DNA from: Chiloscyllium plagiosum | Taxonomy: Eukaryota | Length of the DNA: 64,000 bases | NCBI RefSeq assembly: GCF_004010195.1 | Contig: NC_057718.1 | Location: forward strand, 60,134,137-60,198,136 | Direction: 5' to 3' | In this document: positions 1-64,000 of the stretch, one piece after another | How the letters are laid out: every line of letters starts with the position of its first letter | Position numbering within the stretch: the first letter of the stretch is position 1 | The notes under the pieces: model-generated | The model's input: only the letters and a program-made list of their open reading frames with translations | Database searches by the model: none | What the model was told of the DNA's origin: nothing | Program-made: the position numbers and the translations under genes

Positions 1-109
1 GTTAGCTCTGGCCCTGGATTCACTGAAGACTCTCTCCATTTCTCTCCCTCTCCCACTCCGATCAATCCACTCCTCTCTGAGTGCTGCTCTGCCTGAGCTT
101 TGCTATGAC

Positions 110-395
110 TTCAAAAGGAAGGCATCTCAGCCCATTGAGTCTCTGCCAGCTCTTTTTATTGGTCTGATTTCCCAGCATTTTTCCTCCATAATTCTGTGAT
201 TATTTATTCAAGGATAATTTAAAGCTGTGTCCATCACCACCTAGGCAGTACATTCCAAATCTAGCCACCCATTGTGTCAAGAAGATTTTATTTCTACTGC
301 TTCTGATTCCTTTATCCAATCACATTACATCCGTGCCCTCTGAATTTACCCTTGACCCACTGGAAAAACTTCTCTTTGTTCACCTTTCACCTTTT
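110..395 (-). mobile_element. Old CR1-clade LINE 3' fragment
   Basis: Diverged match to reverse-strand CR1 3' motifs seen elsewhere in the window (agcccattgagtctctgccag; tccatcaccacctaggcagtacattccaaat; ccgtgccctctg). Confidence 0.5.
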
Positions 396-877
396 GGGCT
401 TCTGTGATCTAAGCCAGACTATTATAAGGTTAGATCCACAACCTGCTGAGTGAACGGCAATAGACTTTACTGGATGTAACAATATACAGAAGATGGTGAG
501 AGAGGACATCTTACCTGGAGCCGAAAAGGCCCAACCTCCGGTTTCATCAGATCTGGCATTACTTTTTTACACATGTAACGCAGATCAAATGTGTAATTTC
601 CTTCACTTTAATTCCCATCCCCATTAAAGTTCTGCTGCTGTATTCTCTTTTTTGTCACCCTTCACTCTTAATATCTTCAAATCACTCTTCAAATCACTTT
701 TCCACTTAAACCTCTTCCACACTCAAACAAGCCTCTTGTGCCTTGTGCATTGCCAGGAACTTGCAGTATAGATGCTGTGTGCCGTATTTAAACTTCAGCC
801 ATGCATCAATTCCAATGCTGTCAGTCAGGAATGACACTCCAAGTCAGCTGCCACACCACGTTTTGAATGGAGATTGC

Positions 878-1526
878 TGAAAAAGGGAAATTGGCTTCAG
901 TTTCATTGGCAGGGCCCTGGAGGTCCTGGTAGGCAGAATGCTAGCTAGGAGGGTAGCAATTTTACCTGAAGATTGCCAATGGAGGTCAGGTCACCAAAAC
1001 GGGCCAGCCTACTCAGTGATGGCCACTCACGTCAGTGCCATTCCCACAGTCAGAACGAATGCCTAGCAGTGCTGCTAGGAGGTCAATGGCCTTATACACT
1101 CCACAAGAATAAGTGCCACCATCTTCTCTCTGCTATGTTCTAACTCTGTGACTGTATACACTTCGCACTAGTGCTAATGGTCTACCACTCACATGCAGCA
1201 CCTTCACTCAATGGCTCTCACCAAACTCATCTTCCAAAACGATTAACCCTTCCCCACCTCTGAACTTCCTACATGTTCACTGGGAACACCTTCCCTGCTT
1301 GAATGCTGTTCCTAAAAGTTTTTTTCCCAGTACTCACTGAGACTTCCAACTTTGCCTCATTGTAGGAGAAATGTTCTCACAATCAGTCAGAAAGGGCAAA
1401 GACAGAGGGTGAGTTTGTTGAAATTAATCTCTTCACATCCTATGAGGGAAACTAATTGGTTTACCAGGAGAGCGCTCTGACCACTCATAGGTAGGAATTC
1501 CAAGACCTCCATGTTCACTCAACCAA
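878..1526 (+). pseudogene. Decayed Myb/SANT-like DNA-binding gene of a PIF/Harbinger transposon (two exons, ~878-1108 and 1366-1526)
   Basis: Frame from 902: FIGRALEVLVGRMLARRVAILPED...PAYSVMATHVSAIPTVRTNA*QCC*EVNGL, resembling the trihelix pattern F...LEVLV...W..vA..VSA....R...QC.kk.NdL. After tgtag (1361-1365) the frame reads EKCSHNQSERAKTEGE (KTGGG-like motif). Donor gtaag at 1527. Internal stops. Confidence 0.7.
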
Positions 1527-2589
1527 GTAAGCTTCATTGCACTGTTCTCCCATTATCACCATTGTTAACATATTCTTAATATTATTATAACCTTATCCGT
1601 TCGTTTTAACTTTTCATACTATAACTAACTTCTAACATTCATTTTGAGAGAAACAAGTTTTGTCAGGAAAGACGGGGAGGTTAATGATTCAGTTAGCACT
1701 CCCATCTTTCCCATCTTCAACTTCCTCACCCCTGCCCCATCCCTCCCCTCTCCCATACCTCCCGCTCCCCTTCCCCCACACCTGCTGGAGAATTGACCTT
1801 GGAGACAGCTTGAAACAGCACAGGTTGGGATTGGCCACTGACTGGTTAGTCACACCCATGTTGCAGAAAGCCATTGAAAGCTAAGCGGAAGTCTTACCCT
1901 GTGAGCTGACAACAAGTGGGGGGAAAAAACAGTAAGGAAAGTTACAATTTGGATGAAAAAAAGAGGGGCTGGAGTTGTAAATTCAAAACCTGCAGTGCTG
2001 TGTGAGGAATCGATGTGGAGAATTTGAGCAGTGAGGTGAGGAGAGGAGACACCCTGTGAGTGCCCGCTTGGTAGGGTCCATGAGGATATCGCTTGAAGCA
2101 ACAAGCAGATAACTATGACTGGAGCAGTAAAGGTCAGACTGTAAGGCTTTTTTCAGTGAGGAGCTATATCATGACTGTCTGACTGGTCAGGTACCACAAG
2201 GAGAGTGCTCAAAAGGAGGAACCAACCCAACTCAGTAATGCTTTCAAAGATCTCAGCTCTTCCCTCATCAAACTGCCATTGAGCTGCTCAGAGAAGCACA
2301 TGTGGTGGTCGAAACTCCTCATCTGAAATTCAAATACTCTGACCCTAGCCATGTGGCTTGCCATATTTTTTCTTTCTATCTTTAACCTATTATCACCCTC
2401 CATTACTGACCTTTTGTTTTGTCTGTCTGTTTTAAATACCAGCTTGGGGGAAAGAGGGACTTTTGGTCTAACAGTCCAGGTAGTTAGTATGAAGCTTTAA
2501 GAGTTTGTATCATTGCCATTCCTAGAATTTCTTGAGTATTTTTCCTCAGGAATAAATAGTTTATCCTGTTTTACATAACACAAATAGGG

Positions 2590-2960
2590 GTCAGAAATCT
2601 TCGTGATAAGCATAGCTCAGGCAGAGTAAATTGGAGTCCGGAGAAGGACTCCTGAGCTTGTTTACTTGACCTTTTCCTTTTTTTCTCTCTTGCTCTTTTT
2701 GTGTTTCTTTTCTTTTTCTTTTCATCTCCCATCCTCTGGTGGCATCGGTGATGTCAGGGATGAGAGCCAGCACAGGTTCCTGGACTCAGTGTGGACTCAC
2801 ATCCCAGTACTCCCAGCCTCAAAGTGAAGCCCAGTGTGATCTAGTTTGGAAGACTGTTATTCTGAACTCATTTCTCTATTTTTCTAAAGTATTGCTGGAT
2901 TTTTTATTTCTTCATTTTTCTATTTTTTCCTAAGAATTTACACTAAAGAATCTGTGCCTT
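2590..2960 (+). mobile_element. Truncated non-coding element resembling those at 46037-46977 and 53768-54419
   Basis: Same layout: pyrimidine tract, GC-rich ggactc/cctgga motifs, T-rich tract, then aagaatctgtgcct (compare atgattctgtacct on the minus strand near 46150-46165). Confidence 0.35.
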
Positions 2961-2984
2961 GTTAAAGAATGCAGCTGCTTTATT

Positions 2985-3400
2985 GTACGATGCCCTCAAA
3001 GGTAATGTGCATAAAGTCTGAAGCACCCTGCACCTGGGGGATGCTAGAAATACTGAAAAAATCCCATTGCTTGGACTGTAGGACTGACCTCAACATGGGG
3101 GAGAGATGAAGAGATGTGATCCTGCACAACTGTATTTGGAACATCAGTGATACACTTGTGGGTTAAGGATTTGGAAATTTTACATAGGTCCTGCAATGGA
3201 TGCTTGGAATGGGCTAGTCATATAAAAATTACATGCTGCTGTCACTGCGATGATAAGTGGGATGGAATAGCCACACACTCCCTCAGAGCATAAGCTCTGT
3301 TCCAGTAGATGGCCTAGTTCTATTATAGTGCCCTGGGACATCTTAGTCTGCACCAGTATTGAGCTTCGGTCGTTTGGAGGAAATGCAATTGACGATGGCA
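2985..3400 (-). pseudogene. PIF/Harbinger DDE transposase remnant (HARBI1-like N-terminal half)
   Basis: ORF 3180-3455 gives KMSQGTIIELGHLLEQSL...IPLIIAVTAACNFYMTSPFQAS. Reading through the stop gives ISKSLTHKCITDV...QAMGFFSISSIPQVQGASDFMHIT, which matches the Harbinger motifs AL.FyA.GsfQ..gd..gISQ and gF..iaG.P.V.GAIDcTHi. Confidence 0.8.
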
Positions 3401-5845
3401 CACTTTTAAATCTTACCTGCATCCTGGGCTGAGCCTTCTGTTCCAGCTTCCTCATGTAGAGACTACTCAGGATCTGCAGGAGGGTTGATGTTGTCCCTGC
3501 ATTTGGTGATGACTTTAAATCAACTCAAGTCATCTGCACAGTCTTTGTACATCTGCGAGTGTTAGTAGCATCTGCTGTTGTTAGAGCAATTCAGGATGGG
3601 TGCAATGAACCAGTGTGGGCAATGTCACAAACAAAATACTCTTCTTAGTAATATGATTCCTGAGCAGTTGTATCAAACATAAATGAAACTTTGATAGAGA
3701 GCATGATACAGTAGGATTGAAGACCTTGTAGAAGGAGGGTGTGAAATGTTTGAAATGGAACTGTGAGATATTAAAACATGTGTACATGTATGCTCACAAA
3801 TCTTCTCACACAAGACATGAGACTATTATAACGATGGTAGGAGTACTATTACTTTGCACCCCATCCCTATATCTGCCATGAAAATCAACATTGCATATAA
3901 GGACAGTATCTACTGCTCTCACTTACACTTCTGTTTGAGAGGAGAATATCTCTGTATTCTTCCATAGCTGTGAAATCTTCACAATGTGTTTGCGAAGTGA
4001 AGAACATGGTTGACACTTTTAAGATCATCCGCAATCACTTCTGCTCCACAAAGCTTAATTGAATTAATTTGCCATGATCTATAGAATTGCTGTTATTGCA
4101 CGTAACCAAGATTTGGAACATATGTTTTTGATCAATGTGTGAGCAAAGGAACTTAATGCCAAATATGTTTCATCATTGATTCAATGGATGCCTGATTGAT
4201 CCAAATACCCCTTAAAGAGTTTCACATCACCCACAAGTACACCCACACTTGCAGACAAAGCAAAACAAATCTGCCTGCTGTGATGTGCTGGTAGGAATCT
4301 TCCATCCATTGTGCACAGCTGACATTTGATGGAAGATGAAACATTCTCCAAGTCACACACCTGATGGTGAATATCAGGCTCTGCCAAAAAAATCAAGATT
4401 CCATCCCACACTCTTCATTGTACCCTTTTGGAGAGCTGTCCCTATCAATCCTATTAACTTCAAGGCTCCCCACATTTGTGTCCAATTATTTTACATAATG
4501 ATCACTGTCCTCTAGATCCCCTACCACTAGCTCAATCCCAGCTATGTCCACTGTCACAGTCACCCCATTAAAGTCAGGGTGGTGCTGGTTTACAAATATA
4601 CCCTCCTGCAGCACCCTGTGTCCTCCCAAGATATAACCCCTCCGTGCCCCAGTACAATGTCTCCAATTCCCACACTTGAGTTTTCCACTTATCTCAATGC
4701 AGCCTGAACTGGCCACTGCTAAGCCTTTTGACTTCTATTGTGCAAACCAGGACCTACCTTACTTTGCAACACTCCCCCTCCCACCACACCCAGACTAACT
4801 TTTGAGGGTAGCCAAGCTGTCTATCTGATGTCTCTACAACTCCCTGACTTACTTATCTCCAATTCTCAGACTAGTTGGACTGACCATGATCCAGTCACCA
4901 AACGGGAGGGACACTGATTCCCCTTACAGTTAATGTTCTCTGTGTATAATTGCAAAGATTTGTTGCATACAATGTTTTGCTACTTGTGCAGTTGTGGCAC
5001 TATCCACTCTGATTGAAGGTTTGATGCTCTTGAATTTGTTTTAGAAGCTTTGAGACTTCTTCCTTGTAGGATTGAGGAGGCTTTTCTAACTTTATAATTC
5101 TTGCTACCTCAAATTCGATGGTCACTTTACTAGCTGTAGAAATGTTAACATATTTGGATACTTTCATATGTGATTGAGGTAATGCAAGGTCAACTTGTTG
5201 CTTCCCAGCGATGATCTTGCCTTCTCTTTAAATGTGACTGCAATTCTGTTGTTGCAGCTCCTTGGCAGGTTCTTGCAATACATTTTACTTTAAAAAAATG
5301 GATTGATTCTTCTCTTAGGAAATGGTTGTATTTTTAGGAACTTGCATGTCTGAGCTGAAACCTTTCTGAATTTTCAGATTCAAGTAAATAGATGATTTGT
5401 ATCCTGGATTTCTTCAGTGTACTTGCATGCACAAATTAGCCAGGAATGGAAACATTGAGCAAGAAGTGAAGATTTGGCTTTGGGTGAAATTTGTATCAAT
5501 AAATAAGCACCATTTTGAAAATTGCTTTCTTCCCTCATTTTAAGGTCAAATTCAGGTTCTGGCTGCAAGGCAAAATGAAGTCTCAGGTCACCTTTTCTAG
5601 GGATCTTGTTCTATGTGGAAACGCAGCCAGTCAGTTGTAAACTTTCACTGGGATTGAAGGCTCTGTCTACCAAAAGCTACAGGCCAGTTAGAGGATGGAA
5701 TCTCTATTCAACAGCAATACCACTCAAAGGCAGATGTTGCTGCTGTGGTGCCAGCCCAAAGCCTCTGACCATTGCTAGGAGTGATTGCATGAGGTGGACT
5801 CACACGATGATCATCATGGAAGAAGGGCAGTGGCAAAAGCAAAGG

Positions 5846-6240
5846 GAGTCATAGAGATGTATAGCACAGAAACAGACCCTTCGGTCCAACTAGTCCATAA
5901 TGCACAGATATCCCAACCTAATCGAGTCCCACTTGCCAGCACCTGGCTCATATCCCTCCAAACCCTTCCTATTCATATACCCATCCAAGTGCCTTTTAAA
6001 TGTTGCAATTGTACCAGCCTCCAAATCTTCCTCTGGTAGCTCATTCCATACATGCACCACCCTCTGCGTGAAAACATCTTTCCTTAGGTTTCTTTTATAT
6101 CTTTCCCCCTCACTCTAAACCTATGCCCTCTAGTTTTGGACTCCCCCACCCCAGGGAAAAGACCTTGTCTATTTATCCTATCCATGTCCTTTATGATTTT
6201 ATAAACTTCTATAAGGTCACCCCTCAGCCTCCGATGTTCC
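5846..6240 (-). mobile_element. HER1/CR1 LINE 3' end
   Basis: gagtcatagag tail; minus ORF RRLRGDLIEVYKIIKDMDRINRQGLFPGVGESKTRGHRFRV is the CR1 ORF2 C-terminus. Confidence 0.9.
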
Positions 6241-7691
6241 CTCATTACTGATGATAGTTGCTTGAACAGGTACCAAGTGCCCTTGGAAGGAAACCATACT
6301 CCCATGAGAGCCTGCAAGATTTCTGTGATGATACTGTGGCTTTAAGAGGTATGCTTGATCTTTTATAGCGAGATTGTGGATAGGTGATGCACAGTCAAAC
6401 AGAAGATAAACAACTCATGAAACCTTGGGTTCTTTTAAGTTGGAACAATAGAAGCAGCCTGAAGGGGTGTGGTCAAGCTCCCACAGAACCAGAATTTTTA
6501 GATTTAGCATTCAGCTGAAGTTTGTTGGGTTGTGAATAGCTGCCACATCTCTCTTTGCTACAGCTGAAAGCTGGAGGTCTCTCTCTCTCTCCCTCTCTCT
6601 CTCTCAGAATTGCCTTTTGATGTTATTTTGTCCTGAATTGGAGAAGATAGAAGACAGAGGGTGATGGTGGAGGGTTGTTTTTCAGACTGGAGGCCTGTGA
6701 CCAGTGGAGTGTCACAAGGATTGGTGCTAGGTCCACTACTTTTCATCATTTATACAAATCATTTGGATGTGAGCATAAGAGATATAGTTAGTAAGTTTGC
6801 TGATGGCACCAAAATTAGAGGTGTAGTGGAGACCAAAGAAGTTTACCTCAGATTACAATGGGACCTTGATCAGATGGGCAAATGAGCTGAGAAGTGGCAG
6901 ATGGAGTTTAATTTAGATAAATGTGAAGTGCTGCATTTTGGGAAAGCAAATCTTAGCAGGACTTACACACTTAATAGTAAGGTCCCAGGGAGTGTTGCTG
7001 AACAAAGGGACCTTGGAGTGCAGGTTCATAGCTCCTTGAAAGTGGAGTCGCAGGTAGATAGGATAGTGAAGAAGGCATTTGGTATGCTTTCCTCTATCGG
7101 TCAGAATATTGAGTACAGGAGTTGGGAAGTCATGTTGCAGCTGTACAGGACATTGGTTAGGCCACTGTTGGAATATTGCGTGCAATTCTGGTCTCCTTCC
7201 TATCAGAAAGATGTTGTGAAACTTAACAGGGTTCAGAAAAGGTTTATAAGGATGTTACCAGGGTTGGAGGATTTGAGCTATAGGGAGAGGTTGAATAAGC
7301 TAGGGCTGTTTTCCCTGGAGCTTCAGATGCTGGGGGGGGGTTACCTTATAGAGATTTATAAAATCATGAGGGACATGGATAGGATCAATAGAAAAAGTCT
7401 TTTCCCTGGGATCAGGGAGTTCAAAACTAGAGGGCATAGGTTTAGGGTGAGAAGGGAAAGATATAAAAGAGACCTAAGGGGCAACTGTTTCACTCAAAGG
7501 GTGGTGCGTGTATGGAAGGAGCTGCCAGAGGATGTGTTGGAGGCTGGTACAATTGTAACATTTAAAAGGCACTGGATGGGTATATGAATAAGAAGGGTTT
7601 GGAGGGATATTGGCCAGATGCTGGCAGGTGGGATTAGATTGGGTTGGGACGTCTGGTTGGCACGGATGAGTTGGACTGGAGGGTGTGTTTG

Positions 7692-8998
7692 CACAGGCTG
7701 TAGATTTGCTCGCTGAGCTGTAGGTTTGATATCCAGACGTTTCATTACCTGGCTAGGTAACATCATCAGTGGCGACCTCCAAGTGAAGCAAAGCTTTTGT
7801 CTCCTGCTTTCTGTTTATATGTTTGTCCTGGATGGGGTTCCTGGGGTTTGTGGTGATGTCATTTCCTGTTCATTTTCTGAGCGGTTGATAGATGGTATCT
7901 AGATCTATGTGTTTGTTTATGGCGTTGTGGTTGGAGTGCCAGGCCTCTCGGAATTCTCTGGCATGTCTTTGCTTAGCCTGTCCCAGGATAGATGTGTTGT
8001 CCAAGTCGAAATGCTGTTTTTTTTCATCCGTGTGTAGGGCTACGAGAGAGAGGGTCGTGTCTTTTTGTGGCTAGCTGGTGTTTGTGTATCCTGGTGGCTA
8101 ACTTCCTTCCTGTTTGTTCTACGTAAGGTGTGTGGCAGTCCTTGCATGGGATTTTGTAGACGACGTTGGTTTTGTCCATGGGTTGTACTGGGTCTTTTAA
8201 GTTTGTTAGTTTTTGTTTGAGAGTGTTGGTGGGTTTGTGTGCTACTAGGATTCCGAGGGGTCTTAGTAGTCTGGCTGTAATTTCTGAGACTTCTTTGATG
8301 TATGGTAAGGTGGTTAGGGTTTCTGGCTGTGTTTGGTCTGCTTGTCGTGGTTTGTTCCTGAGGAATCTGCGGACTGTATTTTTTGAGTATCCATTCTTCT
8401 TGAATACGTTATATAAGTGGCTCTCCTCTGTTTTCTGCAGCTAGTGGACCTGTGCCTCACCACCCACTTCATCTTCAACAACATAATGTACAAACAAACC
8501 AACGGCACACCCATGGGATCTCAGCTATCAGGATTCATAGCAGAAGCGGTAATGCAAAGACTAGCACGAACAGCCCTACCAACCATCAAACCAAAAATCT
8601 GGGTCCGCTACGTAGATGACACCTTTGTCATCACGAAGCGAAACAAGATAGAAGAGACATTTAACATCATCAACAACACCCTCATAGGCATGAAGTTCAC
8701 CAAGGAGGAAGAAACCGACAACAAACTCGCATTCCTGGACGTCACAGTCGAAAGAAAGGACAACAGAGAACTACAAACCTGCGTATACAGAAAACCGACA
8801 AACACTGACCAAATACTTAACTACACCAGCAACCATCCCAACACACACAAAGAAAGCTGTATCAGAACACTATTCCAATGAGCCACATCACACTGCAGCA
8901 CAGACAAACTTCAGAAAACAGAGGAGAACCACCTCAACGAGCAAACCTACACCCTAAACCTCAATCTGAGCTACAAACCTTCACAAACCTTGCAAAAA
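7692..8998. mobile_element. Penelope-like element with internal inversion (GIY-YIG part on -, RT part on +)
   Basis: + 8441-8934: YKQTNGTPMGSQLSG...WVRYVDDTFV...LAFLDVTV...VYRKPTNTD. - 8440-7900: NGYSKN...LPYIKEVSE...NVVYKIPCKDCHTPYVEQTGRKLATRIH (GIY-YIG). TSD agggtgtgtttg 7680-7691 / agggtctgtttg 8999-9010. Confidence 0.93.
7733..7772 (-). ncRNA. Minimal type I hammerhead ribozyme in the Penelope terminal repeat
   Basis: Minus strand: CCA-CTGATGA-T-GTTACCT-agcc-AGGTAAT-GAAA-CG-TC-TGG. Conserved core, 7-bp stem II, 3-bp stem I, palindromic ACGT in place of stem III. Confidence 0.8.
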
Positions 8999-9649
8999 AG
9001 GTCTGTTTGTTTGCTGTACATCTCCAAGACTCTATGACTCTATAACTGTATGTGGGAAAATTTACTTTCAGAATTTGCCTTTTGCCAAGAGTGTGTTTAT
9101 GGGATGTTACTAAATTTGAGTAGTCAATTAGTAATAGTCACTGTATATAATATTCTGATAAGCTTTCCAATAAAGTTGTTATTCTAATTCCTTCTTTCTT
9201 TTGTTGTGTTTTAGCAGTAATGGATGAATAAGGTATGGTTAGCTTTAAATCAGGTAGTTTGACAAATTGAATTGCATCTGGAAAGCAACACCTTACATTT
9301 ACCTTTAAAATAAGGAGAAATTAGGGTCTAGACTACTTTCTGAAATTTTGAAGGGGTTTGGTTTGGTCCACAACACTTCCCCACATGGAGAGTTCCCATC
9401 TGTCGCTTGATTAATTGGAAGAATGCTGAAATGTGGCCTTTAATTGGACACCAATTTCTCATTTTCCAGGTCTCACTTGGCAGTGGTCAGGAAGGCTGGC
9501 CAGAGCTGTTGCCATTAGAGACTATGGAGTAAAAACTTGACACACTCTGCAGTTGCCATTGTCCCAGCTGATTAAATGCCTTTTGCCACCAAACTCATCA
9601 CAGGGAAGGAGATTCCACTTTATTCTCCCACATTCTCACTACACCACAC

Positions 9650-9965
9650 ATTCCTTGATCTGTCTTCTCTTCTGAACCATATTACTTTGCCTTGATGAGT
9701 AAGTTGCTCCTATAATTCTGTTACGTTTTGTGGAAAAAATCCTGCCTGGCTCTTCTCTTCAGATTCCTAACCTTTCATTTTTAGCTGGCGTCCCCTGGTG
9801 TTTGATGTATTTACCATCATGAACAATTTGTCTGGATCAGCATTGTCAATTCCCTTCATAATCTTGAATCCTTCAAATAGGTCACCTTGAAGTGTCCTCT
9901 TTTTAAGAGAGAAACCTAACTTTCTTTGTTCCTTCATAACTTGTTCTTCTGACATTTGAAATCGT
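9650..9965 (-). mobile_element. Old CR1 3' fragment
   Basis: Minus ORF KLGFSLKKRTLQGDLFEGFKIMKGIDNADPDKLF...TRGRQLK. Confidence 0.8.
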
Positions 9966-10762
9966 TCTGGCTTTCAAGGACAATAAAATGCATATTGAGA
10001 ACATTCTGTAATGACTAGAAATAACTTGTTACGTTTTTGCACCCCTTAGGGGTTAGAAGATTCGATAAATTAGTCTCTGGGCTCGCTGAATCTTAGTGTA
10101 CAGCTCTCACAGTGTGGCCTAAGACAAAACCTAACCTTATTTATTGTGAGCATAAAGCAACATAAGCATGCCTACAATACACTATAATTGTCTCAAAATT
10201 ACCAAAATGAATTCTGTTTTCTAAAATAAACCATTGCACACTTCTATAGATTCTGCATACTTGAAAATTATTTCATCAACTGGAAATTTGTTCTATTTTT
10301 ATCGGTTAAATAAAGTGATGGTGCTGAGAGGTAATGTAGGAGTAACAGGGGGTGTTGGTGGGGGGAAAGGTCCGGAACATCTCCTATCAGCCACTGTAAG
10401 TTGGCAGAAATTCCAGAGGCATTTTTCAAGCCTTTCCAGGACTTTCGCACAAACCTTACAGCAAATAAGCAAGAGAACTCCAATGTAATTCCACCCCCTG
10501 AGCTAGGTTCAATTTCTCAACTACCAGTAAGTTCTTCCCAAGGAATTATCCATTTCTGCTGAAAGGAAAGACATCAGGTACACACCCAAACAAGTGCAAG
10601 AATTTCATATTTCTAATGATCACAATAGTTGATATTTTAAGATCAAAGGGTGTAGTTTGTTGAACAAGGCAACTCTGGGGTTTCATAAACATATGACTTT
10701 GAAGGTGCCGATTTATATTAATATTATAGTTTACAAGGCATATGGCATCTGATGTTTCATAA

Positions 10763-11675
10763 AGAGAGATGCTGAGTTCAAACATGGGATGGTATGCTGG
10801 ACCTTTTTAAAGCTCTGGTTAGGCCACAGTTAGAATATTGATTCAAACTCTAGCCAACATGCTTCAAGAAGGCTGGGAAAGTTTTTCCGATAGTACAGAT
10901 GAGATTAACCAGAGTAGTTCCTGAGGTGAGGTAGTTTAACTCCAAACTCAGTGTGTCGAACTTGAGTTGTTCTCCAGGGAACAAAGGCAATTGAAAGGAG
11001 ATTTGACAATGGGTCATAAGATTTCAACAGGTTTTGATAAGATATACAGAGAAAAGCTACATCTGGTAGCTAATATTCAAGGATTAGAGTCCCATCAAGA
11101 TGTAGCATGGTGGCTCAGCGGATAACACAGCTGCCTCACAGTGCCAGGAACACAGGTTCAATTCCACACATGGGCAATTGTTGTGAAGTTTACACATTGT
11201 CTCTGTGTCTGGGTGCTCTAGTTTCGTCCTCCTGTCAAAGATACACAGGCTAGGTGGATCGGCTATGCTAAATTGCCCATAGTGTGCAGGTTAGGTGAAT
11301 TAGCCATGGAAATGATTGGTTACAGGGATAGGGTAGGTTTTAGTGAGATGCTCTTTGGAGGGTCAGTGTGGACTTGTTGGGCCAAATGGCAAGCTTCCAC
11401 ACTATTGGGATCCCATGATTTTAAGATATTAGGCAATAGATATAATAGAGGCTGGGAAGAAGAACACATTCATGCAGCAAGAGTTAATGACCTGAAACTC
11501 ACAGGAAAAATGTATTTAATAATTTCAAAAGAAAGCTAGATAGGAACAAGAGGGAAGTAAACCTGCTGGACTACAGGAATTGAATAGGGAAGTGATTGGA
11601 TTGCTGTAAAGAGAGCTGGCATGGATATGATAGGACAAAGGGCCTCTTTCTCCATTGTAATGAGGATATGACTCT
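10763..11675 (+). mobile_element. Old CR1 3' fragment interrupted by an HE1 SINE
   Basis: ctctggttaggccacagttagaatattg (LVRPxLEY), ggagatttgac, and a 3' UTR-like end with atgactc. Confidence 0.65.
11103..11420 (+). mobile_element. HE1-like tRNA-derived SINE
   Basis: gcatggtggctcagcgg (A box), ggttcaattcc (B box), gctaaattgcccatagtg core. Confidence 0.85.
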
Positions 11676-12499
11676 CGGACTGTGTGCTTTTTATTCCAAT
11701 TAAATAGCCTTATGTGTGATTATTTTAGCTTTTAAAGATATTACTCTGCTCAGTGAGCCACATGCTTTGATAGTTGAAAATTTGAAAACAATAAACTTCA
11801 GAAGCAGCTTCACTGGTGTCATTTGTTTGCTAAAAATCAGAGAGAAATATCGTCCATTGTGATCTATCAGATCACATGCTACACCACCTTGTGAGAATAA
11901 TCATACAACTGGACAGGTGCCCATATAAATAATCACTGGTTGATGAAAGTATTGTATTTTTACTAAAATACTCTCACCAGGTTGCCTTTCATACTGGTCT
12001 CACACCTTGTTCAAGTGCTTCCACATCACACATTTAAAGCAGTAATGGCCACTCGAATTGACAAATTCCCCATAAAACCAGAAGACCGGGACCTTCTCAT
12101 GAAGTGCTATTGATTTTTTTCAGTTTCAGGCACAGTTGCCAGAGATACAACACTGTTGTTTAGAACAGAACAATTCTTGGGTTGCAATATCACAGGAGGG
12201 ATCCTTTTTGAACATAGCTGTCAATGGGTTTAAGTGATAAATAATGTATTTTTGTGATAACTGCCATATTATTTTGTCGGTTTTATTTGGCTCAGCAGCC
12301 ATGTCATGACAAATATGTTTCTCTGTCACTTACAGGTTCTGTACAACAGTGCTGAACTGCTCACAGCTTTAAATGATGGAACTTATAGTGAGGGTGCAAC
12401 TTCTGTGAGGTCACTTACTTGGCATCCAAGTTCTCAGATGTGCATATTGGCTTTTAGATATTCTATCCAGCCCCATGCAATAATTTAACACAACAGGAC

Positions 12500-12710
12500 T
12501 TTTCGCTGCTGCTGTCTAGAATGTACTGCCTGAAAGGATGGTGTGAGCAAATTCAACAGTTATATTCAAAAGTAAATTGGATAAATGCTTAAAAAAGAAA
12601 GGAATATAAGGCTATGTGGGAAGAGCAGGTAAATGGGATTAATTAGATAGCTCTTTCAAAAAGCCAGCAGAGAATTCTCACCTTCCTGTGTTGCATCATT
12701 TTATCATTCT
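12500..12710 (+). mobile_element. Old CR1 3' end
   Basis: gaatgtactgcctgaaaggatggtg...ttcaaaagtaaattggataaatgctt...gctctttcaaaaagccagca. Confidence 0.6.
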
Positions 12711-14077
12711 AATTTGAACTCATTGAATAAAGGCAAATAGTGTGACTATTCAGAGAATGTAATCTCATATTCTTCCAGTTTTACACTTATCACCAGCTAG
12801 CGTGACAAAGTTAAACTTAAGAATTTCCAGTTGGTCCTTCTGGAATACTTATACTAATTTCTCATCTTTTTTTTCTGGTCAGTGGGGAGCTGATGGTGCA
12901 GATGGCTCACTTGTAACATTTAATTAGTATTCAAAAAGTGCTGAATTAAAATTTTACATGTAACCAGAAGTAAAATAACTCCCGTATTTCCTCTTATTTC
13001 TGCCAACGCCATAAGTTTATTTTGATCTGTTTAAAATTTTAAATGATATTTTTCGTACATATTAGTGTGAATCCAACAGCATATGTCAAATTGTGGGTTG
13101 TTTCATAATGATAACAATGTTATATAATGATTGGAGTGTTTATATTCTGATGTCTACTTTTAATGAGTGTACTTTGAGGAAAGTTTTCCAATGGTAAGTT
13201 GGAGCTTTGTGAAAATGCATGCTTCCCTTTCAGGCCAGAATGTGTATTTTGCTGAGAGAGTCAGGGCCAGTCACTGACTTGTTGCACATGGAAATTATTT
13301 TATGCAAATTGGCTGTCTCTAGTAAACTCATGGTTGTTCCCCATGAGGTTAGTGGAAAACAACAGAAAATTATTGTTCTTCTTTTCTTTAATGCACGTTT
13401 AAGATTCATCAAATAGTGATTTGTTGCTATTTGAAATGTGAACCATTCAGATGTTAAAGTGACATAAAATCTACCCATGTGACACTTCAGTAATACCACA
13501 TTGACAGGCAAAAGACTGATGTGAAGAAATTCAGGCAGGGAATAGTTTTATTACCCACATGCCATCTAAATGCCTATGCTGGGATATTCTGCTAATCTGG
13601 TGAATATGTGACAAGATGGCATTATTTCATAGGGAAACTGAAAATTAACTAGTTACTTTACATGTGATCAAGTTAACCAAAGTGACACATTCACGTGTAT
13701 ATAAAGTTATTTTCTTGCAATGGCGCAACCACAAGCCTCCTCCACCACTCAGGTCGACAGCAGTATTAGAATTCGCCAGTCCCAGATGTAGGTCTCGTCA
13801 GCTTGCAAACTCACACAGGGGACCGGATGGACCATGCCATGTCAGAAATAAGCCTTAAATGCAGATAAAGTCAGATCTTGTCTCCTAACAGAGCCAGGAA
13901 AAAAATACTTGTTGAATGAACATGCCAACCTAGTACCCCAGGAGCTGCTGAGCATTATAAAGCTGCTGCCACTATCCTCTTTCAACATAAGGAACTACAG
14001 AACTTGTTTATAGAGCTAGTGTGGTAGAGAAAAAATAAATACTTCCAGGTCTAATTAGAACATTCCTTCATTAGGTA

Positions 14078-14196
14078 GCTGATGAAGGAGTAGTGTTCCG
14101 AAAGCTAGTGCTTCCAAATAAACCTGTTGGACTGTAACCTGCTGTTTTGTGACTTTTAACTTTATCCACCCCAGTCCAACACTGCCTCTTCCACAT
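14078..14196 (+). mobile_element. Short Penelope-type element, family A, with hammerhead-like core
   Basis: ctgatgaaggagtagtgttccgaaagctagtgctt followed by aataaacctgttggactgtaacctg...ccccagtccaacac; homologous to 18048-18203. Confidence 0.7.
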
Positions 14197-15214
14197 TCAG
14201 TGTTCATAGCCATGGAAAACATTTCTGTTAGTCCAATATTGTCGCAGATTGCCATATTTTTGAGATTAGGAAATTTTATGTTCAGGTTCTGCCTTGAGGC
14301 CACTGAGCCCCATGAGATATATTACTGGCTGCAGTTTGACTAGTTCCTTGACAGGTTGGTCCTTAACTTTATTTAGTTTAACTCCTTCCACCATTTTAAG
14401 GCAATTTGAGGTTTAGACTTACCTTTCCTAGTGTGAGACTGAATTCTTGATTGTGGATTGTGTATATGTTTTCTATTATTTACTGGTCCCTATATCAGAG
14501 AGTTGCTTGTGGCATACCTTTAATCTTAAGTGCTATGCCTCCTGAACCATATAGTTACATTGTTGTCAGCTGTAGACTAATAGCTTAACAATGGCTCATT
14601 ATCTGATAATATAATGATACACACAGGGTCAAACTTTAAATTTGTGAGTTGACCATTGACATAGCAATCAGTTTGCCATATTGTAAGGTCAGGATTACCT
14701 ATTTCCCAAAGCAACGTGTTAGGTTTTTTTTTCTATTATTGATAATTGCATTTCATTAATTTTTTTTGTGAATTGCTGTTTGATTTCCTCCTTTCCAGAA
14801 ACTGTATTCCACTTCTACGTACTTTATGGAAGTGATTTCCTGTGTGATAGTTAAAGCAAATACTTTTAAAAGCTGGGAAATGTCTATGCCTGTGAGGTGT
14901 CTGTACTCCACAGTGCTGACAAGAATTGCACTGTTTTCTTATAAGCAACATTTTTGATTTTATGCCTTAAAAGCCAAGTAAACAGTCTTGATCTCCGGTG
15001 CTAACTTTATCCCCCTGGGATTCTTCCAGACTTCTGCTTCACTCACCAGCTGAATAGCTTTTTTTCTGGAGTTAGCCCTTCTTTGGGCTCTAATATATCT
15101 GACAAAGGGCCATCTGCAATTCACTCAGCAATTCTGTCTCTAACGAAATCTGACTTCAAGTCACCTTGGTCGTTTGGCCCCAAAAATCTGTAGATGTCCT
15201 AAACAAAATCAAAA

Positions 15215-15590
15215 ATGGATTTATAAGATTCTGAGATATCTTGACAGGGTAGACATGGTGAAGGTATTTTCTCTGATGGGAGAATCTAGAATTGGGGGTT
15301 AAATTTTAGAAATCTGGAGTCATCCTTTTAAACAGAGATGTACAACAGTTTCTTTCACAATGAACTGAAAGTTTTTGGAACTCTGTTCCCAAAAAGTGGA
15401 AATACAGTCTTTGAATATGGCAGATGTAGATAGATTTTTGGGAAGCATGGGCATGAAAGATTATCAGGGGTAGGCACAGATGTGGATTTGAGACTGTAGT
15501 GAGATTAGCCATGATCTTATTTAATAGCAAAAGAAACTCAAGGAGCCGAGTGGTCTGCATCTGCTCCTTATTCACACGTTTGTATATGTG
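15215..15590 (+). mobile_element. CR1 3' fragment
   Basis: tataagattctgag...ttgacagggtagac...gggagaatctagaattgggg...agccatgatcttatt. Confidence 0.7.
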
Positions 15591-15889
15591 TGTCTCTTCT
15601 AAAAGCTAATGTCTTTTATTAGACATTGCAGTTCAAGAATTGATTAGTTCTGAGAGCAAAATAATTGCCAAAGGCTCTCAGTATTTCAAAGTATCTGTTG
15701 CTTCTTTTAGCCCTTCAGAAACAATTACATCATTAGTGTACAAAAGTGTATTAAGTTATTAAACCTTCAATTCAGTATTTATATTGGAAGTTATTCTGCA
15801 TCTCAGGAATTATTTTATCAAGATGTTCAATAGTTTGTTCTATTTGGCCCATCTCTGAAATGAACTCTTCCTAATTTTTATGATGTTAC

Positions 15890-16487
15890 TGTTATGGACC
15901 AGACCAAACCTTTTCAAAATTTATCGACTCAAATTCTTCTTATTCTGAAGGCAAGTATAAGGCATTGTGTTCCAGTTGCAATTAGATTAGTCAAACTACC
16001 AGGCTTGAAGCAAGATAGACTTTGTTCTTATACTATATTAAAAATACAAACAAAAGAAAGAAGAATTGGAATAACTTAACTCTACCAGAAAACTTAACAT
16101 AATAATAGATAATTTAACTACTAAACAGCAATTGTTCTGATATAGTAACATCCCATAAACACATCTTTAGTAAAGGCAAATTCAGTAAAATAGATTGTCT
16201 CATGTGAAATTCTCGCAGCAGGAAGAGAGCCATAGCTTTTAGCTGTAACTGGAGGAGGGATAACATGCAGCCTCAAGACCTGAGCAATTACTGAAAGCTA
16301 AAACTAAAATCCTGATTCGATGAGAGTTTGACCCCATCCATTCATGCTGCTCCTATTGTTCTAACTTAAAAAACAAACAAAGTTAGCTGGGCTCAGAGCA
16401 GACATCTTGGCTCCATGTTTACAACAAACATCTGCTTTCAAAACAAAATGACAGAACAAAACCTTCTTAAAGGCAGATCTCATAATA
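15890..16487. mobile_element. Solo LTR (598 bp) with 5-bp TSD
   Basis: Inverted termini TGTTATG...CATAATA; exact GTTAC at 15885-15889 and 16488-16492; same family as 6324-9375 in the opposite orientation. Confidence 0.8.
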
Positions 16488-17970
16488 GTTACTCTTTTAA
16501 AAATGATATTATATTCTGTCCTTGTTTAAAATACTTTTACTCTGCAATATAAATATTGTTCTATTGTCCTTTATTGCAGTATTGGAGGATTTTCCCACAA
16601 GTTGCAGCTAAAGTGGAAGGTTTGAACCTTTCTAAGGTTTAATGGCAAATTCGTGCCTTCCTTGTAGTATCTTGTAACTGCAATTGGTGACTTTGCATAT
16701 TGATTCCTGTTTTTATAAGGCTTTACTCATTATTTAAATAAGTGAATCCTGCCTTTATCAAGAAGGTAGGACCTCCCAATCTTTTTACCTTTTCATTTTC
16801 CATTGGATCCTGGTGTTGTACTGTCCTTGACCACACCTGACTTCAGTGTCCTGCACTGGACAAAGTTTTGCTCACCACTTTGTGGCTGCTGACCTCTCAA
16901 GTGACCTCCAGCATTGACTGCTTAGTTTGTCTTGCACAGCCTTCAATTAGATGTCACACATTGATCACTAGTAGGGTCTGGACCAAGAAATGAGCCCTAG
17001 GAATTTGGCAAAATCCAGCTCACTATGTCAGTGAAGGTAAGGGGATTAACATCAGAAATATACAACATGATGATGATAAATTAATTATGCCAACATCTGG
17101 TGAGTAAGTAAGGTTTTTGGAAGAGAGCAAACATCATATAGAGGCAATAAATATCAAGCTATAGATTAGGTGGTTCTTGCCTGAAACAGAATTATGCACC
17201 ATACTTTTGATCGATTAAAGAGTCCTAAACTCAGAATGCATCGCAATAGAAGGTAGACAGCAGAAAAGGGAAAATCAAGTTGCAGCAATTGAAGAGGTTA
17301 GCAAGACAAAACCAAAGTTTTGAACATTCACCAGGATGGCAGGAACATTACGGGAGAGGAATCTGCAGCAGTAAAGAGCTCAAAAACAGACCCAGTGTCC
17401 AATCACCGATGAGCAAGACCATTAGCTAAAAGGAATGAGGCAGATACAGTAGCAAATATGACAACATTGCCAGAGCTCAGACAAACATGGACTGCAATCT
17501 AGTCCTCCTGGAAACACTCCAAGCTATCACAAGGCCTCAGCAGGTCTAGGAATGAGAAAACTGGTAGAAGAGACCAGAAAGACTAGGTCACTATATTACT
17601 TATGCACCAACAAGGCTGGTATTCTTGAGAATGCATGTGCTATTGTTTGGTGCATATTTAGTGACCAAGTCAAGAAGATGGTGTTTACCTACAGTAATAG
17701 TGCCAAAGCCAAAACGCTCTATCAAAATATGCACACACCTAATTCATGAAAGAAAGCATTGGAATGTGAGTTCTATCCAACGATCTCAGTGGATGAAAGC
17801 CTGGCAAACCAAACTGTAGCACTCTTTACTAACCAGTATATTCTGGTAATTACCCTTGGGGGAACAATTCAGATTACTGACTATATTTATACACTCTTTG
17901 GATATGATTGTATTAATAGATTATCCTTTGAACTTGTGTTTTCTCTGGAGAATTTTCAGAAAATGATTTC

Positions 17971-18470
17971 CAACTCATTAGAAGACATTGATGGTGTATT
18001 ATTCCACATGGACAACATACCAGATCTACAAATATAACATTATCAAAATTTAGAGATGCCGGTGTTGGACTGGGGTGTACAAAGTTAAAAATCACACAAC
18101 ACCAGGTTAGCGTCCACTATCACCTGATGAAGGAGCGTCGCTCCGAAAGCTAGTGTGCTTTCAATTAAATCTGTTGGAATATAACCTGGTGTTGTGTGAT
18201 TTTTAACATTATCAAAGCAACAACTCATTAGAAGACATTGATGGTGTATTATTCCACATGGACAACATACCAGATCTACAAATATAACATTATCAAAATT
18301 TAGAGATGCCGGTGTTGGACTGGGGTGTACAAAGTTAAAAATCACACAACACCAGGTTAGCGTCCACTATCACTGATGAAAGCTAGTGTGCTCCGAAAGC
18401 TAGTGTGCTTTCAATTAAATCTGTTGGACTATAACCTGGTGTTGTGTGATTTTTAACATTATCAAAGCAA
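17971..18470 (+). repeat. 250-bp tandem duplication (17971-18220 / 18221-18470)
   Basis: Two near-identical units starting caactcattagaagac; they differ mainly in the ctgatga-gaaa segment. Confidence 0.95.
18048..18203. mobile_element. Fold-back family A element with hammerhead-like core (second copy at 18298-18453)
   Basis: 13-bp TSD taacattatcaaa (18035-18047 / 18204-18216); 26-bp perfect IR 18084-18109 / 18182-18207; CTGATGA-A-GGAGC-gtc-GCTCC-GAAA at 18124-18148. Confidence 0.8.
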
Positions 18471-20419
18471 CAGAACAGTCATTAGAGTCATATAGTCTGC
18501 AAAATCCATGATTAATTTTCTTATTCAATTTTCAAGCCATTAGAATCACAGTTCATTCTCAAAATATAAAGTTTAAGAATTGTTCCATCACCCAGGAATG
18601 TTATAGAATTTCAAAGATTTGGTGAACCAAACAGGCAAGTTTCTTCAAACTTTGACAGAGCTCAATAACCCTATGAAACAACTTTTAAGACAGGGTCAAC
18701 ATTGGTGCTGGAGCTTGCACTATCAAGACACTGTTGAAAAGATTAACTAATTCCAAATCTATCCAGAAATCTTAATACAATAGAAGCTACATTTACAACC
18801 TGTAGTCATGACAGATATGTCATGCATAAGACTGTGGGTGATAGTATTCCAAGTGCAGAAAGATCACAGCTGTAGGTTAGTTTACTATACCTCTAGGTCA
18901 CTAACAGACAGAACAATGCGATGTTGTGATAGAGAAAGAAGTGTTTGCAGGAACTTTGGTATGTGAAAACCTTTCAGGTTTTGTATTGGGATTACCATTC
19001 AAAATTAATGCAGACTGGAAACCATTTACCACACTTCTGAACATTAAAGAAATTGCTAAAATGCCAACCAGATTTCAATGGTTCAGATTGAGAGTCATGA
19101 ATTCAGCTGCCAAATATCTACAATTAAAGTACCAAACAAAAGTACTAAATACTCTCAAGCATATCTTCAACTGGAGCTGAACAGAAGGACTGAGATTTCA
19201 TCAAGGAGTTTGAAGCCTCCAAATCTTCAATCATTCAAAACTTAGCAATGTCTGAAAGAAAGCTGTGAGTTATAAGATGAGCCCAAGAATATGATGAAAA
19301 ATGTTTTCAATCCAGAAATATTGTCTGGAGCAAAAGCAAGGATATGTATCCATCAATCTGATATGATGCCAACATTTTGAGGCTCCTCACTGCCATTAAT
19401 AATTTAATTGCCTTTAACAAGAGATTAGTTATTTTGACAGCATTTGGCTTGGTGCTCTTCAAATTTGGAGATTACAATGAATTATGTGAGGATACAGCAA
19501 TCAGTCTGGTGATTAGGGAGCACCTGCTATAGAAGAAGTGATTACTAACTACGTTCCTAAAATAGCCAGATCAAAAATAATTGCTTTTACCTTTTTTTGG
19601 TTTCTATTAAGGCCATCAGCATTTCTGGCAATGTATTTATTTGTGGTCAAAGGATAACCTTCCTTCTGGTTATTAATTAATGTTCAAGATGGATTGAAGT
19701 TAGCAGCAGATATAGTTTTCTGAAGCTTCAAAAGAATTTATTGAATAGTTGGGATCCTGGGTATTATATTGTCAAACAATGAACTATAATTTATAAATGC
19801 GCAATTTTAAAATATAGCATCTGACTAGGACTTCATTCATATTACAAGTTTATCTTGCTGTCCTCAAGTAAATGAAGAAGTGAAGAAAGGGATGTAAACA
19901 ATGAAACCTTATTGAAGAAGAATGAAGATCACAATATTTGTCTCTTGAGATATTGATCTTCATTATTAGAGAGCAGGTTATCACCTTCAGAATTACCGAT
20001 AGTTGGGCGATTGAGAACACAAAAGAACAAAATAAAGAGGAAAGAGACGACAAGATTCGAATGTCAATAATAGGCACAGCACATATGAGTTACCAGAGCT
20101 TGATGAGACTGTTTGGACTGGTTAGACTGTTTGAATAAGAGATCAATAGAAAGAAGGTGCAATTATTGAGATAAAAAACAGTGATGAATATGTTGAGACA
20201 GAACATGGTTTAACAAGGAAAATTCATAATGCACGAATATGATTAAAGAGAAGGAGCAGATAAAACTTGAACATAATCCTCCTTAGAAGAAAGATTTATA
20301 CGAGCTCTACAGCCACCCAGAAGAAGAAACCTCATGCCAGTAGACAAGGGAGTACCGAACATCCTCAAAGTCAAAATGAGATCAGAACTAGACCAGGACT
20401 AAACGATTTTCAGCAGCAT

Positions 20420-20690
20420 CAGTAACCAGAGGCCATAGATTTAAGCTGAAAGATGAAAGAAACAGAGGCAACATTTTTTTTAAATGCACCAGTTTAATGT
20501 GACCTGGAATACATGACCTGAGAATGTGGCCAGGCAGATTCAATAGCAGCTTGCAAAAGGGAACTGGGGAATTATTAGCAGAGAGAAACATTACATGAGA
20601 AAGAGTAATGGAATTGGCTTCATTACGCCATTCTTTCAAAAAACGATAAAGGCACAAAAGTGCTCTTTCTGTATCATCCTATGACTCAAT
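20420..20690 (+). mobile_element. Old CR1 3' end
   Basis: accagaggccatagatttaag (TRGHRFK) through cctatgactc. Confidence 0.65.
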
Positions 20691-23369
20691 GCTAATATAT
20701 AAAATAGATCAGCAAATGGCAGACAGAAATGATTTACTCTGCACCAGAAGTAGACTGAAACCATTATTATGGTATTGTTGGCATCAGTAATGTTTTATGC
20801 ATTATTGATAATATTGATATCCATAAATCTGAAAAAATGAGAAGTTGAAAATAGTGCTGGGAAGTTTAAAGTTTTTCTTCATTGGCTGTCTAAAAATGAT
20901 CATTATATAAGACTTTGCATAAAGTTGCTAATTCTTCTGGGCTTATTTTATACTTTGACTGTTTGGTGGTTGCAGGAGAGCATATGGATGAAATACATTA
21001 ATGCATGACTGGTGTAGGCTGTGATTAAAGTGTAATTGAGGGATGAAGCAATTTCGTTTTATCAGAGTATTTTGTTTGGGCTTAAGGAGTAATTGTCCTG
21101 CTTACATTAACTCATTAACTGGCCTTGTTAGATAGGAATACATTTTTCCCCCGACTTCATGTGAGTAGGTGCTTTTGTATTTTCCCCTCTCCTGTGCACT
21201 TCCTTTAGTCCATTATCAATTCCTGGGTTTTTACCCCATTAAAACTGACTGCATTAATTCCAATGATTTTGGAGTAACTTGTTTTGTGAATGTTTTGTCT
21301 ATGAACCCCATAGTTATATATTGCAAGTTGTTCAAATAGACCTACTTCAAACTCTTTATATAAACATGTATAAGAGTGAAGGGAGCTGTATTGTTCTATG
21401 TTCTATGTTCTATGAAATAGCAGAATGCAAGGCTGAAATGAACATATAAACATGAAGTATCAAGTGACATTCTCGTGGCCAGACACAGATAGGTTTGATT
21501 GTTGTCACATTTATTCTTTTACTCATATATATTTCCTCTCTCATTCCAGTGGCTTGAATTAAGATGTCTATTGATTTGCAAATAAAAGAAAGATTTATTG
21601 TACAGCATTTTCAGTCACAGCTATTTTTCAGTGCTTTTTAACACTGAGACAGATGGAAATGGTCTGTCTCTAAGAAGTATGCTTTACAGTGTTATTTTGA
21701 TTCCTTTTCCAGTTCAATGTTTGAAGGTAGGTTCTTGGTGATTTTTCACTAACCATGGGAAAATTCTATGTTGTTTTTTTTCACAATAGGTAAAGCAAGA
21801 AGGAAGGCCCAGGTCTATCTCAGCCAGAGGAGGTATTGAAAATTGCCCTGTTGGCAGATCCACACATTAGTCATCCAACCACCCATGTAATCAGTCCTTT
21901 TTTACTTCACAGATTAATGCAAATACAAAAGGACAAGTTTTTAAAAAATTCTTATAGTTCATACAACTCAACAATTGAAGAGATGAGTTAGTATGTGGCT
22001 GTGACTTTCATTACTTTAATGCATATGTATTGGGTAATGACATTTGATTAAGGTCACAGATAACCACAAAACAATAGCCCTTGAATATTGATTAGGATCA
22101 TATTGATGATTATGTCACACAGCAATGGGGTTAACTTATTTTTAATTTGAAATTAATGTGTCACTAATTTCTTAATCTAGCATTCAACAGACAACATAAC
22201 TGTACTTACATCCAGAAGAATTGAAAAGGATACATAAAAATAATGTGCAAAAGATTTTTGAGCCACTTTACTACACACATAACTAATCTGCTGACCAAGA
22301 AAAAAGTCACCTATGAGCTGTCTCCAGTGCAAAGTAATTTCAAGGCTTCTTATCTGTTAAATTATGTAATTGAAATGTCATTCATTCCTCTGATCATGGC
22401 TTTAACTGAAATATCTTAGGGAACTGTGCAAATTGCAAATAAAGTACTAATTCACATTTGAGCAGTCTTTCAGTTCATTTGTTAAAAATGTAGCAAATTG
22501 CAGTGATTGGGCAAAAGGTACTTTATCACAAAATGATAGAATGGTCACAGTTCTGAAAGCAGCCATTTGGTCAATCATGAATGTGCTACCTATTGGTGAG
22601 AACCACTCACCGAGTCCTTCGTTTCCACTTTTTCTCAATAGCAATGTAAATATTTTCTCTTCAGATAATAGCCTAATTTTCTTTTTGAAATCAGTATTTT
22701 GAGAGTATAACACTGTCAAAGAATTAATATTGTGAAATATGTTAAGCACCACACACTAAGAAGTTGGCATATACACTAGTGGGCAAAACATCTTATGTTC
22801 ATGAAAGAGGGAGAGCTAATATCCAGGTTCTCCTTACAGTGTTTGTAACCAAAGCTTTAATTTTCTGCTGACCTGACTGTCATTACGTTAGTGCAGAAAT
22901 GCCCTTCGTAGCACACTGCAAAGGAATAAGACCAGGAAATTTAATTTTCTGATGGGCAATTCTTCAAAGACTGGACCCTCTGAGAATTTCCATTTCCATC
23001 TGGGACTTCTGAGGATTCCAATGAAATTAAGCAAAATTGTTACCCAGGAAATATTTGACCATTGAATATGTTGATTGAATTTACTGAGAACTACCAGCCC
23101 CGTCAGATTGCTACTCCAGTGCTTTCTTTTATGAAGAAGGCAGCTCCATATTTCTGAGAGAAAATTTTGATCAGTGTTCCCACAAAGAAGTGGAGCTGAA
23201 CTTCTATTCTGACAGCTCCTTCACTTTGCAGAACTGTCAGAGGTAGGTGACCCATGTCCTCTTTTCACAACAGTCAGCTGCCGTATTCTGATATTTAAAG
23301 TTCCTGACAGCAATTTTGACAGCTGCTGTCAAATTATCAAAGTACATAAGTCAAATGTGATAGTAGAGT

Positions 23370-24900
23370 GATAGGATGGTAGGGTGCCACCATGGATAGA
23401 GAAAATCCAACATGTAAAGCCATACAGAGTAGTAGAACTTGTTACTATTATAACACAAATGTTTTCTAAGTAAGGCAAGTAAATAATTATACCAGGAAGA
23501 TACTAGGAGGAATGGAAACACTGGTGCCAGAGAGATTTTCTTTCCCGAATAGACCAAATAGAACACAGAGCTGCATATAATAAAGAAAACAATGCAAAAG
23601 ATGTAGAGTAGCTTCTAAATGAGATAGTAAACCAGAAGCTGATCAAATAAATATACTTTTATATATACAACTGACAGGATAGATGATGATATCAGCATTG
23701 ATAACATATCAGTACTGAAAACACGGGACAATTATTTTAATCTGAGAACAAATAACCTTCTTAAAAGAAAAAAAAGAACAGCATTCAGGACAATCCATAA
23801 ATAATTTCATTGATGATCTCTTCAGATTACTGGAGAAATGTGGCTGTAGTGATTTAAGATCTGAATTTGTAAAAGACTGATTTGTTTCAATTGCTGATGA
23901 GTCTTTCTCAGATTTATAATGGTCTAATGAAAACTTTAGTACGGAGAGTAAAAAAAACAGACTATGAGTACAGCAAAAGTCTAGACGCAGAACAATCCAA
24001 AGATCAATCAGAAGGGGAGAAGATCAATCTTGGTGTAGGAGATCAGCTGAATCCATTCAGTTTTTAAGTTGCAAAATTGCAAAAGACCCATGTGACAAAT
24101 CAATACAGTGAGTAGGACAGACATCAAGTAGTAAAATCCACCATCAGTGCTGTAAAGCTTCGTAGGAACAGGCAGTATCTAGATATTAAAAGTGAATGTT
24201 TTATTTGTAACACAACAGGTCACTTTCAGAAAATGTATCCAGGTAGAGCACAATCGTAGAAAACAAGCAGTCTAATAGCTACCCACTAGGTAAAAACAAT
24301 GACTGCAGATGCTGGAAACCAGATTCTGGATTAGTGGTGCTGGAAGAGCACAGCGGTTCAGGCAGTATCCAAGGAGCAGCGAAATTGACGTTTCGGGCAA
24401 TGCTCCTCGAATGCTGCCTGAACTGCTGTGCTCTTCCAGCACCACTAATCCAGAACCTAATAGCTACCCACACAAAGAGATTGATGAGACAAAATAATCT
24501 ACAATAGCAGAAAAACCTAATATATTTATAAAGAAAATAAGTCATCCAGAATGAGCTTTTTGGCAAAAGGATATTTGTGTCAATGGAGATCTCATGAATT
24601 TCAAGTTAAACTGGGAACAGATATCGCTTTCTGATCAGGTAGTGAATCATGTTTGAAGGAACAATATTTACAAACAACCAAAGTGCAACTACCTGATCCA
24701 GGAAGTATAAGACTTAAAATTAAAGATAAGCTAAAAGCAATTTTGCGTCATAAGGGACAGGCACTTCACAAAAAAATTCTAACACTTGGATATAAATGTG
24801 TGTATATCCCATTGAGCTAACTAACATTTTTTTATTGATGTAACACAAGACAACTTGGTGAATAAGCAGTAAGAACAGATTCAGAATTTTAGATGCTAAA
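23370..24900 (+). mobile_element. Decayed Ty3/Gypsy gag-protease remnant
   Basis: KPEADQINILLY; FIDDLFRLLEKCGCSDLRSEFVKD; zinc knuckle-like ECFICNTTGHFQKMY near 24195-24240; decayed NFKLxTG protease-like motif near 24597. Confidence 0.6.
24287..24456. mobile_element. Fold-back family B element (Penelope-type; only the 3' half of the hammerhead retained)
   Basis: 15-bp TSD ctaatagctacccac (24272-24286 / 24457-24471); ~45-bp IR arms 24324-24368 / 24411-24455; minus-strand gcccgaaacgtc. Confidence 0.85.
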
Positions 24901-26409
24901 GTCACTCTGAAGAGACAAGTTCAAACAGAAAACATTACTTCCACATATTCCCATGAAGAATCCTTGGTAAACGTGACAGAGATCATGCCAAGCAAGATGA
25001 TCTTAAATAACAAAACTGAAAAAGGAAAACATTGGTAATAATGCAATAATTAATGAAAATTAGAGTTACACACTTCAGCACAGTTTTATTGGCAGATTGC
25101 AAATAGAAATCTGCTCACACAGATTGAAGATGAGGGTTATAGAACTCCAACGAAGGCACCACTGAGACGGGACAACCAATGTCCAAATATCCAGGATACT
25201 AGAAAGAAGGAAATGCATCTTTCAATAGGGCAGCCATCATAGGAAGGAAATCCAAGTGACTGTTCTTTTGGACCTTGCTCCGTCAAGAAAAGAATTAAAG
25301 TCAGCAGACCTCACTTAGACAACAATCAGATTTCAAAGTCCAAATGCAACATGTTCTGAATAAATAGTGAAATTTCCACAATACTTGGACTTGTGAAATC
25401 AGAGAATTTTGGTGAGAAGTGATATATATTATAATGTACACAGATGCAACATGTGAATTAAAGAAAAAATGCTTAGGAGGAGATATTATATATGGGTATA
25501 ATTGGCTGGAATAGTTAATACTGAGAAATGCCTTAAACACCAAACATTATAATGATTGTAATTATATACAAAACAATTTAGAATCTCAAACCAGTCAGAC
25601 CCAACATCCAGGTCCATCTCAGAGTCTACATTCTGTCAATGTAACCTATAACTAATCTCGAACTACTTCTTGCTCAATACAAGTGCCTGTTCTAGTAAGA
25701 CTGATAAGTGATTTTTCTCTACTAAATTAGACCAAGAAGGCATGTAAAGCCCTTCACCTAAAGAGGACGATGGTAGCAAAAGTATCATATAGTGAGATTC
25801 AGACCTGGCTTGACTTTACATATAAGAAAGTCCACAACTGAGTCGCCTCCCTCATGTTTTGAGGCAGACCATTCCATATCTCAACTATTGAATGCATTTC
25901 ATGTTGTCATTGCTCCTTTTATCAATCAACTTGAAATTTGTTCTCAACCCTTCCAGCAATTAGAGCACTTTCTTCCTGCCATCCTATCCAAGTCCATGAT
26001 TTTGAATAAGTCAAACCTCTTTTCCCTGAGGAAAGCACCTCTAGTTTCTCTAATCTATAAATGTAACTAGGTTCCTCATACCCTCCTCCCTTTACTAAAG
26101 TAAGGTATCCAGAAATGGGCAAAACACTCCTGCTGAGCCCAAATTTGTGGCTCCAGCATGTACACTGTGACACTCTACTAGTTACAGTTGATTTCCCTGA
26201 AATGAACATGTTGCAACCCCAAGTGCCTCAGTGGATTGTTCACATCCTCCTCCGCTAGATATATATGTTCCTTTTCATCTCTGAGAGAAACAAGGCTAGT
26301 CAGGCACCACAGCATCTTTCCCTCTGAATCAAAGCACCCAGCAATGACTTTTGGAGAGGTAGTATGGATGGGAGTGGTTGGAAGGTTTAAATAGAATTTT
26401 TAAAATCTA

Positions 26410-27210
26410 ACTTACAGAGTTTTTGATGAGATCAGACACAGGGCTGATCAGAGCAATGTTTCTGATGTAGAGTACATGAACTTTTGAAAGGCAATTAATT
26501 CCATGCCACTCAACACACTTATAAGCAGTTAGAACTTATGGAATAAAAGGGATTCAAGCAACTTGGATACAAAACTGGGTGAATGGTGGAAAACAAGACT
26601 GATGGTTAATGAATATTTTTCAGGCTGGTGGAAGATTTATAATGGAGTTCCCCATAGTTTTATGTTAGAACGCTTGCTTTTCCTGATATTAGTTAATGAT
26701 TTAGACCTTGGGTAGAGGACACAATTTCTCAAAGCTTTGATAATTCAAACTTTGTAAGAATTGTAAACTTTAAAAGGACATAGACAGGCTGATAGATTTT
26801 GCAGATAGGTGGCAATTGAGGTTCAATATAAAGAAGTGTGTGGTGATTTATTTTGAAAAAAAAACCATTAAGAGATAATATAAAATTTAAAAAAAAACTT
26901 TAAAGATGGTGGAGGAGCAGAGGGAGCTGTATGTACAAATGCATAAATGTTCAAAAATGAGACAGGTTGTGAGAGGCATTAATAAAGCTTACGGTCCTAG
27001 GCTTTATTATTAGGGATGTAGAGTACAACAAGAGAGATGTTAGGTTGAACTTATATAAATCACCAGTTTGGCCTCAGCTGGGATATTGTGCCCTATTCTG
27101 GCTCCCAAACTTTAGGAAGAATGTGAAGACTTATAGGTGTAGAGTGTCGAAGTACAATAAAAGGTTTATGTGAATGGTTCGAGGAATGAAGATTTTCAGT
27201 TATAATTTTA
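26410..27210 (+). mobile_element. Old CR1 RT fragment
   Basis: gatgtagagtacatgaacttttgaaaggca (DvvYmDFxKA), ggagttccccatag (GVPQG-like), ggcctcagctgggatattgtg. Confidence 0.75.
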
Positions 27211-27254
27211 AAACATCTTCCTGAATTATTGGCTAATTTTCTTTTTTTTCTATT

Positions 27255-27590
27255 CACTCGTGGCATGTTTCCATCGCTGTCAGGCCGGCATTTGTTGCTA
27301 AGTGGGCAGTTACAAGTCAGCAACTTTGCTGTGGGTCTGGAGTCACGTGTCTGCCAGACCAGGTAAGAGTGGAAGATTTCCATTCCTAAAGAACAGTAGT
27401 AAACCAAATGTTTTGTTTTTAATAATCACCTGCGGTTGCACAGTCCAATTCACATTTGCTTTTTTTATCTCTCTAGAATTTTTATGAAATCATATTCAAT
27501 ATCTGCCAAAGTTGAATTCAAACCCAAGTCCTCAGGACATTAGCTCAGAGGTCTGCATTACTAGTCCAGTGACATTACCACTGTGTCACA
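27255..27590 (-). mobile_element. tRNA-derived SINE (non-HE1), diverged
   Basis: Reverse tRNA-like head attcaaacccaagtcc...tagtccagtgacattaccactgtgtcac; body ctgtgggtctggagtcacgtgtctgccagaccaggtaag. Confidence 0.6.
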
Positions 27591-30432
27591 AGGTCCCCCT
27601 CTTCCTTGGTTTTCAGTTTTAGTAAACTAAATATTAACCTTAAAATCTTCTAAAATGTGTCCATTAGTGCCTTTGTATTGAGAAAACAGGCTTAATTTGA
27701 AGAGGCACTGGAAAGGACTGTGAACACAGACAATTGGCAAAAAACCTGCTATACTCATTAAGCTGATGTGTGATGTGTTTTGTGGCTAGGTCAGCTTAAT
27801 GGTTTTAAAACATTGTTAAATATTATGCAAAATTACATACTCGATAAAACTTATATTTAAAACTCCCTGTTCTTTTACACTTGTTTGGCAGATTTTAGGT
27901 GAATTCTTCTTTGAAAAACAGCACAACCTCGTAGAAACTCTAGGACAGGATATGTATTTCTCTCTTCTGTTGAGGTATGTTGACTACAAATGTTAGCTAC
28001 TAGTTTGATATTTCCAGAGCTTCAGTAGATTAAATTTTAAGCCAATGAGGGGTTAAGTATATGGTACTGTGTCAGCAGTGCACATTACTGAAACCAAAGC
28101 CGGAAAGATTTTGTGATGCTATATGTGGGAATGTAAAACCATACAGTGACACCCCTCTATTTGCATAATTGGCTTTGAAGAACAGAATTCTAAGAGACCA
28201 AATCATTTCCTATTCATTAATACATAACCCTTAATTATCATGTTTTTTCCAGATTTCAATTCCACAACTAACCTGCACTCAATTTTCCTGAATGCAACTT
28301 GTAGGTATATTTTAACATGTTCACACCTTACTCAAGACTATTTATAACATAAACAATAGGTTTTTGATTGCATTATCATGTGAACAGAATGTTATTTAGC
28401 CCCTTAATTACAATACTTAAGACTATGAATATCATCCATTAGTGCAATAAACTAGTTGAAAAAATTACCTTTGACCTATTTGCCATAATTCTCTGATGGC
28501 TTTTATAACCAATACTTTCATTTGCTATTCACTGCACTAGAGATGCATTGGAGCTGATACAGCAGACTTGAAAACAAACTATTATCATTTTACTTCTCTG
28601 ACATAGAAGAATTGTTTCGTTTTTATTATAATTGCAGGTTTGTTGATGACTTGGCTCTTATTATATTAGCTCATTCAATCATCTGAATTTTTGGGAAGTG
28701 ATGAGCGAATGTCGGAAGCCGTTCAGTATATTTTCGCATTTTTAATGGAATTCTGCAATGGAACATGTGGTTATTAGAATTTGGAGACAATTGGGAGAGG
28801 AGCAATCTAAGAATCTGTGAAAAGATCTGCAGACAGTTGAGTAAATGCAGCCCATTATAATTTCATGTCTTGGATTGCATTCAATATGCAGGCTAAGCAC
28901 AAGGTACAATCCTACTTCAGTTTTTAAAGATCTAATCTTTGAATGAAATTTGAAGGGATTGAATTTTGAAACAAGCAAAGGTAAAATGTGACAATGAATT
29001 CTTTACAGGCAAAGCCGTGTGACAGTTCAATAATGCGTCACTTGATGTGTTGCTGGGATTAGTGGTGTTACAATGTATTTTTATATTTGTTCAAATTTGC
29101 AGAGGAACTGAGTTGACAATTCTAGAACATGTTATCGTGTATGCTAGAAAGAAAATACTTCCAAATGAGGGGTTGAGCATGAAAGTAATAGTCATGAGCC
29201 ATGAATAAAATTAGACCACGAATGTACATTGAGATGATGCTGTTGGACCAATGTATCATGAGAAGTCTTGCTGAAGGAAGATCGGTCCTGGTCAAATTGG
29301 TTGAATCAGCCTGCTGTCAGCCTAATTTGACTAACTAAAGGCAATTGTGTGTTTTAAATTATTAATGATTTTGGGTTTTTAGCAATAAGGCCTGTTATAT
29401 TTGTGGTGAACTTTGTGATTCTCAGTCTCTTGGTCATTGAAAATTGGTAAGCATCAGTCAGAAGATGTAGTAGGTTGCTCAGAGGTAAAAGAGTAAATCT
29501 GGCGCTAAGATCATGAAGGATTTACTCAACAAAAATATACTGTAGTAGGGACAATCAAGGTGGTACAGATTTGCATCAAGAAGTAACCAGGAGTGAAAAC
29601 TCAGCAAAGAAACAATGGCATACATAATGAACTCACTCACAAAGTTGCAGTTAATGAAAATCATGGGCTTTATAGTTTACCTGTCCCGGTTCAGGAGAGA
29701 AGAATGCGGCAATTGGAGTCAGAAAAGGCAGAACTGCAATGGAAGGCCACTGATAGGGAAGCAATAATAAAGCACCTTACAGGGCAAGTAGGAGAGAGTG
29801 AAATGGAGTAACAATGAGAAACATCAGTGTACTTAATGTTTCAGATAGTGAAAGAACAAAATTATATCCATTTGTTAGAAGAATGCATATGTGCTGAGAA
29901 GAGAATAGAAAGGTCTGAGAGGGAAGTAGGTTATGTGAAAACGTTATTTAGGGTTTTGTGAAACAATTTACATGAGGGCATAAGATCGTCGCATTGTGAA
30001 GCCCAAATAGAGAAACTGAAACAACAACTGAACATGACAAGGGCGCGCTTACCTGATGGGGCCAGGAGCTGTGAGTGCCCGTGATATAATCAGAATTTTC
30101 CAAATTAAATGTCTAATTCAATGGCAAAACTAGTCCAGAATCTTTTTTAAAAATGGAAAGAAGTATGGAATTAAGAAAGAGAAAGAGAAAGGGATGAAAG
30201 AAAAAAGTTAAAAATTTAATTTTTCAAAACAACTCAAACATTAATTAAAATCTGAATGAATTAGTCTCTGCACTTTATAAAATTACATTTTCTGCGACAG
30301 GCAGGTCTTTTGGCAATAATTCAGACTTACTAGAGAGATAAAGTTCACTTATAATTGAATCAACAAGGCTGAATGTTTGCTGGTATGTTTAATGAATCTC
30401 TGTTATGTATGTATCTTAATTTGTCACCTTCT

Positions 30433-30700
30433 GAAGTACTCTGTGTGGACCTTGCACATTCTCCCTGTGTCTGCGTGGGTTTCTGCTCGTGCTCTGGTTT
30501 CCTCTCGCAGCTGAAAGATGGGTAGGTTGGGTGGATTTACCATGAAAAATTGCCTGTATGTCCAGGAATGTGAGGCTAAGTGGGTTAGCTATGGTAAATG
30601 TGGAGTTAATGGCTAGGGTAGGGGAGTGAGGTCTAGGAGGGATATTCTTTGGAGGGTCAGTGCAATTCAGTAGGCTGAATGGCGATTCTATGATTCTATG
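30433..30700 (+). mobile_element. HE1 SINE, 5'-truncated
   Basis: ctgtgtggaccttgcacattctccctgtgtctgcgtgggttt core; tail attctatgattctatg. Confidence 0.8.
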
Positions 30701-31577
30701 TTGAAGCCAAGTGTCTTCATGAGATAGCAGCATAAGAAATCTTCTGGTAGAGTGAAGAAACTCAGATTCACACTCACATGAGGGAAGAGGTCACTGGAAA
30801 TCCCAATTTTTACCTTAATAATGCTGAAATCTGGAGAATACCAATCACTATCTTTATTATTTATGGTTGTGAGAATTTGAATTCTGCTTTAAATCTGTGA
30901 TGTGCAAATGATTATCTTAATGAAATTAATATAAATTTAGGTCTTCCTTGAATTATGAATGCCCCAGGATATAATTTTATTTTTTCCTGAATTAAAATCA
31001 ATATCAAGCCTATTTAAAATGGGGGTCATGATGATGCCTCACTATATAATGAAAAATGAAATGAATTTGCAGAATATATGCCCTTAACATTCAGTGCCTA
31101 TAGTGTTGATTGTACTGTTGCAGTTAATTTGCTGGTCTAAAAGCTTTATATTGCAAGTACTACTGTCTATAATCCTCTTCCAGCTAATAATTTTTAATGT
31201 TGGCATCTCATTTTCAGAAGATACTATAAACTCAATGCACTCCAAATTCATTGCAAACATCCTAAATAAAACTCTCAAAATGCCTTGTTTTAATGCTAAC
31301 TAAGCAGCTGTTTAGTTTTTACAATTTTCAGTTTGTATGATTTGACAAGTTGTAATGTTTGATACGATTACAAAGAAGAATTGTTATGATAGTTCAAAGT
31401 TCTGAATAGCTATTCTGGGTAATTGTATAATGGTTGTTTTTAACTGCTTTGAGTGGCAGATTGATATGATTCTCTTGATGACCATATTGCCCTCGAAACA
31501 CATTTATTTGAAAGAAGAAGCATGTTTGTAGACTGTAAAGCTCCTTAGTATTCACAAAACCCTTCTCGTGATCAGAA

Positions 31578-31790
31578 TATAAGAACAAAAGTGGGCCTCT
31601 CAGCCTGTGCAGTCTGTTGTTCCATTCAATTGTTTCATGACTGACATGTACCTCAACTTCACACATTCAATTTTGCTCAATATGTCTTCAGACCTCACCA
31701 AAGAAAAGCTAATGATTTAATACTTGAGATTTTCTGTGACCCCATAGTTACAGCCTTTTGGAGGAGAAAAGTATAGGTTTCCCCTGCTCT
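31578..31790 (-). mobile_element. Old CR1 3' end
   Basis: ataagaacaaaagtgggcctctcagcctg...ccattcaat...tcatgactgac pattern. Confidence 0.55.
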
Positions 31791-32629
31791 TTTCATTGTA
31801 CCATTCATACCAATGACTTTCACTATCCTATTCTAATACTTAAGGAACAATGCATAATTGTTGTTGATATTTTTGCATTGAATTTTGGATAGAGTAGGCC
31901 AGACTCAGATGATAGGTCTGTACATAATATATGACCCAAGTTAGTAAATAAACAATAAACACCCTGACCAGAATGTCTTCTGATTAAGAAGTACAATAAG
32001 TATGCGCTACTGACCAACAAAGAATATATGATGATGATGACCTGTGCTGATATAAGCTATTTCCATCCAATTCTCGAAAATAATGAAGAGGAAAGCAGTG
32101 TTTTGGTGGTGATTTCTTTATTTTATCACAGTGAACATAATGAAGATGACAAAGGCTAAATTCACAATGTGTCCATTTGATATTTACTCAAATGTCTGAG
32201 TCAGAATTCCAATAGAAAGAAAAGTATCTAATGCTCAATAGCACTTTTGAAACATTGGGAATATTTGAATTTTCAACAAGAGGTATATGAATGAATTGAT
32301 TTTAAAAAGATTCAAAACAAAAGATTTCATATTTTACATTTATTACTCTACTATTTAGATTTTGTTAAACATCAGTATTAGTTTATCATGTCTACTGTTA
32401 CCTGTCTGTGTGTAACTGGATAAGCTCACGGTCATCAGAGATACACTGTCGTATACTTTCCAGTCCAGAATGCTCAGGACTAATTTTTATCTAAACTTTG
32501 GAATTCCCAGGATTATAGAATGATGTTAGAATTCATAACTACAGGTACCTAAAGCAAAATTTACTCCAGGCATAAATACCTATGAACTTACAAATAATAT
32601 TCTGATGACAAAAGAATCATCTCAGCAAT

Positions 32630-34004
32630 GACTATGGACAGGAATCACTAAACAGACTACCCAATCTTTTTCTCCATCCATAACACCCACTTTATTTTTG
32701 TCTGTTTGTGTGTGCAAAGAGTGAGTTTTATAAATAGATTGGAGTTTTAACTAATAGAATTATATATCAATAGTCTATCTGCAGTTACAAACAATATTGG
32801 AATGTAGTGTGCATATTCCATCCATGTGGTAAATTGGAGAATTCTGCATACTTTACAGCTCCAGGAAAAGCGGAGGCTTGCTTATCAATATGCTACCCCA
32901 GTGAGGTGTAATAAAGATTGGGTGCTCATCCGGGATTGCTTTTGAAACAGAGGCATTGAGGATTTGGGTGTGCTGTTGGCAAGCCGCACAGGTGAAGGAA
33001 AACACAAGGTTCTGGGTGACATTTAAGATGCGACACTAGGAATGGCATATGACGTTCTACAGATGGCAGAGATCTGCCTGGATGCCTTCAGAGAATTTTC
33101 AAAACCCTTGTAGATTGTATTGGTGGGTAAACTAGAAGTAGCCCTGTCTGGCAGAGCTAACAAGGCAGAGAAAATTGAGGTACAAGTATCATACTGAGTA
33201 TAGAGAAATTACAAGAAAGGTCAGGTACTCTGGGTAGTGAAATATTGAAGTGAAGAGATATTCAGTTGCAGTCAACACAGCTTGTGCATGAGAAGAGAAT
33301 GAAGAAACTAGAGAAGGCAGAAAAGGTCAAACAAAGAGCAGAGAAATATCCATGTTTGTTACACCAAATTGGTTTACTAATGTTGCATGTTGCCATTTAG
33401 GTGAAAGAATGCTATATTCCAGAAGCTTATGAATCAAGTCATAGTTCAGGTTTGTAATGGTGTAGCTTATTAAGGTGATGTTGTGCAATGCAGTAATACA
33501 TGGAGACAGCATGTGAAACAAGTCAAAGTCTTGTTTGAGTATTACTGTTGATTGGTTTTGTCATAAATTTAGCAAAAAATGAATTTGGAAAGATAAGAGT
33601 AACTTAACTCAGACATACTGTAGGACAATTGTTGCCAAGGACAGTTAGAGTGAAGGCTTGAATAGAATTCATTATTTCTAAAACTATTTCCTTACAGTTG
33701 ACTGGGACCACTAGCTTTCTAGTATTTCCCTCCACCAATAACACCTTTTTCTTGTGTTTGTTTGTGTGCAGAAAGGGAGGTTTATAAATAGATTAGATTT
33801 TTCACCAGTAGGTTCAGAATTGTTTATCTTTTTTTGTAATAAATATTAATTCTTGTACCATAAGGACACCTGGCTATGCTTTCTGTCTTCCTGGGTCTGA
33901 AAGATAAATAAATTAGGAAATTCTGTGCACTTTTTGGACCAGTTGTGATGACGCCAGGAACAGTGGTCCTTGGTTGTAAGTACACTACACCAGCGATCTT
34001 GACA
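32630..34004 (+). mobile_element. Internally deleted LTR retrotransposon (Gypsy-like) with two LTR remnants (~32630-32913 and ~33700-34004)
   Basis: Both LTRs share ctcca..cataacacc...tgtttgtgtg.gcag/aaag.gag.ttttataaatagatt.ga.tttt. A PBS follows the first LTR. RT-like fragment SNTWRQH...VINLAKNEFGKIRVT*LRHTVGQ at ~33490-33630. Confidence 0.7.
32919..32936 (+). promoter_or_regulatory. tRNA-Pro primer-binding site
   Basis: TGGGTGCTCATCCGGGAT vs canonical PBS-Pro TGGGGGCTCGTCCGGGAT (16/18), 5 nt downstream of the LTR end. Confidence 0.8.
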
Positions 34005-35116
34005 ATAAGGTTGTGGCTGATCAGATTACTCTACATTCCTTATCTTTTATTTTTTTTTCATTTGCATTTCAAGAATCTATTAACCTATGTTTTAAAAATA
34101 TCCAAACACTCTGCATTGCCTTTTGAAGTAAGTTCCAAAGTCTCATGACCCATTGTGACAAAAATAAATCCCCTTATCTCAGTGATCCCCTAATTTTAAG
34201 CAGTGACATCTCATTCTATGATGTCCATCCTGTTAGTTTTCCTGATAACATGTCCTGCCTGTCTTCTAATCTTCTGTAATTCTTTCATTAGGACCAGACA
34301 ATTAGCTGAACCATTACACAAAATGATAAATCAATAATAAAAATTGTTTTACTTGCCCAATACATATTTTCTATAGTTTTTGAGCTAAGTAACTCCTAAA
34401 ATAATGCCAATGACATTTGAATGTTGACTCAAACATTTCTGGATGGTTGGTGTTTCTGAAGAATAGATTTTTAGACTGGAGAGTTTACCACACATATACC
34501 ATTACAAGAGTATTAGAAAATTCAGCCTCTCTGCTAAACACCGAAATAGTCACAAATGGTGAACAAACCCACTGCCAAGCTACAGTAAAATTTGAACATA
34601 ATTCCACCTCCTAGATTATCAGACATTTGGATCCAAAGATAATAATATTTAGATTCACAGACTATATTGAAATTTGACAGATTTGATTGCCCACCTATTG
34701 CAGGATCTGTCAAATTTTCCTCACACTAAGTTCAAGAAAATATTTAGCAATTTCTAATTTAACCACTTTGCCACATTATTATGGACCAGGGCGCTGAAGG
34801 TGAAAATTTTCACTCAGATATTCCATTACATTAACAATGAACTTCACCCTGTAACTTCAAATGAAGCTATTAGGATGTGTGTGTATTGGTGGTACATGCT
34901 GCCAAAATAAGAATGCAGACTGCCAGAAGACCCCAGTCAATTTTCCAACAACTTCAGAAATCATTTAAATGGGCATATCTCCTAACAGCATCTTCCTAGC
35001 AAATGTTCCTCAAAGCTCAACAGCTAAGTCATGCAAAATGCTCAGCCTCAGGAATATGAAAACTGCCTGCATCTATTTCACTGTTAGAGCACTGTGGAAG
35101 TTGGATTATAAATACT

Positions 35117-35215
35117 GATTTATCCTGATGAAGGGCTTTTGCCCGAAACGTCGATTTTCCTGCTCCTCGGATGCTGCCTGATCTGCTGTGCTTTTCCAGC
35201 ACCACTCTAGTCTTG
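35117..35215 (+). mobile_element. Family B short element with an intact minimal hammerhead (35122-35155)
   Basis: ATC-CTGATGA-A-GGGC-tttt-GCCC-GAAA-CG-TC-GAT; 9-bp TSD ataaatact 35108-35116 / 35216-35224. Confidence 0.85.
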
Positions 35216-35624
35216 ATAAATACTAAAGTCCATTTTAAGCCTTCTGAAGAACATTATTTTCTAGCTATCACCTGCCACACATAGATTTCTATCACATTGT
35301 TAAGTTGATTTCTAAATATATACTGTTAATTATATTTTTCAAAATAGTAAGTACCTCTGAACTCATATGGATTGAAATCATGCTGGATAATACTCATTAT
35401 GAACATTGAACAAAACAAAATAGGGTAAAGATCCTAAGCCAGCTTTTAGTGCAGGAATTTAATGTATCTTAAATAGTAGCACAGTATTAAATATATTAGA
35501 AAATCAGAATGTACTTTGGCTGTAGTAGTCCATGGTGTTCCACAACATTCTTATCATTTATTGCCAATGCATGAGATTGCCTACATTTTGTTTACAGAGT
35601 TTGGAACTTATTAGATTTCATTCT

Positions 35625-35875
35625 TTCAATGGTTCGCAAAGCTGCCTCAGAAAGCCAGGGCCCTAGATCCAATTCCATGCTTGGGTGACTGTCTGTGGAG
35701 TTTGCATGTTTTCCCTGTCTCTGTGTGGGTTCTCTCTACATGCTTCAGTTTCCTCCCACAGTCCAAAGGTGTGTAGGTTAAGGTGCAGTGGCCATGGGAA
35801 ATACAGGGTTGTGGGGGTGGGGTGCTGGGCAGAGGGTTAGTGTGAACAGTGCTTCTACACTGTAGGGATTCTCTG
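35625..35875 (+). mobile_element. HE1 SINE, diverged
   Basis: gctgcctcag...ttgggtgactgtctgtggagtttgcatg...tttcctcccacagtccaaag...cacactgtagggattct. Confidence 0.8.
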
Positions 35876-36529
35876 ATTTACAAATCCACACTGCCAGCTT
35901 TGTGCTCCCACCTCCACCTTGACCTTCCAAACCTCCAGTCACCCTCATAATTCAGCATCATACAATTACGCTCCTACAATTTGCAGCTTTACCTCTCTGC
36001 CATTCAACTCTTTATTAGATTGATTTATTTCAGCAACTTTGTTTCATGAACTCCATCACAGATGCCTTTGATCAACTTGAAAACCAACTCCTGACTGCCT
36101 GACCTGTTTTTCTTGCCTTTCCTTTTTGTGAGGCATTGTGGTCATGGGATACAGAGTTTGAATCTTGGAGCTGGCTGAGCGAGGATGTAAGTGAAAAATA
36201 TTCTATATGTTCTGAGACTGTGCCCCTGCATTTTAGATTTCCTGATCAACAAAAGCAATCTCTGAGTACTAATGTCAGGTCCCTCCACAATCTCAATAAT
36301 AGCATCTCTCTTTCTTCTAGACACCAGAGAATATAAGCCCAATTTACTCAGCTTCTCTTCACAGGAAAACCCACTAATGCTAGGAGCCAGTTTCATGAAA
36401 TTTTGCTTGACTGCTTCCAACGTAAGTATATCTTTTCTTCAAAATGACACACAGATTTCAGGCGCAATGTCAGCAAAACCCCAAACAATTTGTGCAAAAT
36501 TTCTTAATTTTTAACTTAAATTTCAAACA

Positions 36530-37160
36530 GTACTTCTTGGAATTTAGAAGAATGAGTGGGAATCTTATCAAAATATATAAAATTATGAAGTGAATAGATA
36601 GGATAGAAGCAAGGAGGTTGTTTTCACTGGCGGGTGAAACTAGAACTAGAGGGCATAGCTTCAAAATAAGGGGAAGCCAATTTAGGACTGAGTTGAGGAG
36701 GAACTTCTTCACCCAAAGGGTTGTGAATCTGTGCAATTCCCTGCCCAATGAAACAGTTGAGGCTACCTCATTGAATGTTTTTAAGTCAAGCGTATGGTGC
36801 TGGAAAAGCACAGCAGGGCAGGGAGCATCTGAGGAGCAGGAGAATCGATGTTTCGAGCATAAGCCCTTCATCAGGAAAATGTCAATATTCCTGCTCCTCC
36901 GATGCTGCCTGAGCTTCTGTGTTTTTCCAGCACCACACTCTCAACTCTGATCTCCAGCATCTGCAGTCCTCACTTTCTGAAAATGATTTTAACGCAAAGA
37001 TAGATAAAGTTTTGAATGGTAACGGAATTAAGGGCTATCGTGTGTGGGTGTGTAAGTAGACTTGAGTCCACAAAACGATCAGCCATGATCTTATCGAATG
37101 GTGGAGCAGGCTCGATGGGCCAGATGGCCTACTCCTGCTTCTAGTTCTTATGTTCCTATG
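36530..37160 (+). mobile_element. CR1 3' end interrupted by a family B element
   Basis: ORF FSLAGETRTRGHSFKIRGSQFRTELRRNFFTQRVVNLCNSLP; tail ttcttatgttcctatg. Confidence 0.9.
36786..36980. mobile_element. Fold-back family B element, hammerhead on - (36844-36877)
   Basis: IR arms tggtgctggaaaagcacag... / ...ctgtgtttttccagcacca; minus-strand CTGATGA-A-GGGC-ttat-GCTC-GAAA-CA-TC-GAT; degenerate TSD aatgtttttaag / aatgattttaac. Confidence 0.8.
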
Positions 37161-37625
37161 CATTCCAATTCCCTTCCATAAGGATGAACATGCCATTTAC
37201 CTTAATAATTACTTACTGTCAAGTCATAGGGTCATAGAGACACCTGTACATAATTTTCTGTTCCTTATAAAAACACATCTAAGTGTCTTTAAATATCAAT
37301 ACTTACATGTTTCAAGCCTTTAGGAGATATTTTGCATTTCTATTCCGAGAAGGTAATAACTTTACGTTGACCTACACTATATTTTATCTGCCATGTTGTC
37401 ACCCATTCACTTAATCTATCTATAACTCTTTGAAACTTTTTTATATCCACCCCACAATTAAACATTCCAACTAGCTTTGTATCATCAGCCAACGTAGATT
37501 CTCCATCTGTTTCTGATCATGAGTCAATCCTCTGCCCTTGCTAACACATTACTGCCAAATCCATGAACCCCGATGTTGCCTATTAACCTTATTGAACACC
37601 TTTGGAAAATCCAGATATACTACAT

Positions 37626-37958
37626 ATATCTGGATGGCACGGTGGTAGTGGGCGGCATGGTGGCACAGTGGTTAGCACTGCTGCCTCACAGCGCCAGAGA
37701 CCCGAGTTCAATTCCCGACTCAGGCGACTGACTGTGTGGAGTTTGCACGTTCTCCCCGTGTCTGTGTGGGTTTCCTCCGGGTGCTCCGGTTTCCTCCCAC
37801 AGTCACAAAGATGTGCAGGTCAGGTGAATTGGCCATGCTAAATTGCCCGTAGTGTTAGGTAAAGGGGTAAATGTAGGGGAATGGGTGGGTTGCGCTTCGG
37901 CGGGTCGGTGTGGACTTGTTGGGCCGAAGGGCCTGTTTCCACACTGTAAGTAATCTAA
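37626..37958 (+). mobile_element. Young full-length HE1 SINE
   Basis: ggtggcacagtggttagcactgctgcctcacagcgccagagacccgagttcaattccc head, CpGs retained, taatcta tail, 7-bp TSD actacat 37619-37625 / 37959-37965. Confidence 0.95.
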
Positions 37959-38146
37959 ACTACATCCGTTTGTTCAAAATTATCTACCTTCATATCTATA
38001 TGCTCAACAAACTCTAATCATGTTTTCAACAAGATTTCCCTGTAGAAAAACCACATTGACTTATTCTAATTATGGTATGTTTTTCTAAATGCATTGTTAA
38101 GGTTGTCTTGTTAATAGATTACAGCATTTTCTCAACTGATGTTAGG

Positions 38147-38411
38147 TTCCCCTGCAACTCTATTTTGATTTAATCCCTGCCCTCCCCTTCATTTTTTTGA
38201 TAACGCAACTTTGCCCTTTGGTAAGAAGGGACTGCTTGTCACTGGCCACCTTGATGTTTCCTTTCTTCCTGGTGGTGGAAACTGAATAAAGATTTGTATA
38301 CCTGTTGTCTTTCACTGTGTCTCACACCTGCACACACACACACACCACATGGGTGCTGGGAAAAATATAAGCACTACCGCAGTTAGTCGATAGTGTGGGG
38401 GTAAGGACAAA
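38147..38411 (+). mobile_element. 3' UTR fragment of a non-LTR retrotransposon (L1/Tx1-like) with 13-bp TSD
   Basis: aactgatgttagg at 38134-38146 and 38412-38424; AATAAA, (CA)n, terminal hairpin cactac...atagtg and short A tail. Confidence 0.7.
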
Positions 38412-38589
38412 AACTGATGTTAGGCTAACTGGCCTATAGTTCATTGTGTTTCTCTTTCCTCCTTTCTTGAAAAACAGTATACAACTTTGCTAACTTCTAA
38501 TCTGAAGGATCATTCCTGACTTAAAGGAATTTTAGAAACTTGTAGCTAGTGCATCCATTATTGCTGAAGATACCTGTTTAAAAATCCAT

Positions 38590-39230
38590 TCAGCCATTCA
38601 AGCATGACCTGCCATTCAATAAAATCACTGCTAACCTAGAATCGGTCTCAAGTCCACTTTCCAGTCTCCCCTATAATCCTTCACTCCCTCATCTATTAAA
38701 AATCTCTCTAACTCCATCTTGAATAAATTCAAAGGCCTAGCCCTCACTGCTTTCTGAAGAAATGAATTTCACATAATGATAAACTTCACAGAAAGCCAAA
38801 AATCCTTTTAGTTAGAGAAAAACACTGGGGGAGATAGAAAGTGAGTTAATGTTTCAAGTTCACCGTGTTTCTTCTTCAGAATCATCCTTTCAGTATCAAA
38901 CTTATCAATCGCCTCGGGACCATTGATACGTCAAAATAAACACTTCTCATTTTTCTAAACTCAAGCAGGTGTAGGCCCAATCTGTTCAATTTTTCTTCAT
39001 AAGATACACCCAAGAATGAGTTGAATCAATTTTCTATGACTGTTTCTAATGTATTTATTTACTTTTTTTCCAGGACAGTGATCAAAACTATAGTGCACAG
39101 TACAGCAGATGTGGTTTCATCACAAGTCCCATTATTGCTGCAGTAAAACTTCCCCACTAAAGACATGTCAACAGTACGCTTACTTTCATATTTACTTACC
39201 GTACCTTCATATTAATGCTTTGTGAGGCAT
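38590..39230 (-). mobile_element. Old CR1 3' fragment
   Basis: ccattcagcc...gccattcaataaaatcactgct...tctctaactccatcttgaataaattcaa...aggcccaatctgttcaat. Confidence 0.65.
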
Positions 39231-39329
39231 GGCCTATGATATAAGCACATCCATGCAAAGAATTAAGCTGGAGTATTTGGACAACATTCAACCAGAAGTG
39301 TGGAGTAGTTTATTGATTTGGAGGTCCCC

Positions 39330-40799
39330 AGTATTCACAGATGCCAGTTTTTAGTCTATTCAATGTCATCCTCGTGCTATCATGAATTAGCTGAAGGCAT
39401 TGGATGCTACAAAAGCAATGGGCCTGATCACATTCTGGCAATAATACTAAAGACTTGTGTTTCAAAACATGTGTCCCTGGCCAAACTGCCCCAGTACATT
39501 TACAACGCTACCATCCATCCAGCAATGCGGAAAATTGCCCGGGTATGTCATGCACACAAAAAAGCAAGGTAATTCCAACCCAGCCAACTACTGTCACATC
39601 AATCTACTCTTGATTGTCAGTAAAATGTTGGAAGGAATCATCAACAGTAACACTTGCTTAGTAACAACATGCTCACTGATGCCCAGTGTGGATTCTGCCA
39701 GGGGCACTCAGCTGCTTACCTAATTTCAACCTTGGCTTAAGCATGAATGAAAGGGCACACCAAAATGAAAGGCACCATCCAATTCATATGCTAAAGCAGT
39801 ATGATTAGATTAGATTAGATTACTTACAGCGTGGAAACAGGCCCTTCAGCCCAACAAGTCCACACTGACCCGCTGAAGCGCAATCCACCCGTACCCCTGC
39901 ATTTACACCTTCACCTAACACTACAGGCAATTTAGCATGGCCAATTCACCTAACCTGCACATCTTTGGACTGTGGGAGGAAACCGGAGCACCCTGAGGAA
40001 ACCCACGCAGACACGGGGAGAATGTGCAAACTCCACACAGTCAGTCGCCTGAGGCGAGTATGTATCCAAATGCAAAAATAATGTCCATACATGGGCTGAG
40101 AAATGGAAAATAAAATTTTTGACCATACAAGTGCCAGGCAATGACCATCTCTAACAAGAAAGAGCATCTAGCCATTGCCCCTTGATATTCAATGGCAATA
40201 CCATTAATGCATCTCCCTCTGCCAACATACTGGGGGCTACGATTGACCAGAAACAGAATTGGATTAAACATATAAATGCTGTGGCTACCAGAGCAGGGCA
40301 GAAGCTAGGCTTTCTACAGTGAATACCTCATGTCCTGACTCTCTAAAGCCTGTCTATAGTCAACAAGACACAAATCAGGAGTATAATGGAATATTCCCCA
40401 TTTGCCTGAATGAGTGCAGCTCCAAAAATGCTCAAGAACCTTGACACCGTTCACAACTAAATAGCCCACTTGTTTAGACCACATCCATAAATACTGATTA
40501 CATCCATAAGTACTGCCTCCCTCGATCACCGATGCTCAGTATCAAAAGTATTACATCTGCAAGATGCCTTGCAGAAATTCATCAAGGCCCCATTGACAGC
40601 AGCTTCCAAGTCCACAGTCCCCACCATCCAAAAGGACAAGGACAGTAGATAATAGGAACACCACTATCTGTAAGTTTCTTCACAAGCCCTCCAACATATT
40701 GACTTAGAGCTAAATTGCTATTCCTTCAGTGTCTCAGTCCTAGAATTCTCTTCCTAACAGTATTGTGGGTGTACCTACTTCAAGTGGATTGCAACAGTT
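39330..40799 (+). mobile_element. CR1-clade LINE of a second family (ORF2 remnant; 3' UTR resumes ~42601-42700)
   Basis: KSNGPDHILAIILKTC and SNPANYCHINLLLIVSKMLEGIIN (NYRPISLL-like motif). Confidence 0.8.
39804..40057 (-). mobile_element. HE1 SINE, 5'-truncated
   Basis: (attag)n tail; reverse complement of the 37720-37955 body. Confidence 0.93.
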
Positions 40800-42600
40800 A
40801 GAGTCATAGAGTCATAGAGTCATAGAGATGTACAGCATGGAAACAGACCCTTTGGTCCAACCTGTCCATGCCGACCAGATATCCCAACCCAATCTAGTTT
40901 CACCTGCCAGCACAGGCCTATATCCCTCCAAACCCTTCCTATTCATATACCCATTCAAATGCCTCTTAATCATTGCAATTGTACCAGCCTCCACCACATC
41001 CTCTGGCAGCTCATTCCATACACATACCACCCTCTGCGTTAAAAAGTTGTCCCTTAGGTCTCTTTTATATCTTTCCCCTCTCATCCTAAACCTATGCCCT
41101 CTAGTTCTGGACTCCCTGACCCCAGGGAAAAGACTTTGCCTATTTATCCTATCCATGCCCCTCATAATTTTGTAAACCTCTATAAGATCACCCCTCAGCC
41201 TCCGACGCTCCAAGGAAAACAGCCCCAGCCTGTTCAGCCTCTCCCTGTAGCTCAGATCCTCCAACCCTGGCAACATCCTTGTAAATCTTTTCTGAACCCT
41301 TTCAAGTTTCACAACATCTTTCCGATACGAAGGAGACCAGAATNNNNNNNNNNNNNNNNNNNNNNNNNNNNNNNNNNNNNNNNNNNNNNNNNNNNNNNNN
41401 NNNNNNNNNNNNNNNNNNNNNNNNNNNNNNNNNNNNNNNNNNNNNNNNNNNNNNNNNNNNNNNNNNNNNNNNNNNNNNNNNNNNNNNNNNNNNNNNNNNN
41501 NNNNNNNNNNNNNNNNNNNNNNNNNNNNNNNNNNNNNNNNNNNNNNNNNNNNNNNNNNNNNNNNNNNNNNNNNNNNNNNNNNNNNNNNNNNNNNNNNNNN
41601 NNNNNNNNNNNNNNNNNNNNNNNNNNNNNNNNNNNNNNNNNNNNNNNNNNNNNNNNNNNNNNNNNNNNNNNNNNNNNNNNNNNNNNNNNNNNNNNNNNNN
41701 NNNNNNNNNNNNNNNNNNNNNNNNNNNNNNNNNNNNNNNNNNNNNNNNNNNNNNNNNNNNNNNNNNNNNNNNNNNNNNNNNNNNNNNNNNNNNNNNNNNN
41801 NNNNNNNNNNNNNNNNNNNNNNNNNNNNNNNNNNNNNNNNNNNNNNNNNNNNNNNNNNNNNNNNNNNNNNNNNNNNNNNNNNNNNNNNNNNNNNNNNNNN
41901 NNNNNNNNNNNNNNNNNNNNNNNNNNNNNNNNNNNNNNNNNNNNNNNNNNNNNNNNNNNNNNNNNNNNNNNNNNNNNNNNNNNNNNNNNNNNNNNNNNNN
42001 NNNNNNNNNNNNNNNNNNNNNNNNNNNNNNNNNNNNNNNNNNNNNNNNNNNNNNNNNNNNNNNNNNNNNNNNNNNNNNTTATCCACTTTTAACCGTTTCA
42101 AGACATCCAGCACTTTCTCCTCTGTATATCTGGACGTTTTGCAAGATGTCACCATCTATTTCCCTACAGTCTATATCTTCCATATCCTTTTCCACAGTAA
42201 ATACTGATGCAAAATATTCATTTAGTATCTTCCCCATTTTCTGTGGCTCCACACAAAGGCCGCCTTGCTGATCTTTGAGGGGCCCTATTCTCTCCCTAGT
42301 TACCCTTTTGTCCTTAATGTATTTGTAAGAACTCTTTGAATTCTCCTTAATTCTATTTGCCAAAGCTATCTCATGTCCCCGTTTTGCCCTCCTGATTTCC
42401 CTCTTAAGTATACTTCCACTTTCGTTATACTCTTCTAAGGATTCACTTGATCTATCCTGTCTATACCTGACATATGCTTCCTTCTTTTTATTTACTAAAC
42501 CCTCAATTTCTTTAGTCATCCAGCATTCCCTATACCTACCAGCCTTCCCTTTCACCCTGACAGGAATATACTTTCTCTGGATTCTCGTTATCTCATTTCC
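40800..42600 (-). mobile_element. Young HER1/CR1 LINE spanning the assembly gap
   Basis: (gagtcata)3 tail; FWSPSYRKDVVKLERVQKRFTRMLPG below the gap and YIPVRVKGKAGR...IGPLKDQQG...LNEYFASVFT above it. Confidence 0.93.
41344..42078. other. Assembly gap (735 N)
   Basis: Run of N. Confidence 1.
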
Positions 42601-42796
42601 AGCCAGTTCAAAAAGACAGTTCATTATCTTGAGAACAATTAGGAATAGGCAATAAATAGTTGATGATTTAGTGGAGTCTACATCCCCTAAGTTAATTTTA
42701 AAAAACAAACCCTTCTGAACCTTAAATTTCTGCTTTTCTATTCTTTTTTCAAATAGATAGCACCACTGTGGAAAGGTGCAGCATGAAGGGAATTTG

Positions 42797-43250
42797 GAGT
42801 CACTGAGTCATAGAGTCATAGAGATGTACAGCACCAAAACAGACCCTTCAGTTCAACCCATCCATGCTGATCACATATCCCAACCTAATCTAGTCCCATT
42901 TGCCAGTATCTGGCTCATATCCTGTTAAACTCTTCCTATCCATGTACCCATCCAGATGGCTTTTAAATATTGTCATTTTATCAGCCGCCACCACTTCCTT
43001 GGCAGCTCATTTCATATATGCACCACCCTCTGTGTGAAAACATTGCCCCCTTAGGTCCCTTTAATATCTTTCCCCTCTCATCTTAAACCTGTGCCCTCCA
43101 GTTTTGGACTCCCTGTCCCGGACAAAAGACCTTAACTATTTATCATATCATACCCCTAATGATTTTTAAACCTCTGTAGAGTCAGCCCTCACCCTCTACA
43201 TTCCAAGGAAAATAGCCCCAGTCTACTCAGTCTCTCCGTTTCACTAAAAC
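42797..43250 (-). mobile_element. HER1/CR1 3' end
   Basis: gagtcatagagtcatagagatgtacagc tail; body homologous to 40800-41240. Confidence 0.9.
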
Positions 43251-43347
43251 CTTCAAAATGGTTTCACAGGAAAAATGGAAGGCCTTTTGTTTCAAAGGAA
43301 TGGAATATAAAAATAGGAATTCTTGCTAAAACAACGCAAAGACATTA

Positions 43348-45470
43348 GTCATAGAGTCCTATAGCACTAACAGGCCCTTTGGCCCAAACTGGTCCATGCT
43401 GACCAAAATGTCCATCTATGCTAACGCCATTTCTCTGCACTTGGCCCATATCTTTCTAAACCTTTCCTATCTATGTATTTGTCTTAATGCCTTTTAAATG
43501 TTGTTAATGTACTCAACTCAATCACGACTGCTGGCAGCTCATTCCATATACATACCACCCTCTGTGTAAAAAAGGTTGCCCTCAAGTTCCCATTTATTCT
43601 TTCCCCTCTAACCATAAACTTATATCTGTTAGTTCACGATTGCCCAATCCTGGGAAAAAGACTGAATGTATTCATCCTATCCATGCGTCTCATGATCATA
43701 TACACTTCCATAAGATCCCCCCTCAGTACCCTATACTTGAAAATAGAAGGTCCTGGCTTGTCCAATCTCTCCCTATAACTCAAATCTTTGAGTCCTGGCA
43801 ACACCCTTATAAATTTCTTCTGCATTCTTTCCAGTTCAATGTGATCCTTTCTATAACAAGGTGACCAAAACCGAACACAATACTCCAAGTGCAGCCTCAT
43901 CAATATCCTGTACAACTGCAAAATAACTTCCCAGCTTCTATACTTAATGCCCTGACTGATGAAGGCCAGTGTACCAAAAGCCTTCTTCACCACCCTGTCT
44001 ATTTGTGACTCCACTTTCAGAGAACCATGCACCTGAACTCTGTTCCACTTCACTCCTTCAGGCCCTACCATTCACCATGAAATTTCTACCTTGATTTTCA
44101 AAATGCAAGACCTAGCACTTTTCTATTTTAAATCCCATTTGCCATTTCTCGGCCCATTTCCCAAGCTGATTTCTGATAACCTTCCTCACTATCTACAATA
44201 CCGCTTAATTTAGTGTCATCTACAAATGTACTAATCTTGCCTTGTACATTCCATCCAAATCATTGATACAGATATCAACAGTAATGGGCCCAGCTCCAAC
44301 CCCTGAGACACTCTACTCATCACAGGCCTTCAGTCTGACAAGTATCCTTCCACTATTACCCTCTGCTTCCTACCATCAAGTCAATTGTGCATCCAATTTG
44401 ACAGCAATTCCTGGATTCCATATGATCTAAGCTTCCAGAGCAGTCTACTATGTGGAACCTTATTAAAGGCCTTACTGAAATTCAAACAGACTACATCTGC
44501 CACCTTGTCCTCGTCAACGTTCTTAGCCATTTCATCAAAGAACTCCAATAAATTTGTGAGGCATGATCTCCCATGAACAAAGCCATGCTGACTGCTCCTA
44601 ATTGAGCCCTGTCTTTCCAAGTACATGTCTATCTTATCCCTCAGAATCTTCTGAAGATATTTACCTACCATACATGTTAGGCTTACTGGTATATAGTTCT
44701 TTTGCAGCCCTTCTTGAATAAAGGCACAGCATTCACTACCTCCAGTCTTCAGGGACCTCAGCCATGGCTAACAATGATGCAAGAATGTCAGCCAGGGCCC
44801 TCGCAATTTCTTCTCTAGCCTTTTGCAGTGTTCTTGGATATATCCAGTCAGAACCTGGAGATGTATCCACCTGCATACATTTTAATACATCCAATACCTC
44901 CTTTATAACAATATGGACTGTCTGCAAGCTATACCATATGTCTTTCTCCATGGAAGAAATATTTATTGAGGACCTCACCTCTCTTCTGCTGTTCTACACA
45001 TACATGTCTACTTTGGTCCTTGAGGTGTCCTATTCTCTCTCTAATTATTCTTTTTCCTTTAATATACTTACAGAACCTCTTTGAATTTACCATAATCTTC
45101 TTAGCCAAGGCTATCTCATGCCTGCTGTTCACCCTCCTGATTTCCTTCTTCAATAAACTCCTGTATCCTTTATATGCCTCCAGGGATTCCCTTGATCCTA
45201 ACTGCCTGTACCTGAACATGCATCCTTCTTTTTTCTGGTCAAAGCCTCAGTATATCTTGTCATCCAGGCTTCCCTATTCATGTCAACATTACTCTTCACC
45301 CTCACAGGAAAGTATATATCTTGAACGCTTGCTATCTCACTTTTAAAGGCCTCCCACCTGCCAGAGGTACCTTTCCCTGCAAACAAACTACTCCAATCAA
45401 CCCCTGAAAGCTGCTGTCTAAGTCCATCAAAATCTGCCTTGTCCCAATTTAGAACTTGGACTTGTGAGTT
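43348..45470 (-). mobile_element. CR1 ORF2 remnant (~2.1 kb) nested in an older + strand CR1
   Basis: Minus ORFs SQHGFVHGRSCLTNLLEFFD...DVVCLNFSKAFNKVPH; TSPGSDWIYPRTL; LEYCVRFWSPCYRKD. Confidence 0.92.
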
Positions 45471-45955
45471 AAACCACATGTTGAATTATCTGAACAGTTT
45501 TGTGCCCTATATAAGGAAATATGTATTGATATTGGAGGCAGTTGAGACAAGGTTCACTAGTTTGATTCTAGTGTGGAGGAATTTTCTTATGAGGAGAGAT
45601 TGAGCAAGTTTGGGTTGTGCCACAGGAGTTTGGAAAAATGAGAGGACTCATTGAAGCGTATGTGATTCTTAGGGTTGAGAGTATAGATACGGAGAGGTTG
45701 TTTCGCCTTGTGGAGATTTAGGATCAGAGGGTACAATCTCAGAATAACGGGTCACCCATTTAAGACAGGAGTGAGACAAAATTTCTTCTCTCAGATGTTT
45801 CTGAATATCTGAAATTCTTTACGACAAAGGTCTATTGCGACTGAGGTTTTAAGCATTTTCAAGGCTGAGTTAGGCAGGTGAGGATTATCCATTTCAGTCA
45901 TGATCTCATTTGATGGAGGAGTAAATGTGATGGGCCAAATGGCTGACATCTTCTA
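45470..45955 (+). mobile_element. Older CR1 3' end (continues from ~43260-43347)
   Basis: aaagacattag|...|gttaaaccacatgttgaattat rejoins an LVRPHLEY-like motif; ttggaggcagttgagacaaggttcactag. Confidence 0.7.
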
Positions 45956-46036
45956 GCCTTGCAGTGATAGCGATTGTTTCAAGTTCTTTCCTTCTACTTC
46001 TTCATTTTCATGTATCTTGAAAAGCTTTCTTACCCT

Positions 46037-46977
46037 TTTAGATTTAGATTTAGATTTTTATTATCAGGTGTCCTTGAGTACAAATGTACAGGCGTACAAT
46101 GAAAAGTCTGTAATTTCATCAAACAAAGTGCCATCTTAGGTATAAGTATTGAGGTACAGAATCATAGGAACGAGATAGAATGAAAGAATAAAGTTCGAAG
46201 TTAAACATTATGGTAATTCTTAAATAAAGCTAAACGTCAAACATTATAGTCTTTTGAAAGTGCTTAGCTATGCTGGGCCTACACTTCCAATAATGGCTTG
46301 ATCTCCTCCACTTTGCCATGTTTTCCCTGCACTGTCCATTCCAGGAGTCCTATCACGTTGCCATCTTCTCTGTCAACCGCACAGGCCACCCTGCCACTGA
46401 AAGCCAATGGCACCACCACTGCGCTGTGTCCATCGAGGTTGAAGACACCCTGTTCCGATGTCATCACTCACTGCTGGACCCACAATCACTGCTGTCATGA
46501 CCTCCCTAAAGGCTCGTTCCTTTCGTGCTGGTTTTAGTCTTCCAGCCGCCACTACCATACATGCTTATGAGGCTAGGCCCACTCTTGCCCTGCCAAGGAT
46601 GCCGAAAGGTCTTGTCTTCAGCCGCCGCCAATGCAGCCACAAGGAATGGCTGGATCTAAACCACTGTTGCATCCTTCCAGTACCTCCTTCCTCATGAATC
46701 CTGAACTAAGTGCTGATCCAGCTCTAGGACCACCTCGACAGAAGCCAATGGGAACCTAACCTGACCTCCGTCCATGACTGTCACGAGTCCACTGTCGGGG
46801 CTACTTCTCACCTCCATCACTGGGACCAAGCTCTTCACCAAAAGGTAAGTAAGCTATGATAAAAGAGGATAAAAAATGAGAGAAGAGAAACAGAAAAATT
46901 AAAGAAACAAGATGAAAAGAAAATGGATGGACTGGGCAAACCCTGTGCTCAGAAGTCCCACTCTGCTGCCATTTTTT
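46037..46977 (-). mobile_element. ~940-bp non-coding non-LTR-type element with AATAAA and (TCTAAA)3 tail
   Basis: Minus strand starts aaaatggcagcag, then a pyrimidine tract and GC-rich middle, and ends tacctaagatggcact...cttttcattgtac...gataataaaaatctaaatctaaatctaaa. Confidence 0.6.
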
Positions 46978-46979
46978 AC

Positions 46980-48070
46980 TGTGAAGACTGATACAAAACA
47001 AATTAAACCAACATTTCCTTGGTTTCCATTATAATTCCCCAAAAATATTCTTTAGCAGACTAACACGAGTTTAATTTGACTTTTCCTGTGTAAGTACTTA
47101 TAGAAAGCCTTTCTTTTACGTTTCTCACTGTCTTTAATCAAGCTATACTTTCTCCTTTTTATTCTTATGTCATTTTTTTTCCTGCATCAGGACAATCTGA
47201 GCAATCCTCTGATCCAGCTATAAATCTTGCTGATCATTATTGTGTTTCTTTCATTTTGATCATATAATTCACTTCCTTATTCAGATTTAGATCCGTATCT
47301 GCATCTTTCACAAAGTGTCTTTCGTTCTGACTTGGAGAAATATTTGCTAAGAGTTATTGAAAATCTGCCATTGTAGCTCCATGGTTTAACCTTTTAACCT
47401 GGTTTTCCAGTTTGATTTAGCTTTCTAGTTTTATAATTATCTTCATTCAAGTTTAAAACATTAGTCTGGGACGTACCCTTTAAAACTGAACATGAAATTC
47501 TAACATGCTCAAAACATTGCCACCCAGAGGTTCCTTGACAATGAATGCATTGATTAATCTTATCTGCTCATTTTCAGATCTAGAATACCCTTCCTCTTAT
47601 TTGGCTGTAGAACACTCTATGAACTAATTCTCAGTTTACACTTGCCAGATGATTCTTTCAAACTACACATAAGTTAATATCACCCATACCTTTCTTACAC
47701 ACCCTATTTATTTCTTACATTATACTCCATCTTATGATGTATTTACTATTAGGAGGGCTATAAACCACTTCCAAAAGTTGCCTCTTATTCCTTATCTCCA
47801 TTGAAAGCTTGCTTTTGCTGTCTCCACCTAAGGACATCTCTTGCCATTAATAATGTGCTTTCTCAGCTGAGATACCCTTCCACCATTTCCTAACTTTCTA
47901 TCATTTCAAAATGTTAAATATCCTTCAATATTCAGTACTCAATCTTGGGTACCCTGCAAACTTGTGTCTATAATGCCTGTCAGAGTATACATATTTATTT
48001 CCAATAGTGTTAATCAGTTATCCATTTTGTTTTGAATGCCAGGTGCATCCAGATACTGTGCTTTGCAACC
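46980..48070 (-). mobile_element. Very old CR1 endonuclease-region remnant
   Basis: ggtgcatccagatactgtgcttt reads KAQYLDA on - (KALYLNA-like start of the AP endonuclease); ctgtgaagactgatacaaaa reads FVSVFT. Confidence 0.5.
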
Positions 48071-49599
48071 TCTGGCCCTTACGTGCTGGTGCGTTCTTAA
48101 GTTTGTACTCTTGTCCCTTCCTGCCATATTCTCATTACCATTATCCAAAATGTTCTGTTCTGATGCACCTCTTCATTCACCAGCTGCAACCCTGTGGTTT
48201 GCTAAGAACGATGACTGAAAAATCATTAATAGCTAATGGAGTGTAAACCTCAACCATTTCTTCATTTTCTGATTACCAAGAAAAAGAAATGTTTAGTAAG
48301 TATTGATAGGTGTGCGATGCAGTTGTATAAACTGTGGCATTTGCTAGGCAGCTGTCTTCATAAAACATACTATGTTTGATTTTGGTGCCAGTTATGGAAC
48401 CAAAGCCATAGTTCTCTTTATCAGACGCCATTTATTTATAAATTGTAATTCCTAATGATATGCAAGCTTGAAAGTAATTCTATCAACAGGTTTTGAAAAA
48501 GAAGTTTGAGCAAATGTACAATAGATGTGAAGAGATTTGGGGTGAAATTGGTCTTTGCTGTTATTAGGGTTAAGTAGCTTAATAGTGGCACAAGAGCCCA
48601 TTTACACTGCACCTAACACTCTATTCAGTTGACTTCACTTGGAACCAAGGTTTCTACTGGACTAGATTTGGTCATTTAGTTTTCCTACATGCTGATAAAA
48701 TAACATATCTCAATCCCTAAAGTGTAAAATTGAATCAAAGTGTGATTAAAAGCAAAGTATGGAATTGATTCCTGTTTAACTAAAGAAATTTTACATAAAT
48801 GTATCTGTAACCAGCGAGGAGAAAATGAAGAAATTCGTACTAACAATAAATCTATTATAACCTATCTTTTTTACTGTCCTCTGTTTTATTATTTTTCCTT
48901 TTGCCATAAATTGGGAATGAGTTCCCAATGCTAAGCCTGAAATGATTGCCCAGCAAGGTTTACTGAGCAGCTGTTCAGTGTGTTTGTCAATAACTTTATG
49001 ACCCGTGTTTATGTCGGCGATAAATTTCTATGCTTGGTGGTATGTAGACCTGTCTTTATGGGTCTTTATCTCTTTATTCTTTAAACTAGGAAAGGGTCCA
49101 CATTGTAGAGAATGCTGCTCAAACAATACATAAAAATAGTGCAATGAGAAATATGGTGTAGGAAGAAAGACAGGCTGGAGAACTTAATGGGCTGAGAAAC
49201 AGGAAAATCAGTTTCTTACCACGAAGACAAACTTTAACGATCACATTTTCTCCCTTGATGAATCCTCTTCCATCAGGAGCAAGAAGCCTACCTGCATGCA
49301 TTAGTGTCTCATTAGTAGCACAACTCATTGGAATTAACTTTCCTTCCTAATTGGCTTCTATTCAATTCAGAAACTCAATCCTTCAAATATCTGATGGCAA
49401 AAAAAAACAGGCATGTACCTGTGCATTGCATTTCTTCCTCCACATTGGGGAATATTTGCTGCTTTGTCCTTACTGAGATTAGGATTTAAATGATGCTCAT
49501 ATTCACTCGCACTGTCACTTCTCCAATTGCGGTTGATATGTCCAAGTGGATTGAGGCAGCCTGTCTCCCTGGCCTCTGGGCAGTGTTGCCAAACAAACA

Positions 49600-50287
49600 G
49601 ATCTTGGAGTGCAACTTCATAGTACCGCAAAACTGCAGTTACAGACAGACAGGGTGGTGAAGAAGGTGTTTGGTACACTTGCCTTTATTGTTCAGTGCAT
49701 TGAATACAGAAATTGGGGTCATGTTGCAGCTGCACAGGATATTGATTAGGAATATTGCATTCAATTAGGAATTACTTTAGGAAAGATGTTGTTAAACTTG
49801 AAAGGTGCTGTAAAGATTTACAAGGATGTTGCCAGGGTTGGAGGGTTTGAGCTAAAAGGAAAGGCTGAATAGGCTAGGGCTATTTTGCCTTGGCATATTC
49901 GAGGCTGAGGAGTGACATTATAGAAATTTATAAAATCATGAAGGTCATGGAGAGGCTGAATAGCAAAGGTCTTTTACCCAGAGTAGAAGTATCCAAAACT
50001 AGAGGCATAGGTTTAAGGTGAGAGGAGAAAAACATAAAAGGACCTAAGGGCAACCTTGTCAAGCAGAGGGTAGTGTGTTTTTGGAATGAGCTGACAGAGG
50101 AAGTGGTGGAGGCTGGTACAATTACAACATTTAAAAGCTTTCTGGATAGGTATATGAATAGGAAGGGTTTATAGGGATACGGGCCAAATGCTGGAAAATG
50201 GTAGTACGTTAATTTAGGATATCTGGCCAGCATGGACATTTTCAACCAAAGTGTTTGTTTCTGTGCTGTACAACTCTATGACTCTAT
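49600..50287 (+). mobile_element. HER1/CR1 3' fragment
   Basis: gacagggtggtgaagaaggtgtttgg...aaaactagaggcataggtttaagg...ctctatgactcta tail. Confidence 0.9.
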
Positions 50288-52877
50288 AAAATACAGGCAA
50301 CTTATGGCTCCAGGGCAGGCTTTTGGGCACATTGAAAACACAGCTGATTATAACTGAATCATGTGGAGCCATAAAAATGAGAAGTAGGGGAGTGACATTG
50401 TTGGAAATGCATGGAATTGTGAAAGTGGTGAAGTGCAGGAAGGCTAAGTTGGGTAAGAGTGTGCTCCAAATACTCTGCAGTGACTATTGTGCTCCACTTG
50501 GTCTCAGAGAGAGGGGTTGTGCTCCAGTCAATTCAATTATCACAGGACTCAGTGCGGGATTATGCTGCAGTCAGTTTGATTGTGGGGATGTGTGGAATTG
50601 TCCTCCAGTCAGCTTTGCATCTTTACGTTCCTGTTAGTGCCAGTGGTAATGGTGGTGTGGATCTGGGGGATTGATAGTGGGGAGCAGGAATGGTGGCAGG
50701 GAGTAGAGACCAACATGTATTCTGTACTTAGTCCAGGAACTGTGCTTCAGTCTGCCAGTGAGAGTTTGTCACTCTGGGGTTAGACTTGAGTATATGTCTG
50801 GGGTCTCGGTGCTCTGCAGGGTCTGTCCAGGGCATTGTCCATACTGTGTCTTGGTCTGACTTGGTGATGAAGCAGAATGAATGGTCACAGGGTTGAGGGA
50901 CTGTTGTGTATTGTAGTTAGTTGATTTGGAAGATGAGAGGCATTGAGTGTTTGATCTCCTGGAGGAGGGAAGGGGGGTGTCACTGAACATTTGGGTGGGA
51001 TGGGCTATCAGGGGAGTGATTAAGGCTCAGTAAGATCTGTGGAACCTTCACACCCAGATTCAGGATTCAGGTTTGGAGGAGCCTTAGTCACAGCCTTTAT
51101 TCAATTGGTATCATATTTTTGCTTATGTTGGGGACCAGGTCGCGGATCACTAGAAGGATGAATGAATTAATCACAAAACCATAGTGTGGAATTCCAATTC
51201 AGCTGTTGGGAGATTAGAGAAACATTGCAGTAAATTGTGGATAGGATAGTGAGAGGAATTGATCCTGTTCTTGGCAGAACAGACACAGAGTCCTGAATGC
51301 CAAATTGCTTACCTAGTACATGTTTTCTGGGCTGGAGAGGAACTTAGATGGAAGGGGAAAGATCCAGTTGTTGTGATTCACACAGGTATCAGCAACATAA
51401 ATAAGATTGGGAAAGAGATTCTGCTGAGGAATTGTGAACAGCCTGGGGCTAAATTAAAAAGCAGAATCAAAATGGAGTAATCTCTGGATTGTGACTTGAA
51501 GTATGTGCAAATTAATATGGGGTAAATGAGATTAGAGAGGTGAATATCTAGCTCAAAGACTACTGTGGGAGAAATAGGTTCTAATTCATGGGCACTGGCA
51601 TCAATATTAGAGTAGGAGAAAGCAATTCCATTGGGATGGGTTTCATTTGAAATGTGCTGGGATTAGTGTTCTTGTGAATTGTAAAACTGGGGTTTTTGGT
51701 AGGGCTTTAAACTAACTACTCGGGGGAATCAATTGAAGGGATATTTAAAAATTGTAAAAGAAGTGAAAAAAAAGAGGTGCAGGATAGTGAAAGAGTGAAC
51801 AATAATCTAAGTGCAACTTGAAGGAAAAAAATACATGCAGAAGAGTGCAATGGAAATTTGAACCAAAGGGAATATTAAAACTAAAAGACAAAGCTTAAAG
51901 CTCTTTATCTTAATGCTTGCAACATTTATAACAAAATGGGTGAGTTGATAGCACAAATAGAATCAATTCAATATGATTTGATAGCTGTTACTGAGATGTG
52001 ATTGCAAGGTGATCAAGCCTGAGAACTCACTATTCAAGCTATTTTGCATCCCAGAAGAATAAGCAAAAAGGAAAAGGAGGTGAGATAGCTTTGTTATAAA
52101 GGAAGATTTTGGTGCAACAGACCAAGATGGCAGGAATGTTATTGTAAAATTTGCGATCCTGACTGGCAAAGTATTTGACAAACTAATGACTGGAGGTGTA
52201 TAATTGCCAGCTGTTATTGGGAAAATGCTCCACACCATTGTTAAGTAAGAAATAGCTGAACATTTAGGAAAGCTTATCACAATCAAAGTTAATCCGGCTT
52301 AATGAAAGGGAGATCAAATTTGACAAAATTTCTAAAGTTCTCTGAGAATCTAATAATCAGAGTTGATACAGGGAATCTATAGATTTATGTATTTTGATTT
52401 CCAGAAAACAATGGATAACATGCAACATAAAATGTTATTGCATAAGATAGGAGCTCATGCTATTTGGATTGTATATTAACATAGATTGAAGATTGCTTAA
52501 CACGCAGGAGACTGAAAGTCAGAATTTATGGATCTTTTTTCAGCTTGGAAAGATGTAACTAGTAGAGTGCTATAAGGATCAATGATTTATCTTCTTTATT
52601 TAATAACTTAGAGGAAGAGGCAGACTGATATATCCCCATTTGCTGATGATACAAGGCATTAGGAACTTGCAAAGGGATATGGATAGGTTCAGTGAGTGGG
52701 CAAACACTTGGCAGATGGAGTTTAATGTAGGAAAATGTGACTTTGATAGGAAAAATCAAAAGACTCATTGTAATTTAAATGGAGATAGAGAGATTCCAAA
52801 AATGGCATTGCAGAGGTATCTGGGTATTGTTGTGCATGATACACACAAAGTTAACATGCAGATGCAGCAAGTAATTA

Positions 52878-53420
52878 TAGTGTCACAGAATTATACAGCA
52901 CGGATTGGTCCATCACACCCATTTTGACCAAGTTTCTCAAACTAAAGTAGTTCCACATGCCTGCATTTGGTCCATATTCCTCTAAATCTTTTCTATTCAT
53001 ATACCTCTCCAACCACTTTTTAAATGTTGTAACTCTACATATATCAATTACTTCCTCTGTACGTTCATTCCACACATGAACCATCTTCTCTATGAAAAAA
53101 CTGTCTTTTAAATCTTACTCCTCTTACCTTAAATATATGCTCACTAGTTTTGAAGTCACCCACCCTAGGGAAAGGACCTTGTCTTTTTTTTTAATCTATA
53201 TCCCTCAGTCTTTTGTAAACCTCTGTAAGGACACCCCTCAAACTCCTACACTTCAGTGAAAAATGTCCCAGCCTATCCAGCCTCTCCTTATAATTCAAAC
53301 CCTCCAGTCCCGACAACATCCCAGTAAGCGTTTCTGAGTTGTCTCCAATTTTATAATGTCCTTCCTATAGCAGGGCAAACAGAATTGTACACAGTACTCC
53401 AAAAGTGGCATCACCAACCA
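52878..53420 (-). mobile_element. HER1/CR1 3' fragment nested in the older CR1
   Basis: Minus ORFs LVMPLLEYCVQFCLPCYRKDIIKLE and VWNERTEEV...YMNRKDLEEYGP. Confidence 0.85.
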
Positions 53421-53767
53421 CATAGAATTTTGGCCTTTATAGCAAAAGAGTTGAAGCTTTAAAATTGGCAAGTCTTGTTCCAAATGTGAGGCTGCACCTG
53501 GAGTGTCATGTACAGATTTCGTTTCCACTTCAAGAAAAGATATAATGGCATTGTAGGCACTTTAAAATAGATTCACTGGGCTAAATCCTGGTTTGAAAGG
53601 GTGGACTTTTAAAGAAATGCTAAACAGTTTAAGCATTTATTTATAGTAATTCAGAAAGTTGAGCAAAGATTTTATTGAAACATGCAAGATTCTGAGAGGG
53701 TTTGACAGGGTAGATATTGAGAGCATGTTTCCACTAGTAGGGGAACCTTCAACTAGAGAACATAATT

Positions 53768-54419
53768 GAAGTTGTTGGAATGGCTAGGTATTGTTCAAGC
53801 TCATCGGAGTCTGTCCACTTCAGACCAGTGGCATTGTTTTCTCTGCGTACTTTTTTCTTTATTTCTTCCTCATCTTTGAGGCCAGGGCGATGCCAGCGGG
53901 GCAGTAGCTGCAACATCGGTGGTGTGCACAAGGACTCCTGGCAACAGTAGTAGTGCCCAGAGCCTGGATTCTCAGTGACAGTAGGACTGGAGCCTGGCTG
54001 CTTAGTGGCAACGGAGCCCAGAGTGGGAAACTCCTGGTGATGATAGGCCTGGAGCCTGGATGCTTAGTGGCAACGGAGCTCAGAGAGGGGACTCCTGGTG
54101 GTGATAGGCCTGGAGCCTGGACTCTTGGCAGTGTCAGTGATGTGGTAGTGGCAACAGAGTCAGTGTTTCCTAGCAGTGACATAGTCATGGCTTTTCCCAC
54201 AGCGGAATACCTTACGGACTGGAACTCCTGAAGAAAACTTGTAGAAGCCCTGAATTTGTGCTTGAGACCCCAATTTGAACAGAAGATGAACCCTTATTTA
54301 AGTAATTTATTTTTATCCGATTATACCTCAAAATGCTACTGGATTATGATGACAAACCACTTTTTACTGTATCATCAAAACATATTTGACAATAAATAAC
54401 TCATTCATAATTCATAATT
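53768..54419 (+). mobile_element. ~650-bp non-coding GC-rich insertion with internal tandem repeats and an AATAAA tail
   Basis: Splits the CR1 motif actagagaacataatt|acagaatacgggg. cataatt at 53761-53767 recurs at 54406-54412 and 54413-54419. Repeats of ggagcctgg..gcttagtggcaacggagc at ~53985-54130. Confidence 0.7.
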
Positions 54420-55294
54420 ACAGAATACGGGGACATTCATTTAAAACTGAGATGTGAAAGAATGTCTTCTATCAGAGAATAGCAAGTATCTGGAATTCTC
54501 TACCCTCGCAGTTTGTGGAGGCTAGATCTTTGAAAGTATTTAAAAAGGGGTAGTAGACATTTGAAGTATCAGGATATTAAAGGTTGTGATGAGCTCCCTC
54601 AAAAAGAGTCAAAACCTGGACCAATCCAACTATGAACTTATAGAATGACAGGGCAGGTTAGAGGGGCAGAATGGACTACACCTGCTCTTATTTCTTCTGT
54701 TTTCTTACAATTATTGTTGAAGAACCTGTTTGACTCTGAACATTTTTTATTTTATTTGTGTAATGTTGAATTTGAAAATATTAGTTGAACTGTACTTTTT
54801 TCTAAAGTTTGCTTATGATTTTTCAATTCTTAGTATGTATGCCCTAATTATTTTATTTCACTTATTGTAACACTATACAAAGTCAAAGATAATCAGTGTA
54901 TATTATTTCTTCATTTGATGTCTATGAAAATACTGAAATATGATTGGCTGCAACACCAGCTCTATGGTATCATGGATATCTGTCACCTGGAGATCCCTGT
55001 GACTTTGCATCAGATTGATATTATATTTTATTCATATATCCATTTGGGAAAGGGAAATTGAAGGCACAAAGACCATTAGATTTTTGTGGGAAGCTTTCTT
55101 TGAGGTTAGTGGTGAGAGCCATCACTGACTTCACCAATGATAACCATATATTCTAAATATCCTATGAATAAGAGCCTTGAATTCCACAGTTAGTACACTG
55201 AATTGTTCAGAACAATAAGCAGTAGTTATTCATTATTACTTCTCTAATGTTATTATGATCAACTAAATTGAAGCAAGGCATAGTTTTCAGAACA

Positions 55295-55637
55295 GAGTCA
55301 CTACAGCATGGAAACAGGCCCTTCGTCCCAACAGGTCTACACTGACCCTCCAAAGACTAACCCACCCAGACCCATTTCCTTATCCTATTGTCCTTTATTT
55401 ACCCCTGACCAATGCATCTAACCTACACATCCTTGAATACTACGGGCAATTTAGCATGGCCAATTCACCTAATCTGCACATCTTTGGATTGAGGGAGGAA
55501 GCTAGAGCACTCAGAGGAAACATACACAGATACAGGGAGAACATGCGAACTCCACACAGACAGTCACCCAGGCTGGGATCGAACCCAGGTCCCTGGAGCT
55601 GTGAGGCAGCAGTGCTAGCCACTGAGCCACCATGCTG
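55295..55637 (-). mobile_element. Full-length HE1 SINE with HER1-like tail
   Basis: Reverse head gctgtgaggcagcagtgctagccactgagccaccatgc, B box ggatcgaaccc, tail tacagcatggaaacaggcccttcg. Confidence 0.92.
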
Positions 55638-56427
55638 TTTTGATTCTGTGATTCACAGCTGTCAGCAGGCAGCTACACTCACTGAGACCTTGTGTAAGGA
55701 AATTGTGGAAACAGCTATGATTTTATATCCACTACTCACATTTCCTGAGACATGCTTCTTACAAGTGTAGCTGCCCATTGGGAGCAACAGATCATGCAAT
55801 CACCCCTGAACACTGAAAAAAAGGAATGCAAGAGTTTTGTGTATTTCCCTGTAACTATCTTATCCCCGTTGTTATGTCAGAAATCCATTTTGTTCAGTGC
55901 TGGTTTGGGATAGTGAGGTTATGACCTTACCAAAGACTAAATATTTTATTTGCTGCAACTCTGAATCTTTTTAAGATATTTATTGGACTCCTTTGATAGT
56001 TTCTTTATGAGGAGAGTTGACTAGGTTTGCCATTTGCCCAGGTCAGGGCAAGGTTACCATCAGTTATTATCAATTATTAAATTCCTTTGTGACTCTTACG
56101 TTTGCACATTTTTCTTTGTACATTAATATCTTAGTAGCCAGTAATCATTGTGCTTTAAAAATAAACGTACATTACATTGCCTTACATATTTGTCTCCATG
56201 AAAGGCTGAATTTATCAAGATACAAACCTAATGTTGCTGACTGTACGCTATAATAACTCAAAAATACTATGTTTATATAAGTATTTTGTATATTTTAATG
56301 GTACTCTTTGAAATTGCTTTCAGTTCATCAGGCATTTTGTAGAGTTGTATTTATTTCAAAATAGATATTTTTCTTTCTTCTCTCATGTGAATTTGTTGCA
56401 ATTACTTTCTGCCATCTGGATTCCTTC

Positions 56428-56747
56428 AGTCATCGAGTCACAGAGATGTACAGCATGGAAACAGACCCTTCGGTCCAACCCGTCCATGTCGACCAGATAT
56501 CTCAACCCAATCTAGTCCCACCTGCCAGCACCCGACCCATATCTCTCCAAATCCTTACTATTCATATACCCATCCAAATGCCTTTTAAATGTTGCAATTG
56601 TACCAGACTCCACCACTTCCTCTGGCAGCTCATTCCATAAATGTACCACCCTCTGTGTGAAAAAGTTGCCTCTTAGATCTCTTTTATATCTTTCCCCTCT
56701 CACCCTAAACCTATGCCCTCTAGTTCTGGATTCTCCCACCCCAGGAA
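56428..56747 (-). mobile_element. HER1/CR1 3' end
   Basis: FPGVGESRTRGHRFRVRGERYKRDLRGNFFTQRVV. Confidence 0.92.
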
Positions 56748-56881
56748 ATGGATCAGTTAATTCAGCATGCATACCATCAATATTGGTATACATCAGTTCT
56801 CCTTTCTTTGAATGCTACTACAAGACATACCAAACTGTTTTGCAACTTACCTAACAAGCATTAACTGAAACATAAGTTAAC

Positions 56882-57439
56882 CTCTCACTGAGTAATCCAG
56901 GGCGTTGTGACTTGACTCCCTCACTCCATTGTATGAGGATCAGATGGACTTGTGGTGCATGTCTGATACGAGATCAGAAAGTTGCAAATGGACAACTGGA
57001 TTCATAAATCAGAGGTCTATCTATCAAAGTCAGCGTCTTCTGCTACAGTTGTAGTGTTCCTACATTTGGGCTAGAAAGTCTGGATTCAAGTTTATCTACT
57101 CCAGAGCTGTATTTGAACACATTGATTAAAAACTTTTATAACAATGGTGACTGAATGGTAAGGAGTTAGATTGCTAATCCTTTGTATTCTCCACACACAG
57201 GTGTGATCTTGTCACTGTAATTGCATTGCAGCATGTTTTAAGAGATCTTGTAGCACAATTGGTCACATTCCTCCCTCTGGGCCAGAATATCCGGGTTTGC
57301 GTCCCATACCAGGATGTATTGAACTTGGAAAGTGCATCAATGACACAGCCAGATAGATTGATTACCAAACCGCAAAACCTTCGAATACACCTGAGAGTGA
57401 GGGAGTCAAGTCACAACGCCCTGGATTACTCAGTGAGAG
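56882..57439. repeat. Perfect 45-bp inverted repeat with 468-bp spacer
   Basis: 56882-56926 ctctcactgagtaatccagggcgttgtgacttgactccctcactc is the exact reverse complement of 57395-57439. Confidence 0.97.
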
Positions 57440-57560
57440 TATCAGAGCTTACTGGTCAACCATTCTGCAGAAGGCAATGGCAAACCATTGCAGTATTTCG
57501 CCAGACCTAGACAATGGAAGTTGATGGGTTGACCCTCAGAAATAGAGATGGGAGAAAAGA
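57245..57560 (+). mobile_element. Diverged tRNA-headed SINE with an RTE/BovB-like motif (a second head at ~57035-57110)
   Basis: Head tgtagcacaattggtcacattcctccctctgggccagaatatccgggtttgcgtccc; gaaggcaatggcaaaccattgcagtatttcgcc resembles RTE/Bov-A gaaggaaatggcaacccactccagtattcttgcc. Confidence 0.5.
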
Positions 57561-60500
57561 CAGTCAGTGAAAGAAGGGAAGACTTGAGGTTGTCTTCTTA
57601 CTTCTGAGTTCAAATCTCACCTGTCCTAAAGTTATCTTATAACATATCCTAACAGATTAATTAAAGTAATTACTGAATGAGAATCATAGAACTTTGAAGA
57701 GTCGTAAGAGCAGGAAAAGCTTATTATGCCTAGCATTGACTTCAGCCTGCATCTCCCTTTTCTGTCATGAAAAATATTACAATTGTTTCTTAAACTCAGT
57801 GCAGTTCACTGTTCACTTATGATCCTGTAACTGAAAGTGTTCTCCCAGACTCCCTTTTGTCTTCCTAACTTTTGTATTTACTTATGGTTAATAATATGTC
57901 CAACACAATCCCTTGAGCAGACATGTTAGCCCTCATATTTACGGACAGGCAGGGGGAATGAGGAAAGCCAAAAGTGGTACAAAAAGTAGTCAAGCATAGA
58001 ATTCCTGCCAAATTAAAACCATGACATCTTCTTTTGAAATTTGACAGAAGTAACTAATTTATTAAACCATCCCAAAAACAGGTCTAGGCAAAAAATGCAG
58101 TCACTTGCAAAACAGAAAAATAGATCTGGACTGAATCTAAGGTTGAAGTTATAGCTTAGACTCCAATCACATAGTGAAACCAGAGCTCACCCAATTTGTT
58201 GTACATGACTGTCCAACATAGGCTTCTCACAAAGCTGAGCTTTAATCAACTAAAACTATCACATTTGTACTGGCATGCATCTAAAATTGCTTATATCATC
58301 AATGCTTGGAAATAATGTCAAAGATAAAAAAAAATCCTCACCAAGGACAATTCTCTGTTTTTGCAAAGATGGAGAGGTCAGTACTTAATTTATAGGAACG
58401 TTTGAACTTGGGATACAACATTGAGTGACATCATTGCTCTGAGAATTTGTCGCCTGCTGGGAGTCTAAAGCTGAACTGGAATGTAAAATTTTGATAATAG
58501 AAAGACAATGTTGACAAATATAGCCTGATGAAGAATCCTTGAACTACAAAATTTTGAAAGAATTGCTGATAAAATAACGTGATACTTTCAGTTTGAGGAG
58601 GAAACCCAAAGGTCATACATTCTCAAAAGGCATCTCTTGGCATTAAAACAACCTAAATAAATACCTATTGAATCTGAAGCGATAGAATCAGAAATTAGGA
58701 TAGAACTGACATCAGTGCTGGAAAAGGATTAGTGGGAATCTAAAAGAATTTGATTGAACAGAAGCAATGAAAAGAGCCAAAGTCGCCAATGCGGATAAAC
58801 CCTGCTATTGTCATGCCTAAAATGAGGCTGAAATACAGCAAATTGTAATTGAAATGTTAGAGACACTGACTGGTGCCTGGTTGTTCAACCAGGATTTCTC
58901 TGGTGACATTGTCACTATTTTTGCCTTCCCAGCTTTTCTTCTGCATATGGTAACATTAGCAGATCTTAAGAACACTGTAGATTTCTGCTACTTCCAACCC
59001 AGTTACTGCCACTTCCTGGAGCTATTCTGTGTAAAAGTAAGGACAGGAACTGACATCTGGCAGTCATTCTCAATTTGTCTGTTCAGGTCTAAGAGTGAGA
59101 TTCCACAATTATCTGACTGAAAGGTGAGAGTGCAGCCAATTGTACACAGCAGAAAAATGAATATGCGAGGGATGGGCAGACATCTCTCATTTTCCTGTTG
59201 CAACTCCAATCTGAAACCAATTGTCTCTTACATCCTAACAACGCTATTGGAAAACCAGAGAGTGGAAAGGTTGAGTGGCTTCATAGAAAATTGCCTGAAA
59301 GAAAGTGTGAGTTAATGATGTGAACTGTAGGGTTTGACTCCAGCAAACGTGAATCATCTTCTCAGACTTTAAAAATCTCTATAAAAACCCAATACGAAAG
59401 TAAAATTATATTCACAAGGGTGTGAAAGATATGACGAAAAATACAATTAAGCAGAAAACACAATAAAGAGAGTATTGTATCTACAATATGCAAAAATCAC
59501 TGAGAATTATGCTACTCTAAATGGGAAGAGAGATTAATTATTAAATCTTTTATTTAGTTAGTGCCTTGTGATAATTATACACATAATTACCATAAAATAT
59601 TAACTGTGCTGAATTCATACAGTAAGAAAGAGGGATTTTCTGTTTCACTTCTTTGAGATGGAAAGTATTTTTTGCATGTGTGTGTGTAAGTAACATGATA
59701 TCCAAAACATTGGATTATTTAATAAGAGTGAGACAAATTAACAAATAGTCCAGTCAAAAAAATGTAAGAGATAGGATTTATTTATTTTGTTTTATTTTTC
59801 TTCAGGGTTGCATAAACCACATTGAATTCATAGTCTACCTCTGATTTTCTTGGCAATGTTATGGAAAACCTTATTCTTAAGTCATTACATTACAGATACA
59901 GCTGCCGTAAAGGAAATCAGAGAGAATCAATTACATGTGAAGTTGAGAGATTGTGTCCCCCTGTGCTACTTCAGCAAAGTTGCTTACCTGGTTCATTGTA
60001 TGCGTTCCCTAAGGCTCACAAGTGTGCTGGCTGGCTCAGAATGGGAGTATCTCTTGACTGTCACCAGGAACCTAAGGTGTCTGCACAGGGTCTGTTTGGC
60101 GGGTCCACAGTCTTAGTAGTAAGAAAGCTTTCTGAAGTAGAGTTTGTGATTTAAAAAAAGTGAATCTATGAAAGCAGAGAAAATTTGAGTCTGTTATGAT
60201 CGCTGGATCAGCGCAGAACCTGAGTACATTGTATTGTGCTGCCAACTGAAAAGCAGTAGTCTGATATAAATTTTGAGCAGGAGTGAAGTGTTTTACATGC
60301 AAAGAAGACCCAGTATAAACAGGAAAATGACATAAAAAGTAGTGAAAATACTGGAAACTGTTGTGCCAAGAAAATACATTCAGAAAACCACAAAGGCTAA
60401 ACTGGGAATGGATGCAAACATGAATGATGATCTTCAAGTTAAATTACTAACCAGAGCTGAATTATAATTTAGGATGGTGTCAGGTGCTGGCTAAATGCCA

Positions 60501-62248
60501 CGATTGGCTGTGGAAACTGAGGCTGTGCCAGGATTGACGACGAAATTGAAATTGGAAGTCGCATTGCCAGTAAATGATGAGCCAACAACCAGTGTTGTTG
60601 ACAAAAGGTAAGCCAGAAGCTGGTTTGATTTGGAATTTGATCCAAAGATTGGGATTGTCATGGGAGCAGTATTAGTCATAGAGGCCAGACTAGCTGCTAA
60701 ATTGTTCATAAATACTCAGCCAGAAGCTGAGATGTTGTTCGAAGTTTGGGCAGCTATTGAAAGCATTACAGGGCGACAGGCAGTCTGCTGTGAAAGACAA
60801 GGGAATTTGAGGTAAAGATATTGAAGCAGACAACTCTATTTGATCTGTTCTGAGCCAATAGTCAGATTAGCAAATGTCTGATTTAACTTGGCCTGCTTGG
60901 CCAATCACTGTGCAACTCACAACCTCTTCTCAATATTGTTTCATTGAGTTAAACTTCCTATTTTGTGAAGAAACATGAAAGAATCACTGTATTATAATTA
61001 CAATTTTGAAATGTTTGATTCCTGAAATTTGGATTGGTAAGCAAAAGTGGAAAAATAGCATCAAATAATAAAGCTCACAATACATACCAAATGGATTACC
61101 GACACAGTTCAAAAGTCAAGAATTGATCTTCCACTTATGGTGCGCATATTTTTCAGCAAAAATGGTTTACCTGTGACCATATGTTTTTAAAATGGGAAAC
61201 TAAAATGAGAAAATTCACAGGACATATTCAGGCCCACATTGGCAAATCTGAGTTTATTTCATAAGAAGGCTTTGCACAATAGGTCATTCTTTGACACAGC
61301 AATTTCAAATCAGAATATATCCTGTGGTTTACTGGGAAGCAAAGTAAAAAGATTAAATCTCAACAGCATTGGGACCAAGTTCACAAATAGGGCAACTTAA
61401 CACAAAAATTAGAATTAAAGTTAAATTAATGAAAATACTTCAACTACAACACTTGGATACTTTCATTTGGGATTGGTGTTTAAGAGCATCCTAGAGAATA
61501 AAGAAAATTATACCTTTGGTTCATATTATCTCTTCTATCCTACTGTTCTAGTTAACTGTAGGTGCAAGGATCTTGTGGATTTCATTGCCACAATGTTGGA
61601 GACTGGAATTGAATTTTTGCATATGTTTCCCACTTGTTCCCTGTAACTCAATGGAAGAGTAACAAAAAAAAAATTTGTTACTTAAGATTTACATAACTCT
61701 TCCATCAAACTTGTAGTGGATAAAGAGAAGAATTTCTGTGAAAATATACCCCACCTTGGTGTCAAATGTGTTGTACATCTAATGGATTTACTACTCTAAG
61801 CTAGCTGCAGATTGTGTCAAGAACCTAGGAGTTTGAGAGTGTGCCACCTGAATTCGTGCTTTTCTGAGTTGTAAAACACAACTTTAACAAGAAGTACACT
61901 TACTTATGAAAAGCATCATTGGTTGTCTGAAAATACATGCATCCTTTTAAGCTCAGAGGTTTTTCAGTTAACAATTGCTTTAATGTCTAGTGTTTAGTCA
62001 CATTAAGGAGTAGATCAATGTGCAACTCTATGCATATATTGAGTAAGATATTGACTAAGATTTCAAAATATCTTTTCCTAACATAATATAATTTTTCTTT
62101 TTATTAGATTATTGTGCTTGATAGAAAATAATTCAAATGAAAGATTTATTATTAACAAGTTCAATATTAATTTCGTGAAATCACTCTCTACTAATCAGGA
62201 TATACTTTCTCTGTTGCAGGCAATTCTTCAGACTGATTTCTATGCTTC

Positions 62249-62452
62249 AAGAGAGTGGTGCTGGAAAAGCACAGCAAGTCGGGCAGCAGCCGAAGAGCAG
62301 GAAAATCGACATTTTGGGCAAAAGCCCTTCATCAAGGATTATTTTTGCCCGAAACTTCTTGCTCCTCGGATGCTGCCTGACCTGCTAAGCTTTTCCAGCA
62401 CCACACTCTTGATTCTAATCTCTAGCATCTGCAGTTCTCAATTTTGCCTAGT
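62249..62452. mobile_element. Fold-back family B element with a decayed hammerhead
   Basis: 15-bp TSD tgatttctatgcttc 62234-62248 / 62453-62467; IR arms gtggtgctggaaaagc / gcttttccagcaccac; minus ttgatgaagggcttttgcccaaaatgtcgat and plus ttttgcccgaaac. Confidence 0.85.
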
Positions 62453-63264
62453 TGATTTCTATGCTTCTATGACCACAGCTCACAATAGCACTGGCCACCT
62501 CCAAAGCAAAAGCTTGACAAATTGACCTGATATAGGTATTGAGTTCCTTCTTTACATATGCCCACAATCTAAGTCTACTGCAGATACTGTTAATGTACAA
62601 CTTCTAATTGTTGTTACCTAATAGGGGAGTTGGTGCACTTTTGCCTAGAGAGATATATCTGTGTACTGCTGTCTTTGCCAGCCAGTTGTGTTGAAGTACT
62701 GAAATGCCAGGTCTCTGTTTGGCTGACAACTCTTGGAGATGAAATCTTTGCCTTTAAAGAGAAAGAAATCCCATTTCCAGGATGTTCATTGCATGATAGT
62801 CAAGCAAAGTGCAAGTCTTCCAGAAATAGGAGGTTTGCCTCTGGCTTTCTTACCAGTAAATGGATTCATTACTCGTGCCTGTTAAATAACTGCTGAATAA
62901 TGAGTTGCATATGACTTGCACAAATAGTACAGGCATTAGTAACTTGTAAATTTCAAGGGACAGGATTCTCTGGATATGGAGTGGTGCACAATTTCTGCTG
63001 CAGTCATTCAGATAAAAACTTCGATGGGGTGTAGTATATGGAAAATCATTGGGATACATGCACATTGAAATAATTGATACATTGGCAAGTTTATGAGAGA
63101 ACTTGTTTTCACAAACAAGTAACTTGGCATTAACTACACACAGGGCTTTGTGCAGATCTTGAAGCCCACCCTTTCCAGTATGAGTTGTAGCCAATTCCAA
63201 CTTGTGGACATCGCCATGATGTAGCATTTGAATTAATGTCTTGGGTCAAATATGATCCACCAAC

Positions 63265-63390
63265 AGAAATGAAGGGTCATATTCGACAGAAAATATAAAC
63301 TTAGTTTCTTTTTCCACAGATGTGGCAGATCTACTGAGTTTTTCCATCACTTCGCTTTTATTTTAGATTTACAGCATCTGCAGTTTTTTT
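63265..63390 (+). mobile_element. Old relative of family B elements
   Basis: atgaagggtcat...cacagatgtggcagatctactgagtttttccatcac...cagcatctgcagtt parallels the family B 3' half. Confidence 0.5.
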
Positions 63391-64000
63391 TTTCTTTTAA
63401 TTATCATCTTATAGCTGATGTTTTCAATTTCACTGTGGCACAATGACTACATGGAAAATCAGACAATGATCTTACAAACTTGGCTTGTGGCCTGGTAGTC
63501 TCAGACTGTCACCATTACGGAGAATTCAGGGTCCCACAACACCTTAGTAATCTGTTCTTTAAAAGATAATGGATTTAGAAGGAATGCAGAGTTGTTCTGG
63601 GAAATATTAGTGTCTCCGTGAAGCATGAACCTGCTGTTTTCTCTCAGTATGCTGCTACTCCTTGTCTCCACCACTGTCACTCTGCCAGTGCCCTTGTTGT
63701 AACCTGTCAGCCATCCCATGTTATTGCAGCCCATGCTATAATGGCACCTATAGTTTACTGCAGAGTCACTGACAGTCTCACAACCTTCCACAGACACTGA
63801 GGTCACACTACATAGAGCAATAAGAGAACTAAAGAAACATGCAATATTAAGAAAATACATGAGAATGAATAGTTGAATATTGTGGAATACCAGATAATCT
63901 TTTGAATTTAGTTGATAAGGAATGGTTTTGTGGTAAGTAACTTCCAGAATGTAATGAAGAGGATACTATGACGATCCATATGAGTAAACAGTTTAGGTGT

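Follow-up and report, generated by a model that had tools for sequence, protein, structure and literature searches.

A 99-bp hammerhead-bearing insertion in Chiloscyllium plagiosum is probably a truncated end of a Penelope-like retroelement

The 99-bp insertion at 35117-35215 of the Chiloscyllium plagiosum DNA analysed here (64,000 nucleotides in all, referred to as the window) is probably a 5'-truncated end module, or pseudo-LTR stub, of an endonuclease-bearing Penelope-like retroelement (PLE), and since this copy stops at the short end of its family (family A) we favour reading it as a truncated Penelope end that stands alone. On this reading a GIY-YIG endonuclease would have nicked an AT-rich target with a 9-nt stagger, and reverse transcriptase (RT) would have used the inner of its two start sites on uncut RNA, which we propose as the reason that the focal copy has no tail. 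Reverse transcription would have halted just past the 5' edge of the ribozyme, and the 5' junction was likely closed by a short copy of the target made by fold-back. The source RNA may have come from a Penelope element with coding capacity or from a short master without it, the latter being possible because a coding parent was not found.

An exact, AT-rich 9-bp direct repeat, ATAAATACT, lies at 35108-35116 and 35216-35224 on the plus strand and encloses the insert. The probability of a flanking repeat of at least 9 bp arising by chance was 0.0019 (20,000 random positions, 16x16 nt edge tolerance), in agreement with the target-site duplication described in the first-pass annotation. As contigs of the family align up to 35216, the first base of the right duplication could be element-derived. 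At the other border, likeness to the family begins at 35123 and the preceding 6 nt (35117-35122) are a junction filler that is not family sequence. Positions 35118-35123 match, as a perfect reverse complement, the opening 6 nt of the left duplication, and a fold-back match of this kind was found by chance at 59 of 63,210 positions, or at 16 of 3,357 AT-matched positions, which suggests that the filler was made at the 5' junction by synthesis on a folded-back target strand. The remainder of the insert downstream of the hammerhead (35156-35215, plus strand) is the 3' part of the family end module and finishes at a short, tail-less end 11 nt past CCAGCACCA, where other copies continue into a tail. 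The element has no B-box match and only short chance open reading frames, and the window has no tRNA gene, as expected from the original description of an insertion with neither a Pol III box nor an ORF; the features of a tRNA-derived SINE (internal Pol III boxes, a tRNA-like head) are absent from the element.

No empty site was present among the contigs of runs X13 and X17, and none of the best 15 of 41 joints skips the element, so that no pre-insertion allele confirms the duplication. The scope of this search was set by coverage: right-hand contigs reach 26 (X13) and 24 (X17) letters into the element, below the 31-letter rule, the left junction is bridged, and contigs of run X5 leave both junctions uncovered. 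With regard to age, left-flank contigs of two further organisms, B and C, enter the element by 33 and 32 letters, and right-flank contigs by 26 and 24, respectively. Since these contigs bridge from flank into element, the insertion is likely older than the split of the organisms, which differ at the locus by 12 of 466 (B) and 11 of 458 (C) letters, or ~2.5%.

The hammerhead motif is of the minimal type I kind and occupies 35122-35155 on the plus strand. Stem I is formed by ATC (35122-35124) and GAT (35153-35155), and between these lie the core CTGATGA (35125-35131), an extra A (35132), stem II GGGC/GCCC (35133-35136/35141-35144), GAAA (35145-35148), and then CG, T and C17 at 35152. G35133-C35144 forms the G10.1-C11.1 pair, ACGT at 35148-35151 is a self-complementary palindrome, and the cut site is predicted between 35152 and 35153. 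The Fig S7 descriptor of PMC4209133 (stem I of 3-7 bp, cuganga plus an optional base, stem II of 3-7 bp, a loop of 3-10, gaaannuh) matched three places in the window (35125 plus, 18124 plus and 7769 minus) and had no match in 120 Markov simulations of it; the motif stands as first written, ACGU palindrome included. An Rfam comparison, proposed in the first-pass annotation as a check, gave no such agreement: there were no matches in the whole window at the gathering threshold, and of nine weak matches within 34900-37100 none was a hammerhead and none overlapped the element.

Folding predictions bear on whether this motif could act. A35122, which gives the third stem-I pair, is a filler base, and as the loose-end consensus of the family has T at this position the third pair of the focal copy was supplied by the filler. 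Stem I is at most 3 bp, and the 6-bp helix I and loop-loop contact of a canonical hammerhead are absent. In the focal monomer the predicted pairing probability was ~1.0 for stem II and 0.02 for stem I, with a lowest-energy fold in which the palindrome region is paired to part of the core, and the 99-mer folded no better than its shuffles (z -1.01). In a two-strand fold of the 40-nt core the hammerhead dimer reached -14.9 kcal/mol against -24.6 kcal/mol for the best structure, a weak result because the energy models ignore the core. The monomer is thus predicted not to adopt the hammerhead fold, and the focal copy alone is predicted not to cleave.

A profile built from the copies recovered eight arms at five loci in the window, identical to the eight input arms. 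Related copies had earlier been placed at 24287, 36786, 62249 and 63265, and all four exist, but the first three are inverted pairs and the last is a distant relative. All three close sister loci are head-to-head pairs of one short and one tailed arm. The pair at 36786-36978 sits within a CR1-like LINE remnant and has a short minus arm with a decayed core and a tailed plus arm, with no exact flanking duplication found, while that at 62249-62452 (minus arm short, plus arm tailed) is flanked by a 15-bp duplication at 62234-62248/62453-62467. The third, at 24287-24456 (minus arm tailed, plus arm short), represents a variant subfamily in which CUGAUGA is missing from both arms, and has a 15-bp duplication at 24272-24286/24457-24471. 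The decayed relative at 63265-63390 (plus strand) shares both the end module and the tail (nhmmer E 7.5e-6 against the best family-A arm). Short ends extend 7 nt past CCAGCACCA in the minus arm at 62249-62452 and 12 nt in the plus arm at 24287-24456, compared with the 11 nt of the focal copy, and tailed ends extend 48-49 nt, so that the tail, which the focal copy lacks, corresponds to the 36-42 nt between short and tailed ends where measured. An inverted 5'-truncated copy beside the end repeat is found in the family and is absent at the focal copy. This layout of inverted arm plus tail at the sister loci upholds the earlier proposal of insertion by Penelope machinery.

In focal-copy coordinates, six of the seven family-A arms start at 35118-35146 and one at 35161; all begin within ~45 nt around the hammerhead and none extends upstream. 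Six of the seven also retain sequence upstream of the predicted cut, which indicates that uncut RNA was copied, as in the available text of PMC11167929, and differing starts among the sister-locus arms are expected if every insertion was truncated afresh. As a separate observation, the three inverted pairs are predicted to form long hairpins (-88 to -109 kcal/mol) and gave weak matches to microRNA-precursor models; from these predictions they are possible sources of double-stranded RNA.

We assessed the family genome-wide by aligning three DNA runs to 34920-35430 at 85% likeness, covering the whole run of organism A and ~85% of the runs of organisms B and C. This matched 73,907 (A), 73,736 (B) and 73,409 (C) contigs, almost all on 35118-35225 and with the flanks at single-contig depth. 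These totals indicate a very large family and are not a copy number, and at ~74,000 contigs per run in three organisms they are in keeping with the high genome-wide abundance that had been anticipated from the window. Among the best 15 of 41 joints, 12 were opposite-strand. Loose ends at 35123 were present in 1,322-1,519 contigs per run, with poor upstream agreement (0.32-0.43).

The variation test took in 40 of 68 variant rows, with reads filtered at 85% likeness to the focal copy, both of which weaken it. Within these rows, variable non-CpG places numbered 0 of 21 in the core and stems, compared with 3 of the 5 free places, N7 and loop 2 (p 0.004, Fisher test), and 11 of 49 further 3' (p 0.008), and this is the excess conservation of the core across copies against which the ribozyme call was originally to be judged. 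CpG places, G12 included, show 6-22% deamination. From this pattern the hammerhead appears to have been constrained in the source lineage, with neutral decay in the genomic copies.

In one poly(A) single-cell RNA run, of which 2% was read, 2,620 of 12,955,460 reads matched family A, on both strands, and 99% of these continue into unlike sequence, which fits passive read-through from many loci. No reads fell on the focal flanks and there was no pile-up of read ends in this sample. Poly(A) single-cell libraries are unsuited to testing cleavage.

The search for a coding parent of family A extended beyond the window. Its DNA pattern, strict or looser, was found at no locus in viral contigs, metagenome contigs or prokaryote genomes, and protein searches with the chance frames of the element, intended to detect read-through into a parent, gave no link to a coding parent. 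Three protein matches were rejected, one being a spurious 54-aa frame (P0038) and two being unrelated repetitive proteins. The P0038 frame reads family A backwards (25/27 identical) and then family B forwards (14/18), joined at the hammerhead heads, and judging from this order its source was possibly an inverted pair from two different PLE families. Within the window, a family-A end module joined to an RT and GIY-YIG frame was not found; in carpet-shark DNA this module may follow a Neptune-type endonuclease frame.

A coding Penelope-like remnant of another family is located at 7693-8995, in a CR1-like 3' end, and was rejected as the family-A parent because it has no DNA likeness to family A. 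Its inverted RT piece (8417-8881, plus strand) matched Pfam RVT_1 (E 3.2e-7), and the best matches of 8420-8878 were from carpet sharks, among them a Chiloscyllium punctatum protein at 90% identity (37 hits from 217 candidates). A GIY-YIG-like piece runs from 8440 to 8024 on the minus strand, and downstream of it is the minimal hammerhead matched by the descriptor at 7769 (minus strand). The occurrence in the window of a coding PLE whose endonuclease is followed by a hammerhead counts in favour of the PLE reading of the insertion. An ATG within the hammerhead core of this remnant opens a frame, and a frame-opening ATG inside the hammerhead core has likewise been reported for Anolis Poseidon. 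A second hammerhead family, with an AGCU palindrome and the same layout as family A, occurs at 14076-14190, 18048-18203 and 18298-18453, and at 17971-18486 one inverted pair with a 13-bp target duplication has been duplicated in tandem (250 bp, 95.5% identical). Elsewhere in the window, perfect 45-bp inverted repeats at 56882-56926 and 57395-57439, ~470 bp apart, resemble a small DNA transposon, and an assembly gap at ~41300-42080 falls as an N run inside a CR1-like LINE (735 N in the window).

The main rival to a truncated PLE, although we regard it as unlikely, is a self-standing non-autonomous unit of ~100-140 nt, made up of the hammerhead and the end module, transcribed from short master loci and mobilised in trans by a Penelope enzyme, in line with the inference of the first-pass annotation. 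It keeps this place because the hammerhead marks or contains the start of all seven arms in the window, a clustering not obviously predicted by random truncation of a 3-kb element, and the families at 14076-18466 and 63265 likewise begin at their own hammerheads. The lack of a coding parent in the viral, metagenome and prokaryote DNA searched, together with the low upstream agreement of the many loose ends at 35123, counts for such a unit and against truncation of a longer element, although contigs with long loose ends are biased to copies that join unique DNA. In the available text of PMC3846280 PLE ends are able to act in trans, and in that of PMC8557442 non-autonomous PLE derivatives are known. 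Weighing on the other side, arm starts vary among copies (35118-35161) with no common 5' end, family likeness extends a few letters upstream of the focal start, and a promoter box is absent. We retain the 5'-truncated PLE end as the preferred reading.

A more doubtful proposal is that the ribozyme itself sets the insertion starts, with synthesis of the first arm halting at the folded hammerhead's 5' edge and the 3' cleavage product serving as the template for the inverted second arm. In all 12 opposite-strand joints among the best 15 of 41, the second-arm starts fall at 35155-35178, a short distance downstream of the predicted cut, but this joint table is a biased top list and the second arms in the window start upstream of the cut, at 35137, 35139 and 35146. 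Were the proposal true, the shark population would be a fossil record of hammerhead cleavage in the Penelope transposition cycle.

The retrozyme-like label of the first-pass annotation fared less well. As a solo monomer of a non-LTR retrozyme, the focal copy would derive from tandem units that self-cleave as dimers, circularise and re-insert, and a head-to-tail joint from 35205 to 35123 does occur in the three DNA runs (3, 15 and 20 contigs); furthermore, in the available text of a 2026 preprint (bioRxiv 10.64898/2026.07.22.740005) one cartilaginous fish has retrozymes with many solo monomers. These joints are few, however, partial tandems are also normally formed by PLEs (PMC8557442, available text), no head-to-tail joint or RNA back-joint was seen among the 2,620 RNA reads of the poly(A) library, and inverted joints predominate among the best 15 of 41. 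The window contains no tandem, the focal copy is single with a minimal core, where the definition given in the accessible part of PMC7229834 requires canonical type I hammerheads, and the sister-locus arm starts differ, which together make this origin very improbable.

Slightly less credible still is retention of the focal copy as a functional cis-acting ribozyme that cuts a host transcript. In its favour are an intact core, a stem I extended to three pairs by the filler, and the occurrence of the insertion in all three organisms. Against it, we estimate from the deamination rates above that chance alone would leave all three CpG pairs intact in ~4 in 10 family copies, stem I is predicted to be open, the plus strand of the window has no second full family-A core, and the focal flanks had no RNA reads in the 2% of one run. 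A chance look-alike within an unrelated SINE or MITE-like repeat, which could draw on the Rfam result and on the ordinary fold of the 99-mer, is the least credible of all given the exact match to a published descriptor with none in 120 simulations, variation that spares the core, one-sided tails that are foreign to MITEs, and a core, extra base and palindrome that two unrelated families of the window also have.

The focal copy itself matters little, being a stub, inserted long ago, of a retroelement whose class is known. The family could be of more use, as its tens of thousands of distinct copies would allow arm starts to be counted against the cut site at base resolution, and also reveal the positions conserved by the source lineage, which bears on why PLEs carry hammerheads, a question raised in the available text of PMC8557442. 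In addition, Rfam and a descriptor with a 3-bp stem I under-count hammerhead motifs of this kind.

Several known systems resemble family A. Minimal hammerheads (min-HHR) were described in the pseudo-LTRs of metazoan PLEs by Cervera and de la Pena in 2014 (PMC4209133), where, in the text available, cleavage was absent for a lone min-HHR and weak for dimers. Family A has the same CUGAnGA core, extra base before G10.1, G10.1-C11.1 pair and palindromic 15.1-16.1, and also has no helix III; thousands of dispersed single motifs were likewise interpreted there as truncated PLEs, although the copy number of family A looks far above the 2,000-9,000 motifs per genome given in that text. The closest row in Fig S3 of PMC4209133, whose rows include no cartilaginous fish, is that of Acropora digitifera Neptune, whose stem likewise opens with GGGC and which also has CGUC, a weak hint in the motif that family A may be tied to Neptune. 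Unlike the published descriptor, the family majority seems to have two stem-I pairs and a U-U, so that many copies would escape it.

The units of endonuclease-positive PLEs (Penelope/Poseidon, Neptune) provide the second comparison. In the accessible text of PMC8557442 and PMC3846280 a truncated copy lies alongside in inverted orientation and one end may bear a tail of 30-40 bp, a 9-bp duplication is given in that of PMC3846280, and for Anolis Poseidon the available part of PMC11167929 describes AT-rich targets and a tail that spans the interval from one RT start site to the other. Family A shares with them the 5' truncation, the inverted truncated copy, the 30-40 bp tail and the AT-rich targets, and its duplications of 9, 15 and 15 bp correspond to their 8-15 bp; unlike them, as far as these sources extend, its units are merely 100-200 bp. 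The same part of PMC11167929 reports that the Poseidon hammerhead cuts only with protein, that uncut RNA is the main substrate and that in vitro cleavage is not needed for insertion.

Animal non-LTR retrozymes, as set out in the available portions of PMC7229834 and the 2026 preprint (bioRxiv 10.64898/2026.07.22.740005), are also non-coding, with a type I hammerhead, kinship to PLE ends and solo monomers, and the preprint derives them from PLE ends. They are characterised by tandem repeats, originally canonical hammerheads and circular RNA, whereas the focal copy is single, its core is minimal and the pairs of family A are mostly inverted; these differences disfavour a retrozyme reading of the focal copy. 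In part of a published report PLEs are expanded in the whale shark. We found no description of a shark hammerhead family in the literature, although Repbase, Dfam or the supplements of the 2026 preprint may contain one. Judged by its sequence features, the focal copy is an ordinary member of an already described kind, the min-HHR-bearing PLE end.

What the first reader, a model, noticed from the sequence alone, without database searches (positions are those of the whole stretch)
56882..57439. Unexplained perfect 45-bp inverted repeat with no TSD
Seen: 45/45 identity between the arms (56882-56926, 57395-57439), including a retained CpG, in a region where neighbouring repeats are visibly diverged. 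I did not see the arm sequence elsewhere in the window. The flanks (…gttaac / tatcag…) show no TA, TAA, TTAA or 8-9-bp duplication. The right arm appears to sit inside an old SINE, and the 468-bp spacer has no convincing ORF. Inferred options: a very young MITE with atypical ends, an invertible segment or recent inversion with duplicated breakpoints, a template-switch copy, an RNA duplex kept by selection or gene conversion, or an assembly artefact.
Basis: seen in the sequence. Interest (0 to 1): 0.7.

Follow-up and report, generated by a model that had tools for sequence, protein, structure and literature searches.

The report
Recent backwards-copy mutation scar
A recent DNA copying slip pasted 36 bases, backwards, from about 500 bases away and so made a perfect inverted repeat; two related species lack the pasted piece, so this is a clean but ordinary mutation scar, not a mobile element or a switch.

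Summary
The 45/45 inverted repeat is real, and contig ends in one run match a genuine two-copy repeat. The arms differ in age. Orthologous contigs of two related species (one run each) keep the spacer and right arm colinear but lack 36 and 38 bp of the left arm. The left arm is therefore a young reverse-complement insertion copied from the right arm into a site already sharing 7-9 nt with it. The 'retained' CpG is new: both relatives read T at 57418, and the new G was copied into the left arm. This lineage has only about 0.8-1.4% substitutions since the split, so identical arms need no selection (P about 0.3-0.7). MITE, breakpoint-duplicating inversion and artefact are not supported. Best mechanism: a polymerase template switch, probably a strand folding back over a 468-nt loop, copying about 36 nt and returning at a near-identical octamer. 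The class is known (human inverted duplications, four-point template switches); only the reach exceeds the short-range surveys. The scan noted similar scars on other DNA before. No RNA was examined.

The parts
56882..56926 (+). Left arm: the young copy plus the pre-existing bases that match the donor
   Evidence: no cover of bin 56887-56916 in organisms B and C, whose contigs join across it
56882..56917 (+). The 36 bp gained (can equally be written 56890-56925; organism C differs by 38 bp)
   Evidence: Joints 56881->56918 in X11 and 56880->56919 in X20, no letters between, at least 114 letters on each side (tables 5 and 8)
56882..56889 (+). Octamer CTCTCACT: outer end of the copy, inferred return (re-annealing) point
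   Evidence: 7 of 8 identical to the target octamer; chance about 4e-4; role inferred
56918..56926 (+). Pre-existing 9-mer CCCTCACTC: inferred priming microhomology; its only inverted partner in the window is at 57395
   Evidence: Present in B (9 nt) and C (8 nt); chance at a fixed place 2e-6, one inverted partner in 64 kb
56927..57394 (.). 468-bp spacer in ancestral orientation, holding two SINE-like fragments; the loop of the inferred fold-back
   Evidence: Colinear with both flanks in single contigs of B and C
57395..57439 (-). Right arm: the old donor, present in all three organisms
   Evidence: B differs at 2 of 45 positions (57395, 57418), C at 3 of 45 (57397, 57418, 57432)
57418..57418 (+). 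Lineage-specific G (T in B and C) that creates the CpG; mirrored as C at 56903 in the left arm
57247..57336 (+). High-copy repeat, SINE-head-like (family not identified; the SINE label is recalled)
   Evidence: Depth peak and loose ends in 4 of 4 runs
57433..57503 (+). High-copy repeat, SINE-tail-like, overlapping the last bases of the right arm
   Evidence: Depth peak and paralogous pieces 57433-57490, 57444-57503
57036..57093 (+). Second high-copy SINE-head-like fragment inside the spacer
   Evidence: Depth peak and paralogous pieces in 4 of 4 runs

Best explanation
The inverted repeat is the scar of one recent germline template switch. SHOWN: before the event the left site held only an 8-9-nt motif; 36 bp identical to the reverse complement of the right-arm region were added there; spacer and donor stayed in place; the copy carries this lineage's own base at 57418. 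INFERRED: a bottom strand being made from right to left had already passed the right arm and the spacer. At 56918-56926 its 3' end came off, folded back over a 468-nt loop and paired by 7-9 nt with its own complement at 57395-57403. It copied itself out to 57439, unfolded, and re-annealed where it had left, because the donor also ends in a near-copy of the same octamer; synthesis then went on. In four-point terms this is a 3-2-1-4 event (3-2-4-1 if the octamer was used to return). Given a template switch, I put intra-strand fold-back on a nascent or gap-filling strand at about 0.55, an inter-strand switch at an uncoupled fork at about 0.25, and patching of a resected or staggered break by polymerase theta at about 0.2. 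The product most likely does nothing.
For: Empty sites in B and C, each one contig with no letters between the sides. Donor present and colinear in both. Shared T at 57418 in B and C against G/C in both arms of A. Microhomology at the priming junction under every candidate ancestral state: 9 nt (B-like), 8 nt (C-like), 7 nt by reading the sequence (A-like); return side 7 of 8, 3 nt or 8 nt respectively (and sequence). All four contig ends in X1 (56911, 56897, 57424, 57410) equal those predicted for a real 45-bp two-copy repeat at k=31. X5, from another study, has an exact contig 56900-57159 with 18 insertion-only letters joined to the spacer, and a separate contig across the right arm. Lineage substitutions 7-12 in about 840 bp give P(identical arms) 0.28-0.70. 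Same geometry in print: PMC4617611, PMC5453318, PMC7954356, PMC5728401.
Against: The direction rests on one contig per relative (1 of 9 B runs, 1 of 3 C runs laid). The root ((A,B),C) rests on a clock argument: p = 0.03 on listed sites, 0.06 in the worst case. The two empty alleles differ by 2 bp, so the ancestral octamer is not fixed and an extra change is needed in B or C. The 468-nt reach is far beyond the 30-50 bp usual for polymerase-theta or SD-MMEJ insertions. The X5 contig has 27 arm letters, under the tool's 31-letter bridging rule. The modelled fold-back pairing (0.71) is no better than with a shuffled spacer (28 of 40 shuffles as high), so folding adds no support. Sequence alone cannot name the strand or the enzyme.
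Confidence: 0.89

Rival explanations
1. The repeat is ancestral, and B and C lost the left arm by slippage between the two octamers; the arms in A were kept identical by chance or conversion.
For: The octamers are direct repeats that could guide a 36-bp deletion, and the two empty alleles differ in size (36 and 38 bp), as separate losses might.
Against: It needs two losses (or B and C as sisters, though B-C is the largest distance on listed sites: 7 shared, 8 B-only, 17 C-only), plus arms unchanged since the A-C split (P about 0.17), plus the 57418 change copied to both arms.
Confidence: 0.04
2. The arms form an RNA duplex (editing or small-RNA substrate) kept perfect by selection or repeated gene conversion.
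For: Either strand folds the full 45-bp stem in the model. One lineage-specific base is shared by both arms, as conversion would also give.
Against: The duplex does not exist in B or C. The donor is not conserved above its flanks (2 and 3 differences against 1.1 and 1.8 expected). Youth alone explains the identity. No Rfam match in the window.
Confidence: 0.03
3. An inversion with duplicated breakpoints, or an invertible segment, made the repeat.
For: Inverted repeats flank the spacer. k=31 contigs of X1 cannot fix the spacer's orientation.
Against: In B and C, left flank, spacer, right arm and right flank are colinear with the window in single contigs; X5 has a contig across the right arm in the window's orientation. 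The only difference is the insertion.
Confidence: 0.02
4. A young MITE with atypical ends.
For: Size (558 bp), perfect terminal inverted repeats, no long ORF.
Against: The empty site lacks only 36-38 bp, not 558; spacer and right arm are older than the species split. No paralogous contigs on the right-arm bin in 4 of 4 runs, and extra depth on the left-arm bin in X1 (7.0) fits a two-copy core. No target-site duplication.
Confidence: 0.01
5. Assembly artefact.
For: The window is a gapped scaffold (735 N). X1 may be the source sample and is not independent.
Against: All four arm-flank junctions occur in X1's separately assembled contigs, and one left-arm junction occurs in X5 from another study.
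Confidence: 0.01

Closest known systems
Small dispersed inverted duplications in human genomes ('Inverted Dup', Sudmant et al. 2015, PMC4617611; passages read)
   Same: A stretch under 1 kb inserted in inverted orientation within 5 kb of its source, not tied to retrotransposition; 54% of 229 characterised inversion sites. The same paper reports local templates within 10 kb with microhomology for complex deletions.
   Different: Here the copy is only 36 bp, there is no deletion at the site, and it is seen between species.
Four-point template-switch mutations, type 3-2-1-4 / 1-4-3-2 and '4 before 1' events (PMC5453318 passages; PMC7954356 passages and section 8; PMC9435742 passages)
   Same: One reverse-complement fragment copied from nearby, making a single inverted repeat; point 2 before point 1 allows an intra-strand switch; '4 before 1' events appear as one insertion; 36 nt lies within the reported range (median 12, maximum 128).
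   Different: Those surveys looked within about 100-150 nt; this donor is about 470-520 nt away and would have been missed.
SD-MMEJ snap-back (PMC5728401 passages) and polymerase-theta inverse-repeat templated insertions (PMC7165422 passages)
   Same: Inverted primer repeat, limited synthesis, then a microhomology repeat; the insert becomes part of a longer inverted repeat.
   Different: Their templates lie within 30-50 bp, primers are mostly 1-4 nt and first synthesis is rarely over 10 bp. Here the return motif is the same target motif used for priming, which needs an intact template or a staggered break.
MMBIR-type templated insertions (MMB-TI; PMC8421209 passages and section 10 part 1 of 2)
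   Same: Germline templated insertions of 25 bp or more with microhomology or one-mismatch microhomeology at the junctions; about 100 per person, 10-11 of the classical type.
   Different: The template distance limit used there was not read; no link to break-induced replication can be shown here.
MITEs (recalled)
   Same: Short non-coding unit with terminal inverted repeats.
   Different: No whole-unit empty site, no target-site duplication, no family.

Membership tests
Template-switch / inverted templated insertion | Inserted bases absent from the ancestral allele | tested here: met
   Joints in X11 and X20; direction by outgroup argument
Template-switch / inverted templated insertion | Insert is a reverse-complement copy of a local template that stays in place | tested here: met
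   45/45 match; donor present in all three organisms
Template-switch / inverted templated insertion | Microhomology at the switch points | tested here: met
   7-9 nt at one junction; 8 nt, 7 of 8, or 3 nt at the other depending on the ancestral state (and sequence)
Short-range four-point events as surveyed | Template within about 100 nt | tested here: not met
   468-nt spacer against 100 nt
Polymerase-theta TINS / SD-MMEJ as operationally defined | Template within 30-50 bp of the junction | tested here: not met
   468 nt
Polymerase-theta TINS / SD-MMEJ as operationally defined | Dependence on POLQ | not testable with these tools
   Historical germline event
Small inverted duplication (PMC4617611) | Copy under 1 kb, inverted, within 5 kb of its source | tested here: met
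   36 bp at about 0.5 kb
MITE | Empty orthologous site lacking the whole element | tested here: not met
   B and C keep spacer and right arm
MITE | Target-site duplication outside the terminal repeats | tested here: not met
   Flanks
MITE | Multi-copy family sharing the termini | tested here: not met
   No paralogous contig on bin 57397-57426 in 4 of 4 runs at 80% likeness; contigs, not a whole-genome BLAST
Inversion with breakpoint duplication | Spacer reversed relative to the ancestral state | tested here: not met
   Colinear in B and C
Invertible segment | Both spacer orientations in one population | tested here: inconclusive
   No strand-changing joint listed, but k=31 contigs cannot phase across a 45-bp repeat
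Functional RNA duplex | Transcription across both arms, with editing or small RNAs | not tested
   Reads were laid on DNA runs

The most novel reading that the evidence does not exclude
The event is a newborn functional RNA structure caught at birth: a long-reach fold-back created, in one step, a perfect 45-bp stem in a transcribed region that is now edited or diced, or that lets the spacer flip, with the empty ancestral allele known from two relatives. A related possibility is that the T-to-G change at 57418 arose on the same nascent strand during the event, which would directly prove intra-strand copying over a 468-nt loop.
Probability: 0.05. Interest if true: 0.5.

Novelty: new member of a known kind. 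Interest (0 to 1): 0.17.

Why it matters
As it stands it matters little: it is one more neutral mutation of a described class. Its value is as a clean example. It has a known empty allele, a lineage-specific base that orders the events, and the same short motif at both switch points. It also shows that such events reach about 500 bases, outside the 100-150-nt windows of the published template-switch surveys, so those surveys undercount them. Perfect TSD-less inverted repeats in slowly evolving genomes can be explained this way before new elements are invoked.

Tried and rejected
My first reading, that the RIGHT arm was a copy replacing the middle of a SINE (stated), was reversed. No whole genome is held for this window, so no genome-wide BLAST was possible. 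Rfam: 0 matches in the window; ARAGORN: 0 in 56700-57800. The repeat-tail motif had 0 matches in viral contigs and only itself in the window. No RNA holder was listed, and no RNA run was laid. X5 has no contig of this locus over 56767-56899, which shows nothing. The fold-back pairing probability was not above shuffled spacers. Attempts to name a host gene from nearby open frames failed: Pfam 0 families for 3 of 3 frames, PDB 0, Atlas best 0.79. Two literature searches did not name the SINE family (listings only). A search for shark, template switching, inverted repeat and genome listed 6 papers, none on this locus by title (listing only). No supplements were read; template-distance distributions there could bear on how unusual 468 nt is.

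Full report
Observation. The arms 56882-56926 and 57395-57439 are exact reverse complements over 45 nt, 468 nt apart. Of 59 exact inverted matches of 16 nt or more in the window this is the longest; the next is 33 nt. Identity ends abruptly on both sides and there is no third copy in the window. No duplication flanks the 558-bp unit, and only 36- and 56-aa ORFs overlap it.

Data from other runs. No genome is held. A search with 56760-60700 listed 24 runs, 20 of them holders: 8 of organism A (word share 0.71-0.97), 9 of B (0.25-0.32) and 3 of C (0.23). I laid four on 56767-57666 at 80% likeness: X1 (A, possibly the source), X5 (A, another study), X11 (B) and X20 (C). All are contigs, not reads.

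The arms are real. X1 contigs end at 56911 and 57424 and start at 56897 and 57410, with no differences. These are the four ends predicted for a 45-bp repeat present twice in a k=31 graph. On the left-arm bin, 7.0 depth units are left over after the locus's own contigs, close to the 6.0-7.2 expected for a two-copy core; this is my inference, as that record is not listed. The right-arm bin is fully explained by own contigs. X5 has an exact contig 56900-57159 and another across the whole right arm (57160-57488). The first holds 27 arm letters, 18 of them insertion-only. That is under the tool's 31-letter rule for bridging but hard to get by chance. No joint skipping the arm was listed in X1 or X5.

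The left arm is the new one. The B contig joins 56881 to 56918 (36 bp missing) and the C contig joins 56880 to 56919 (38 bp missing), with no letters between and at least 114 letters on each side. Both then run colinearly through the spacer, the right arm and the right flank. So neither relative has the repeat, both have the donor, and the spacer is not inverted. B differs from the window at 20 letters plus 8 gap letters, C at 34 letters. I could assign 15 of the 20 and 24 of the 34 from the table (the rest lie under repeat depth): 7 shared, 8 B-only, 17 C-only. With a rough clock this roots the three as ((A,B),C) (one-sided p 0.03; 0.06 if all unlisted B differences were shared). States shared by B and C are then ancestral, including the empty site.

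Order and age. At 57418 both relatives read T; A reads G, and the mirror position 56903 reads C. X5 agrees with the window at both. The CpG is therefore new, and the copy carries this lineage's own base. The simplest order is substitution first, copy second; a lineage substitution inside 45 bp has probability 0.31-0.47. With 7-12 lineage substitutions in about 840 bp, identical arms have probability 0.28-0.47 even if the event dates from the split, and 0.56-0.70 if its time is uniform along the branch. The donor is not conserved above its flanks (2 and 3 differences against 1.1 and 1.8 expected).

Junctions. The donor, read on the bottom strand, starts with CTCTCACT and ends with CCCTCACTC, 36 bp apart; the empty site holds a third copy of this motif. 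If the ancestor was like B, 9 nt match perfectly at the inner junction and 7 of 8 at the outer. If like C, 8 nt and 3 nt. If it already had A's outer octamer, 7 nt (read from the sequence) and 8 nt. The 9-mer has one inverted partner in the 64-kb window, the donor's end; a fixed-place match has probability 2e-6, and 7 of 8 has 4e-4. So both switch points were probably guided by the same short motif. That favours a strand that left its template and came back to the place it had left, over a blunt break.

Mechanism (inferred). For a top strand made left to right, the template would lie 500 nt ahead and would have to be the other parental strand. For a bottom strand made right to left, the template is its own earlier part: the 3' end folds back over 468 nt, primes on 7-9 nt, copies to 57439, unfolds and re-anneals by the octamer. 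This is order 3-2-1-4, or 3-2-4-1 with the rewind. The DNA folding model pairs this end with the donor site at 0.71, but 28 of 40 shuffled spacers do as well, so the spacer plays no special part. Strand and enzyme cannot be read from sequence.

Surroundings. Depth peaks and loose ends mark high-copy repeats at 57036-57093, 57247-57336 and 57433-57503 in all four runs, while 57337-57426 has no paralogue at 80%. No host gene could be named.

Comparison. Human sequencing found that 54% of 229 characterised inversion sites were inverted duplications, nearly all under 1 kb and within 5 kb of the source (PMC4617611, passages). The four-point model lists 1-4-3-2 / 3-2-1-4 as making a single inverted repeat (PMC5453318, passages). 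SD-MMEJ snap-back and polymerase-theta inverse-repeat insertions have the same logic but templates within 30-50 bp (PMC5728401, PMC7165422, passages). Germline MMB-TI events of 25 bp or more number about 100 per person (PMC8421209, passages and section 10 part 1). Papers on template switches creating RNA hairpins and microRNAs (PMC8794818, PMC10710096) were seen only as search listings. The event works like snap-back synthesis and is a member of the inverted templated-insertion class, but it fails the distance criteria of the short-range and polymerase-theta definitions. Earlier notes of this scan describe similar scars on other DNA; they were read after and not checked.

Verdict. Real, explained and ordinary: a young 36-bp inverted templated insertion with unusually legible junctions. 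Interest 0.17.

Noticed in passing
window 57400-57422: The donor holds a 7-bp stem (57400-57406 with 57416-57422, 9-nt loop) whose only mismatch is at 57418; with the T of B and C it is perfect, so this lineage's substitution broke it.
   Followed up: partly
window 17971-18470: Young 250-bp head-to-tail duplication: first 153 bp exact, a few differences later, with internal 26-bp inverted repeats in each copy; could be real or an assembly duplication.
   Followed up: partly
window 24324-24455: 31-bp exact inverted repeat with a 70-nt gap, related to 62247-62452, which also matches 35122-35217 and 36786-36976; earlier notes describe Penelope-like fold-back stubs in this genome, not tested here.
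   Followed up: no
window 63504-63860 (- strand): 119-aa open frame ending ...VMVTV-stop that reads like coding sequence, with no Pfam, PDB or convincing Atlas match.
   Followed up: partly
window 57327-57335: Organism B has adjacent 6-bp and 2-bp deletions here.
   Followed up: no
window 57452 (loose ends): The commonest paralogues of the repeat tail (12-17 contigs per run) carry a different sequence upstream of 57452, so this copy belongs to a less common form or is rearranged.
   Followed up: no
window 41344-42078: 735-base run of N inside a LINE-like stretch.
   Followed up: no
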